63,996 bases of DNA, filler included, from Sphacelaria rigidula (GCA_964200075.2; 3 parts of 3 records of this genome joined end to end with filler, not necessarily neighbours in it), one strand, 5' to 3'. Counted from the whole stretch's first letter, positions 1-63,996 are shown. A program made the numbers and translations. The notes: a model not told the origin generated them from the sequence alone.

Positions 1-74
1 AACGATTCATTCACTGATTGACCGCTTTTCCCTCTAAATCGTATCATCTACTCTCAATCTCACGAAAACACTGT

Positions 75-557
75 TCGAGGTAGTCATCATTACAGCCGAT
101 CATCGAAATTGAGAATGGTGCTTTTCATTGAGGATGCTCGAGACTCCAGAGGATTAAAACCTTTGTATTCACACCAAATCTTTGAAATATGGTTCCATTC
201 CTTCACCTATTGGTAGCTATTGTCAAGTACTACACGTCATACAAATTTGGATTTCGATAACCGAAACGTTGGGGTCCTACGTGAAAAATCAATTTTGGGG
301 TATTTCGGCGATCCGATAGGACCACCCAAATTCCCCAAAAGTGTATCTCCATCTAAGACTCCAACATTTCGGTTACCGAAATCCAAGTTTGGATGACGTG
401 TAGTACTTGACAATAGCTATCAATAGTTGAAGGAATGGAACCATATTTCGAAGATATGGTGTGGATACGAATATTTCAACCCTCCGGGGTCTCGAACATC
501 CTCAATGACAAGCTCCATTCTCAATTTCGATGATCGGCTGTTATCATGACCACCTCG
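75..557. mobile_element. Foldback/MITE-like element with ~200-bp inverted arms
   Basis: About 75-278 (cagccgatcatcgaaattgagaatgg...tagctattgtcaagtactacacgtcat) is the imperfect reverse complement of about 356-557 (atgacgtgtagtacttgacaatagcta...ccattctcaatttcgatgatcggctg), with a ~75-nt spacer. No coding signal. Confidence 0.75.
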
Positions 558-770
558 GTGATGATTGTGCACAAGATAGACGTACCCAAGGTAAACAAAA
601 CGGAAACGCTCGCTAGAGGGTGATAAAAGAGGGGAAAACGAGAAAATACAAAAAAGAGGAGTAAGCTGTAAAGAAAACAGTATAGTCAGAAACAAGAATA
701 AAATGAGTCAGAAAAGTGAATAAAAACGAAAGCAGATAGAGGAATAAAATAATGAGGGAAAACGACCCCG
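558..770 (-). mobile_element. RTE LINE 3' UTR remnant (5'-truncated)
   Basis: The minus strand shows a T-rich tract followed by cgagcgtttccgttttgtttaccttgggtacgtctatc, which resembles the LINE-tail remnants at about 19930-19970 and 46930-46975. Confidence 0.45.
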
Positions 771-926
771 ATGAGTAAAGTTATCCACATTTGATCGAAT
801 CAGTATAGATCATACCCCATGCTTCGACGCATGTTCGACGGTGATTGCGCAATCACTCTCCGTAGTTGTGATGTACGGGTAAGCTCTGTCCCACGGCTCT
901 GATGTGTCATGACTTTCGTTCGTCAG

Positions 927-3900
927 GCCGTACATGTATGCAAACGGCACGTGGAACTTGGATGGATTCTTGCGGTACCTGCAGGACCAAGGGGAGATCA
1001 CCATCAACGCCACCGACGATGTGCAGGTACGTGGAACAATCCATACTACGGAAGACCCACCGCATAACGAAGAAAAGTACGAAACTGTGGCAGGAAATGC
1101 TGCATTCATATCTACGAAAACGGTGTGAACCGCGCTGCCCACCGTCTCCAGGAAAATCTTGGCACGACGAGTACGTTGGTTTCACACTCTGGATGATGAC
1201 AACAGATTACACTGTCGAAAAATGTGCTGCGTACAGTATATAATCTATTGCCTATCGCAATAGACGCAATACTCGATACTGTATGCAATGCACTTTTTGA
1301 CAGTGTAGTCTATTGCCATCATCCAGGGTGTGGTTGGTTTGTCGAACACATTGCAACTTCTACCATGTAGAGTTACTGTAATGTACTGTTTCTGTTGACG
1401 GTGTTATTGCTCCCTTGACTTGTCTTGACCACACATTTGCTCATGGCTGAACCGCACTTTTTGCGTTGGTATCATAGACCATGTGATGCGCTTGGGACTC
1501 GCTCTCGTCCACGAGCAGCGATCACACTCAAGCCAGAAGCATTCCCTGTCGTGGCCAAGCAATCTCGGAGCACACTTTATCCGTGTCTGCCTCACTTTCA
1601 ACAGTTCTTGAACTCTTTTCTTCCGCTCATTACTTGTGAGGGGGGGGTTGGTTCGCTGTGCGTAATTTATCCCATTTCTTCGTCGAATTCCGCACAATGC
1701 CCCCTTGCAAACATAAAAAACGTGCGCAGGCGACGAAGGATGAAAATTCTTCTTCCGCGTCTTCGGCAGAATCCGAGGGCTCGAGTGGCAGTTCATCGTC
1801 GACCGAGGTTCTTTCGTCAGGGAGCGAAATCGGCTCTTCGGTCTCGGAGGACAGCGGAGAGGGGGAGGTCAACGAACGCCGGTTGATGCTCGGACTCAAG
1901 ATGGATGGTTTCGATAAGGCTATCAAGGTAAAACTAGGGCAAGCGGGGCGTATATACTGTGTACGGTGCGTGTGGACATTTGTGCGATTTTTCGAAGACT
2001 GTTCGAGAAGGGAGCGCACCAGCTCCACGTCCGCGAGAAAAGCGAGAAGAAAGATAGTGGGTGTCTATTCTGTGCAGGGTTTTGCAGGGGGTGGGCATGA
2101 TGATCACACGGGGTTTGTGGGATGCAGACTTCCTGCAATTTGTGACGTGGAAAGGGTGAAACCTCATCAGAGTAGAATGGCAAAGTCTTGGCTTACGGTC
2201 TTGGTACAAATTGGTTTGGCTCGGGCTCGCCTCAGTTTAGACCGCCGGAAGTAGTGTCTTCGTCGACCCTCGACTGACAAGTGCTGCAAAAACAACTGAA
2301 CCGGGGCAAACAGAACAAATCCTGGGCGAACTCCGAGCTGTGTGTCAGTATTGCCATGTTGAACAAATCGCCGCGACGGCATGTTTTTGCCCAGACACCA
2401 TCGGCGCTGGAGCAATACGGCCTAAAACCACGTCCAAGTTGTTCACTCTTGAGAGTAGGTACGATTGCGTATCACCTGATAGAACGCTACGTTTGACGCG
2501 ATGCAGGAAATCGCTTGCACAATTAGGCCGGCTGGGAAGTCCTGCGAGTGCATGGGCTGCAGCCAATATCGTCGAAACAAGGCAGGATGCGGTGAGGCTT
2601 CGGCGGTGATAGCACACAGCCTCCAGGTGCGCGTTTGTATTGAAACTGCCAGAGGTATGTGTAGCGTAGGAACGTCATTTTGCCAAGAGGCAGCCTTGGA
2701 TAGTACATTTCGAAGTGTCATTTCCTCTTCCTTCACCTCACACACGTTCGTGCACCAAGAGTCTCGTGTGCCTCTCTACTTATCGAGGAGAGGTACGTAA
2801 TGCAGAACTCGCTCAACCATGTCTTCGGTGTCAGGGTACGTTTTCGGAAACCTACGAGCTCCTTCTCATCTCCCCAGCCTCGACGGTCCACTTGGAATGG
2901 AAATGATAGCCAAATATGTCCAAATGCAATCGCCAGCAAATTCACGTTGCATCGTGGTGACACTAGCACGTCGTCGCACCGTCGGTAAAACTGATTCCCG
3001 ATCGGCCTTTGCAACACCGAGAGAACTGTGTACACACGTCTATTTTGCTCTGCACCCACTCATGAAACGAGCAGGACGTGAAGGAACTTCACGTCAGAAA
3101 CGAAGATCATGCTCAATGGGCAGTCGTGCGGTTATATCACGAGATAATGGCCCCCGCTGCAGCGACACTGTTCGGTACCAAGGTGCGAGATGGGGTTATG
3201 CCCCAGCGCTGATTGAAGTTCTGTCAACTTGACTACGCCAGGCGCAACGTCACTTTTTGCATCGTTTGGGTGGGATCACTGATCTGTATCACATACTATC
3301 GGCTGCCAAACTGCAGTACATGAATATCCTCAGGCTTCCCCAATTATCTAGTGGCCTTCAGCGACACAGCGCAGTAGCAATGCATGCCAAAACGGCCAAC
3401 GACTTTTAGAAGGGGATATGTCATTTATCTTCGATCAGTGCGACACACTCAAGAGGCGTATTAGTAGCGTCTACTTGCAAACGGCGGAAACGTCGAAAGG
3501 TAGGTCTACGTTCAGTCAGATCTCTCTCGAGTACCGCACGCAAGTCTGACGTTTCATGATAGAATTTGAGCACATGCTAAACTCATCTTCGAACCTTCCA
3601 CATCGCTTCTACACCACCGCACTTACCAACACTAACATGTGGCGGCAAGGCTTGCGCTGCGAAAACTGTGTTCGGAGCTGCTCTCATCAGCCCATCAGCA
3701 CGGAAAATCTTCTGCGATAACGACCAGGTAATACCCTTCCGTATAGAAGCAATTCCCTATTACTTTTCATAGTCGCATCGAGAACGCCAGGAATAAAGTT
3801 AAACTAACACGAAGCAATGGGTACTTATTTCTCGGACCCACCCTACGATAGAGGACGCGGAGGGGGGCATTGATTGTACGAAACATAGGAGTTCATGAGT

Positions 3901-6900
3901 ATGAACAACCCTGTATAATTATTACGGGCTTGTATGTGGGTGGAACCGTTGTCAAGCGGTGTGAACAAGCGTGTTCTGCTGATACTGAGCGCATTCACAT
4001 TAAATTGTTTTCTACGTCGACGCCTCAAGCGGCTGACTGACTTCTTCATGCAAAAAGTGGCTCGTAATACCTCCCATGAGCACCCCCCCCCCCCCCCCCC
4101 ACCCCCCCCCCCCCCGCCCCCCACCCACCCCCCACTCACCCCCACCCCNNNNNNNNNNCCCCACAACGGCTCCCTGCCTTCTTTACTCCAAACTTCGCCC
4201 CTCAAACCCCCCCCCCGCCCCCCCCCCCCCCCCCCCCCCCCCTCCCCATCCTGGATCACTCCTTATACCCTGTTTTTGTTTTCACGCGCTGTTTCTCTTC
4301 TGTTTATGCGATCTGATTTGTGTCCGTTCAGCTGCTGCGAGAGATATTTTTGACCCTGGTCGCTAGACAGAAGGACAGGAACATAATTGCGAGCATTCCA
4401 GCGGCCGCTGCCGAAAATAGTGCGGGCACTGGTGCTGACCCGCAATCTGTTTTGAGTGGTATCCGCCAAGAGTGCAGGTGGGCCCCACGTACAGGTTTCC
4501 TCCTGATTTCGGCAGGGTTGGCCTCTCAGGGACGTGCTCCACAATACATGTGCTTCCCAGTAGACCCGCGACACAAGCACCTTCGCAATTTACTCCGGAT
4601 CATTTTTTGCGTACTGAGATTGTTCGACCTGTACAGTCGAAGTCAGCACTCGTGAAAAACGACTATATTCTTGTAGGAGCTGCTACTTATCGCTTGTCGT
4701 GCCTTGCCCAAAAATGCGCCGACTGGACTTATGTCAGAGATATTGTCGCATTCATGTATTTTTCCCATATTGACTAGACAGCGCATGCTCTCACCATTTC
4801 CTCAGAGACATTGGCTTCGGGCGTACGTGGGACCAGCACGTGATAGCCGACCAGGGCAGAGTGGGGTATTTTGAGGTCCTGCGTTTTTGCTGGTGAGCGC
4901 CAAGCAGGAAGCCATGCAACGCGGACAGTCGATTGAGGTTCGCCAACACAGCTCGCCACACAACGAATGATTGAAGCGACAATGTAGGAAGATGCGTGTA
5001 CGACGAGTAGCACACGTGACACAGCATCATTCTACGTGCAACCTTGTCGTGGACCCAAGCATGAGCAAACATTTTGGGTAGGTTGTCGTACAAATACAAT
5101 GAAAACGTATTGAGCTCGACATAAAACATGCCTGAGCCCAGCATGGAAACTTTGGTGTTCTTGAGAAGCAGGATGTTGGCGTTTTGAAGGTATCGATCGC
5201 TCATTCCCTCATTTAATTTTGGTCGTTGTGAGCATACGAGTCCGTGAACATATAACCCATGCAAAATCCTGTTGTCCCTGTCCAACGGCTGTTTTGCTTT
5301 TCGTTTCCTCATCCACACTGCTTCAAGGGACTACGGTCTATACCCAACTATACCGAACAGCGGAGAAAGCAACTTCTTCCTGACGCTTCTCTTCGTGGGG
5401 GCGTTGCATGGTGCGGTTAGGTAATATATACACCGGTATTTGCGCATGAACGTGCATCTGGCCAGGAGGATTATCTTGATAGTAGCGGTCGCAAACGAGC
5501 TACGATTTATATGCTACCGCCAGTTCCTTTATCGTTTGTCCGGGTGGAGAATAATGCTTCACTCTACAGCATGTGTGCATACGTCCCAGGGCGCGGGAAA
5601 TGATGGACTCAGAGTGTTCTTTGCACGGGTGTAAATGTTTCAACACTTGCTGGGTCCTACGATTACATTTCCTGTGCCCGCCTAAGCAAGGTGTTGGGGG
5701 CGCCGTTCGAACTTCCGCATTAATATGAACGGAAGAGGCAGTTTTCGCGGCATGAACCAGCAGAAATGTCGGATACCGTGGTTGCGATCATCTCACGTCC
5801 CACGCTTTGCCTCTCACACTGCCCCTCAATCCTGCAATATCCTGCAAAATCACGTGTTCAACCCATGATGATGCAATCCACCGGCCAAGGGTTATCGCCG
5901 ACGAAGAGAACGACATCAGCGCTGCTACCAGCCAGGAGGGACCAATGCCGCGACTTCGAGCTCTCGTGGCGGAGGCCGATGTGGATGAATGGCTGTCAAT
6001 TAGTAAGGTAGACGCACTTTAAGAAGGCACGTTGCAGTGCCACATCATGCCGTCGAAATATGGACATCATGTAGGGTGTACAGCGTGGACGTTGTTGTTT
6101 GGTTCACAAGTCTTCTTCAAGTCTGGGCGAGTGTGAGCTCTTCCAGTAAGGTACCGTAATTGGCGTCGAAGACTCCAGCCCATCCCGGCCGTTGGCTGCG
6201 AATGTTCGCGTTTCCTTCAGCTTGATCGACTGGTGCGCTCGGGCGATCCCAGCCTAATGAGGCGGATGTCGCAGCTATCTAAGAGCGGCGGCAAGATTTC
6301 TACGGCTAAGGTCCAGGAATGCTTTTGCGAGTTCACAGATGATTCGAACGGAAGACTGTCTCCAGGTACGTATTTGCAGGCTTCTTTCTCCTCCCTCCCA
6401 CCTTTCGTGTGGCACACTGTTTTTGTACAAATATTGCCATGATCTTGAGATGTTACGACAACCACTGGGCTAAACAGTGAGTGCGTCAAACAGTCTGAAC
6501 AGTGAGTGCTGCCTCTTCAACCTGGTGGCTGTTTCGACGTCGCAACGACAGTTTGCCCCAGAAGTAACGACAGGCGCAATACACATGCAATACACATTCT
6601 CCGGCCGAGAGTAGCGCTGATGACGGAGCCGGAAACGCTAGAGTCTGAAAAAGAAACGCTAGAGTCTCCGTCATGGTCCAAAAGGTCAACAACTTGAAGG
6701 GCCTCAGGATGGCATTTTGTCGGAATATCACGAAAGTCACTGAGCTCACCGCGATTAGGAAGCCATGCAACGCGGACAGTTGATTAAGTTTCTTGAGGTT
6801 TCGCTCCGACTACTAATGTGCACACGACTCTTCTTGAGTGAACTCGAGATATTATTGTGGTAGGATGGTTCTGCTGCGTTTTGAACGCACCTGGGAACAC

Positions 6901-9900
6901 AAACTATCATGTGTAGTCGTCTACACCCCCAATGAACAGAGTTGAGGACGCCATGTCTCGACCATCAATATAATTTGGACCTTGGATGACTGATTGGCAC
7001 AACCGAGCATCATCTATTGCCTGAGAGCACAAGGCACTGAGGGTACGCCTATATAATTCTTTGGCATGTGTTGGTTTTGTTTGGTTCAGTGGTTGATGAT
7101 AAGACACATGTTTTCGCATATTACTGATTACTGTGACCCTTCGATCAAGGAGGGATGTCGTGACATCCGAGAGTACAACCTATATTTTTCTCGAGGTACT
7201 TGGTTTTAGCAAGATGCGGTACATCATGAAAATTATCAACTGAACGAGAACAACTATAAATCGATCATATGCAAGCATCTCTTCTACTACCCGGCAAATT
7301 CTGATTCAGTGGGAACAGTGACGTACCACAGACCTAAGCGTAAGATGCGCAGGGGTTGTCGTACTAACCGACCGTATTGCGTAGAGCTGGGCGGGTCATC
7401 CTAGGATGCGTGCATCTTTCCCGTGATTAAAAGATAGTTACAACCCCCGCTGTCCCAATCTCGCACGTTACTCTCCCATAGGACTCTTCTTTTTAACTGA
7501 TTTGGCCGAATATGCCCCGCCTAAATGATCTGAATTTACATTTTGCCTAGCAACGCACTTTGACGTAACACTCACTGTGTACACTACACAGCCCTTCACC
7601 AGATTGTCGGCCTAGTTCAAACCCTAAATGTTTGCTAAGTGATTATTTCCACGTCCCAACAAATGTTCACTCTGGGGCCCTTCAAATCTATATACTTTCG
7701 GATTCCGATGTTTAATCCACGTTTTATAGATGAAAAGGTTGTCGCCTGTATGATCAGCGCTGCTCTTAACCTCATCTCGAGATGCCACACAGAATTTTAA
7801 TGCGCTATTTCTTGCCCAGAGCGTGTGTGCCAAGGAATATCGGAATATTAGATTGGTCTTCAAGAGCTGTCACAGAAACTACCTTGCTCAACAGTTAGCC
7901 TTGTAGGTCAGTGGCTATGATGACATCTCATCTCTCAGCATAGCGCGTGGGCTCTTCAGCGCGGGGGTTATGTCACTGTGTCATCCCAACATAGGCAACA
8001 TCGGAGGATCGATTCTTCCTGAATAAGTTCTTGTCGGTTACTCTAATGAGCGAAAACATACTCAGGTACGCCCCTGAAGGTCAGAGGTGCATTCGTTTTC
8101 GGCATAATAAGCCGCAGTGAGTATGTATGACTTCGTAAGTTTGCGTCGAGAGTATCCTTGGTTATTATGGCGGCGGTCCTGGAGTAAACGTCAGCGTCCG
8201 ATAGCGTAACGACCTTTTGCTCAGATATCACGGTATTAACTGAGCTAAACAGTCAGCGCTGCCTGTTCACACCGGTGGCTTCTGTGAAATCTCAACACAG
8301 ATCGACCCAAAGGCCACACATGTCGTGCATTATGTAAATGACGAACTTCCGTTGGGTACCTGACCTTTTCCTGTCACATTTATTCATTGAAACCATTCAT
8401 TGAAACCAGCGCTGCACGTTGTTCGTGTAACGCACCTCCAACGGTACAACTTGCGTCTGCACGGAAGCAGGAGTGCTATTTACAGCTGCTCAGGAGATGG
8501 AGCGGTTTGTTCGGGCCGCAGGTACCGGTGATACTGCTACAGTACGCATCTTTTTTCGGTCGATAGCGCATGCGTGCGTCCTGTCCCAGGCGGTGAGCTA
8601 CCACACGAAGTCACAACGTTGTCTCCGAGAATATGGCAACGAACTATGGCAATGAACTTAATGGAGAGAGCAGAGCCTCGGTACCAAGGAGAGCACTGCA
8701 TTCTCGTGCTAGCTGCATCTGAGATGTCAATCGGGGACCTCAGATCATTTTGTCGGATATTGGGATATCCCAAACGGATATTCATCTGGGGTTCTGACAT
8801 TGATCTAGGACATATATTTGGAGTCGGAGACCCGTATGAGACACCCATCTGAGATGATGGTGTCCATCTGAGAGGCGGGTGTCTACCTGGGATTTAAATT
8901 TCCACGCGGAAATCCACCTGAGATGTCTAAGATATGGACATCCATCGAGAACATCCACCCGGGACAATGCTATTTATTGAAGCGATGGGCGTGCACATGA
9001 AAAATCGACATCCACCCGGGAAATCTGGGATATCCCAGGATCACTTTGCGATATCCGCCTTGGTTATCTTTTGAGACATGGGTAACCATGATCTAGGATG
9101 CCCATGTAAGACCCGGGCACCCCTTTGAGCATCTATTCGGGACAAAAACGTCCACCTCGAACGACTCAGCTTAGTTTGCCTTGTCGGTTATTTATTTCTG
9201 CTTGCAGCTCCCTATAGTACTTAGAATCCAACCCGATCTCAAGCTCGAACCGATACCCTACACCTTACCACAACTCGTGGGCAACGTATGTTCGAGATAG
9301 TGCGCGCTGGTAGAGCGCAGTGCAGCACGCGCTGAATCATGCATCTGGAATAGCATGTAGGGCAAAGCACAACGCAGGGTACGCTGGTAGGGCATATATT
9401 TAATTAGCGCGCCTTGATGTAGAGTTGTGCCGTGCACGTAGAAAGGGATATAGATAGATAGATATCCCAGGTGGATGTGAGATCCCAGATTAGCCTTCTG
9501 GATGGACGTAAAGTTTCAGCCAGAAACCTCAGATGGATGTAAAGTCCCAAACAGAGCCTGCGCAAGAATGCAAGACGGATGGTGCCTCCATCACCAGCGT
9601 CATCACTGGGTGGCAAGCAAAGGATACGTTCGTCGTGTTACACACCTTCACTCACTTACTACATCTATTCCTCCTGGCCCTGGTTTAATTCCACCGAGCA
9701 GGTGACTGAAGGTCGGCTGACCTATGGGCAGTTTTCTATATTCATCGCGGGCTTATCGCAGCTACAACCCGAACTTAACTCCAAATGGCGCAGGATGGTG
9801 AGACACTCGGCAGTCGGCAATAGCTCGACGGGCGAAGATATGGGTATAGCACAATTGTAGGGGTACGGCACGGCCCTTGTTTGTCGTTCATGTTTGGTTT

Positions 9901-12900
9901 GAATAAAGTCAAACGTTGCGAGCCAAGTGGGGTACGAGGAATCGTCAGCCGCAATTGCACTCTCGTTCTCTTGGCACACCCGATCCGTAGGTACTACACG
10001 GCATCGGAGCGCAGTCCAATGCTGCTATCGGGCATTGCATGGCGCGATTGATGGTCGTCCTTGAAAGCGTTAATGTACAAGTTGGCAGGAACGGAGTGCG
10101 GAATGAGGTACGGGCGAGCTATAACGCCGTCAGGAGACGTGGCCGATTGAACGGGTATTAATCCCTATGCGGATCAATCCATGTCATATGTTTTACGCCC
10201 GAGTGTGCTTGGTCTACTTTAGAGTACTCATTTTCTGAAACTTACCTTCGTGCGGTTGCGTCAGCTTCGCACTGCGTACTTCGCAACAAAAGGTCAGGGA
10301 CAACGCGGCCGACGATCACCGACTAGCATCCAATCTCGTCGTGTGACCGAACCGCTTCAGAACGTTCTCGATTGGTTGCACAGCATATTGGGCAAATAGC
10401 AATATTACTTGAGGTTTGGGCGTATTCAATTCCCTATTTGAACGGCGACACCGCAGTGTACTTCTATCGCCAATTGTTCTTCCATTTTGACGCGTTCCGT
10501 CGCTTGTTCTGTGCTCCCGCCCTGTGTTTTCATTCGACCGGAAATTGAAGAGAAAATGGCAGTCGATCACAGGACGAGCAACACCTGCCTCTCTCCGAAA
10601 GCGTTCTCGCACCCACAAGCCGACACTCGTTGCAGTGCAACGCGAAACACTCAGACGTGTAGGCTGTGTCTTGACGAGCGGGAGACTCGGTCAGTCCCCG
10701 ACGCTATCGAGGTCAGCGTTAGATTGGATATTGTGCTTTCAACATTGTATTACATAATATTGTAATCAAGGTCAGCGTAAGATGAGATTAGAAGATGTAC
10801 ACAGTGACCCATTGAGTTGCACACCTTCACCTGCGCCAAGCGCTCCATCATTCGAATGACTTCAGCTTATTCGGCGCACTCGTATCCCAGCAAAAGAGAG
10901 AACCTTGCTCATCGGTTTTTCACCTGACTTACTTTTGGTCTCATAGACCCACGGCCACCGACATCAATACCGTCGGTGATGCGAGGCCCTCGCCTGTGGT
11001 ACGGAGTTCTGCCAGGAGCGGGAAAGTCCTTGTCAACCGCAACGGCATGGCAAAATCCACGCCAGGCCAATTCCCCGTCAGAAAAGAGCTAGCAAGCAAT
11101 CTACCTGAATTGGGATCTTCAGAATCGGAGAGCGAAACCGAGGATACGATACGCGCGATGTCCCCCTCGACGATAGGTCGACCACGAAATCAAGTGAGCA
11201 CGGTTTAGCATGTACTTGGGAATTGGATATCGTCAACCTGGAGATGTGTGTTCAGAAGATGATTGCTGACGAAATCGCATCATGCACTCGCGGACGCTAT
11301 GATGATACTGAGCTCTAAGAGAGCTATTCGAATGTTCTTGTGGTGTCGGGCAATACGTCATGGACGGCGGCTTGGTCGGATGGCCTATGCTGGGTAGTAG
11401 GTCGGGATGAAGATGAACGTCCACGAGGAGCTTAATGACCTGCTGCGGATCATCTTCGCGCGGTATGCGGCGCTGGAACCGAGTGATACTGGGGGTTCCG
11501 GTACCTCAGGAGATCAAGCAAACACAGGTCGAAAAAGTATCCTACTCAACCTAATCCGTAGATCAGGCTAGCTCTCAGGCAAAATTCAGCTCCACTCAAA
11601 GCGCGCCCGTATCAGTCTCTCGCAGTAGTCGGCTACGTGCACTTTTGATAGCAATAGCCGTTCGGAATATTATCTGTATCGCGTGACCCACACAGGTTCC
11701 CGTCTTTGAAACTTCCGATATGCCGAAGGTGGGGGTAAAAACGCGTAGGACTCAAGCAGATACATATCATAGTCCAACTATCAATCCACAGGCGGACTGG
11801 GTCTTGGATAGGTATCAGCCCTGGACACAAAAGACATGTCTGCGATGCCGAACAAAACGCACCTATTGAATAAGATCAACATAGTGACGGTTTGTGTCAC
11901 GTCTAAAGTACTCGCCCCGAAATATGACGCCAATCACTCCCAATTCGATGAGCATAAATAGGATCTAATCGTTTGGGAACCATGCCATGCGAAGTACGAG
12001 TAATAGCGTGCTGACTCAGTTGAAACAAGGAACATAAAGCCGATAGTTGCCTGAGACTGGCAGGTGGCAATAATCTTGTCAACACCATTTTTTCCCCTTT
12101 GCCATTTGCAGTTTCAATCGTAAAGACATCAGCGTTGTCCGTAGACGGTCTTCTGGTCTTCATCAGCGACACAAACGTCTTTCCGAGGCTCAATTTCAAG
12201 GTGAGTTCATGGCCAACTGACACCTGACGAAGTGTGATGTTCTGCTCCTCCATAGCAAAGAGGTGGCGTGCGATGATGTTCATTTTATCTGAACTGACCA
12301 ATTACAACGAAAGCACAGAGCAATGCGTTTAGTGTGAACAGCGAAGCCACGGACTTTGCAACAGCAACCAGATGTGAACAATAAAAAAATCGCGATTGAG
12401 CCGTATTCGAACTCAGCTAATACTGGCGAGCGCACGTTGCTGATTCGCCCCCCGTTCAGACCATTAGAGCCGTAGCGACAGCGGAGGCGAGCAACCGATG
12501 TTTTCTTGCAAACGAGCGTTACTCTGACGGAATTCAGTCTCTTCGGCTCGACATAGACTGCTTTGTGAGAGTGTGCCTACAGCTCCTCCGACACAACTGC
12601 TTGGTCAAGGTAGGTCAATGGACGGCAAGAGCATTGTACGAGCGTGTATTGCGACGTGGTGCTAGGGGCGTGTTGAGTTTGTTGAACAGCCGAAAAGCCG
12701 GCCTTTCAGCCACACACACGTGACACACTGCAGCAGAAAGACCGATATTTTAGCCACACACATACGACACACATACCCCACCGTAACAGTAGTACGAAGC
12801 AAAGGTGCTGAAAATCACCACGTGTGTGCAACTCCGCCTTCTTTATCGACTTCATTGCGAATGATAGGCGATGGGTTTCCAGCACCGTGTCACAGCCCTG

Positions 12901-14940
12901 ACCATCGAAAAGCGAGAAGCGGAATGGAAGAAGCATGGACAAGACACGGAGGTCAGACGTTCGGGTGGTCCTCACGTGCATTCTTAACTCTTGTTGCTAG
13001 TTTGCACAGGACGTGCGACACATGCCACACTAGCTCTTGTGACAAGCGTTCACACCAGGTGAAGCAGAATGTTTCCGCACTTCAACTCCGACGCATCGCA
13101 GTGGAATTTGTTAAACATCACGGGTTTTGATTTAGGGAAGGCCCTTTCTGTTGTGGTTCACTGATTAATTGTGTTCTACGGTGCACCGTCCAAAGATTTT
13201 AGAGCATGTCGAATGGATGGTGATCGGATTCCAGGATCACTAGAAACAACGAGCAATTATCATGTTCATTGTTGATGCGCCATTATTTCAGGAGCACGGC
13301 GATCTCCTACGACGACTTCGTGGGTGGGTAGAGCACTATCGCCTCCCTTCGCGAATGGCTCCTTTCAGACGGGGAGCATTCGCCATAGCATGCCCCGCTG
13401 AAAGTGCTGGAAGAGCAGGTGCGTACCTACATTAAAAGTGGGCATAAAGGAACCCTTGAGGAAGCTCGATCCTGTCGCAAACATTCACTGTGGTAGGAAT
13501 GTGCGGGATGCCCAGCCGTTGTTGTCGCCTGGCAGCAAATTGACCTAGTATCATGGTTTAACGATGCAGCCTACCAGTTTTGCCGCTTTCGTGGGTCTGA
13601 GCGTATACAACAGCTTTCCCTCGAGAGTGGAGTCCGTGAACGCTCAATGGGTCCGAAGACACGCACGCTTTGTTCAGAAGTCCCCGGAATGCTCGAGGTG
13701 CTGCTGTTTCCCACGGATGTCGAACGCAGTTTCCCGATCGTTACTGTCGTGTGGAATGTAGGCCGGCAAGTAGTTTGGACTGACTCGTATCTGTCACTGG
13801 TGTTCATTTTCTTCGTGGTTTAATGGACCATCATTACAGAACGGGTCGGAAGTGATGGAACCGGAGGAATGTCTTTTCCTCTGAGTATCGATCCCCACCC
13901 GGGACCTTGCTTAATCGACCTGTGGACGGGTCAAGTCGTGGCAAGGAATCCCAACGAGAACAAAAGGGGCTCCGGAGTCGGAGCAAAGGTGACAACCGGA
14001 TGGGCAAGCAAATCAAGGGGTTGCGTGCAAACCGATTGACTCCCGTAAAGCGCACAGAACACAGAACGCCGATGAAGCAGGCTCTCCGCATAAAAAACCT
14101 GCGGTTGATGCACTCAAGGAGCACATCAAACGGGTCTGGATCCAAGTCGTCGTCGTTCAGATGGCACTCGATAACGTTTACACGCTCCTCTCATTCGGAC
14201 TTATATGCCCAACAAGCACAGGGTATGTCAGAAATTACCCCACGTATATATTTGGGGCGCTCAGCGTGCGTCTGTCACACTAGGGGCGCTCGTCCGGTGT
14301 GACGTGCCATGTCTGACGACGGTTTTGACTTTGAGCGCTTTCCCCACCGTCATCCGGTTCTGTGAAGGTGAATGATCATGCAGAACGAGCAATTATGGAG
14401 AATATTGGGCTCACAGACCGCGCCACCATCGCTATTTCCGATCCTGTCACGACTTCCATCACCGATGCCTCGGGTACTGAAGATGAGGAAGCTGTCGTGA
14501 GCCAGATGTGCCCGACACAACAGGCTACCACTGTTGATAAGACAACACCCAGATCTCCTGCAGACCAATCAGTGCGTGACAGTACCCTGGCATCGGCCGA
14601 TATCGAGAGGGTTACCACCAACGAGACAAACCCCTCAAAGCACCTCGTGGCAGCGCACAATGACATTCGGGTGGGAGAAGATAGAACAGAGGCAGTTGCA
14701 AAGGACAATCGCACCATTGCATCACCTTCTGGGTACGGGGCAGATGAAAGACAGTGCACCCTATTGGCCCAGGACGAACCTGAAAGCGATACTGTCACCG
14801 AGGAACTTCAAGAGACGATTAAAGAAGAGCGTTCGGGGATGAACGAGAGCAGGGATGCCTCGGTTACGGATGAGGCAGTTGGTGAAGATGGGCAGGATCA
14901 GAATCCGGTCAACCTTCCGGGCGCGGACAGGAAGATGTGA
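927..14940 (+). CDS. Multi-exon gene (5'-partial): uncharacterised protein with degenerate EF-hand-like motifs and an acidic low-complexity C-terminus
   Basis: Phase-consistent GT-AG exon chain read by hand: 927-1026 (PYMYANGTWNLDGFLRYLQDQGEITINATDDVQ), 4332-4477 (LLREIFLTLVARQKDR...IRQEC), 5328-5420 (DYGLYPTIPNSGESNFFLTLLFVGALHGAV), 5932-6007 (QEGPMPRLRALVAEADVDEWLSISK), 6221-6365 (LDRLVRSG...ECFCEFTDDSNGRLSP), 8471-8541 (VLFTAAQEMERFVRAAGTGDTAT), 9208-9285, 9702-9797 (VTEGRLTYGQFSIFIAGLSQLQPE), 9991-10107. Less certain exons: 10947-11193, 11401-11527 (VHEELNDLLRIIFARY), 12538-12609, 13010-13058, 13292-13327 (STAISYDDFV), 13578-13697, about 13868-14222, and terminal exon 14384-14940. The start codon lies upstream of the window or was not found. 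Confidence 0.7.
1697..3750 (+). pseudogene. Decayed Mutator-like (MULE) transposase inside an intron
   Basis: Ser/Glu-rich N-terminus followed by LMLGLKMDGFDKAIKVKL (MuDR-N-like). Later a SWIM-finger-like segment KSCECMGCSQY...GCGEASAVI (about 2537-2610). Many stops and frameshifts. Confidence 0.45.
4081..4248. repeat. Poly-C low-complexity tract with an internal N gap
   Basis: Runs of C flank 10 N. The poly-Pro/poly-Gly ORFs in the track derive from this tract. Confidence 0.9.
8710..9170. repeat. Intronic non-autonomous element with internal repeated CCA(C/T)CTGAGAT and GGATATCCC motifs
   Basis: Recurring ccatctgagat, ccacctgagat, ccacccggga and ggatatccc words. A related inverted patch lies at about 9460-9545. 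Confidence 0.5.
14384..14940 (+). CDS. Probable terminal exon of the contig-1 gene (acidic, Thr/Ser/Asp/Glu-rich disordered tail)
   Basis: Long open frame (ORF 14362-14940). The acceptor atgcag|AA at 14384 is phase-compatible with the donor CAGG|gtatgt at 14222. Ends at TGA 14938-14940. Confidence 0.6.
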
Positions 14941-15294
14941 GAGAAGAGTTCTCCGTGGATCTCGGTGCTCTTTTGCTACGTGCTCACGCTTTATAGGAGG
15001 TCGTCCATTCAACAAACGAGACATCAATAGCAAAATTAGCTGCTCAGAATCCAAAGGATGGCTCTTGAAAACGCCAGCATTTAGGGGCTGCCATATATTT
15101 CAAGGACGCACACTTGGGCTTGACAATGGGAGTCGCTACTGACGTACTGGCCAAAATTAAGTGTTGATGTTCCACACTGCACTACCATCTCTATTTCATG
15201 GTCACATCATATACGGGTGCATTTTTCTCGAGGACGCCTTCCACTTGATGGTGAGCCAATGGCCTAACCATTGTGTTTTTCTGAAGTGCTCGAC

Positions 15295-15440
15295 CTACTA
15301 AAGCAAAGGAAACTCCTGTGGTGGCCTCCCTCCTGCGTTGGCCTCCCTTCTGTGTGACCCCGGCTGATGCGCCCACACATACCAAAAGGTGTAGACTGAC
15401 GTCCAGAATAGATGGGATGACAACACAACGCACTCACACT
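15295..15440 (+). mobile_element. SINE family A, 5'-truncated copy
   Basis: ccccggctgatgcgcccac...gtccagaatagatgggatgacaacacaac matches the 3' half of the full copies at 27224, 34836, 39722 and 45964. Confidence 0.8.
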
Positions 15441-18400
15441 CGACCGGCCGGAATTTGATCGATTGTATTCCCTTGACGGCAGGATCGAGCGACGGCAACC
15501 AGCCACTGAAGACTGGAAAGGGCAAGTAACCGCCTGGACAGTCGCAAAAAACGTCAGGGCTCATCGAATGCACGTTTCCAATACTGTTGGACAGGTGACA
15601 CAAAGGCGATTGTTATGTTTCATGCCACTTCTCACTTGAACCAAAAGGTATCTTGCACAACAAAACATTAACAATACCAGCAGTTGTTGTACGAACAAGA
15701 TAACGCTTGTGTCACGGGGTCACGGATTTACTCGGTGAACCAACCGTATGCGTAATGAAACAGTCCGTGGATCCTTGCGCCGGTAGCCACAACTCAACAG
15801 CATATCGAGCTGAACAGTCGCTGAATAGGTTTATGCCAAGTCGAGACGCTTTATTCAGGCGTCGATTTCCCGCGGTGAAGGTATGGTATGTAGCCTCCTC
15901 ATTGGATCAATTTAAATGACAGGGAGCCCAATGTGATACATCGTTTTCAATCCCAATCGTTGTGAGGCAACATCACCTCGACATGTCGCACCATTCTTTA
16001 CGAAATTGGGCACAATTCGGTACCTGTTCCGGCACACGCTACATTTCCCTCTCTCTCTTCGAATCTTTCTCCGAATCTCTCTCTCTCTCCGAATCTCTGC
16101 AGATATTGCGTCAGATCCGCCCCGCCACCAAAGCACCTTCCAGCGCGACGCGACGACCAGAACATATCATAGAGTCAATCCAGTCAGAGGGAGAGGAAGG
16201 CTTGTGAGTTTGTCGCAGATAGTTGCGCATGAGACACGATAGTGAGTGATTTCACTTCCGCATTTTTTTGGAGAAAACGTACACACGTTTGTACGTGGCC
16301 CGTCGCTCGGCTCGAGATCTCCGTCTGGTCACACAGTTGCTGATAGTAAGAACGATCGACATGTGCATAACGTGTAACATACTAGCGTGTGTGCACGAAT
16401 ATTGGACTCTTCTCAGGGACGATAGCGACCGCACTAGCACGTCGGAGGAGGAGGAGACTCAGTACCATCGTCAACCAACCGTGGCGGCCACGACGATCGA
16501 AGAATTCACGACATATCCGAGTTCCCACCCCAGTCAGCAGTTGCTCAAGGCAAGGGTCAATGCGCAGCACTAGCAATAAGACGCTCATCGTTTGAGCTTC
16601 ATGCCACATGATGACGGGACATAGTGCCAACAGTGATTGTCGTATAATAAAAAAATTATCCCGCAATGTCCAGAGATAAAATCTGCCGACGTGGCACTAT
16701 TAGTCGCAATAGTAGTTCCTCCTGCGTTACCACCATATGGCACTATCACAGCGGCCGGTGACTGTACCACAAAACTGCCACGGGGTTGCCGTGGTACCTG
16801 ATATCACGGAAGATCTACGAGAGGCCTGTCGTTGACCGCGGTTCGCCGAGGAACCTGATGCGAACCCTCTTAGATAGTACAACCATCGTCGTTGTCCGCC
16901 GATAGGACGCAACGCTCTGACTGTCGTGTATTTGTGTGTGTATAGTTTCACGGCCGCGGGCAGCACAAAACCACCCGGGAGCTCCACTTTAACAAGAACC
17001 CGAGTCCGAACCCTGTAGCTAGCCGTAAACCTATAGCCATGGACTTACGGTGCGCGTTGGTAGGGTATGTATCCAAGCCACGTTTGTTGGAAGGTGTATA
17101 CTTAGGCTATGCGCGTTGGTAGAGGGTTAAGATCTGCTGTATACCAACATCATGATGTCCCTGTGGATGCCAGCCTTGTGCTACGACAGTATCATGGACG
17201 TGTCACGATACTACCACAAACGCTCTGAAGAATAAATCATGGACTTACTACGCGAAAAATGTTGTCGTGGCCTGTCATGATACTAACGGTACAACCTTCA
17301 CGAGGGTATCAGTAGCACGGCAGTACGGCCATGACATTCTCATGGTCTTATCTTTAAGGCACCGTGAACGGCCATCGCGGCACTACCATGATGACACTAC
17401 CATACCTCTCCATGGTATGACTCATTGTTGCGACTAAACAATTGCACATCTTTCACAACCTTGTGCCGATTAAATCGATGTTATGTTAGTCGTTTTCACG
17501 CCGCCGACTATGTGGTATGTTCCGACTTTCCTTCATCATAGGCTGGTGCAACGTTGATGTGGCAGAAGCGCCCGGCGCAGGCTGTGGTCCTTTGGGGTAA
17601 AGCAGCAGAGATGCTGCGAAGTATCCCCAAGGTAAGAAGGGGGAACCTGTCACCTTATTCAGTGGCAGGTTGCAGACTATGCAGTAAAGGATTTTGCACA
17701 AGAGCCCGGTGGATGGCTTGTACACCGTTTGACCATAATGCTTTGAGGCTTTTGTCGTAGGCGTGCATCATGTATCTCACTATACGACCGGTATCAGCAT
17801 CACCGCCGACGTCGTAAGGGGAAAGCCAGTTCAAAGCAAGTGTGCCGAGGCGTGCCATTGTAACATGTTCGCAAGCATCGGGTAAGCAGCTGATCAGCAT
17901 ATTGGAAATATTTGGGTACTTCCGCAAAGAAGACTCAAGTTGATGTACTGTGGTCGCATCAGAGTGAAACGGCGCACAAAATGATGTTAAGTCGCCTTCC
18001 TTTTCCCTACAACCTTCCTTTAATGTGCACCGTCGGAGGCAGGCCGACCCCCGTCAGAGACTGGTTATTATCCTTCGTCTGTCCTCCGCGTTGACAGCCC
18101 TTCAACACTTTCAACAAGTTCCTTCGCTCCTGAGGGAGGGGGCAGATGTTGCACGGCTCATCGTGGACTGGGAACGCTTTCCGAGGTGATACACCGCAGG
18201 CATCGCACGAAAATACAATGCGCATGTCTACTGCGCACAATTCGATACAATCATTATACCAGTGGGACTTTGGAGATCCTAAATACCGCACAACTCAAGC
18301 GGATAACACGTATTAAAACGCTCTTGATCCTGACGCGCGACCGACATATTCAGATCGGGCATCAACCATCAACTAGTGGCGAGGATTGCATGGAAACTCG

Positions 18401-19849
18401 GCTGGGCGTTAGTTGCGGTACACGAATACGAGCGCGCCCTGAGGGCGTTTCATTATATGGAAAAGGTGATGCTTGGATCTTGACCGTCTTACCACCAGAA
18501 GGCCTTGTTGGTAAATACGGCATGAGTCAACGCAAAAGTGTAAAGAGCATCTACATCCTCGGCGATGCGTGTTGCAGTATTTCCAGATCCAAGGTACTCA
18601 GAGTGGCAAGTGCGGGTGCGGTCGACGGCTAGGAAATAGAATACACCTGTGGACGTCCACAAATGCTGCTCATCCCAATATTCTACTTGTACGCCAGCAT
18701 GCTACGATCTATTCCCCGATCCTCTCGGTCTCTATCGTCGGCGTTGCGACCGTACACGCTGCTTCCAATATAGCTGATCGATCCACACTCCATGATTTAC
18801 GACGACATCGCGACATCATGGGGAGGGAAGGGCGGTTCAGCAGCAAGTCTCATAGGTCTCGGTCGCGGGAAGGAAGCCTTGGCTGCTGCGGCGGCGGCAA
18901 TGTCACTCGCAGACCAGGTACGAATGATGAGCTATCTTGCCAGTGACTCAATTCATCATCATGTGTGAGTTGTACTGCAGTGTCGCGGACATGGCGTGTG
19001 ACACAACGTACGACTACCCCAACTCGGTACCGTATTCGAGTGTTTTCATGGTTTGGCTATATCCGAGCCATCACTCGTGGGGGTGCGTATCAAGGCGTGT
19101 TTTGTCGAGACAACAAATACGTCTTGAATAATCCATTTGCACTTTGATTTTCGTCCACAACACCCACGTTTCAGTTTTATCGAATAATTTTTCTTGTACA
19201 TATCTAAGCCGGATCTGCGAGCAAGTGAGAGGATACGGACCCTCCTGCAATGGCCGATGGTCCAACATCTCTGTACTCGTGTACGAAAAGTACACCGCAA
19301 GAAGACACAACGCTTGCACAACCGGACGCCAGAAAATGTGCACAGACACCCACCATCTACACAACAGATTCTTTGTTTGATGGGAATCCGTTCAGTAATG
19401 GATCAGAGACAGGCGCGTGCGTCAAAGTTCACGACCGAAGACCTGTCTTTGCTGACCGTTGGTGTAGGTGTTCGGCGCGCTTTCAACACGTTTCATCGAC
19501 TCTAACAGGTATACCTCGAATTACATGCTTTTGTTCAGCAGGGGGGCAGTAGGACTCTTCCATGTGACTGTGTTGGGTTGCGTGCCACACCTTGCCGTCC
19601 GCCCGCGGTAGCTCACGTATCTGCTTCTCTCCCCATCGTTCTCTTTCCATGTATGTATTGACTGACGGTGAATGCAAGTCGCAGTTCGGGGCCTCGTTTC
19701 CACAGAGCTCAGAGTTCATACCCAAAACAGTGTGGCCAAAGTAGACGAATCGCAATCTGTTCCCACTTTTGTTTTCGATTGGGTACGAAGGCGTGTGCTT
19801 TTGCGCGAAAATCGTTTCCATCCGAAGCCGTGTTACAGAGGCCGACCAT

Positions 19850-20122
19850 TTCTAGTTTTCCGTCTCATTTTTTTTTCAGTTACTCCTTGTATCTTTTTCG
19901 CCTCTCTGGTTTCTTCATTTTCTTTCAAGCGAGTGTTTCCTTTCGTTTTGTCCTCGGGCACGTCTATCATGTGACTATCATGTGTCATGTGACTATCATG
20001 TGACTATGATGTGACTGTGATGTGACTATGACGTGACTATGACGTGACTACTGTATGACTGGATCCCTGTGGGACCAGTTCTTGTGCGATAATCAATCAA
20101 TCAATCAATCACTTAATCAATC
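19850..20122 (+). mobile_element. RTE LINE 3' end remnant with an 11-bp minisatellite and a (CAAT)n tail
   Basis: T-rich tract, then about 8 degenerate copies of ATGTGACTATC/G (19968-20050), then ggatccctgtgggacc...tgcgataatcaatcaatc. Same tail style as the LINE at 50871-50914. Confidence 0.65.
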
Positions 20123-21635
20123 AGTGCACATCCTGCATGATCTGAACTCGTACAGGTCTTCACAAACAGCGCTTCCATACTGAAGGTTATAAAGGCCATT
20201 TTTTATTTTAGCCGAAGAACTCGAGATTACGCCTTTCCCGTCCTGTACGATGACAAACCAAAATATGACGGAAGCATAATGCACGCGAAACCCAAGTCCC
20301 TGCGACGAGCACCCTGTGCATTCTCCATCAAAGCAATCCTTCCTTCGAACCAGGCTGAATCGACATGAAATCCGTTGACACCCTATTTTCATCCCCTGCG
20401 GGACTATCCAATTCTCCTTTTTTATTAGGCAAGCCTTGCAGACTGGCGCCTTGTTTCTGAAACATGTGTTTCATTATCGCTGTTATTGCTGTTTCTTTCT
20501 TGATTCCTGCACTACCACCCGGAGCTAAACCACCCCTTGTCGTGCAATCGCGGCAGGGACACTAGGCTTCCCCACCAGCCTCCCTCATGTTTATCATGGA
20601 GACCCGAGATTCTTACCGTCCGATGTTTGCCAGGGTCTGCTTGGGCTACAACTTGCGTGGCCCCACTATCCTCCCCAATGGCAAGGCCTACTTCAATCCA
20701 GTTTCACCCGAACTATTCACCATACCTTCCAATGTCATTACCATTAACATTACCACTTGTGTTCGCGTGAACCCCCCCCCATACCATTGGTGTGGCCCTA
20801 AACGCGAGCGGTGCGTTGCCGTAAAGCTGCGGATGCATCACTTGCAGATCCAGGAATGCCTTCTCCAAAATCCCCGAGGTTCCTCCTGACCGCACCGAGT
20901 GATCGACAGTTTCTATTCGCTGCCTTTTCCCGGTCCCTTTTCGAGGCGATGACGAAGATTTTCATTTGGTTCGCAAACACATGGTTCTTAAATTTCAGTT
21001 GTGCCTTTCCGCGTGAGAACGCGAATTAGCTCCTGATTAGATAAAAACTCTGGATGTACCGGCTCTGTGGGGTGAATCCACAATTCGAAAACTTTGCGTA
21101 GCAAAAAATATAAGAAGATTCCCTGGCCAAATGACGTTGCCGCCGTCCTCGGTACCGACCACGACCTGCCGTCCCTGCATTAGTAATGACCATGTGATTT
21201 GTCGCCCAAAGCGCGCTTTTCTTCGTATCATTCCGTATGCTCTACCGATACCTTTAGCCAGGTTAGATTTGTGAAAATCGTTGTAGCGGGTAGGTACTGT
21301 GAGAACTTCATAGCGGTGAGGTGACAGTAGATCGCGGAACGTCGCATCGCGCGATAAATTCATTCAGAGCATTCATTACGACATCCAGATCATCATGCAA
21401 TGAGATCCACAGCACGTCGGAAACAATCCCACGCTTCGAATCTTGACGGCGCTACCCCCGACGACCCCCGACACCAGCGCGTCCACCAACCGCGCCACTT
21501 GCTTCCTGGCCCCACCCTCTTGCCTCTTGTCAGTTTGAGAGAAGGACGAGAGCGAGTGAGCGCGGGGGGGGGCGGAGGAGGGGGGCAGTGGGCGGGGGGG
21601 GGGCTTATCCATTTGTTCCTTGCCTTAGGCGTTTG

Positions 21636-21735
21636 NNNNNNNNNNNNNNNNNNNNNNNNNNNNNNNNNNNNNNNNNNNNTTAATTAATTAANNNNNNNNN
21701 NNNNNNNNNNNNNNNNNNNNNNNNNNNNNNNNNNN
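21636..21735. other. Artificial contig spacer (N44-TTAATTAATTAA-N44)
   Basis: 100-nt linker carrying stops in all six frames. An identical linker is at 43352-43451. Confidence 0.97.
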
Positions 21736-24700
21736 GCTGTGCGAGATTGCCTTCTACGTTTTTGGTTGAGCATTGGGTGCTCGAGCCATATAGCTCTAGA
21801 CTCTACCGAACAGAGTGTGTCTCACACGCCTTGTTATTGCTGGTGATGTGAATAAAGCCAGCGTCCACTACAGGAAAATCAAGTGATACGTCGAGAGTGC
21901 CAATTAAAAGTTGACCGAGACCTTATGTATCCCCCCCCCCTCCGGCGGTCCTAGGATTTATTTATTTCTCACAAGAAGAAACACTCAATAAATAGCCATT
22001 TTGGGCCGACTTGGGTGAGGTAGCGCCCATGATTGTTGGCTCTATTTGCCACCATAAGATGCGACGCACATTGGGCGAAAATTGGCGGTGCAGATAGATG
22101 CGTTTAGCTTGATTGAGCATGCATTGCAGAGCATTGTGGTATTTATCTGGTCTTGTTCTTGTAGTGGAAATGTGATGTGCAATGTATTGCCGAAACTCAT
22201 GAAAATAACTTGGCCTTGGCTCCGAAGGTTTGCGAAGAATTGAGGCGTTATCAACACGATTTTTTTTTTTACACTTTAATTTGTTTATACTTGGTGATTT
22301 ATTATTTCTGTACGGGATTTAGTAACCCCCCCCCCCCTCCCTCTCCCCGGATACACCTGAGATTAAAAAAATCGGCATAGGGTCTCGCATTGTTTTGTTT
22401 TGGGCACTCCTGGATACGTACTGAAAATGCAGTGGGGGGGTGACAACCTTATTTCAATCCAAGTAGGGAGGCAATAATGCGCCGGGTGGTGGACATTGTC
22501 ACGGGACGAAACACTTACCATGTCCACCACACGAAAAGGAGAAAAAGCATGAACAGCAGCAGCGGCAGCAGCAGCAATATCTTCACTGCCAGTAGATATG
22601 TACGGCTGGGGGTGGGTCTGAATCAGCCGGTGTCAATACTGCTGCTGCTCCTGCGGTTGCTGCTCTTCCTTGTGCGAGAGACGGCCCGCGTTTCGATCGT
22701 GCGACAACGCCCACTCACCTTGCACGTGATAGCCACCGTGCTGGAAAGCGCTAGTCCGTACGACCCGCCGATGGGCCCATACTTGCTCACTCGGCGAAGT
22801 GCTGGGAAATATAGCTGTGCGCATCTCTCTGTCGGAGCTGTGCATGTCGAGTATGTCTCACGTGTGGCTACTGCTGGTGAAGATATTAAAGCCAGTGTGG
22901 CTACTGCTGGTGATGGAAGCCAGCTGTGCGGCCATGAATAGCCACGGGACTTGTATAGCTTCTTGTCAACAACATCTCATTTTCAACTTCGACAAGACCG
23001 CACTGCCTGTCAACTGCAGCTGTTCGGAAAGCAATAGTAGTACAGCAGCTCAGGTGATTCAGCAGAGACCAGATAGGTTTGGCAAGGTTTAAATACACGA
23101 TCGTGCAGTGACCGGTGCAGCACATGAGAGAGCCGTCTGCGTGCGCTGCTGTACAACAAAATATGACATGTCACATTTTAATTTTTGTGCCAACTTTCGA
23201 ACAGGTGCTCAAGCGTTCAGAATCGTCACCCAATTCTGAACGCTTGGCCAAAATTTTGCATTTTTGGGGTTCGTTCAGAATTTTGGCGGTCAAAATCTTG
23301 ACGATTTTGTTCCAAAATGGTCGGTTTCGTGACCACGTGTTCAAAAAACAAAATAAAAAAAATCTGAACGGCTCCCATTCGAGTCGGTCTAACCATCACA
23401 TCCGTTCCTAATATAGTTGGAGTGATGTAGTGTGCTGTATTGCGCTATCTACCATCTCGGGCAAGCAAGCCATTCTACAGCTACACTCCGTCATCGTACT
23501 CCGTCACACCATGTGACAAACGCGCGCCTAGCGTCGACACGCCGTCCTCGGTCGCGGCAAGTTGTCATTTCCCATAGGAAATACGCTATATCCGACCTGC
23601 GATCAGCCGAAACGTAATCTTCAACCTGCCTTCGTCCCATTTTTCTCCTTTGTGGTATGTGCGTACGTGTAGCTCCGAGGGCCTGAAAGCTTCCGTTTAT
23701 ACGCAACATACACACGCGGCAATTCCTTCCAAGTTCATCAACATACCTTCAGGAGCACATGTTTCATCAATCCCCAAGTATGCCGAACAGAATCATGCCG
23801 CCACAGATCCTATGTCGTCTCTCGGGTGAACTACCAACACAAGTCAACAAAGGCTCGCAAGATATTGCCACGGCATGTGAAGATACAGCTCAGATTACAT
23901 CGATCTTGCTCGAGTGATGATCTATGACCCACAGCAAATCTGAAAAATGGGCAAACAGCTCGCGTAATACCCACGCCATTACCATGGGCTTTTACCCGCG
24001 AGGACCGCATCCACTCGATATCAACAAAACGCCGCAGCATGAACACAGGAACAACGCTCAACTCGCCACCGATCCGATCTGTCCGCGAGCCACCGAAAAC
24101 ACTATCGAAAGGACAGCTTTTGAAGATTGCTAGTCATGCTGCGCATACTCTCCTCCACTTTCGATGCGATCTCTCTGTTTCATCACGGTGAGGCGATCGG
24201 GGATCAGGGGCATGAAGTCATGCAATGAGATACGTGTGTGAGCTGAAGGAAGGTTCAAGAATAACTGGTGGTGGCGATGAAAGTGCGCATAAGCAGCGAG
24301 ACTCGAAGGGAAAGTAGGTGGGTGGAGATCAACAGCTCTGGAACTTTTCTATGAATGCTGACAAAGCTTGACAACTTACATCTCAATTCTATATTGCGTA
24401 AAGACGGGCGGGATGCACAGTGAACTCCACCCCTGAGGTGTTAGGCGCAAGGTGCCGCGAGACTACGAAGACATTTTTCTGGAAATACAAGTTTGATGGT
24501 CACTGCGCTCGTGACCGCGTATGTGCCAATCTATGACTGATTCTGAGGGTACCATGGTTTTCATCTAATGCGCGCTTCCTGGCTTTGCGCTTCGGCAAAA
24601 AGGGGTAAGACAGTGGTCCAGAATGGCCTCGACAAAAATACGACGAAAAAGCAAAAAGATACAAATCCAAAAAGATACACCACATTCAACGACCTTGATG

Positions 24701-25336
24701 AAAATTAAGTCCAAGTGCGATACACTGGGGGAGTGTACAGGAATGCTGATTTTTGACTGCCGTATAACGACACGTGCAGCATATGATTCTCTATTATCAA
24801 TAGTGCCGAAAAAAATCCTCCCAAAAACAATGTGGGGTGTTTCGTCACAGCGGTGGAAGTGCACAATTATAGCGTTCCTAGCCAAAATGCGCGAGCGTGT
24901 AGCTTTTGGACACCAGCACTCAAAATGTCAAGTACTGTATGGTACGTGAATCATCAGGGGTAAAGGCCTGCACACAGTATGAGCATAATCACCTCGACTG
25001 GCCGGAATACAGGTGCGAACCTTTCACGCTTCACAATACTATTACGGTATCAATGCACAGAGTACTAATGAAATAATCGGCCACAGCGGTTGGTTCATCC
25101 CCCAGCCCCATCAGCCAGTAGGTATCACCACCAACGCTGCACGAGATTTAGAGTAAGATGAATCAACAAATGTCAACATGAAAGTTTCTGCGCCGGACTC
25201 ATTCAATCAGCTCTAACAATAAGTTGCACAGTCATGGGGAGGGGAGGGGGTGAAATCGGAAGAGGAACGAGCAAAAAACGTAAGTATGTGCCATAAGTAA
25301 CGGTGCAGTGGTCATTCGTAGCTACGTACGGCTCAC

Positions 25337-25536
25337 CGAGTGTTCGTCTCAAACTTCGGCATGGTTGCGGCGAGCCGTGCTGCTGAAGCTTGAGGGGGTG
25401 ACGCCGCTACCGTTGGAGGCGTTGCAGGTATCCCAGCTGTGTCGTTTCGTGTTGTGACAGATGATCGATCCACCCCCAGAGTGTCAAGAATTATCTGTTG
25501 GTCCGTCTTCCGCATGCCTTTGAGTGTCATGATTGC
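25337..25536 (-). CDS. VPS53: VPS53 exon (AIMTLKGMRKTDQQIILDTLG...PKFETNTR)
   Basis: tccag|GCA acceptor and CG|gtgagc donor; 200 nt, phase 0/2. Confidence 0.88.
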
Positions 25537-28500
25537 CTGGATTCCGAGAAAAAGTGCTATCAGTTCCCGACACCATCGATGAGGAGCAACCATTCATGCA
25601 GATAGGATTGCTTAACAAAGATCTGCCAGGGACTTCAACTTGGTTTGTCGATACAGAAAATGACGGGTGGGGAAAAGGTGCCCATGGTTTGGATGGAACA
25701 ACCTACGATACTCACAGAGTAGAGCGCTAAACGCAGGGATGTCTCAAGCTCTTACTGTGACGACACCCACCTATATCTCTCCACCGATAGCTATGCAAAA
25801 TCATATCCTGCACGTTTGCCAATTTACACCTATAGAGCAGTCCTTCCATTTGTGGTTCACATCACCTGCAGATCTGACGCACCGCCATCTGGCCACATGA
25901 TCTGGAATCTCTCGACCAGCATAGCTTGTGGTGTTCCAACAAGCTTGAGCACTGCACATCGAGGGCGGGTCGGGTGGAACCATCAGTGATATACACCGCC
26001 AGCGCGAAGGCCTTGTTATGTGTCAGCAAACAAATTTTGCTCTCGACATCAGCGGAATTGAAGGAAGGATGAAACCAAGCACCGGACAGCATGAAGATGT
26101 AATAAGCGAGCTCTTTCTTGGCCTCTGCTACCAAATTTCGAAAACTCTTCCGAATGATGTTGCATTATCGTGCACATTGATTGATTGATACAGAACGGCG
26201 TCCTAGTATCATCTGCGCTGTCAAGTCTTAGAAGCAGCTGAAATTAGCGAGTTCATTGCTACCCATGGTAGTTGCACCCCGATCACGGGCACTCTTTTAC
26301 TCCTGCCGTTTGATGGGAACGAAATGTGTCCCAAGAGCGATCCTACGATGGGGGGTGACTCATGGGTGACTCATGAAATTGCATGCCGTAGTCATGAGAA
26401 CATTGACGTCGCATCCATACAAAGCCGGGACGGAGTACGCCAGGCTTTCGCCGGACCAGGCTCGCAAGCAATCATCAAGCGCAAACCGACGTGATATGTT
26501 CGGCGAGCCGCATGAGGGGTGAGCTGCATCCTGCTATGGTTGTTCAGCCCGAAGCTTGCTGATTATCTTGCATATGGATGACAGCTTCCGAATAGTTGCT
26601 TCAATTTCTGGTATCGCCAATTCCAGAGCGAGCCACGGGTCACACTGCCTCACGATTCTACGATAGGGAGGGGTCGTACTCATTTGTTGCTTGCCTCAGT
26701 CATGTGACCATTGGCCACGCACCCCTTTCGAGACGGATAGGGAAGGGCACTGATGTTTGATTCCACGAAAAACAGAGCGTCACAGGTGTGAGTCAGACTA
26801 ACACACTCGCGGTGCGCTTTTATGTGTCGAGCAGTATAAGTGAGTGTGTCTCATCAGTACCAAGAGCGTTCGAACAAAAGTTTCTGCTTTCGACGACGAT
26901 TTCAAATGACATTTTTGTGGAAGAAATGGCCCAAGACACAACCCCCACCCCGATATCGTACAATAACTTCGAGCTCAACATACCCTGTACAGTTCACGTG
27001 CGAAAAAAATGTCCCCGCCTATTCAACATTTCCGCTCACTAGTTCCGGAGTCGGTATAAATTGAGAGAAAGAACTGGTCTTCACGGGGAACGCTTCTCAA
27101 CTATTTATTGCCAGGACAACACGGGGTGGAAACTTGCCCTTGCTTGGGATAAGCGTAGTCTGGTCCAAAAGCACGGCTTTTCGGCTGTATCGCGATGAAT
27201 AGCTAGTATAAAGTACACCGGTCGCCCCGGTGGCTCAGTTGGTAACCTCGAAACCTTCTGACGGTTGGATCGTGGGTTCAATTCTCAGTCATCTGGGATT
27301 TTCCATCACACCATGCCCAACAGTGGAGACTTCGTTGTGGGTACACAAAATTCGACTTAACGGGCGACGAGGGAAAGGGACTTCTGAATCCCTCTCGCGA
27401 TAAAATAAAAAGGCAAGCACCGCAGAAGGAACGTGGGGTAGTAAAAACAAACAAAAAATAAAAAGCTCCTTCCCCGGCTGATGCGCCCACATATACCGAA
27501 AGGAACAGACCGGCGTCCAGAATAGATGGGACGACAACACACGCAACACAACACACACGAAGTGATTGACGATCGATTGTTTACCAGAATGATTTTGATT
27601 GATTCGACCGAATTAGTCAACGTAGCTGGGATTGTGTGTCGTGTAGTCGCAGGACCCTCGAGGACGCGTTACCCTGTAAGTCGGTCCAAATTCCTCATGA
27701 AATGATTCTCCCGTCGGAATGTGTCTCGGGTACTGATTTTCCTCCATCCCCATATGTAGTACTAAACGTCTACCCACATGAGTCATCAAAACTCGAAATA
27801 CTGAACGCACACACTCTCAATTTAAAATTAAGCGCTTGAATGGTTGCCAATATAAGCACGGCAAGCATGGGCCTTACCCATTTCAATCTTCGACATGTGC
27901 TTCGTGACGTACTTCGTGTAGCTCACAGGAACAGGCGTGCTCTGCAAAGGCTCCAAACCTGTGATGTACGTGAATGGGAACAAGGAAACTGTAGGCTGAA
28001 AGGTGTATGAACTAAATACGTCATTAAACGCAGTCAACTCACGCACATCCGTCATGAAAGACGACGATAATATTGGTGACGACATCGCGTAGGGTACAGG
28101 TCATTCACCTGGGGTTTACCCGATATTTCCCGGATCCGACAGCTCTGCGAGTCCTGGAAGTTTCCCATACCGGGACACCGGGATACCTTGTGAGAATACC
28201 CCGGTGGGTTTTCTGTACCCTTGAAACATTTCACACCCTGGACAATATATGATCAGTAGATGCAATAGACGAGAAGTGTACTGCATAAAGTATAGGCGTA
28301 TGCAACTATTGCCGGCCGACAATAGTCGCAGTAGGCCTATACTCTATGCAGTACGTTTCTTGTCTGTTGCAACTATTGACCATATATTGTCCTACGTGTG
28401 AAACACTTAGACAACCCCACGCAAATAATCGATAAAGTAGGCTTGTAATTGTAAACCTTGGTGAAACACACTCACCTATGGATGGAACTTTCAGCATCAA

Positions 28501-31500
28501 TGTTTTGAGATTGTAGACGTCCAGGAGGAGCTGCTGCGTCCCCATCTCGTTTACACGACGTTGCCGGAGAATAAGGCTCAAGAAGGATGGCAGGAACGAG
28601 GTGACCATCTTGTCGCAGAAATTTCTGGGAAAGGAGAGCGACGAGAGACTCTTTTTCACGGTGCTATCAGCCTGCAACAAGCCCTTGACAAATGTAGCGC
28701 CATTTTTGCCTCGTCGACTTCGAGGGCAACTGCACGACATACCAGAACTGCGACAAATCAGAGGCATCACTGTACGTAGTTGATGATTTCCGTCAACAGC
28801 CTCCAGTACTGCACGCAGCATGACAAGGAAACAGTGGAGAATACCTCATTTTTTCGACAACAAGACGGAAAAATTTACAACCGTATCCGTAACCGTCTTG
28901 TTCGGCGACCTGGCCTCACGGGTACATCGACACGCAGACACGAGATCTGCTTTCTATATAAGAGCCGTCTCTCTACGTATGCTACGGTTGCTTTTCGCCA
29001 GACCAACTACTCACTGATCCACACGCGCTCTTACATGGTGAATACAAACATTCGGAGGTAAGTATCACTGAAATCTGAACTGTCAACAAATTACTTGACA
29101 CCAACCAAACATCATCGGGTACGTCCACCACCATGTCTTCCATCTTCCATTAAACTGGTACACGCGCGTTTGATATAGAGGGTGACCACGCGATTCATTC
29201 GTTACTCGAGGCAGTAGTTTCTTTGGCAAAGAGAGCGCGCGTTTGGCTGCCATTTGTCGATCACGGGTGCGAAAGCTGTGCGGATACGAATCACCAAGCC
29301 AACTGCCGTGTATAGGGCCCGTCATTCTCACCTAAAGTACAGGGTAGAGAGAAGGTTGCGAATGCCCGGGATAAAGTTTTGAAACGCATCGTGAATGCTG
29401 CGCACATAGTGACTTTCTTCTCCGACCATCTCGCAGTTGCCCCAATTAATAGCTGACATCGCCCGAAATGCTGGCTCCACGCGAGTCTCAAGTCCAGACA
29501 CCAAAACTCGGATCGCCTGCGTGATGACGTTGTAGAAGGGTTCCTGCTCCTCGGCAAGGTCCACTTTATCCGCCAGAACTGCATCCATCTTGCCCCTAAC
29601 AGGAAATTTCACCACTTGTCATCACACGGAGTATATCTTCAGACACGTTGATTTAACTTGACTAATTATCATCATTTTTATTATTTCCGCACAATAGTCC
29701 GATCTCTCGAACCCATGGTCACAGAGCTGACCAAGGTGAGTACGTATATCTACATGACTTACTTCATGGGCAAGCAACGTGCCGGCCGTCGTGTTCATGC
29801 GGCACTCGAATACGACGCAGGAAGACTCGAGATAAAACCAACACGCACTTGATCATATCTTCCAGCTGAGGAAGGATATCTGCACAGTACTCTGCAGTGT
29901 TGACCACGTAGCAAACAGCTATTTCGCCTCCATCAAGAATGCGATATTGCTGCCCAGTGCTTGTTTGTGTTGTTGGCAGCTTGGCCTCGAGTAGGTTCGC
30001 GTACGTCCTGCACAAAACATGAAGTGTCAACATCGGCAGGGTGAACGGCTGTTGTACAACGAAAAACGGGTCATTGCAAGGTGTGGCGGGATGGTGAAAT
30101 GTGCCAGAGAAGGTTTTCGTGGCCGATTTTGTGAATCGGATCGGCTCCAGTAGTCGGAGCTGATCGAATCAAGAGCTGTGTATGAAACGATGCTCCGAAA
30201 CATGAAGTTCTTAGCGCTTGAGGTATGTGTAGAAGTGCAAAGATATAACTACTGCTGAGGTGTAAGACCGGGATTGAAAATAACGCAAACAGACGCCGTT
30301 CACCGCGTTGATGTATTCCGGAAGGAAACATGTGGTATCGATCGTTTCCAAGTAGATCTCGATTGTTGTACACTAGAAAATCTCTAGAGCAGGCGCGTTG
30401 ATCTGCAGCAAAGGGGACAGATTAATACATGTCATCGTGCTCCGAAGGCTATTGTGCGCAAGCAAGGACCCACGAGGTTTTTTGTCAACGGTGTTTAGGT
30501 CAAGGACTCGCAAACTAGGGCACTACAAGTGAGAACATGGGCAAATGGCACCTGGGGGTCGAGGAGGGGACGAGAGAGTTCGTGGAGGCATACCGACGCG
30601 AATATCTCCACCAATCCGATCTATTATGACACATCACCAAAGAGAGACTACCGCGTTGGTGGCTGCCAAAATAGGAAGCACCGTTCACACAACCCATCAA
30701 CAGCACCCCGCGAGAAATCCAAGATGGTAATGACCGGGACAGTCGCCCGCTCTGTTCCGGCTATATATGACGGCGAAGCGCGGGTGGGATACACGGTAAC
30801 TGACGCCTCTGTCGTACTCTATCGATCGATGTCTTATCTCCATAGGTTCTAAGGCTACAGTAGCTCTATTCCTTTGTCATGTTTTCTGTCCATGCTCTTT
30901 GTTCTTCACTTTCCCTCTCTTCCCGTTTCTTCTTCTTTCCCTTCCATGCTCTGCGTTTCTGTTAATTTTCTGTGCAGGTCGCGATTGATAGTTCTTGTCC
31001 AATAGTGCTGTCCCCAGATAGCTGGGACGTAACCTGCTCCCACGGGCTTGCTTCTTGTGATGCCTTCCATGTGAAAACCTTATCTGAAAACCTTGGGGAA
31101 TTATCGGGTTCCAGACCGGCGTCTATGCTGATTTTCATGTTCGTCTCCTCATCAGTTGTTTCCCCGTTTTCGGGTTTGGCTCAACGGGTGTTTCCCGTTC
31201 ATGCAAATGGTTTAACCATTTTGGAACCCACTGACGATTCTTGTTCTTGTGAATCGGCATCATTTTGACTTGAAAATGACTGAAGATTATGCCGATTCAC
31301 AAAAACAGGAATCGTCAACGGGTTCCAAAAGGGTTAAATTCTATATTGTGCCCACAACTGTATTTGCAGCGGATGATTTGAAATTGATTTTCATGTACGG
31401 CAATCAATCGATTACATCTATCAACCGATCAACACGGCGCCGCTCTTTGTTTTCCCTCAGGTTGACTGGCTCAACCTCACCAGCACCAGTGCCGCTGACG

Positions 31501-34500
31501 ACACACACACTGGCTTCAACAAAAATGTTGCGCGAGCCGCTTACCTCAGACACGTTTTGAACTCCTCGTGCAGATCGAAGAACGTCTGGCCTGTTGCGAA
31601 TTTAGTACAACGCTGTATAGCGCTTTTGATGCGAACGAAAATGTCGACACTTGTGCTGAAGACTGGTAATTTCCCATCCCGATCGATGTCATCATCGGTC
31701 GCCGTCGCTGTCCTTGATGCTGCGCTGATGACGTCATCCAAATTTCTTTTCTCGAACGCAATATACGGTCCCATGAACGGATCAAATACGCCGGACAGCA
31801 GGCCAATTATCGGAGGCAGAGACCCGTCCAACTCATCAGTAACCCCTTCGCCATTTGCGCTGAGGGTTGCAAACCGCGATTTTGGTCCTGTAGCCCCAAT
31901 GCTTTGCGTTTCTTCGGCGCCAGTACCAGATGCTTTAGCGTACTTTCGCCTAATGCCCTCTGCGCTGTTCGAATCTATCAAGTTCCCTTCTGCATCAAGC
32001 TCAACCTCGGTCGCACGCGGAGTGCCATCGCCTTTTCCTTCGAAGCGAGAATGAGCCTCGTTTTCGAAGGCCAGGCACTTGTGAACAGCCTGGAGAAGGG
32101 AAGAAATGCAAACTTGTCAGAGTAGCACACTGTAGTACATCATAAAATTGTCGCAGTGCCGATATGTTCACCAGGTGCACGGCGATTCTAGAATATAAAT
32201 ACCATGATCCTTGCGCCGCGCCGATGTTAAAAGTTGAACTTCACCTTGCCACGTACACGTACATGATTGTGCACGTCCGATGTCGCGTCATAGCTACATT
32301 GCAGTAGCGACCAACAGGCGAGTAGACGTGTATCACCTTGAGAAGCTTTGTCACATCTTCTGCCTCCTCCGAACCCTGTTCCAGCACCTCGAGCAAATCG
32401 GCACGCGTATCCGTGAGGAATCTCATACACAACCGATGCTGTAGACGCCAGTGCCTTGGAAATACGCCATCAAAACGTAAGTCCACGCCACGAAGAAGCC
32501 TTCGAAACCACGCAAAGCGCCGATCCATTTGGTCAAGTTGCGCCTGGACCGTCCCTCGCGCGAACAGCGGCGCGTAAGGCTGCATTTGCTGGTCGCAAAA
32601 CGACTCGATCTGCACCGGTGTGAGTTACAGACAGATGAACAATTATAAGTACGCACTAGTGTGGGAAGCAGTGCAAGGGGATCAGGATTGTCGGTATACC
32701 CAGCGATCACACTTTGCCTGTACTTGCGTGTTCATTACCCTTGCAGTAAGCTTTCGCAAAGTGCTAACCTTCGTTCCCCGCTGGTGACTGATATTGTCCA
32801 AGCACACACATGACCTGCACAATCTGCATGGGCACCCATCTCATCACACGTCTGATCCATCGCGGTAATCGTGATCGGGGGGCAAATGAGTGTGCTGAAA
32901 GCTGCATGGGGATCTCTGCGCAGCATGTGTAAAGTTCATACAGGCTGGTTAACGCTTTTGACCCCGAATTCACTCATCAACAAATGCCTTTTGCGACACC
33001 TACCCTACCGTCTCATGCATGGTATCAAACTGACCGCCATGGATAACTGAAGAGGGTAAAATAGTCGGATTGTCATTCAATATCATAGTGGTGGCGTTAA
33101 GGGCGAAAAAAGGGCGACGGAGTATCTCGATCAATCAGCGGACTTGACATTGTTCTGAATTCGAAAGTGACAACTCTCAACCCAGTTTCTACCTAATCTC
33201 CACATGCATCATATTTTAGTGATCGTCATCAGCTCGGGAACCTAACCAAGAATATATATTTGAAGACGGTTTCCATGTCATCGGATTTCCGTGGTATTCC
33301 GGTCATGTGGGGTTTGGCGTCGTCGGATGTCCCCTGACGATATGCACCGAATACCCAGAAAGGCTGCTGACGGTTTCCTTGTATCTATCGTAGGAAAGTT
33401 CTGACCGCCCTCAAACTTGGCAGTTCCATAGGTATTGATGCTCCAAAGAGAAGGACGAACTGTCAAGAACATTTCAACATTTCTCCACCCTTTACCGGCT
33501 TCAGGGAGTCCCCGCATGAAGACTCCCGGAAGCCAGTACAGAATGCCTAGATACAGTAGATGATTATTATACATCCCCGCGTAGCCCACGGAATATTTGT
33601 ACGAAGTGTCGTTGCGTAACTCAAAAGACTGATGCACTGGGGTCGTTTCAACGTCACACGTACCAGAAAAAGTCGTTTCACCATTAGAACGGAGATGTTC
33701 GGAATTTGTGCCTTTCGAGCCCACTTTGTCACGCTCAAGGCCAAATGTTGATACCGATTCTTGGAGTTAGACTCTGGAAAATGGCACACAGATACTATGG
33801 GGTATTTCGAAACTCTCAAGGAATGGTCTTCTTTGATTTTTCGCCGAATTTCGAAGATCCAAATATGGCAATGTTTCCCCAGCGTACGTTTTGGGCCTAA
33901 ATTGCGCGTAGCGCACATTTTTTCAAGAGCCATCTGCGGCTAGCCGTGAAGAAAAGAAAATGCGGTTGTAATTTTTGGCGGCAGGCATCAAATCTCATTG
34001 CGAGACGTTTCGAACACTTCGAGTCTTCTTCGTTATCATCGCTACTCTTCGCTCCATACCCCTGCTGATACATACAAGACTGCAGTTAATAAGCCAAAAA
34101 TGGAGTATTACAACCCATATTTCGATCGTTTATTTTATTACTTGACGGGAAATACCCGTATTTCCCGCCTTCGGCTTCCGTGTGCGCCAGCGCACATCGT
34201 GTTTCCGAACTTTTAAAACCTGCTCCCCAGGATCTTGGAACCCCCGATAACCGGCGAAAAAAAATCCCATTCCTCCAGATGTTCGGAATGCCCCATAGTA
34301 TATGAATGCAAATTTATGGAGTGCAATTCCGAGAATAGGCGTTAATAAATGAGGATGAGTGAATTTTGGGTCAAAAGCGTGAAGCAGCCTTTGGAAGACC
34401 AGAAATTGACGGATCACACACCTCGACAGATGGATGAAATAGAGAAGGCCCGCGCCGGCCACATAATCACAGCGCTGGCTGTAGGGTCACACACATAGCG

Positions 34501-35606
34501 TCAGCTTTTTGCTTCAGAAAAATCCGCTTCTGTTGCTGTTGCGATGGGTGCACGCTGCTTGTTGCCCATGAAGCATGCACCACTGTCACGTAGTCTGCTA
34601 CACTACTCTGTCGGGCACCATGTTCTGGTTGTACGATCAAAGGAACGGGAAAAAAATGGCCCTCAATTATACACCTGTACCCCCCCCAAAAGAAGTATGA
34701 GCCCTTGGTGAGGACACTTGAGGTATTGATTAATTTATTGATTGTCGCACATTAACATCAAGTGATCCCCCATGGCCCACACGAAAGAGACGTAATCAAC
34801 GTCAACACAACGGAAACACTCGCTGTCTTCTTGTCTTGTGTTGTCATCCCATCTATTCTGGACGCCAGTCTACGCCTTTTCGGTATATGCGGGCGCATCA
34901 GCCGCCGTCACGCAGGAGGAAGGCCAACACAGGAGTTTCCCTTTCCTTCTTTTATTTGGGTACTCCCCCTTCCTTTTGCGGTGCTTGCCTTATTTTATAT
35001 CGCGACAGGGGTTCAGCGGTTCCTCTCCGTCGTCGACTGTGAACTCGAATTTTGAGTATCCACGACGAAATCGCGCTCCACTGTTGGGCATGGTGTAAGA
35101 AAAATTCCCAGATCGTTTGAATTCACGAGATTCGACCCCACGAACTAACCGTCAGAAGGTTTCGAGGTTACCAACTGAGCCACCGGGGTGCCCTGCTCAC
35201 CCGCTAAAGAAGAAAATTTAAAGAAAAGAGAAAAAAACGAGAAAATGGTCGAAAGAAACAAAGGAATATAATAAATGCTGCTCCGGAGAGGGCATAGCCA
35301 TGGTAACTAAGGACACGTGAGAAAAAGACGGCGTACAACCTTAGTGATGAAGAAGTGCAAAACAAGTTCCAATAGAACCTCTGAGCCCACCTGCTGTTGC
35401 CGTGCCTGCCCTCCTAGCGCATCCACAACCAGGCATGCCTCGTGGAGAGAACGGAACTGCCCTGGCTTGTCGTCTCGTTGAAAGCTCTCTGGGTCAGCGG
35501 TCAAACTAGCCAACTGGCCAACTTGATTAAAAGCCTGCGAAGTCTGCTCTACCAGCTCGTTCTTGATACCGATTACGGTCTCTCGAAGCTCCGCGATTCG
35601 AGGAAC
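25337..35606 (-). CDS. VPS53: Vacuolar protein sorting-associated protein 53 (GARP/EARP complex subunit), 5'-partial, 9 exons traced
   Basis: Minus-strand exons with GT-AG borders and matching phases: 35606-35391, 32609-32337, 32089-31545, 30007-29849, 29595-29332, 28624-28476, 27958-27878, 25951-25866, 25536-25337. The translation contains Vps53 hallmarks: VPRIAELR, EACLVVDAL, LDQMDRRFAWFRRLL, VFPRHW, FDPFMGPYI, CYVVNTAEYC, MSAINW...VGEESHYV, YFRNFCDK, GTQQLLLDVYNLK, LKLVGTP, IMTLKGMRKTDQ. A tentative tiny terminal exon at 25212-25203 would give ...TNTRAD-stop. Confidence 0.93.
25866..25951 (-). CDS. VPS53: VPS53 exon (VLKLVGTPQAMLVERFQIMWPDGGASDLQ)
   Basis: tgcag|TG acceptor and CAG|gtgat donor; 86 nt, phase 1/0. 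This frame is not in the ORF track. Confidence 0.9.
26350..26655 (+). repeat. Dispersed repeat family C, copy in a VPS53 intron
   Basis: Colinear similarity with 58955-59245 (cattgac...cgcatcc...ttcgccgga...ggcgag...cgcatga...gagctgcatcc...ctgattatcttg...ctggtatcgcca) and with the inverted partial copy at 61336-61435. Confidence 0.7.
27224..27558 (+). mobile_element. tRNA-derived SINE family A, full-length copy
   Basis: Head gccccggTGGCTCAGTTGGtaac (Pol III A box) followed by gGGTTCAATTCt (B box). ~330-nt body and (CA)-rich tail. Four further copies in the window. Confidence 0.85.
27878..27958 (-). CDS. VPS53: VPS53 exon (LEPLQSTPVPVSYTKYVTKHMSKIEM)
   Basis: cacag|GT acceptor and G|gtaagg donor; 81 nt, phase 1/1. 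Confidence 0.88.
28476..28624 (-). CDS. VPS53: VPS53 exon (NFCDKMVTSF...GTQQLLLDVYNLKTLMLKVPSI)
   Basis: cccag|A acceptor and G|gtgagt donor; 149 nt, phase 2/1. Confidence 0.92.
29332..29595 (-). CDS. VPS53: VPS53 exon (GKMDAVLADKVDL...VGEESHYV...LSTLYFR)
   Basis: gttag|G acceptor and AG|gtgaga donor; 264 nt, phase 2/2. Confidence 0.92.
29849..30007 (-). CDS. VPS53: VPS53 exon (TYANLLEAKLP...CYVVNTAEYCADILPQLEDMIK)
   Basis: tgcag|G acceptor and AA|gtgcgt donor; 159 nt, phase 2/2. Confidence 0.92.
30520..31030 (+). mobile_element. RTE LINE 3' fragment in a VPS53 intron
   Basis: Encodes SENMGKWHLGVEEGTREFVEAYRR, which resembles AKDLGKWHIEVEKGAEEFEDTWRR at the C-terminus of the LINE (about 51330-51400, minus). 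A pyrimidine-rich UTR follows. Confidence 0.65.
31211..31338. repeat. Intronic hairpin with ~50-bp imperfect arms
   Basis: tttaaccattttggaacccactgacgattcttgttcttgtgaatcggcat pairs with atgccgattcacaaaaacaggaatcgtcaacgggttccaaaagggttaaa. Confidence 0.85.
31545..32089 (-). CDS. VPS53: VPS53 exon (AVHKCLAFENE...FDPFMGPYI...EEFKTCLR)
   Basis: tccag|GCT acceptor and AG|gtaagc donor; 545 nt, phase 0/2. Confidence 0.92.
32337..32609 (-). CDS. VPS53: VPS53 exon (IESFCDQQMQPY...DRRFAWFRRLL...VTKLLK)
   Basis: tgcag|ATC acceptor and AAG|gtgata donor; 273 nt, phase 0/0. Confidence 0.92.
33755..34345. repeat. Diverged inverted repeat pair (foldback element remnant)
   Basis: atactatggggtatttcgaa...aggaatgg...tttttcgccg (33790-33846) is the reverse complement of cggcgaaaaaaaatcccattcct...ttcggaatgccccatagtat (34252-34301). 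Confidence 0.55.
34836..35189 (-). mobile_element. SINE family A copy nested in an RTE 3' UTR remnant (about 34735-35290)
   Basis: The reverse-complemented head ggttaccaactgagccaccgggg is at 35166-35188 and the tail tgtgttgtcatcccatctattctggac is at 34837. It is flanked by the LINE-tail word gattgtcgcac (34740) and an A-rich tract (35205-35280). Confidence 0.85.
35391..35606 (-). CDS. VPS53: VPS53 exon (VPRIAELRETVIGIKNELVEQ...EACLVVDALGGQARQQQ)
   Basis: acag|GTT acceptor and CAG|gtgggc donor; 216 nt, phase 0/0. Confidence 0.9.
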
Positions 35607-36705
35607 CTGTGTGATTTATTGTGACATGAAAGACGGTCATCTACAGGTTCCGTATGCGCGACAGCGACGTGCCCTACATCAATGATGGAAAATCTGGAAC
35701 TGCATTCGTTACGTACAATAATGGGATGGTCGGATACATGCAGAACTGCGTCATCTCGGGATTTTGACCTATTTAGCCCGACGCACTTCGAACAGGGACA
35801 TGGACATTTGAATTGTGGTGTACATCGCCTCCGTACTACTGTCGGGGGGGGGGGGGGGCAGAGGGAGGGACGGTGATCCGAGGAAAGCGCTGTGCATCTT
35901 CTTGTATTGTGCCATGCCTATCAAACTAGATTTAAAGTTGTTGCACACTTGTCTCAAGTGCAAAAGCCTCCTGTGTGTACCAGTTCTTAGCACCGTACGC
36001 AGGATAACTGGATATCGCTGCCTTGCGCGACTCAGGCACGAACTGCGAACTACCTGCAACATAGTCGACATGAGTCGCTTGTCCGGCACACGTTTTGTTC
36101 GTCGTGTGGTTGCTGGGCGAGTGCAGTCGCTGCACTCCAATAGCTCGGAAATAACTTGTGAGTGCGAATTTGTAGAAAGCCATAGAATACAAGATTGCTT
36201 GCTACATTTTCGGGCGTCCTTGTTGCCGCATAGAACCACACCACACACACCAGGGCTTGACCCACACTACGCTGCTGAGTTCTTCATTGCAATGTTCAAG
36301 ACGTGCAGGGATTGTGTCATGAAGGGGAACAAGTGTAGCACCTGCATGTTGATTGCTGCTTTGCAAAAAAAGTCGTTTGTCGCACACATTTAGACCTCTA
36401 GTGAGCTATGCTTAGCCACAGTCTGTCTTCTCTCGAGTAGTGCGCTCAGATCAGATCAGGCAGTGCGTGTGTTTCCTTCGTATATCCATTACGCTATTTT
36501 ATCCAAAAATGCGGTACTGTGCCGTACTTGAAGCGGCACAAATCATAACACTGAAGAGGTGTACATCGCCAAACACCAATGGATTTCAACATACGTGGCC
36601 CTCATCCCAGAATTATTGCACTGAGATTTCTACACAAAACGTCGGCATTTTAATTTTCCAGGGGTATTTTGCGCCATTCTCTGATGCTGCGGGATGTGCC
36701 GCCAC

Positions 36706-37040
36706 GCCCCGGTGGTGTAATGGTCCGACTGTCACCATTAGGGCGGAGGGAACGAGGGTTCGATTCCCGATGCGTTCAGTTTTTCTTCGCAGTATCTGAT
36801 TCCCACCGCGAAAAGCGTAAGAACGTGAGTGAACAAAGTAGTCGACTGAGTTTGTTTGGCGTGAGTTGACGCGGTGCGGGAGTGCTGATAGTCATGACCA
36901 ACCCCGCGAGACCAAAATGCAAGGCGTGTACCGGGGAGAGATGGGTTGATCCCTTGAGACCACAGACTTGTCCTGAGGAAGAGGAGGGGTACAAAGTGTG
37001 ACAAGTGAGTAAGTAAGTGAGTACGTAAGTAAATAAAAAG
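36706..37040 (+). mobile_element. tRNA-derived SINE family B
   Basis: Head gccccggTGGTGTAATGG (A box) followed by gGGTTCGATTCCcg (B box), ~300-nt body and an (AAGT/GAGT)n tail. A second copy is at 44408-44712 (minus). Confidence 0.8.
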
Positions 37041-39721
37041 TACGGGTTAATACGGCGGAGAGCTCCTCATGCGGCCACTCTATGGCACGACCAGTGTAGC
37101 TAATCTCGAGTGTGGCGGGCCGCGATTCCACCTCTCGACATGCACATTGAGTTCGAAGTAAGAGCTCTACAGCGGAGAATAAAGTAGGGGGAAACAGGAT
37201 AATCACCAAGAAGAACCTTCATCCAATTTCTGCAAGCATGTTTTCTGACTTGACGTCGTTAGCTCTCAGTTCGAAGAACAACAGCTTCACCAAGTGTAAA
37301 CAAACTGTGGCACGAAGTCTTCGAGCAGAATGTTCAGCGGGTTGGATAGCAGCAGCTGCATGGTCATGATACGCAGAGCAGCCACAACTCAGTGCTGCAC
37401 TTGGCCCTTTTTCATTTGTTATTTCCCTTGATCTTTGCACTGCGAATGATGACGAAAATCTCGCGTTTGCGAGTGGAGACTGTGCACTTACCCCTGTACC
37501 TTGGGGGCAAATACTACTGAACGACCATAAGCGGCTATGAAACGATTGAAGCATCCGCCTATGGATACAAAACCACGTGCTGGCAATGTTTGAGATCTGT
37601 ATGAGCGTGTTTATGGCAAGTGAGGCCTGAAGCTGCCACCGTTTTGGAGTATGCTACCCCCCCCCTCAGACCGGTATTATGATGTGCCAGACAAAACGGG
37701 CTGGCGCCAGCCAACGCACCAACGCACCAACAGAGGCATGAGTAATCAAAAGGCAGTGAGCGTCTCACTGCAGAAAGTTTGATATCATGTAACGGCTCTC
37801 GGTGTCCTCAGGACTCGATATAAGTTGAAATCTTACGAGGTTTTGGACTAGATAAATAGTGCGTTCAATTTGACAAGCAATGGCTGTACCTTAACACCTA
37901 CTTTCTCGACACCGATGCGCTGATTGCCAACACGGAAAGCGTGTGCGATACATCCTGTCCAAAGATACGGCAATAAATATTCATCACATCACTATGCTTC
38001 AGCTGTATACCTGCGAGCATTGGAGGTTAGCAGACGTTCCGCTTTCAATTTACACTGACTGTATCTTGACTCTCTGCACTACCTATAGTACCTGAACAGC
38101 CGACTACAAACACCAAGAAACGGTTGCCCTGCGCGATGTACGTACAAGAAGTCAATTCAAGTTCGAGTATAATCATGACGTCCAAGCATCACCAGGAAGA
38201 GACACTGGTATAACACGAGGTCCACGGAGCACGAATTACCCCACAATTGTCACATTGTAGTCAACCAATTGCCACACTGGCTACTCCGTACCGTAGTCGA
38301 TAATTGGTGGATACTAAACGTGAGCATGTGATGATGGGATACACTGGTCATGTAACGAGCCGTAAGAGGTAAAAACTTATATAAAGCGTTTGGAAATTAT
38401 TCGTTTCACTGTACTGTATTGCACGAAGAAACGGTTTTCGATATCGAGGTCGATATGCAACCGTGTCCAAGTATTTGTTGTACGTGCGCATACGCCCACC
38501 GCCTTATCGCGGCTCAACCCCTCGAGACCCAACGAGATCCAACGTCCTTCTAAATAGAACAAATCCTGGTGTACTACTTCCCTTCGTTCCATGGGTGAAG
38601 TGTGGTATCATATTCGAGGTACGTAGTCAAATCCAATCACACATTTTCTTTTATGTGAGAATCTTACGCTTTTGTGACTACGATAAAAAAGTGGGGTACA
38701 TCTGCCAAGTCCACCGGACGTGCTCACTGCACAGCACAAGAAGTCAGGCAAAAAAAAAAATGATCATGTTTTAGTTTTCCAGTGTTGTGAAACGGTTATG
38801 AGTCCTGGACAAGAATCTTGGGGGAATTTGCCTTTCTGTAAGGTATAATAGCATCCGCAATACCCCCGCTTCAAAGCCTCTTCGTGCGTATCGTATATCG
38901 CAGGAAAAGGTTTGTAGAGGTAAGCTCTTTAGTCGGCTTGCGGTTGAGAAATATTTGCGCCTTTTTCTCAGCATACCTATCTTTACGTGTGGTGCGTCCT
39001 CAAGCCAACAAAATTTGCGGAAATTTTGGTCGTTAGTTTGTGAAGTCTGTTTTCACATCAATTTGCGCTTTTGTCGCCCACTTAACTTTGCCGATTTGTT
39101 TGTATATACTACAGCGGTACTAGAGCGATGATCGGACCGGGATTCGAACCCGGGACCTTGCAGTCACGCGCCAGCAAGACTTACTTTTTGATGTCACCAC
39201 TTTGAAAAGGTGATGAGTCATTGACGGATGGATCCTTGAGGTAGTCTATCCCTTTTTGAAGTAGTACACCAAGAATTGGAAGGTGGAAATGAATGATGAT
39301 CAAGTCGATAACCCCTTAGTCAACGTTCCTCGTTAGGCATACATCATGACGGAACTCAAAGTCATTCCAAGGCCCCAGAACCCAGCTACACGCAGCTGAT
39401 CCCCATGGCACTTGCGCCTGAGTTCGCCCACCTTGATGACTTGGTAAGATTTCTGAAGTGACCGTTTCGGCAGCACATGTGCCATGTGAAAGCATCATCG
39501 AGAGCTACCTATTTGCTTATGGGATGAAAGGAAAATCGAGGATCCTGCGTCCCATATGGATTACGGTGAGGATCATACGGGTATGTGCCGGGCCCACACA
39601 GTAGTCCTGACGTTCATCAATTAAAAAAATCACCATGTATTGCCCGAAAAAGTACGAGAATAGGTCCATTTGGGGTCTACCGCCTATCTCCAGAATCAAC
39701 GACTGAAAAATTCTTCGAGGC

Positions 39722-40059
39722 TGTGTGTGTTCTGTGTGCGTTGTCGTCCCATCTATTCTGGACGCCGGTCTACACCTTTCGGGATATAAGGGCGCATCAG
39801 CCGGGGTCACACAGGAGGAAGGTCAACTCAGGAGGTTTTTCTTTCTTGTTTGTTTTTAGTCCTCAACCTTCCTCCTGCGGTGCTTGCCTTCATTTTTTAT
39901 CGTGAGAGGAGTTCAGCAGTCCCTCTCCCTCGTCGACCGTTATTTTAGTCGCTCTCCACTAGTGAGCATTGTACGAGAAAAAATCCCAGATCGCTCCGAG
40001 ATTTGAACCCACGACCCAACCGTCAGAAGCTTTCGAGGTTACCAACTGAGCCACCGGGG
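39722..40059 (-). mobile_element. SINE family A copy
   Basis: Reverse complement of 27224-27558; head ggttaccaactgagccaccgggg at 40037-40059. Confidence 0.85.
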
Positions 40060-42006
40060 AGACCAGTTTGCGACAAATATTTCCATAAATATGCGACGGT
40101 ATCGAAACCTACAACGACCAGTGAATCGCTTCAAAGCGCCAAGTATGAGCAACCAAACATAAGGGACTTCACTAGTGGGACGGAGGTATGTATCGTGTGT
40201 GTTTTTATCCAGCGGGATCCGGCTGACGGTAAACCAATCTAACCGGTTGAGGATACCAAGCTCCAAGGGGCCTACCTGGTCACGGCCGTATAAGTCAGAC
40301 ATCAAAAAGAGTACACCACGGTGTCGAACAAGCCACGGTCCAACCACGAACACTCGAGCAGGATATGCATTTTTATACAGTCGGTGTTGAAGCCACAGGA
40401 GTATGCTTCGGTTCCAGAACCTGCGAGTGCTCTACTTCGAAGCGGATCCTGGTGCTGAATGTGGCACTTAGCCAACCAAAATATTTTGTGCACTCGTTCT
40501 GTACTAGACTTCATTGGGAGTAAAGCAACATCCTGGTCAACTCGGACGGTATGCCGTGGACAAAGCATCATTAGCTGCTACTGCTTTCTGTTGCTGAGTG
40601 CAGCACAGGTCTACCGCCTACTACGGTACGGCAGTAATATGGATGGGTGTGATCCACAAGCACTGTACTCGACTGCACTCTTCCAAACTTTACTCGTATA
40701 GCTAGCTCTAACGCTAACTCACAACAATGGCCCTGTGGTGTGCGTTGGAAGGGTGTACATCGATGGGGTGTACATGTACGATCTGTACCGTACTGTGCTA
40801 TGTGTTCATTTCTATTGCACATGGTCTGTGGGCGTTGGCAGGGTACACATCTGGGCTTACTGCATTATTAGGGTGAAAAATTGAGCCTTGTGCTTTGAAA
40901 GGATATACGAGGTACACGTCAAAAACCCCTGCTACCGTATCTGTCAATATTCAAGGGTGGGCATGGCAATTTATGCGCAAAGTATTTCGCTGGCTATTTC
41001 TTCATCAATTTTGTGTAGGAAATGAGAGTATCGCACGTTTCAGGGCTAGGGGCTGGACACCTGACCCTCATGCCGTTGAGGCAAACTGCAGCATGTCAAG
41101 AAAATATTATCGATTGTGGGAACGATTACGATGTTTCTAATTCGTGAAGGTCAAAGTCTAAATGACACTTGAGGGCAAAATGACGTGGCGTGGGACAAGG
41201 AAGGCGGAGGTTGTCGCTGCGTTGGTGTTCATCACCCCTCCGCCCGAACCAGTTCCATGGTGTTGCGAGAGACCACCGCTCTCGCGCCACATCGCCTCGA
41301 AGGTTGCTGAGGCGACTCCCACAACTTCCCCACAACCTTGGTATCATCAGCGTTCTTATGAAAAAGGTTTGGCGGGCTAATATAAATCTCGTCAATGAAG
41401 CACGAACTGAAGTCTAGCCACGTATCCAAAAGCTGGCCGAAAAATTACGTTTGACTTGAGCTTAGTACAAACTGCGCCTGCGCAGCTGCGTTCTTGATAC
41501 CGCTGAGCTGACACCTGATGCAGAAATATTGTGCGGTACAGTATCTTGGAACGAGAACTACATGCATGCGCATAATGTAAAACCCATGGGAAATCCATTG
41601 CAAGAGATATAGGGGATTGCAAACATACCGCCAATTAAACAACCCTCTTGAAGTTGGAACAACCTCGCAAAAACCGGGACATCAAAGCATACATGAATTA
41701 GCTTTAGTAGCTTAGTATACAGCATGTATCTAACACTGTACGATGCCATGGTGACTTAAAAAACCCACCTGGAGGCTGATCCACAGAAAGTGAATAAAAA
41801 AAAAACACTGACGTGACACCTACCTTCAGTGTAATATACGACACAAATGTAGACAGTAAGCGTAGGACGGGGCCTAGATATATTGGATTCGCCAGCAAGA
41901 GCTATGTGCGGCGAGACCGCTGTGCTTCTTATTTTATTTTTCCTGATAGTTTCAACCATGTATTTTATGCTCAAACACCTGACACACGGAGTTGAAGTTG
42001 AAGTTA

Positions 42007-42556
42007 CAGTAGTGGGCGGCCTAACTACTTATTTTGTGGCATTTTGTGATTTTTTTGTATTTGGCGATTTTCTTGGCCTCTTTTCGCCTGCCACCGCTCA
42101 TCACATCGGGGATCTGAAGGTTTTTGTATCCGCTCCACATTACAACAGAAAAAATTATCTGCACTCAATACTGAGTGACTTCCGGGCTGGCCGGTCATCG
42201 GGGGTCCTGCCACGATTTAGCCCAGATTCTTACTCCTCTGTATTTCGGGTCGATCGAGTCTGTCCCGATAATATTTGTGAAGGAATGTGCACTTTGATTT
42301 TTTTGAAATTCTGCCTACTCATTGCACTATGGCCGAAAAACTGTGTACCACGATCAATAACACCCTCGTGATAAACAGGGTTTTCACCCGTTTCGCCTGA
42401 CAACACCAACTAACACTGACTTCGGCACTGTGTTTCGAGGATGATCTGTTTATTGTACCAAAATCTACCGACGCCAGCAATATCGAGTTGCATTGAAGAC
42501 TAGTACGCGAGTAAAAACCCCAAAACACCCCTGAGTAGTTAGACCGCCCACTACTG
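42007..42556. mobile_element. Tc1/mariner-type MITE (~550 bp)
   Basis: Terminal inverted repeats cagtagtgggcggcctaactact and agtagttagaccgcccactactg. The left flank is TA and the right flank is TC. No ORF of substance. Confidence 0.7.
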
Positions 42557-43351
42557 TCTGTTTATCCACACAGCACCTACTGGTAAAATCAACTTGCTAT
42601 GATGGCTAAGACGCATGTCTCATCAGTGCACCGACGTCTGAAGCGATACACCGTTGCCGAAAGTTTACAGGTTGAGGGAAAGACATAACCACAGGCAGAA
42701 AATCCTTATTTGAGTAAGGCTACAAGCACAATCTTGACCTTGAACAATGACTGCTAGCGTGCACCATTTACTCGTTTACTCAACGTAAGCGTTGGGCGGT
42801 ACAGCGTGAGTTTGTGCGATCGCGTCTCATATGCTAGAATGGTAAACGACCATCGTGTTAGTGGGATACGTCAATTGTCAATCAACGTGTCTCTTGTGCC
42901 AGCTCCTGGGGAATACTCTTGTTCAGTTTGTGTGCTGTGGTGGATAAAAATGAGCCGGAGTTTGAAACAGATATTTATGGACGTGTTCCACAGGTATGGG
43001 CGCGCCTGACCCACCAAACTGGGCAAAAAAAGTGTCACCCACCAAAATCACGAAAAGACAGGAACATATCGACTTTTGGGGCTTATTCAGGCCCGTCGGG
43101 TAAAATATGCCTAACATCATCGGAAGAGAAAATGACATGGATCCAAAATTCATATAGAGAACCCTACCGTTACTTCTGTTGGTGTTTCACATATGCTGCA
43201 TGCCACTGCGTAGCTTTTCGTCCATGCTTGCGATACGATGGAATGTTAGGAGGCTAGTTAGGTTGATCCAACCCAACGCACACCGAGAACCCTCGGGCAA
43301 GGGCGGTACGTACATTCTTTGAACAAAGTGAGGCCTTGGTAGACCCCAAAT

Positions 43352-43451
43352 NNNNNNNNNNNNNNNNNNNNNNNNNNNNNNNNNNNNNNNNNNNNTTAAT
43401 TAATTAANNNNNNNNNNNNNNNNNNNNNNNNNNNNNNNNNNNNNNNNNNNN
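43352..43451. other. Artificial contig spacer (N44-TTAATTAATTAA-N44)
   Basis: Identical to 21636-21735. Confidence 0.97.
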
Positions 43452-44407
43452 TGTGTAGTGGGTTCGGTGTGTGCTTTTTGTTTGTTGTTTGGGGTAGGGG
43501 GGTGGGGGGGGGGGGGGGGGGGGGGGGGCTATCGTAGAAACTGCCCCAAGTACAGTGGAATACCCAGTATTTTTGGTAGTCGAAAGTCCAGTACAGTTCC
43601 TCTGGTACTTTCTATTGGTTGTTTCTGTCCTTGATTTCGTCCGTAGTCGGTAGTCCTGCGTTGCTCCCCGCTTTGAACGTTTGTACCTGCTCTACCGTAC
43701 GATGCAATTGGGCTTCAATACTTCTGGAGTCTCATACCTCAGAGCCGACTGTAACGTACAAGAAGCACAGGGACAGGTATCCGACTGGTACAAGGCTTGT
43801 GGGGAAGTGCCGAAATCGCCTTTTCCAACTCAAACAAGGGCATTCTGTATGAAAAATTGCTTCAACGACGAAATTACTTTTTGCGAAAAAAAAAGAAGTT
43901 GTGCAGGGATTCGACTCGCCACCTCCGTAACTGGAGTCCTGGATCAATTGGGCCAATGGGGTCACACAAGAAGTTGCACGCGTAGCCCAATTTTCGGAGT
44001 TTCGAGTCACAATTCACAAGATCTTCCGCGCGCAAGTTCAAAATCCGTGAATCGAGCAACTTTTTTTTTTATTCAGAGAGTTATGGCGTCATCTGTTTTT
44101 TGCTCATATTTCAAATCGCTTCAACTTCCTAATTTTTTATTGAAGTCGTGGTTGCTTGCTCTTGATTGATAATAAAAATCACGTGTCGAAGCTTCAACCC
44201 TTATCTCCTCAAATTATGCTGCGCATCACTTGCTGACTGAAAAATATTTTGCCTGGCCCAGCGCGTTGTTTAGTCCTCCATCAGAATAAATGGTATACTA
44301 TTACGGTAACCCGCACTATATTTGGGAATGTTTACATTCGGCCCGTATACAAGAATCACTGCACTTTTGAAGATAAAGTTTGCTTGTTAGTTTCTCAACT
44401 TGGTGCA

Positions 44408-44712
44408 TTTTTTTTCCTCACTCTTTGAACCCCTCCCCTTCCTCGGGATGAGTCCCTGGTCTCAAGCGATCACCCATCTTTCCCCCTGTACGCGCCTTTC
44501 ATCTTCGTCTCGCGGATTGGGTCAGCACTCCCGCACCGCGTCAACTCACGTCACACGAACCCAGTCGACTTTTTTGTTTACTCACGTTCTAACGCTTTCC
44601 ACGGTGGAAATCATAAATCACACACGACGAAGAAAAAACCCAACGCATCAGGAATCGAACCCCCGCTTTCTCCACCCTCATGGCGACAGTCGGGCCATTA
44701 CACTACCGGGGC
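44408..44712 (-). mobile_element. SINE family B copy
   Basis: ggaatcgaaccc (B box, reverse complement) at about 44651 and ccattacactaccggggc (head, reverse complement) ending at 44712. The body is colinear with 36706-37000. Confidence 0.8.
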
Positions 44713-45963
44713 GCTTAGTCGGACACAATACAGACAGGATGTGCATTAGTCGGCGGCACGTTCGGGCGTGCAGACTATAATAGTTCAATAAAAGCGATAT
44801 ATTGGATTATCGGGCAATACCGGCGATACGTACTCAAATTGGCTCTCTAGCAGCCTAGAGCTCGTACACCGTAATTTAATGCATATCTAGACATGCTGGT
44901 CCAGTCACGTCCACACTATGAGCACCTGGGGAGAGTGCTGTGCTCGCAAGCAATCATAGAACTGTACTCGGTTACCCTTTGGATAATGACAATCTGTATA
45001 TCGTCATTCAGACATCGCCTGTTGAGGTGCTCACTTCGGGGGGCACGGTCCCACGCACGCTGTCGGCGTTGCAACGCGCTATAACTTCGGCCACATGTCA
45101 TGTAAACCATAGCCAAAAAGCCTATTTGCCTCGATCTGGGGTTGCACATTGCAGTAGTGCGCAACGAGGTGAAACAGGTCAGATTCTGTTTCGAGACATG
45201 TGTGCGTGCTTCTTAAATGGCGCGAGACTGATTTTATCTCCTCAGTGTTGCGCTAAAAAAAAAAAATCGGAACAGAATCTGACCACTTTTACCTCTAATC
45301 CGCCCTGCTGCAGTGCACAGCACAAGATATAGCGACGGGGAACTGTTGACTGTGGTTCGCATAACATATGACCGGAGTCTTCGTGCCTTGCAGCGGCTAC
45401 ATCGTGCGTAGGGCTGTGCGTCACGTACTGCGCACTTCTACAGACTGTACGCTGATCGGTACTACTGATGGTTATGATCCAGAAAGGGATGCAGGGTAGA
45501 CCGCTGTTAATTTGCTACCAGATCGGCCGCCCAGCCGCTCAAGATGCCGAAGTTAGTGGACCTGCGCGTACATGTATGCATTCACCTCTAGTGCACGAGG
45601 TCTGGATTGCGGGATAGCCGCTTTGAGGACGCATCGACGGCATTCCCCGAAATTGCTCGTGGTCATATCAGTAATCTGTGCGGGCGCTTGGCGCATATGT
45701 TGCCTGATTTGTGTCCGACTCGCGAGAAAATTTTCATGAGGGAACGCGAAGTCGCAGGCGAGGAATCCCCAACGAAAGTTGCTCTGAAAATTGGGAGTTT
45801 CCCGTAGGAAATTATCCAAATAAACATGAGATGCGGTTACGCCCTGGTTACGCCGCATATCAGATGCGGTTACGCGGTATGACGTTACGGGCACTGCATT
45901 TGACAGTGGTACCGTGCAGTACTGTCAAATGTAGTGCGAACAGTACAGAGAGTACATAGTATC

Positions 45964-46326
45964 TGTGTGTGTGTTGTCCCATTTATTCTGGGCGTCAGTG
46001 TACACCTTTCGGTATATGTGGGCGCACCAGCCGGGGTCACACAGGAGGAAAGTCAACACAGGAGCTTTTTTCTTTTTTCTTTGTTTTAGTACCCCACCTT
46101 CTGCGGTGATTGCCTTTTTGCTTTGAATCGCGAGAGGAGTTCAGCCGTCCCTTTCCCTCCTCGACCGTTGAGTCGGATTGTGAATTTTGTGTACCCACGA
46201 CATAGTGGCCATCTACTGTTGTTGGGTATGGTGTGAAAAAAATCCCAGATCGCTCCGGGAATCGAACCCACTATCCAACCGTCAAGACGTTTCGAGTTTC
46301 GAGGTTACCAACTGAGCCACCGGGGC
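45964..46326 (-). mobile_element. SINE family A copy
   Basis: (TG)n tail at 45964, body ccggggtcacacaggagga, and head ggttaccaactgagccaccggggc ending at 46326. Confidence 0.85.
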
Positions 46327-46819
46327 GTATTCTGTATTCTGTGCATCAGCATTTATACTGCACTTTATAAAGGTCGAGACGGAGAGTTCAAATGTTAAAA
46401 GCCGCCAGATGAGCCGCCAGGCACGCATGCAAACGATTATGCCGTTCTCGTTTGTGCTGAAAGCAATTGAGATGCTTCTTTTTCAGACGGATTGCACAGT
46501 ACATATAATACACCTCTGGCGTGGTGACGGACGGGAACGCAATCCGTGGTTGCCAACTATCGGCGTACCATGGGGCCCGCAAGGCACCCGTACCGAGCAA
46601 CACCATGCACACCACCGAGCGCGGGACATCATCACGTGTTCAGCCTGCACCTTGCGCCGACGATCCAGCCTTTAAAATAGTTTTTCAGATATGCTGCGTA
46701 TTGGGCCGTAGGTCCTTCCCAAGGGGCTCCTCTTGGCTCGTGTGGATTCATACCTACTTTCAAGCTACTTGGGGGATGCTCTAAGCTGATATTTTATATG
46801 ATGACTCTTGTACGCGAAA

Positions 46820-47045
46820 ATCTGCGTACATTTTTTTTTTTGCGCAACCCTGTCTTGGCTTGAAATATATATTTTCTCAGTACACTCTCGTGTGTCCGCT
46901 TCTCCTGTCTGTTTTCTCCGTTTTCTTTCAGTGAATGTTTCCATTTTGCTTCAGGTCGGGTACGTATACCATGTGACCGCGGCTGGATCCATGGGGAATC
47001 GGGCAATATGCAACAATCGATCATCAATCGAACAATCAATCAATC
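46820..47045 (+). mobile_element. RTE LINE 3' UTR remnant
   Basis: T-rich tract, then cgggtacgtataccatgtgacc...ctggatcc, then a caatc-repeat tail, as at 19850-20122. Confidence 0.55.
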
Positions 47046-50000
47046 TTGGATACTCGGGATTTCCGGTTACAGCAGTACTGACTACTACAACAGTCAGTAG
47101 TCGTGCCTCTGCAAACACTGAGTACCTCGAGTATCGAACTCTATCCTAGGCACCTTCGGAAACATGACATATGATTGTATTGGCTATACTGTGCTGTTCG
47201 GTACATTGCTGAGGCCGAAAAGGGTACAAACAGTACACTGCTCGATCATGACGAAGAAAACTGAGGATAGAGAGAGCGACGGGCAAGGGGCCAATTCCAT
47301 GTTGCGGTGTTGCGGTACGAGTACAGTATCGTATGGGCTGTAGTGCCGCGCTTCACCAAACATCATGTCAGGTCAATCTTACAGAAAACAAATAGATCGC
47401 ATAGGAACATGATCAATCCGCACACCTTGGAGTCGATCTTCCTCTTCACCTCCATGCTCAACATGGCGTTGCTATCTCCACCTATTCACCCCGTATCCGG
47501 TCTGCGTGAGTGTTGCTCGGTCGTCCAGGCATCGAGCTTCATTTATCACTTCCGAATTATTGCTTACTTTTCATTACGATATTTGCCCAACTAATGTTTA
47601 CATCGGTGCCAGAGGTCTTCGAACATCAACATATTAGCTCTATTATTTTTCATATAATACGAACGCATACGTGCCCACCCTTGTGTATAGAAGGAACATA
47701 TATTTCAATTCTAGCAAATAGCACGCAACCATAGAGATGACCCCCACACTAAGAACAGACGCAGATAAACAGCATGTCAATGTGAACTTTGATCAATAGC
47801 AAATGCCTACCTGTTACGCGTGGCTATCAAAGTGCGTTTTGACTATTTATTGAATGGTATTTGAAAATAGCGATACGGCTTTGATGACAAAACTGATGTT
47901 GAGGCTGGCAATTGTCTCTATTGTTGAATGTGAAGGATGTGTGCAGTATCAGACACCATGCAGCGTGTGGATTCACTGGTGACTACGGGACTTGAACAAC
48001 TTTACAACCTAGTGTGGTGGGGAGAAATAAACGTACGTACAACAGTACAGCGTAGATATCAAGATGCTGAGCTAGTCGTAGGGAACAACAGGTTTGCTAC
48101 TGCAGGTTACCGTAGAAGTAGATGGTGGCGGAAGCAGCTAAAGACGCAAATTGACCCGCGACGATAATTGTCTAGAGTACAAAGCGATTGTGAAGTGGCT
48201 ACTACTCACGTACTGTTAACTGTGCTGAACTGTTGTTCAGTACTGTACGGTCTCCTTTTGTTTCGCCGGAAGGACCGGGGTGCGGCGGTGCAAAGCGAGC
48301 AAAATACAGCGTGAACTACAGCGAGAGGGTTTTGAGGATCCATAAAGAGCAAGATGAATCCTCCATTTTTGGACGAAAACATGCAGCTGGACAAGAGGAA
48401 GACAATGACAATCATTGTGCTGTCGATGGCGGTGAGGAACGTACTGTGTAACCGACACACATTATGAACGGATTATCCGACGTGATAAAAAGAGACAGGA
48501 GAGGAAGAGTGCAGTGCAGTGCTCCCGTTTTGTAGTTTAGATTTTTGCACTGCAACGTTTGGCAGCTCGATGAATGCACACCAGACTATGCCATTTTTTT
48601 CGGGCTTTGGATCGTGGCCCATTTTGTGTAAGTAAACCTTCTACGCGTACCGATGGATCGCTGGGAGAGGTAGCCTTTTTCAGAGGAAAAGTTTTGCTAA
48701 AATCTGTCACCAGTGCTCAGTATTGTTGGGCCGTATCGTTGGGCCCGTTTTTACGAGGCAAGAAAAGTGAGAACACGCTGTGAGAGTTGGAGGCACCGAG
48801 TTCATGGGTACGGGTCGTTATTAAATAATTAAACTCAAATCAGCTCATCTTTTCGTTGTTTTCCATGATTCTCGAACGGATTTAACCCGGGATTTCTGCG
48901 TTGGTGTACACACGTGCGCTACTTGAGCCCCGTGTACCGCAGAGAGGTCAAGAAGGTCGAGTTGTCGGGGGGTTTTCATTCCCAGGCCCAGCCTGGGCTT
49001 CATTTCCCCCCGCCAGCTGGCTACAGCCCAGAACATGACAGTATTTCGATGATATTTTCACGAGCACCATTTCACCATGAAGCAAGCTTACGGTACACCT
49101 TCGACAGGGGGCAGTGCTCTAGCACACGGGGTCGCACGCGCAAGAGAGATACATGTTTACGTTAGCTGTCTTATGTTCGGTGCGTATAGTGCTTGGTCGT
49201 CTTCGCCATTGCATTCTCTAAATAATTTCTGGCACGGCACCGACTGTATCTTTACCGCGAGATGCGCCAACCCTGGCCAGGCGGTGGGCATCGCGTGAGT
49301 CATGTCTGTGCAGCACCGATCAACACGAGCCATCCAGAACAAAAGCACGACGGCCAACAATAGGGATCCAGCCGCATTCATTCTGATATTGTCTTTTTCT
49401 CGGGTTGTGACGTCCGGGAGCATGAAACAACGCACAATGACGACGATAGCACCATCTGATCTCATGCCCGGCCCGTATCCAAAGCCGCGGAGGGTACAGG
49501 AGGCGGAGCAAGTTGAGCGCAAATGGGGACTGCGACGCCAACGCCGGCCACCGCAATCATACCGCAGGCATGACGATGCTCATAGCGAACGTTTGGTACA
49601 CCAACCCTTATACAGAAAGACAAAGCACTCCTTGTGAGCCCGTTGTTGTCGTTGATACCATCTCTCCGCAGCACGGTCCTGTACTGCGGCTGCGGGCTGC
49701 AGAAGGCCGGTAAACACAAGTGTGACAGAGTCCATGCTAAAATCAAGTTAGCGTTATGAAATGCGTTATGAAACGTAGAAGGACTGGTAATAATTCAAAT
49801 TAAATCACTTGAAATGAGTGTTTGCGTCATGAAATTTGGCCCGTACCCGTGGGCCCGCCGCCGAGTTGAAGAGATTCTGGCGGTTCGGGTGATTTTTTTT
49901 CTTCTCCTTCCGATTGGTTGCGAGCTGATAGGCAACCAATTGGAAGGACAAAAGATACAAAAATCACGAGAAAATTCAGAAAGGTTCCCACTCTTACGGC

Positions 50001-51329
50001 GCGTTCTCGCGTTTCTTGTTGGGGTGAAACAGGTCCTTATGGAGGTGGAACAGTGTGCTTCCTGAAAACATGTCATCTCTCAACTTCTTCCATGCCGCGT
50101 GATTGGTCGGTGCAATACCACCCCTCAAGGAGACAGGAATAGGGGGGAAAACTGTCTGCGCGAACAGATTTTGAAAACCCTTCTGGGATTTTTCAAAATC
50201 TGTTGTCGCGAACCGGCAATTGCTTTGCTGGAAGGGAAATCTGAACATGGAAACCGCAGGGGCACATGCAAACGTGACACGCAACCCAGCAACACGAGAA
50301 ACTGAGAGCCCCAATACCCCCGCGAAAAAAGCCTTCTACGTAACTTAAGCCGTGGCTGCTGATCGAGTTTTGCTTCCCTATGGTCGAATGGTTCAAATTA
50401 AATGAGAAACAGTAGATTGTGTCAGATGCTCGTCGGAAGCATCGACACGTGAGGGCCAGCAACGGCACATTTTCAGGTGAAAAAATGAATATCAGTCGCC
50501 CACGCGGTGTGTTGAGTACAAAAATCAGTTATTCAAAGTGGCTGATTTTGTGATATTCTACGAATGACCTGGATCAGATGTTCCAGGTGATCTGGATCAG
50601 ATTTTTTGAATGATTTGGATTTAAATTTTCGTGGCCACCGAACACAAGGCTTTTGCCGGAAAAGTGGATTCGCCGACATGACCCGAACTCGTTTTGTGGA
50701 ATTCTCGTGGTGTAGTCGCGAAATCTGACATATTTATTTGTCCCTCCGGTGCACAGTTACATCAGAAAATCCTCATGGTTGTAAAAACTTACCGCCATAC
50801 ACTCGGAGCTGAGCGCTGCTCGCGAGCACGACAGCACGACAGCACGACGATGCCGTAGTTGAAGCCAGGGTAGATAGATAGATTGATTGATTGATTGATT
50901 GATTGTCGCACTTTAACTGACCCCCCAGTGGTCCAGCCGTGGTCTCATGATAGAAGTCCCCAAGAAAAACGATACTGAAACACTCTCTGAGAAAAAGAGG
51001 CGAACAGAACGACATAGCAGACTAAGTCCTAACAAAAAAAAGTAATAAAAAAGTCAACTCAAGCAAAAGCACAGAAATAAATGGCCGACCTAAAACAAGA
51101 AAAAAGGAAAAGTGGAAAGTTCAGAGCAAATGAAATAAAATACAATGAAACGATGGGAAAAAAAAAAAAAGGAGGAAAAGGCCGAAGGGATTCAGGGCAG
51201 CACAGTAGATACAGACTCACACCAGTGGGCACCGCAGAGCCGCAGACTAAACATAATTAACAACTGATATGAGCAGACAGGATTCTCCGATCGGCAGCCC
51301 TCGACGCAGCAGCCTCTCGCTTGTCTGCG

Positions 51330-53089
51330 CGTCGCCACGTGTCCTCAAACTCTTCCGCTCCCTTTTCAACTTCAATATGCCATTTGCCCAGGTCCTTCGC
51401 CACAGTGACTCAATCGTATGCATCGTTAACCTCTACACCGTAGACGAAGCACTTTCGTCGTGCTCCTCTGTGCGGGACAGCCCCTAGCGCACGAAGGATC
51501 TCCTTTAGGGTATCCTCCCATTGCTTGGGGGGGGGCGGCCGACCTCCTTGGGTCCTCGTGTGGAAAGTCGATCGTTCATAACACGCTTGGGAAGGCGTGT
51601 GTCCTTTTGCCGGACAAGGGCTCCCGCGAAGCAGAGTTGACGTTTGCGGATAGTCATCTCGACACGCTCGCAGTTGGTCATCTCGAGCACCGCTCTGTAC
51701 GAAAGAGTCTTGTAGCCATTTCGATCGTTCCTGTGGAATCAAACCACTCGCAGCCAGAGCTTCCACCACCCCCGCTTTAAGCAGTCGAACTTTCAAGGAT
51801 AGCTCGGTGTTGGGTCGTTCGTAGAGTTGGGAGCTATATTTTCGGATACGCGCCCACGCCGCGCTGATACGGCGGTTGATTTCGATAGACATTCTCGCAT
51901 CCGCGCTGATAGCTCCACCAAGGTAGATGAACTTCCCCGTCTGCTTATACCGGTGACCGGCAGCTCTGATATCCCGGGTGGCCTCCGTGGGACTGGGTAC
52001 TGACCAAAGGCGCATGGACTCTGTCTTGTTCTCGAAGACCATCAGGCCGAATTCCTGGCAGGCTATCACTATCACGGCCATCATTCGAGCAAGGCCTTCT
52101 GAGGTGTTCGAGGCTATGCCGGCGTCGTCCGCATAAAGCATTGCTCACACCGCGCGCCGCACCTTTTCCAGTGGTGTCTCTTCTACGGGTTCACCACCGA
52201 TACCTTGTGGCGCATCATCTAGAAAGACCAAGTCTGAGACGATGAGTGGGTCCGCCGCAAACCGCTGAACGACCATTTCCACCAAACCTGCTCCGAAGAT
52301 GTTGAATAGCAGTGGAGACGAAACGCAACCTTGTCTGAGTCCCTGGCAGACTTCGAACCATGCTGATAGTTCGCCACTATCTAGCTGTACTCGAGCTCGC
52401 ATGCCGTCGTGAAACATACGGATGATCGTGATCATTCGCAACGGGACTCCGAACCGAGCAAGCACTTCCCACAGGAGCGTGCGTTCTACAGAATCGTAGG
52501 CTTTCTGCAGATCGATGAAGCACATGTTTATTGGGATGTTGCTCGCCCTTCCCAACTCCTGGAGTCGGCGTACAACGAACCTCATATCTATGGTCGATCT
52601 TTGGCGCCTAAATCCACACTGCTCTTCCGGGAAGACATCTGTTCCCCCACAAAAATCACCAAGCCTGTTGGCTAAGATTCTGAGGAGAACTTCAGCAGTA
52701 TGTGTCACAAGTGAAATGCCTCTGTAGTTACTACACTGATTCATACCTTGTTTTTTATGTAGCACTTTGATGGTGACATCTTTCCATTCTTGCGGCACCT
52801 CGCCAGATGTCCAAACCGCAGAGACGATGTCGTGGAAGCGGTACAAAATATCCGACGCCTCCCCGTTGAGTCCAAGCTTCAGGATTTCAGCAGGAATACC
52901 ATCCGGACCGGTTGCTTTGCCGTTCGACATAACTCCCGGAGCCTCCACAGTTTCACTTGGGCTTTGTGAGTCTCCTAGTGACAACGCTATTGGTCGTTGA
53001 GCAATCTTCTCGATGATGGCGCGGTCGATAGTTGCCGATATGGCGTTCAGCAATGTAGAAAAGTACCGTTCCCATCTCCCACTGATCAA
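51330..53089 (-). pseudogene. Reverse transcriptase region of the RTE LINE (interrupted)
   Basis: ORFs 52145-53089 and 51410-52141 together carry the RT domains. They are broken just before YADD and frameshifted again near 51720. Confidence 0.9.
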
Positions 53090-53669
53090 ACCTCTGTCCC
53101 GCAGTAAATTGCCGTCTTCATCTCGAATGTACTCTTCATTCTCGATTGGTCGTCCAGACAGTGTCTACCCTCCGTTGAGATGTCTGCACCATCCTCTCAT
53201 GTCCGCTCGAGTACGCTCCTCTAGTTCTTGAGCATACACATCCATATATTTGTCAACCCCAACTTGAATCCCCTTTTTGATATTTTTGCATGCTGTTCGC
53301 GCCATGCGAGTTCATCTCGAGATGACCCCAGTCTAACCATTGATCTCGCCCTTTCTCTCTCCATCCAAGCAAGTTCGAATTCCGTTCTGATTTGAGCATC
53401 CTCGAACCACCCCGGTATACGTGGCTCTCGGGTCAAACGGGGTACCACCTTTTCAGCGGCACTCAAGAGTACGTCGGCAAAGTTCGTAGCCAGTGAACTA
53501 AGTGTATCACCAGGTATACTCTGTTCAAGCTCGCTGATGATGAGCTGGGTGAGCTGCTCACGTCTGATGGGGTCAGATACTATTGCCCGTCTGTCGATCG
53601 GTGTACGCCCAGTTGGGATTCGTCTAGGTCTATTATGTGCGAAGTGACCAAGGAGCCGCACTAGGGCGC

Positions 53670-54455
53670 ACACGATGTTGTGGTCAGAGTGCGGCGAGTT
53701 GGGGGGTTGAAGGTGGACGGTGACATTGCGAATGAGCCTGCGGTGATCTTGCCGTGTGATTATGTAATCGATGCGTTTTCTGTCCGCGGGGCTATTTGCA
53801 ACACCGTTGAATGACGCGAGGTGTTTTCCTTGGGGGTGTAAAATAACGTGTTGACCAGGAAAAGCCTGTTGTCACCTGTAAATCGTACTAGAGAATTGCC
53901 GTTACCGTCGTTGGATCGGGAATCTCGACCGTATGCCCCTACAAATCTACGTTCCTCCTCGCCTGTTCGTCGTCCAGTCCTCGCGTTAGCGTCCATTAAA
54001 ACAAACAAGTGATGCTTGTGGGGGATTCAGTTCACAATGCCGTCTAACTCAGTCCAAAACACATCTCTCTCTTCTCTTTACTGTGGAGTGTCTGTCCGGG
54101 CGTATGCAACGACAAACGTGGCAGCATTTGATTTACCCGCTAGGTTGAAAGTCATCGACATAAGGCGTTCGCTGATGAGTGCCTGAGTCCACGTCGCCGT
54201 GCTGATGATCGACTCCTTGACTGCCAACCCAACCCCACGTTGACCAGCCCTTCCCTTGACCCCCTCTGCCCCGCAACAAAAGACGCGGTATCCCGCCGCA
54301 CAAAGTTCGGGTTGACCTGGTCTTGTCGTTTCCTGTAGTCCGATGACATCACATCCGATTGCTTGACATTATTTCAGGACCACCTCAGCATGGCCAGCTC
54401 CGGTCTTCCCCGTGAGGGACAGTGTACGGACGTTATAGGTAGCCACTTTGAGCTC
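53670..54455 (-). pseudogene. Apurinic-like endonuclease region of the RTE LINE (interrupted)
   Basis: TYNVRT, GLQET, MDANAR, IDYI and SDH motifs appear in order, with an in-frame TAA and frameshifts. Confidence 0.85.
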
Positions 54456-54490
54456 CCCACTACGTGTCCTAGCTTTAGCCTGCTCTATAT

Positions 54491-54841
54491 TCACGCGTCT
54501 TTCTCTTTGTTCGGCTCTCCCTTTTGGTCGGTTGTGCCTTCTAATTTTACGGGCGAGCTGTTATTTCTGTTCCGATTTTTTTCGGCACATCTATCACGGT
54601 ACTTGCATTGCTTGTTGGTCTCCCGGGAAGAGTGCAGCCTTCCCATCCTGCGTCGGCCGCTGTCTCCAGTCCGCCGAATCTGATACTGACTCATAGGTGC
54701 CTCATCTCCACCAACGTGCTTTTCGTGACAGTGTCTCAACGCCGGGTGAAACGCTACAGCTGCGGGGTTCAGTTTGGTTTCCATTCTGGGGTAGAACTCC
54801 GATGCAGCAGGATTCACCCTGGACGTTTCCACCGTCGACAT
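54491..54841 (-). CDS. N-terminal ORF/leader of the RTE element with two PAM2-like motifs and a basic linker
   Basis: MSTVET-SRVNPAASEFYP-RME-TKLNPAAVAFHP, followed by an Arg/Lys-rich segment that overlaps the frame leading into the APE domain. Confidence 0.6.
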   Translation of the reverse strand: MSTVETSRVNPAASEFYPRMETKLNPAAVAFHPALRHCHEKHVGGDEAPMSQYQIRRTGDSGRRRMGRLHSSRETNKQCKYRDRCAEKNRNRNNSSPVKLEGTTDQKGEPNKEKDA

Positions 54842-55010
54842 GACCCACTACCTACACTGTATGTTGTGTTGCCACTGACACGACACGCAGAGAAGCCAGT
54901 AGGTCAACTTACCCTCTCTTACTCACTTGTTGTGTTGTCGACGGAGTTGGCCTACCCCGACACAACCAACCCCAGACGGGTGGCGGTCGGGGGAGCGGTA
55001 TAAATGAGAG

Positions 55011-56074
55011 GGGCCCGTTTATCGGCCGCCGATGGCGCTTGCCTCTACGCCGTTGTTTCTCCAGCTGCAGCAGGCGCGGTAGTACAGCGCTCCGGCGCTA
55101 TGGGCGTCGTAGCACACGGCCCTTTCACTAAGAGCCCTCGCCTCGTGGCTCATCCTCTTCGATCGAAGACGGCACTTGGTCCGCACCGTGTTCGCTCGAT
55201 TGAGACGCACACGTCACATCTTGCCCCTCCTGCGGACGATCGCCGGCAGTGTCCCGTGCGCCGGTTCCGCAGGGAATCGGAGTCCTGATAACGGAAGAAG
55301 CCTTGATCGAAGGCTCCGTGAAAGTAGCGGAAGCAGAATGCTCCTGGGGGTCCTCTACTCTCGGGGCAGCTCCCGCGGTCGCTATCTTCGCAGGCGGTAT
55401 AGCCTGTTCCTCTGCCGCTGGAACGACAGTAGATCCTTCCGGGGATACCATATCGATAACCGGGGCAGACTTGCAATGGGCGGGCGCGATCGCTGTCTCC
55501 GCCGAAGCTGATGCAACAATTTCCACAGCCGAGTCGTTACGAGTGCCATCAGTGGAAAGGGCCCGTTCATCGGCCGCCGATGGCGCTTGCCTCAGCGCCG
55601 TTGTTTCTTGAGCTGCAGTCGGCGCGGTGGTACGGCGCTCCGGCGCCACGGGCGCCGTAGCACATGGGTCTTCCACTGGAGAGCCCTCGCTTTGTGGCTC
55701 AACGTTTCCCTCCTGCGGTCGATCGCCAGCAGTGTCCCGTGCGCTGGTTCCGCAGGGAATCGGATCCCTGCTCACGGAAGAAGCTTTGGTTGAATGCTCG
55801 GTCAAAGTAGCGGAAGCAGGATGCTCCTGGGGATCCTCTACTCCCGGGGCAGCCTCCACTGTCGCCCTCTCCGCAGGCGGCATAGCCTGTTCCTCTGCCG
55901 CCGGATCTCCTGTCGATCCGGCGGCAGAGGAACAGGCTATGCCACCTGCGGAGAGGGCGACAGCGGAGGCTGCCCCGAGAGTAGAGGACCCCTAGGAGCA
56001 TTCTGCTTCCGCTACTTTCACGGAGTCCTCGACCAAGGCTTGTTCCGTGAGCAGGGATCCGATTCCCTGCGGAA
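55011..56074. repeat. Ala/Pro/Glu-rich coding-like tandem repeat (~500-550-bp units) plus a 160-bp-arm palindrome
   Basis: 55011-55420 repeats at 55559-55900. 55748-55907 is the reverse complement of 55915-56074 with a 7-nt spacer. Confidence 0.9.
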
Positions 56075-57170
56075 AACGTATTCACCACACGGTCGGAGAT
56101 GTTGGAAATCCCAGTGATGTTGTATCGCATGCTTCCGACCACGATACTTACGAAGACGGAGAAAATGCAAGCGACTCGTCGTCTTTGGAGGGTGAAATTG
56201 CCGCGGAAGAATATCTCGGCCACAATCCCTTCTTGGGGGAACAGGATGCGACGGGTCCGCATCGATGGGATGAACAACTCTTTGCGAACGAGGGCAACAA
56301 GCCGATCGCAATTTTGTCGCCACAGCAGTTTCGGTATCGTAAGAGCATTCCTTTCCCTCGGCAGGAAATATTTACTCAAGGATGCACTTTGACCTCTGAC
56401 GGCATCCGCTATAGCTGTCGCAACTTCGGCAAGCGCACTCGCTTCACCAGAGATTTCACATCCCCTGAACCCCAGAAGAAGAAAACGAAGAAGCCCGTAG
56501 CGAAGGACGTGGGAGGTGGAGCCTTGAGCGGTGGCGGAAGCCATGGGCTTTGACCACCGGATCATTTTTTGTTCCTCCGTTTTTTGCTCTTTTTTCTGTT
56601 TTGCTTGGGACTAGTACTCTTGTCGTCACGTCTCCACCTCGCCGTCGATGTATTTCCGTCGTTCACCCGTGCACCTCCCTGCCGGCCACGTTACATGCTC
56701 TCGATGTGGCCAGCAGGGCGATACACGGGCGAACGACAGAAAGACATGGGCAGCGAGGGGGACAGGTGACGACAAGAGTACTAGTCCCAAGCAAAACAGA
56801 AGAAAAAGGACAATAAACGGAGGAACAAAAAATGATCCGGTGGTCGAAGCCCATGGCTTCAAAAGATGCAAGCAGTTTTGCACGGAACGCTAACAGCATT
56901 TCGTGACGTTGAAGGTAGAGGATGTGATTGAGAGTGAGAATGGGTCAATAGGTAAATTAATTATTGCAGTCCCGAATGACGCTGCACGAGGCCCGATACA
57001 TCATCTCTGGTAGCTTACCATGGGGACCGTTGATATCTCTGAGTAGGACAGTCTATCGTGTACAAGTACTTGAGTGCAGTTCGAATTGAGTGAAAATGAA
57101 CACTTGGGGTCATCAAGCGAACTGTGTCGCATGGTTTAGTGGATAATACTTTGCTCCATCATCCACCGTC
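55915..57170 (+). pseudogene. Putative decayed Mutator-like (FAR1/MuDR-type) transposase 5' region
   Basis: An acidic linker is followed by PFPRQEIFTQGCTLTSDGIRYSCRNFGKRTRF and KKKTKK. After the hairpin comes CKQFCTER*QHFVTLKV...PIHH. This resembles the FAR1/MuDR N-terminal DNA-binding region; the assignment is by eye. Confidence 0.4.
56537..56860. repeat. Long inverted repeat/hairpin (~155-bp arms, ~10-nt loop)
   Basis: gaagccatgggct...ttttgcttgggactagtactcttgtcgtcac...ggccacg pairs with tgtggcc...gtgacgacaagagtactagtcccaagcaaaa...agcccatggcttc. Confidence 0.92.
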
Positions 57171-57319
57171 GTTTTACTTAATCTTTTTTGTATACTGCAG
57201 AAATGGGAATACTCATCGGGGATCGTATATCGATACGCTCACACTGTTCGTTACGCGATAGCATATCGTCTGGTACTGGTTGATCATACTCGGACTTATT
57301 CGGATACCCACGTCCACCG

Positions 57320-57905
57320 AAGGAGTTCCCGTGTGGGAGCAAACCTTCTCGCGTATGGTGAATGCGGTAACGAATAATCATCCCCAAACCTTATCCCAAT
57401 TTTTGTATTTAGGGCGTAAAACGACGTAGAAGCCCCAAGAAGGTACTTTTCCGGATATATTTTTTATTTCTGTAATAAGGAGCGGCCGAATGACCAAACT
57501 CGAGGGAGTAACTCCGACGTGGACTAGATTGGGGCAAAACAAATGCAGAAGGCCGAGTGACTGCGATGCAGCGTGTCAGAGCGAGCGGACAGTAAAACAT
57601 GGTATCGGGAGGAAATGTTTGGGGTGGCTCGTCCCAACAAGCGTTTCTCATATTTGTGTGGAAGCAAAACTTCTCCGATGTGGTGAATGCGGTAACAACT
57701 GATCATCCCCAAACCTTTGCCTAAGTTTGTTTTTCGGAGCGCAATACAACGTAGAAGCTCCGGGCAAGTGTAGCTCCCACCCAAATATGGAGAACCATTT
57801 TGGGACAAGCAACGCCAAATTTTTTTGTTGTACCACCATTTTGTGGGGCCGCTCGTCCCAAAAACATTCCTCATATTTGTGTGAGAGCAAAACTTCTCCG
57901 GAGCT
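57320..57905 (+). repeat. Internally repeated element with a further copy at 59387-59612
   Basis: tggtgaatgcggtaac...atcatccccaaacct occurs at about 57356 and 57680. aactccgacgtggactagat occurs at 57510 and 59387. cctcatatttgtgtg...aaacttctccg recurs. Confidence 0.7.
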
Positions 57906-58954
57906 TCTCGGTCGTTTACGCAATACCGAATGGCACTTGCGCAACCCTGACAGCGGGAATGAAGATGGCAACCGCTGCAGTAGGCACCATATGAGGAAAA
58001 GCACGGGAAAGAAGAGAAGGGAGTCAAAATCCGCAGCACCAACAGAGAAGGCCGCGCCGAATTCAGCGCGGGATACCAGCGAGGTAAAAAACTTGAACGG
58101 CGACGGTGTCTCCCGCGGACCACACCGCGACGAGCAACAACCGATCCAAAGGCATTCGGAGCAAGGAAATAATTAATGGGAATCGAGGCGGAACCGACGA
58201 GGGCCTCAACGCGATCGACAATAACAGCTCGAAACATGCACGGGGAGAATATGAACAGCTGAGGGTACAGACTTGAGCGGCAATAACTTCCTCCAGGGCC
58301 TAAATGCGAGCAACGATAATCAATCCACACCTGCCGCGGCCAACAGAGAAAATTTATTTGATAAAATTGACCGATTGAACGGGGGGGTATAGTAACTCGA
58401 AACCCGCGAAAAGAGAACCTCCAACAGATCGAAACCCGCGAAGGGTGAGAGGAAATCAGGAACCAATTTTGGGGTCCGATCGGATCATTCAAGCTCCCCA
58501 ATATCTGTTTTCACCTGCTGCCCCAACATTTCGGTTATCGAAGTCCATTTTTTTTATGGCGTGTAGTAGTTGTGAGAGTCGGACGGTTCATTCTTCGTGG
58601 AAACGAGTGCACTCGTGGATGTTTGACAAGAACACAACGAGCATGACTCGAGTGCTCGAGACATTACTTTCTTTTACAACGAGCAGTGTCTCGTGCGCTC
58701 GAGTCATTACTTTTATCTGAAACGAGCAATGACTCGAGTACTCGCCCTATTCATTTTTGCAGCCAACGAACACCCGTGGTCGTCCCGTTTCTGGTTCGCC
58801 AGCATTTTCACTCGTTGAACGGGAGTTGCTCATCGGTCGGCACCAAACGGCACTGCTATTCAATGTAAATGTGCATGTACTAATCGAGAGATACTCTCCG
58901 CCGCTTTAGTAGAACTCTCATCTGTGTGCGTATGGGGGGGAAGGGATTGGGGAG

Positions 58955-59245
58955 GGGGGAGTGTACTCATGATCATGCATGCCATGGTCATAGAGCCATT
59001 GACCTCGCATCCCTTCAACGCCGGGATGTAGCACGCCGGGTTTTCGCCGGANNNNNNNNNNCCAAGCGCGAAGCGCCGCGGTGTGTACGGCGAGTCGCAT
59101 GATGGATGAGCTGCATCCCGCTACGATTGTTTGGCCTGAAGCCTACTGATTATCTTGTATTTGGATGACATCTTACAATGAGTTGCTTTATTGTCTGGTA
59201 TCGCCACTTCCTGAAATAGTCATGGCTAACACACTGCCTCATCGG
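58955..59245 (+). repeat. Dispersed repeat family C copy
   Basis: Similar to 26350-26655. Its first ~100 nt are inverted at 61336-61435. Confidence 0.7.
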
Positions 59246-60857
59246 TGTCTCACCATTTCCACACCACGTGGTACAATCATCCCCATTGTGCGGAGTGGAG
59301 GTTCTCCCACACCGCACAACATGATCGAGCTCGACTACCATCATGGTTACTTTAAAAAAAACGCAAGCGCGCGTAAAAAAATCGGCAACTCCGACGTGGA
59401 CTAGATCGAGGGACAACACACGCAAACATGGTAGAACGAGAGGTGTTTGGGGTGGCTTGTCCCAACAAGCGTTCCTCATATTTGTGTGGGAGCGAAACTT
59501 CTCCGGAGCTTTTCGTTGTTTACGCCCCGAGCTCATCCTCAGATCCTTACTCCAACTCTGTTCATTTGGTACGTGGAACGACGTAGAAGGTCCAAAAAGG
59601 TACTTTTCAGATGAGTACTAGTGTCTGTTGACACTTTTTAAGTAGCCCCCAAACCAGCCCAAAAGAACAGCTGCCTTTTTACCTAAACAACGATATCAAA
59701 AGCTCGGCTCAATTCCCGGTGTGGCGTGGTTATCCTCACAAACGACAGCAACTGAAAATAGATCTTGGGTATCACATGGTACTGACAGTCACGGCAGTAA
59801 AGGCCATGTCTCATGTTTTCCCATAACTCGACAACCGAGATGCCTTCTAGCCGAGACGAAGTTTGCCTAAACGATCCCAACATTGGCAATACGTGACCTG
59901 CCCGAGCTGTAGATTTTGTCATTCTGTACCCGAATGATGCCGCGATGCCAGCACAGGCGTCCAGACTGTAACCGTCAATACAGCACCAAACGCCTCTTTA
60001 ACGACCATGTATCAAATCCAGGGGCCCGGAAGTATCGTTGATGTCGAACCCGGATCGCCGAGTAAAAAACAGCACAATAGTATCAAGTGGCCGTGGTACC
60101 GGTGATCAAACAGGGTTACCCCCCCCCCCCCCCCCCCCCCCCCCTCGCCAACTATTACTACCACGATCGAACCTGACACACGCAGAACGTAACATTTGGT
60201 CAAGTGATCTTACCGCAGATGATCAGGTCGTCCAAGGTATATGTTTCGCTCAGATCACCGCGTGTAGAAGTTACAGTATCTATGGATACGATCATGAGTT
60301 CACCACTGTATCATGATTTGTGCAACCCGCCATTTTGAACAAAACGTACAGAACAGGGGCTCCATCATGTGCAAAAACGCCCGATTATCTACTTCATAGC
60401 CATGAACAAGGTTTTGAATTCAGTTGTTTGAGTGAAGAAATCGTGAGTAGGCCACGCCTTTGCTGGCACTAGTCTGTACACCGCGATTCAAGCTTCCCGT
60501 GAAGAACAAGTTGTGAACCATTGCCATTATTACCATTATAATGATAATGGCCATTAATAACTGGTACCACTTCCGAGCTCTAGGAGATCAAGTCAAATCC
60601 ACGTATTTTTGCGCCGTCGCAATCCCACCCTCAACTGTATGCAAAATTGACTGGAGACTTGCTCTGTATTTTTTTTCACAGCCAGTGCCTATTTAATGTG
60701 TTTGGTGTGTGTTTGCGTTTTTGCTCGTCTGCCATCTTGTGTGGCCGTGAGTGTCGTGCCCAATCCATCACCGAAATATAAAGGCGCCTTTATTCACGGG
60801 GTGATTGCCAGCACGGCTGCGTCAGTCTTCGATTTGGTGCCGCCAAAGCCCGTATGG

Positions 60858-61244
60858 TAAAGCTCGGAAATGGTACCGGTCATAACTGGCCATTATCATT
60901 ATGATGGTAATAATGGCAATGGTAAAATTAAGAATTTGGATAATGGTTTCAAACCATTATTAGCCGTTACCGGCTACGTATGCTACATACAGCCCTTCAA
61001 AATTGGCCCAAATTTAACGTATATTTTAGCTCTAGTGACACTAAACCGCGTAAAAACGTGCCTCCGGCACGGCGACTCCAGCGGGGGGCCCTCCGGCGGG
61101 GCCCCCTCTGCCGGCGGGGGCTTTTTGGCTCGCGGCTGCATCGCTCGATGACCAAACCATTATGTACCATTTAACTGGTTGATGAGTGCGCTACGCTTGA
61201 CCATTCAAGTGGTTAATGGTTGGAAAAACCATTTCCGAGCTCTA
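60858..61244. mobile_element. hAT-type MITE with an 8-bp target-site duplication
   Basis: TIRs taaagctcggaaatggt and accatttccgagctcta. Perfect direct repeat CCGTATGG at 60850-60857 and 61245-61252. Subterminal (A)ATGG/CCATT arrays. A partial inverted sister copy is at 60519-60581. Confidence 0.85.
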
Positions 61245-63844
61245 CCGTATGGAGTAAAGCACGTCGACGTTGTTGCTTTCAGTTGCAAGCTTTTCTTCAT
61301 CGCCATGTAGGCGATTCCCCCCCTTACCCGTCTGGTCCGGCGAAAACCCGGCGTGCTCCGTCCCGGCTTTGTAGGGATGCGAGGTCAATGGTCTGAAGAC
61401 TATGGCAGGCATGATCATGAGTACACCCCCCCCTTACCCGTCTGTTCTCTTGCCACATTGCCATGGTGAGTCTCTAACCCCAGGATTGCTTGACGCGTTG
61501 GTGGCACCATGATGGAGGTCGTGCTGCATTTGTTGCTGTCGGTCATATTCTGTTGTGTGTGTTTTTTTTGCAAAACTTGCTCTAGTCCACGTAGTTCAGT
61601 AGTGGCTTCTCCTGACTGCGTTTTTGGTGGGGAAAAGACCTTGAAGAAAAAGGCCGGGTCGTTGCCGCGCATACTGTTCGTCATTATTTTTTCCTGCATA
61701 CCACAGCACTTGGTTGTTCCAAGACGCGTGAAGATGAGCACGAGCAATGATCGCTGATGTAGCGAGCAGAACACGTCACTCATGTTTGTACAGATAATTT
61801 TCGAGTGGTCTTCCGTGGGCGCGTCGTTGAGTGTGGCCTCGCATTCGGTGGGTGGCAGCGCAAAATCAACAATGGAAAACTATCGACCGCGACAGCCGCA
61901 CTCTTAGAGCGCGTTGGCACTGTCGGCCTGACTGAAGTCCCTCATCTGTGTTGTCCGCACAGAAGCCGAGCGAAGTGTTCCTAGCAACAAACTGAGCAAA
62001 ATATTTGAAAATGGAGCAGTTTCGGGTTCTGGAGATTTGCCTGTCGCCGCTCCGGACTTTCAGGGCGTAGTTCTCGTCATCTCCCATCCATCCCTCCTCC
62101 CTCCTGTCCCCCACATACTCATAGCATGTTTTCGTTGTTCCCTCGTCGCCAGCTAAACGTGCATCCGCCCGAAATATTCTGCTGGTTTTTTTTTTTGCCA
62201 ATACTTGAATTTCTCGCTCGAAGGTGCTGACCGTCTGCTTCTTCATCTGTGCGTGCGTGGTTTCGGGAAATGCTAATGCGGGATTCAATGTGGTTCTGAC
62301 GGCCATGATGTACGTGGTATATGTGGCGATTTTGGCTGCAGTCTTCAACAAGAAGCGCTCTGTGAGTGTCGACACAGGAACGGAAAGATGAAACCTTGGT
62401 CACCAAATCGACAGCTGCAGCGGAGCAACCTGCGATGGCATGAACTTATGTCCAAAGCTCATTTTATTTTGCGGTCGCCGTTGTCGGTGCTCTTGATTTC
62501 GATTTGTACCTGAACACTTGTTGTGAGGAGATCAAGCCATAGGTTCATGTTTTTTAGGCGCACTTTGTCACCGAGGGTGTCAGCTGCATCCTCGCTCCGT
62601 TGGCTGTCCTTACCCCAACCTGAGCACAGTTGCTGGTTGGTTCGTTATGGTTTTGGTCTCCTGTTCGACACCGGTGCTGTCTTACGGGTGCTATGGTACC
62701 ACAGCCCTGTTTTTCTTGCTGCTTGCGCTCATTCTTGAGGTGTGTGTGTGTGTGGCCCGTTTTTATCGAAAGAACGCTTCACAGTTCGAACGGCTCGCCA
62801 TGCCACACAACACCTGTTCTTTTGATTACGCTTCTGTGTGCTAACTAGATGTGGATATCACTACACACATGGGATTTTCCCCACGGTGTGACGCGTATGC
62901 AATCGTAGGCCTGGCGGACCTATTTTTTACTCGAGTGCAAGAAAAGTCTCGTTGATAGTTGATCGTTGACCACCTTGCTGCGGTATCGTAACATTAGCCG
63001 CCTGTCTTGACCAGCTGCTTCCGTTTTTTTTTCGGTCCGTTTTACTGTTTGGATTTGTGGTATGCCGTCAGGTGGATGGGGGGTTGGATACGGCCATGGC
63101 GGTCGCACCGATGATCGGAGGGGGATTAATTGGAGCTACCACCATGATGGCGTTTCTTTCTCTCATGACCGCCATCTATTGGGGGGAAATGTCTGGGTGA
63201 GCAAGAAGACCTGTGTACATCACTTTTTGCACGTTACCCCGCCCCCCCCCCCGTCCCCAGTGGTTTGGACCACAGACAAGTGTTTTCAAAATTGACCAAA
63301 ATACATACTAATATCTTTCTGCGGGCATCAGCTAGATCCGAGGTGACCAGATAGTTTTCTACCGCGTTTTCAATTACGTGTAAGGTGGGTATCCCGGAAA
63401 CTTGGCAGCTCAAATTATGTCTGCATTTCATCAGTTCGGTCTTTCTAACTCGCGGCCAGCTCCCGTCAATCTCTCGACAGGTTGTAAATCCTTACGCCCG
63501 AGTCTATCCAGCGAACGAGTGTTTGATTTTATTGAAGTTCCGTTGAGAAGTCTGGTTACGCTCGGAATTGGAGTGCTTGTGCTTGGAGTAGCCGTACCCG
63601 CTTCCCCCGTTGGAAATGGATCAAACTCGGAAGTGGGGTGTGTGATGCTAATCTGTTGTAGGGTCAAAGATACGTTTCCCTTGGAGCCGTGACCGTGACG
63701 TCTCCCTGTCACTGTCGTAGGCTACCTCGAATAGAGATGTTGGTGCTGACGAAGGAGACGGCAGAGTCGACTTTTGTTTGCACTGCCGGTGCAGTGATGA
63801 CAAGCTGTCTGCTCCCACCAAAAACAACGAACTACTTCCATCCT

Positions 63845-63855
63845 GCCCCCCCCTC

Positions 63856-63896
<41 letters not shown>

Positions 63897-63996
63897 CCCC
63901 CCCCCCCCGCCCCCCCCCCCCCCCCCGCCCCCCGCCCCCCCCCCCCCCGCCCGCCCCCCCCCCGCCCCCCCCCCCCCCGCCCCCCCCCCCCCCCCC
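63845..63996. repeat. Poly-C tract at the window end
   Basis: Near-homopolymer C run. Confidence 0.9.

Follow-up and report, generated by a model that had tools for sequence, protein, structure and literature searches.

How the protein of a LINE picks out the RNA that encodes it, the problem of cis-preference, is a long-standing question, and the locus described here raises it anew: does a brown-algal LINE begin its protein with two tandem copies of the motif by which host proteins dock on poly(A)-binding protein (PABP), and what would such a module do for the element? The first part of the answer is a matter of observation, as the presence of tandem PAM2-type motifs at the N-terminus of the protein is confirmed, while the second has to be argued from conservation, from the layout of the element and from known systems.

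The element lies on the minus strand of the window, by which we mean the whole stretch of DNA that was analysed (63,996 nucleotides), and comprises, in sense order, the following features.

54842 to 55000, minus strand: 5' UTR of the LINE copy, with an approximate 5' end (about 54964 to 55010).
54839 to 54841, minus strand: start codon for the protein of the element, an ATG preceded by none in the 5' UTR.
54788 to 54823, minus strand: PAM2-type motif 1, SRVNPAASEFYP, residues 7-18; family majority SRLNPAAxEFxP.
54743 to 54778, minus strand: PAM2-type motif 2, TKLNPAAVAFHP, residues 22-33; family majority KLNPAAAxFYP.
54617 to 54742, minus strand: conserved segment after the motifs, residues 34-75 (ALRHCHEKHV...GRLHSSRE), mean column conservation 0.65.
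54450 to 54616, minus strand: A-rich basic linker with a frame break, apparently a 1-nucleotide deletion in or next to the A7 run 54582-54576.
53760 to 54449, minus strand: apurinic-type endonuclease (APE) domain, with four in-frame stops.
51410 to 53164, minus strand: reverse transcriptase (RT) domain together with the C-terminal part; one stop in frame, at 52144/52145.
50906 to 51409, minus strand: 3' UTR, U-rich in the sense orientation (T 190/504), without an encoded A run.
50871 to 50905, minus strand: microsatellite tail, (CAAT)6 at 50905-50882 and then CTAT repeats; the element's end.

Read in minus-strand order, the APE-type endonuclease is N-terminal to the RT, and the scanned pieces gave no further Pfam domain. 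The read-through of the endonuclease (P0025, with X at stops) matches Pfam Exo_endo_phos over residues 46-199 with 30.4 bits (cut-off 24.5), the RT matches Pfam RVT_1 with 77 bits (E 2.1e-21) and carries a YADD box in the ORF 51410-52144, and the segment 53221-53871, upstream of the RT, lies in a different frame. Four stops interrupt the endonuclease and the frame shifts two more times ahead of the RT, so that the window copy is dead. RTE elements have a short simple repeat at the 3' end instead of poly(A), and the tail here is likewise a short simple repeat, (CAAT)n, rather than poly(A). The original prediction, which had the element ending in (CAAT)n without an encoded poly(A) and had a basic linker following the motifs, is borne out on both points by the (CAAT)6 behind a 3' UTR free of A runs and by the A-rich basic stretch at 54450-54616. 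By this architecture and the (CAAT)n tail, we take the element for a decayed member of an abundant LINE family of brown algae, of probable RTE/RTE-X type. The plus strand carries a second related tail at 47000-47046. Around the copy, no target-site duplication of 7 or more bases was found, the flanking repeats showed no empty-site paralogue, and a self-comparison of the window gave no second copy of the element's 5' part.

Evidence that the motif segment belongs to a multi-copy element comes from summed contig depths, which are not copy numbers, in three public runs of one organism (X1, X2 and X3). The interval from 50842 to about 55000 is covered at depths in the thousands and both flanks at about 65-130, so that the segment with the motifs, which would have had no place in the argument outside the element's consensus, falls within the multi-copy part. 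At the 5' side the depth is still in the thousands in the bin 54946-55116 but about 100 in the bin 55117-55287 (135 at position 55061 in X2), a contig with zero differences extends from 54964 into the flank, and a repeat of the flank that has no relation to the element begins at 55011; below 50842 the depth falls to the single-copy level, and it is highest at the element's 3' end (bin 50842-51012). Among the differences listed for 54743-54841, which are the best-supported ones, only position 54806 differs in nearly all copies, and the change is synonymous (Ala12); the next among the differences listed is 54723, Glu40 to Gly, with Gly being the majority residue in the protein alignment too. The stretch 54810-54960 (151 bases) is also spanned, with 15 differences, by a contig from a second organism. 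Three sequencing runs presumed to be RNA contained next to none of the element's words.

The minus-strand ATG at 54841-54839 opens a frame of 116 codons that stops at the TGA 54493-54491, and no other ATG was found on that strand in 54842-55000 (about 150 bases scanned), in keeping with its earlier designation as the first ATG after the LINE 5' UTR. In the alignment of relatives described below, the start column is Met in 15 of the 19 sequences with a residue there, a weak support, as gene callers prefer Met starts. In the window the frame reads MSTVETS-RVNPAASEFYP-RME-TKLNPAAVAFHP..., with the motifs at 54823-54788 and 54778-54743, a spacer of three residues and a period of 15 residues, exactly as had been claimed. 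Each motif consists of a hydrophobic residue followed by Asn, Pro, x, Ala, x, x, Phe, x and Pro, and in both the spacing from the first hydrophobic position (Leu or Val) to the Phe is 7. A degenerate DNA pattern that calls for two PAM2 cores at a distance of 15 codons has a single match in the window, at this locus, and none in 100 shuffles; a stricter core pattern occurs at these two places only in the six-frame translation of the window, and a looser ELM-type pattern occurs 5 times in its 127,988 six-frame residues.

Profile and pattern scans for PAM2 gave mixed results. The window ORF scores 17.5 bits against Pfam PAM2 (PF07145; E 0.0032; best stretch, residues 5-19), below the gathering cut-off of 20, whereas two of its relatives reach that score (P0010 with 20.6 and P0002 with 20.0 bits) and P0001 comes to 19.7; overall, Pfam PAM2 matches 7 of the 21 family members at E <= 1 and is the sole family matched more than once. 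An ELM-type PAM2 pattern (compare ELM LIG_PAM2_1) is matched by motif 2 of the window, but motif 1 misses it, solely by having Val for Leu at P1. Of the 21 members, 7 match this pattern, where shuffles lead one to expect 0.03, while in the other 14 neither motif fits its strict form, a result that is expected for decayed copies yet limits the pattern test. In both motifs, the family majority conforms to the PAM2 layout of a hydrophobic P1 (Leu) and an aromatic P8 (Phe) seven residues apart, with Asn or Ser at P2, Ala at P5 and Pro at P10.

The relatives themselves were obtained by an exhaustive HMMER search of 1.84 billion protein representatives, which returned 22 proteins at E <= 0.001, of which 20 were kept. 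Excluded from the alignment were P0014, a tandem-repeat protein matching residues 32-73 alone, and P0018, a long repeat protein matching residues 46-87 alone. The 20 relatives were taken from contigs of ENA, Logan and NCBI, and one of them belongs to the brown alga Sphacelaria rigidula; they share 35-64% identity with the window and a median pairwise identity of 0.44, and are probably all decayed copies. Other searches were without result: word-indexed protein searches with the 116-residue ORF gave nothing at 63-203 or 204-2000 residues, and one with the 21-sequence alignment gave no relative among proteins of 449-2000 residues, all of them weak negatives, given that HMMER did find short relatives; no relative longer than 256 residues, and hence no complete intact ORF, was recovered; a search of PDB sequences with the endonuclease read-through gave no match; a metagenome scan with the ORF gave 533 pattern matches and a viral-contig scan with the alignment 5, none related; and in the ESM Atlas the ORF had no usable match, the RT matching generic RVT_1 clusters alone.

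The motifs are neither absent nor unconstrained in these other copies; they are conserved in the 20 diverged relatives, and their majority consensus, SRLNPAAxEFxP and then KLNPAAAxFYP, is a cleaner PAM2 pair than that of the window. In motif 1 the majority shares are 0.70 for L9 (Val in 4 of 20), 0.75 for N10, 0.85 for P11, 0.80 for A13, and 0.65 each for E15, F16 and P18, with 0.45 and 0.40 at the x positions of columns 14 and 17; in motif 2 they are 0.90 for L24, 0.71 for N25, 0.81 for P26, 0.81 for A28, 0.62 for F31 and 0.71 for P33, with 0.33 at the x position of column 30. The variable motif columns coincide exactly with the x positions of PAM2. The mean majority share is 0.74 over the 13 PAM2-defining columns, 0.59 over the 7 x positions within the motifs, 0.49 over the 5 columns of the inter-motif spacer, 0.53 over the 7 columns of residues 2-8 and 0.65 over the 42 columns of residues 34-75. 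In one-sided Mann-Whitney tests the 13 defining columns rank above the remaining 19 within residues 2-33, whose mean is about 0.54 (p 0.0014), and above those of residues 34-75 (p 0.013), p-values that are indicative only, since the 20 relatives are related to each other and are not independent samples. Because alanine columns differ by their role in the motif, with 0.75-0.81 at defining or flanking positions (A13 0.80, A28 0.81) and 0.33-0.62 at x positions (0.45, 0.62 and 0.33), codon degeneracy alone does not explain the column pattern. Taken as a group, the motif-defining columns are the best conserved of the module among the diverged copies. Conservation nevertheless extends over the entire 75-residue module and not over the motifs alone, and the chief role of the module may be a different one. 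By tblastn, identity to the window is 71% in the module and 84% in the adjoining linker and endonuclease for P0004, and 48% and 62% for P0008, so that the module evolves only slightly faster than the enzyme.

We propose that the intact protein would begin with a disordered module that carries the two PAM2-type motifs, and that the conserved segment of 40 residues and the basic linker would come next, ahead of APE and RT in a single ORF. As cellular PAM2 proteins and viral mimics do, the two motifs probably bind host cytoplasmic PABP at its MLLE (PABC) domain. Because they leave the ribosome first, their likeliest use would be to hold the growing protein to the PABP at the 3' end of the RNA under translation, and such tethering would confer cis-preference, start RNP assembly and place the RT beside the (CAAT)n start site. 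On balance we incline towards this reading as a whole, in which MLLE docking would be followed by tethering to the element's own RNA for cis-preference or RNP assembly. The model presupposes an MLLE domain in host PABP, and it requires that the transcript be polyadenylated past the (CAAT)n: that PABP sits on the 3' end is assumed, as the genomic tail follows a U-rich 3' UTR that has no A run, and if the RNA were not polyadenylated beyond the repeat, the model would turn into one of a protein bringing PABP to a tail-less RNA. An evolutionary extension can be offered only tentatively, and we consider it doubtful as it stands: a LINE devoid of ORF1, with a tail other than poly(A), may have evolved, at the very start of its polyprotein, a tandem copy of the PAM2 peptide of its host and use it to capture PABP co-translationally, with PABP serving as both 3'-end locator and RNP scaffold in place of ORF1p and of the poly(A)/PIE contact known from the L1 proposal discussed below.

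The same PAM2 evidence would apply if the motifs bound PABP for the control of translation or RNA stability rather than for cis-preference, be it as a Paip1-like enhancer on the element's own RNA, by bringing PABP to a tail-less RNA, or by occupying MLLE against deadenylase adaptors and the release factor. Given the non-poly(A) genomic tail and the U-rich 3' UTR, a protein route to PABP would make sense, and nothing separates such control from the cis-preference reading, with which it can coexist; a decoy role, however, would need high protein levels, which LINE proteins seldom reach. Two precedents bear on it, since in the available text of the respective studies, protection from deadenylation has also been suggested for L1 (PMC7617806) and viral PAM2 mimics are interpreted as competitors of endogenous ligands (PMC10132805). 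As an account that would take the place of cis-preference, we regard control of this kind as unlikely.

Another view detaches the module from PABP altogether: it would be conserved for RNA binding, nuclear import, multimerisation or another host partner, and its likeness to PAM2 would be a coincidence of Pro/Ala-rich sequence. Residues 34-75 lend this some weight, as they are nearly as conserved as the motifs (0.65 vs 0.74), with majority shares of 0.81 at C38 and 0.93 at both R63 and L69, and yet have no Pfam family and no confident fold; the Pfam PAM2 scores also lie near the cut-off, and searches of PDB sequences with the alignment profile and with residues 1-35 found no match. Coincidence has to account, on the other hand, for two copies with the exact Leu-to-Phe spacing and with Asn, Pro, Ala and Pro at the prescribed places, for variable columns that fall on the PAM2 x positions, for a pattern found in 7 of 21 members where 0.03 were expected, and for the 8 of 10 residues that motif 2 has in common with a validated viral ligand, in the sequence given for that ligand in the available text of PMC10132805. 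We hold a function unrelated to PABP to be improbable. In an AlphaFold2 model of the module made with the 21-sequence alignment, mean pLDDT is 59.4 and pTM 0.18, with short helices only and no confident fold, which suggests, low confidence not being a proof of disorder, that the motifs lie in an intrinsically disordered, accessible region, as expected for linear motifs.

Whether motifs and enzyme belong to one protein depends on the frame break. The endonuclease frame, with its ELKVATYNVRT, is the -1 frame relative to the module and opens at 54560, and the frame of the module stays open as far as 54494, so that a single frameshift within 54560-54494 joins the two, in agreement with the one frameshift that had been predicted to lead into the APE domain. 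When P0004 and P0008, neither of which contains a stop, are aligned to the window with tblastn, the switch from the module frame to the endonuclease frame falls between 54581 and 54578; by eye, P0006 crosses at about 54580, P0007 and P0010 at about 54566 and P0005 at about 54520, while in the window and P0001 the module frame is kept until a stop is reached. One additional base, at 54580 or 54575, is present in contigs that account for about 18% (X1), 50% (X2) and 55% (X3) of the depth. As the in-frame relatives switch at this place and contigs carry the extra base, the window would lack one base in or next to the A7 run 54582-54576. Since some relatives run from the motifs into the endonuclease in one frame, the frameshift of the window is most simply read as decay, and the varying junctions in the A-rich linker would fit an indel-tolerant spacer of a single ORF. 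Of the predicted continuous PAM2-PAM2-APE-RT frame, what stands is that the motifs are in frame with the endonuclease in some relatives, the continuity being seen across the module-endonuclease junction alone.

The break could instead be native, with two overlapping ORFs in which the PAM2 module forms a separate protein of about 100-120 residues and the endonuclease-RT is made by a programmed -1 frameshift or by re-initiation. RTE-1 of C. elegans reportedly has a short overlapping first ORF, and in our material the window and P0001 both end in the module frame, contigs free of the extra base at 54575-54580 account for about 45-80% of the depth, and the break falls on A AAA AAT (54581-54575, module frame), which we take to have the shape of a slippery heptamer. 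Yet P0004 and P0008, and P0006 by reading, cross in frame at about 54580 and others at about 54566 and about 54520, with no fixed site, and the window's endonuclease frame meets a TAA (54563-54561) four codons past the heptamer, where relatives have K, G or E. Besides, indels are frequent in homopolymer runs, and copies with a frameshift can still be mobilised in trans. Two native ORFs are quite improbable in our estimation. That the resemblance arose by chance in an unconstrained 5' leader, the real protein starting further down, is highly improbable: the copy is dead, its Pfam score is below the cut-off and the loose pattern recurs, but the frame is open from an aligned Met and conserved in 20 diverged relatives, the tandem DNA pattern is absent from all 100 shuffles, the stricter core is confined to these two places, and the motif columns are the best conserved.

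The reading we prefer, a single protein whose N-terminal motifs would dock on PABP and tether it to its own RNA, would matter first for cis-preference. In 2025, a structural study proposed that human L1 ORF2p selects its own RNA by binding PABPC1 while being made, as stated in the available text of PMC7617806. If our reading is true, a second, unrelated LINE lineage with a classical PABP-docking peptide at the end that is translated first would be independent evolutionary support for the idea of an ORF2p-PABPC1 contact. On the more doubtful evolutionary extension, direct docking on PABP would appear as a convergent general requirement of LINE cis-preference that uses two unrelated interfaces, MLLE in brown algae and RRM1 in mammals. 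PAM2 mimicry, which is known in RNA viruses from the portion of PMC10132805 available, would be extended to retrotransposons, and the annotation of brown-algal transposable elements would gain a recognisable N-terminal module. The idea lends itself to an easy test, as the interaction of PAM2 with MLLE is small and well understood and the exchange of Leu or Phe for Ala gives clean controls.

Among the cellular proteins that bind the MLLE/PABC domain of PABP through PAM2 are Paip1, Paip2, eRF3, ataxin-2, Tob, PAN3, GW182 and LARP4. The LINE motifs, as putative ligands, resemble theirs in the core L-N-P-x-A-x-(E)-F-x-P, whose P1 is Leu and whose P8 is Phe, and in lying in a region without a predicted fold; they differ in that the carrier is a retrotransposon polyprotein and in their position at the extreme N-terminus, before endonuclease and RT. 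According to the available text of the sources, eRF3 carries two overlapping PAM2 motifs (PMC4829321) and Tob2 carries two (PMC7430666). Two motifs per protein are thus common to eRF3, Tob2 and the LINE, but those of eRF3 overlap, whereas those of the LINE are adjacent, with their 15-residue period.

That this architecture is undescribed for RTE elements, as the original prediction supposed, holds as far as full-text literature searches reach: judged by titles and the starts of abstracts, they yielded no report of PAM2 in a retrotransposon or other transposable element. A metagenome scan with the tandem-PAM2 DNA pattern gave 7 loci (L001-L007) with PAM2 arrays of about 15-residue period next to a basic tail; they were rejected as relatives of the LINE, having a coiled-coil or, in L003, an eIF4G-like context, no endonuclease or RT, and unrelated sequence.

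Viral mimics offer a parallel, in that a selfish genetic element carries a copy of a host motif. In the available text of Mihalic et al. 2023 (PMC10132805), peptides of the Hendra/Nipah P/V/C protein (183-198), of the HCoV-229E N protein (351-366) and of the Berne virus N protein (2-17) bind human PABC, and the Hendra P/V/C core LNPAAVPFVP does so with Paip1-like affinity, its Leu P1 and Phe P8 occupying two pockets. It is this core that has 8 of 10 residues in common with motif 2 of the window (LNPAAVAFHP), and the Berne virus N protein shares with the LINE a motif at the very N-terminus. As far as that text goes, the viral cases are animal RNA viruses with single motifs, for which there are affinities and a crystal structure, whereas the LINE is a brown-algal element with a tandem pair of putative ligand motifs.

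Within the brown algae, the Ectocarpus transposable element library contains the LINE clades RTE, RTE-X and CRE, and its RTE/RTE-X LINEs are described as the most abundant transposable elements, with very abundant short non-autonomous partners that have a common 3' end (PMC12477816, available text). The element described here is likewise an APE and RT LINE, and here too the 3' end has by far the highest contig depth. The main text of PMC12477816, so far as available, has 0 occurrences of 'pam2' and 'pabp' and mentions no N-terminal LINE module. As for the host, typical ataxin-2 orthologues are reported in Ectocarpus, and stramenopile homologues are described with a multi-domain structure that includes PAM2 (PMC12898128, available text), which by analogy gives indirect support for a PAM2-MLLE system in the host.

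The comparison with human L1 bears on the proposed function. The available text of PMC7617806 proposes that a 'PIE' element of ORF2p, located in the linker after the endonuclease (residues 272-297) and predicted to bind RRM1 of PABPC1, binds PABPC1 co-translationally, giving cis-preference and 3'-end positioning. For both elements, then, the proposal is that the enzyme of a LINE touches cytoplasmic PABP directly while being translated. They differ, on the evidence of that text, in that the L1 site follows the endonuclease, addresses RRM1 and not MLLE and is not a PAM2, and in that L1 has a poly(A) end and ORF1p. As there is no sequence relation between the two, the contact with PABP in L1 and in the brown-algal LINE would, if our reading is true, be convergent.

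The terminal ~170 bases of the LINE, a decayed minus-strand retrotransposon copy, stand apart from its body in contig depth, which was taken from contigs of three public runs of one organism and is not a measure of copy number. Depth over these bases (50842-51012, minus strand) is 4 to 50 times that of the body, which points to extensive 5' truncation, to a short non-autonomous partner carrying the same tail, or to both. A protein recovered with the LINE N-terminus, P0003 (182 aa, two cluster members), is an internally deleted LINE copy: when compared with the window by tblastn, its PAM2 module, corresponding to the N-terminal part of the LINE protein, joins directly onto the 3' UTR and tail. 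The tail of P0003 matched at two places in the window, the second of which lies on the opposite strand.

46820-47046, plus strand: 3' end of a second, LINE-related element, located by tblastn with the P0003 tail

This second 3' end consists of a U-rich stretch, followed by a block resembling the LINE's final 60 bases (gtgaccgcggctggatccatgggg...), after which CAAT-type repeats close the element at about 47012-47046 (plus strand). Either a copy truncated at its 5' end or a non-autonomous partner could account for it.

At the other end of the LINE, two features follow the PAM2-type motifs, the first a conserved segment and the second a break in the reading frame.

54617-54742, minus strand: conserved post-motif segment, majority LRHCHGKHVDGDETRVS.Y.IRR.G.SGR.G.G.LH
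54576-54582, minus strand: frame break between module and endonuclease on an A7 run

Well-kept columns of the conserved segment include C38 (0.81), R63 (0.93) and L69 (0.93); no Pfam family matched it and no fold was predicted. Read in the module frame, the A7 run at the break is A AAA AAT, shaped like a -1 slippery heptamer, and contigs with an extra base at this place and contigs lacking it each hold a large share of the depth.

The whole window contains 196 N. Upstream of the LINE, direct and inverted repeats form a nest in the flank (55011-56100), over which contig depth is near single copy.

55011-55152 and 55559-55701: example of a direct repeat pair, 86%
within 55748-56074: example of an inverted repeat pair, 90%
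55128-55991, minus strand: long low-complexity ORF rich in Ala, Ser, Pro and Glu, crossing the repeat nest

Another protein from the same search, P0014, is a 506-residue ORF comprising at least five tandem units of ~96 residues, each resembling module residues 26-75 with a degenerate motif 2; it looks like a tandem array that arose out of a related element's 5' end.

Among the metagenome loci matched by the tandem-PAM2 DNA pattern, which are unrelated in sequence to the LINE module, six encode two families of coiled-coil proteins (L001, L002 and L007; L004, L005 and L006), which finish with two to four PAM2 motifs, recurring every 15 residues, and a tail rich in Lys, Arg and Ser. The product of L003 begins with three PAM2-like motifs and, from a translation read by eye, appears to be eIF4G-like.
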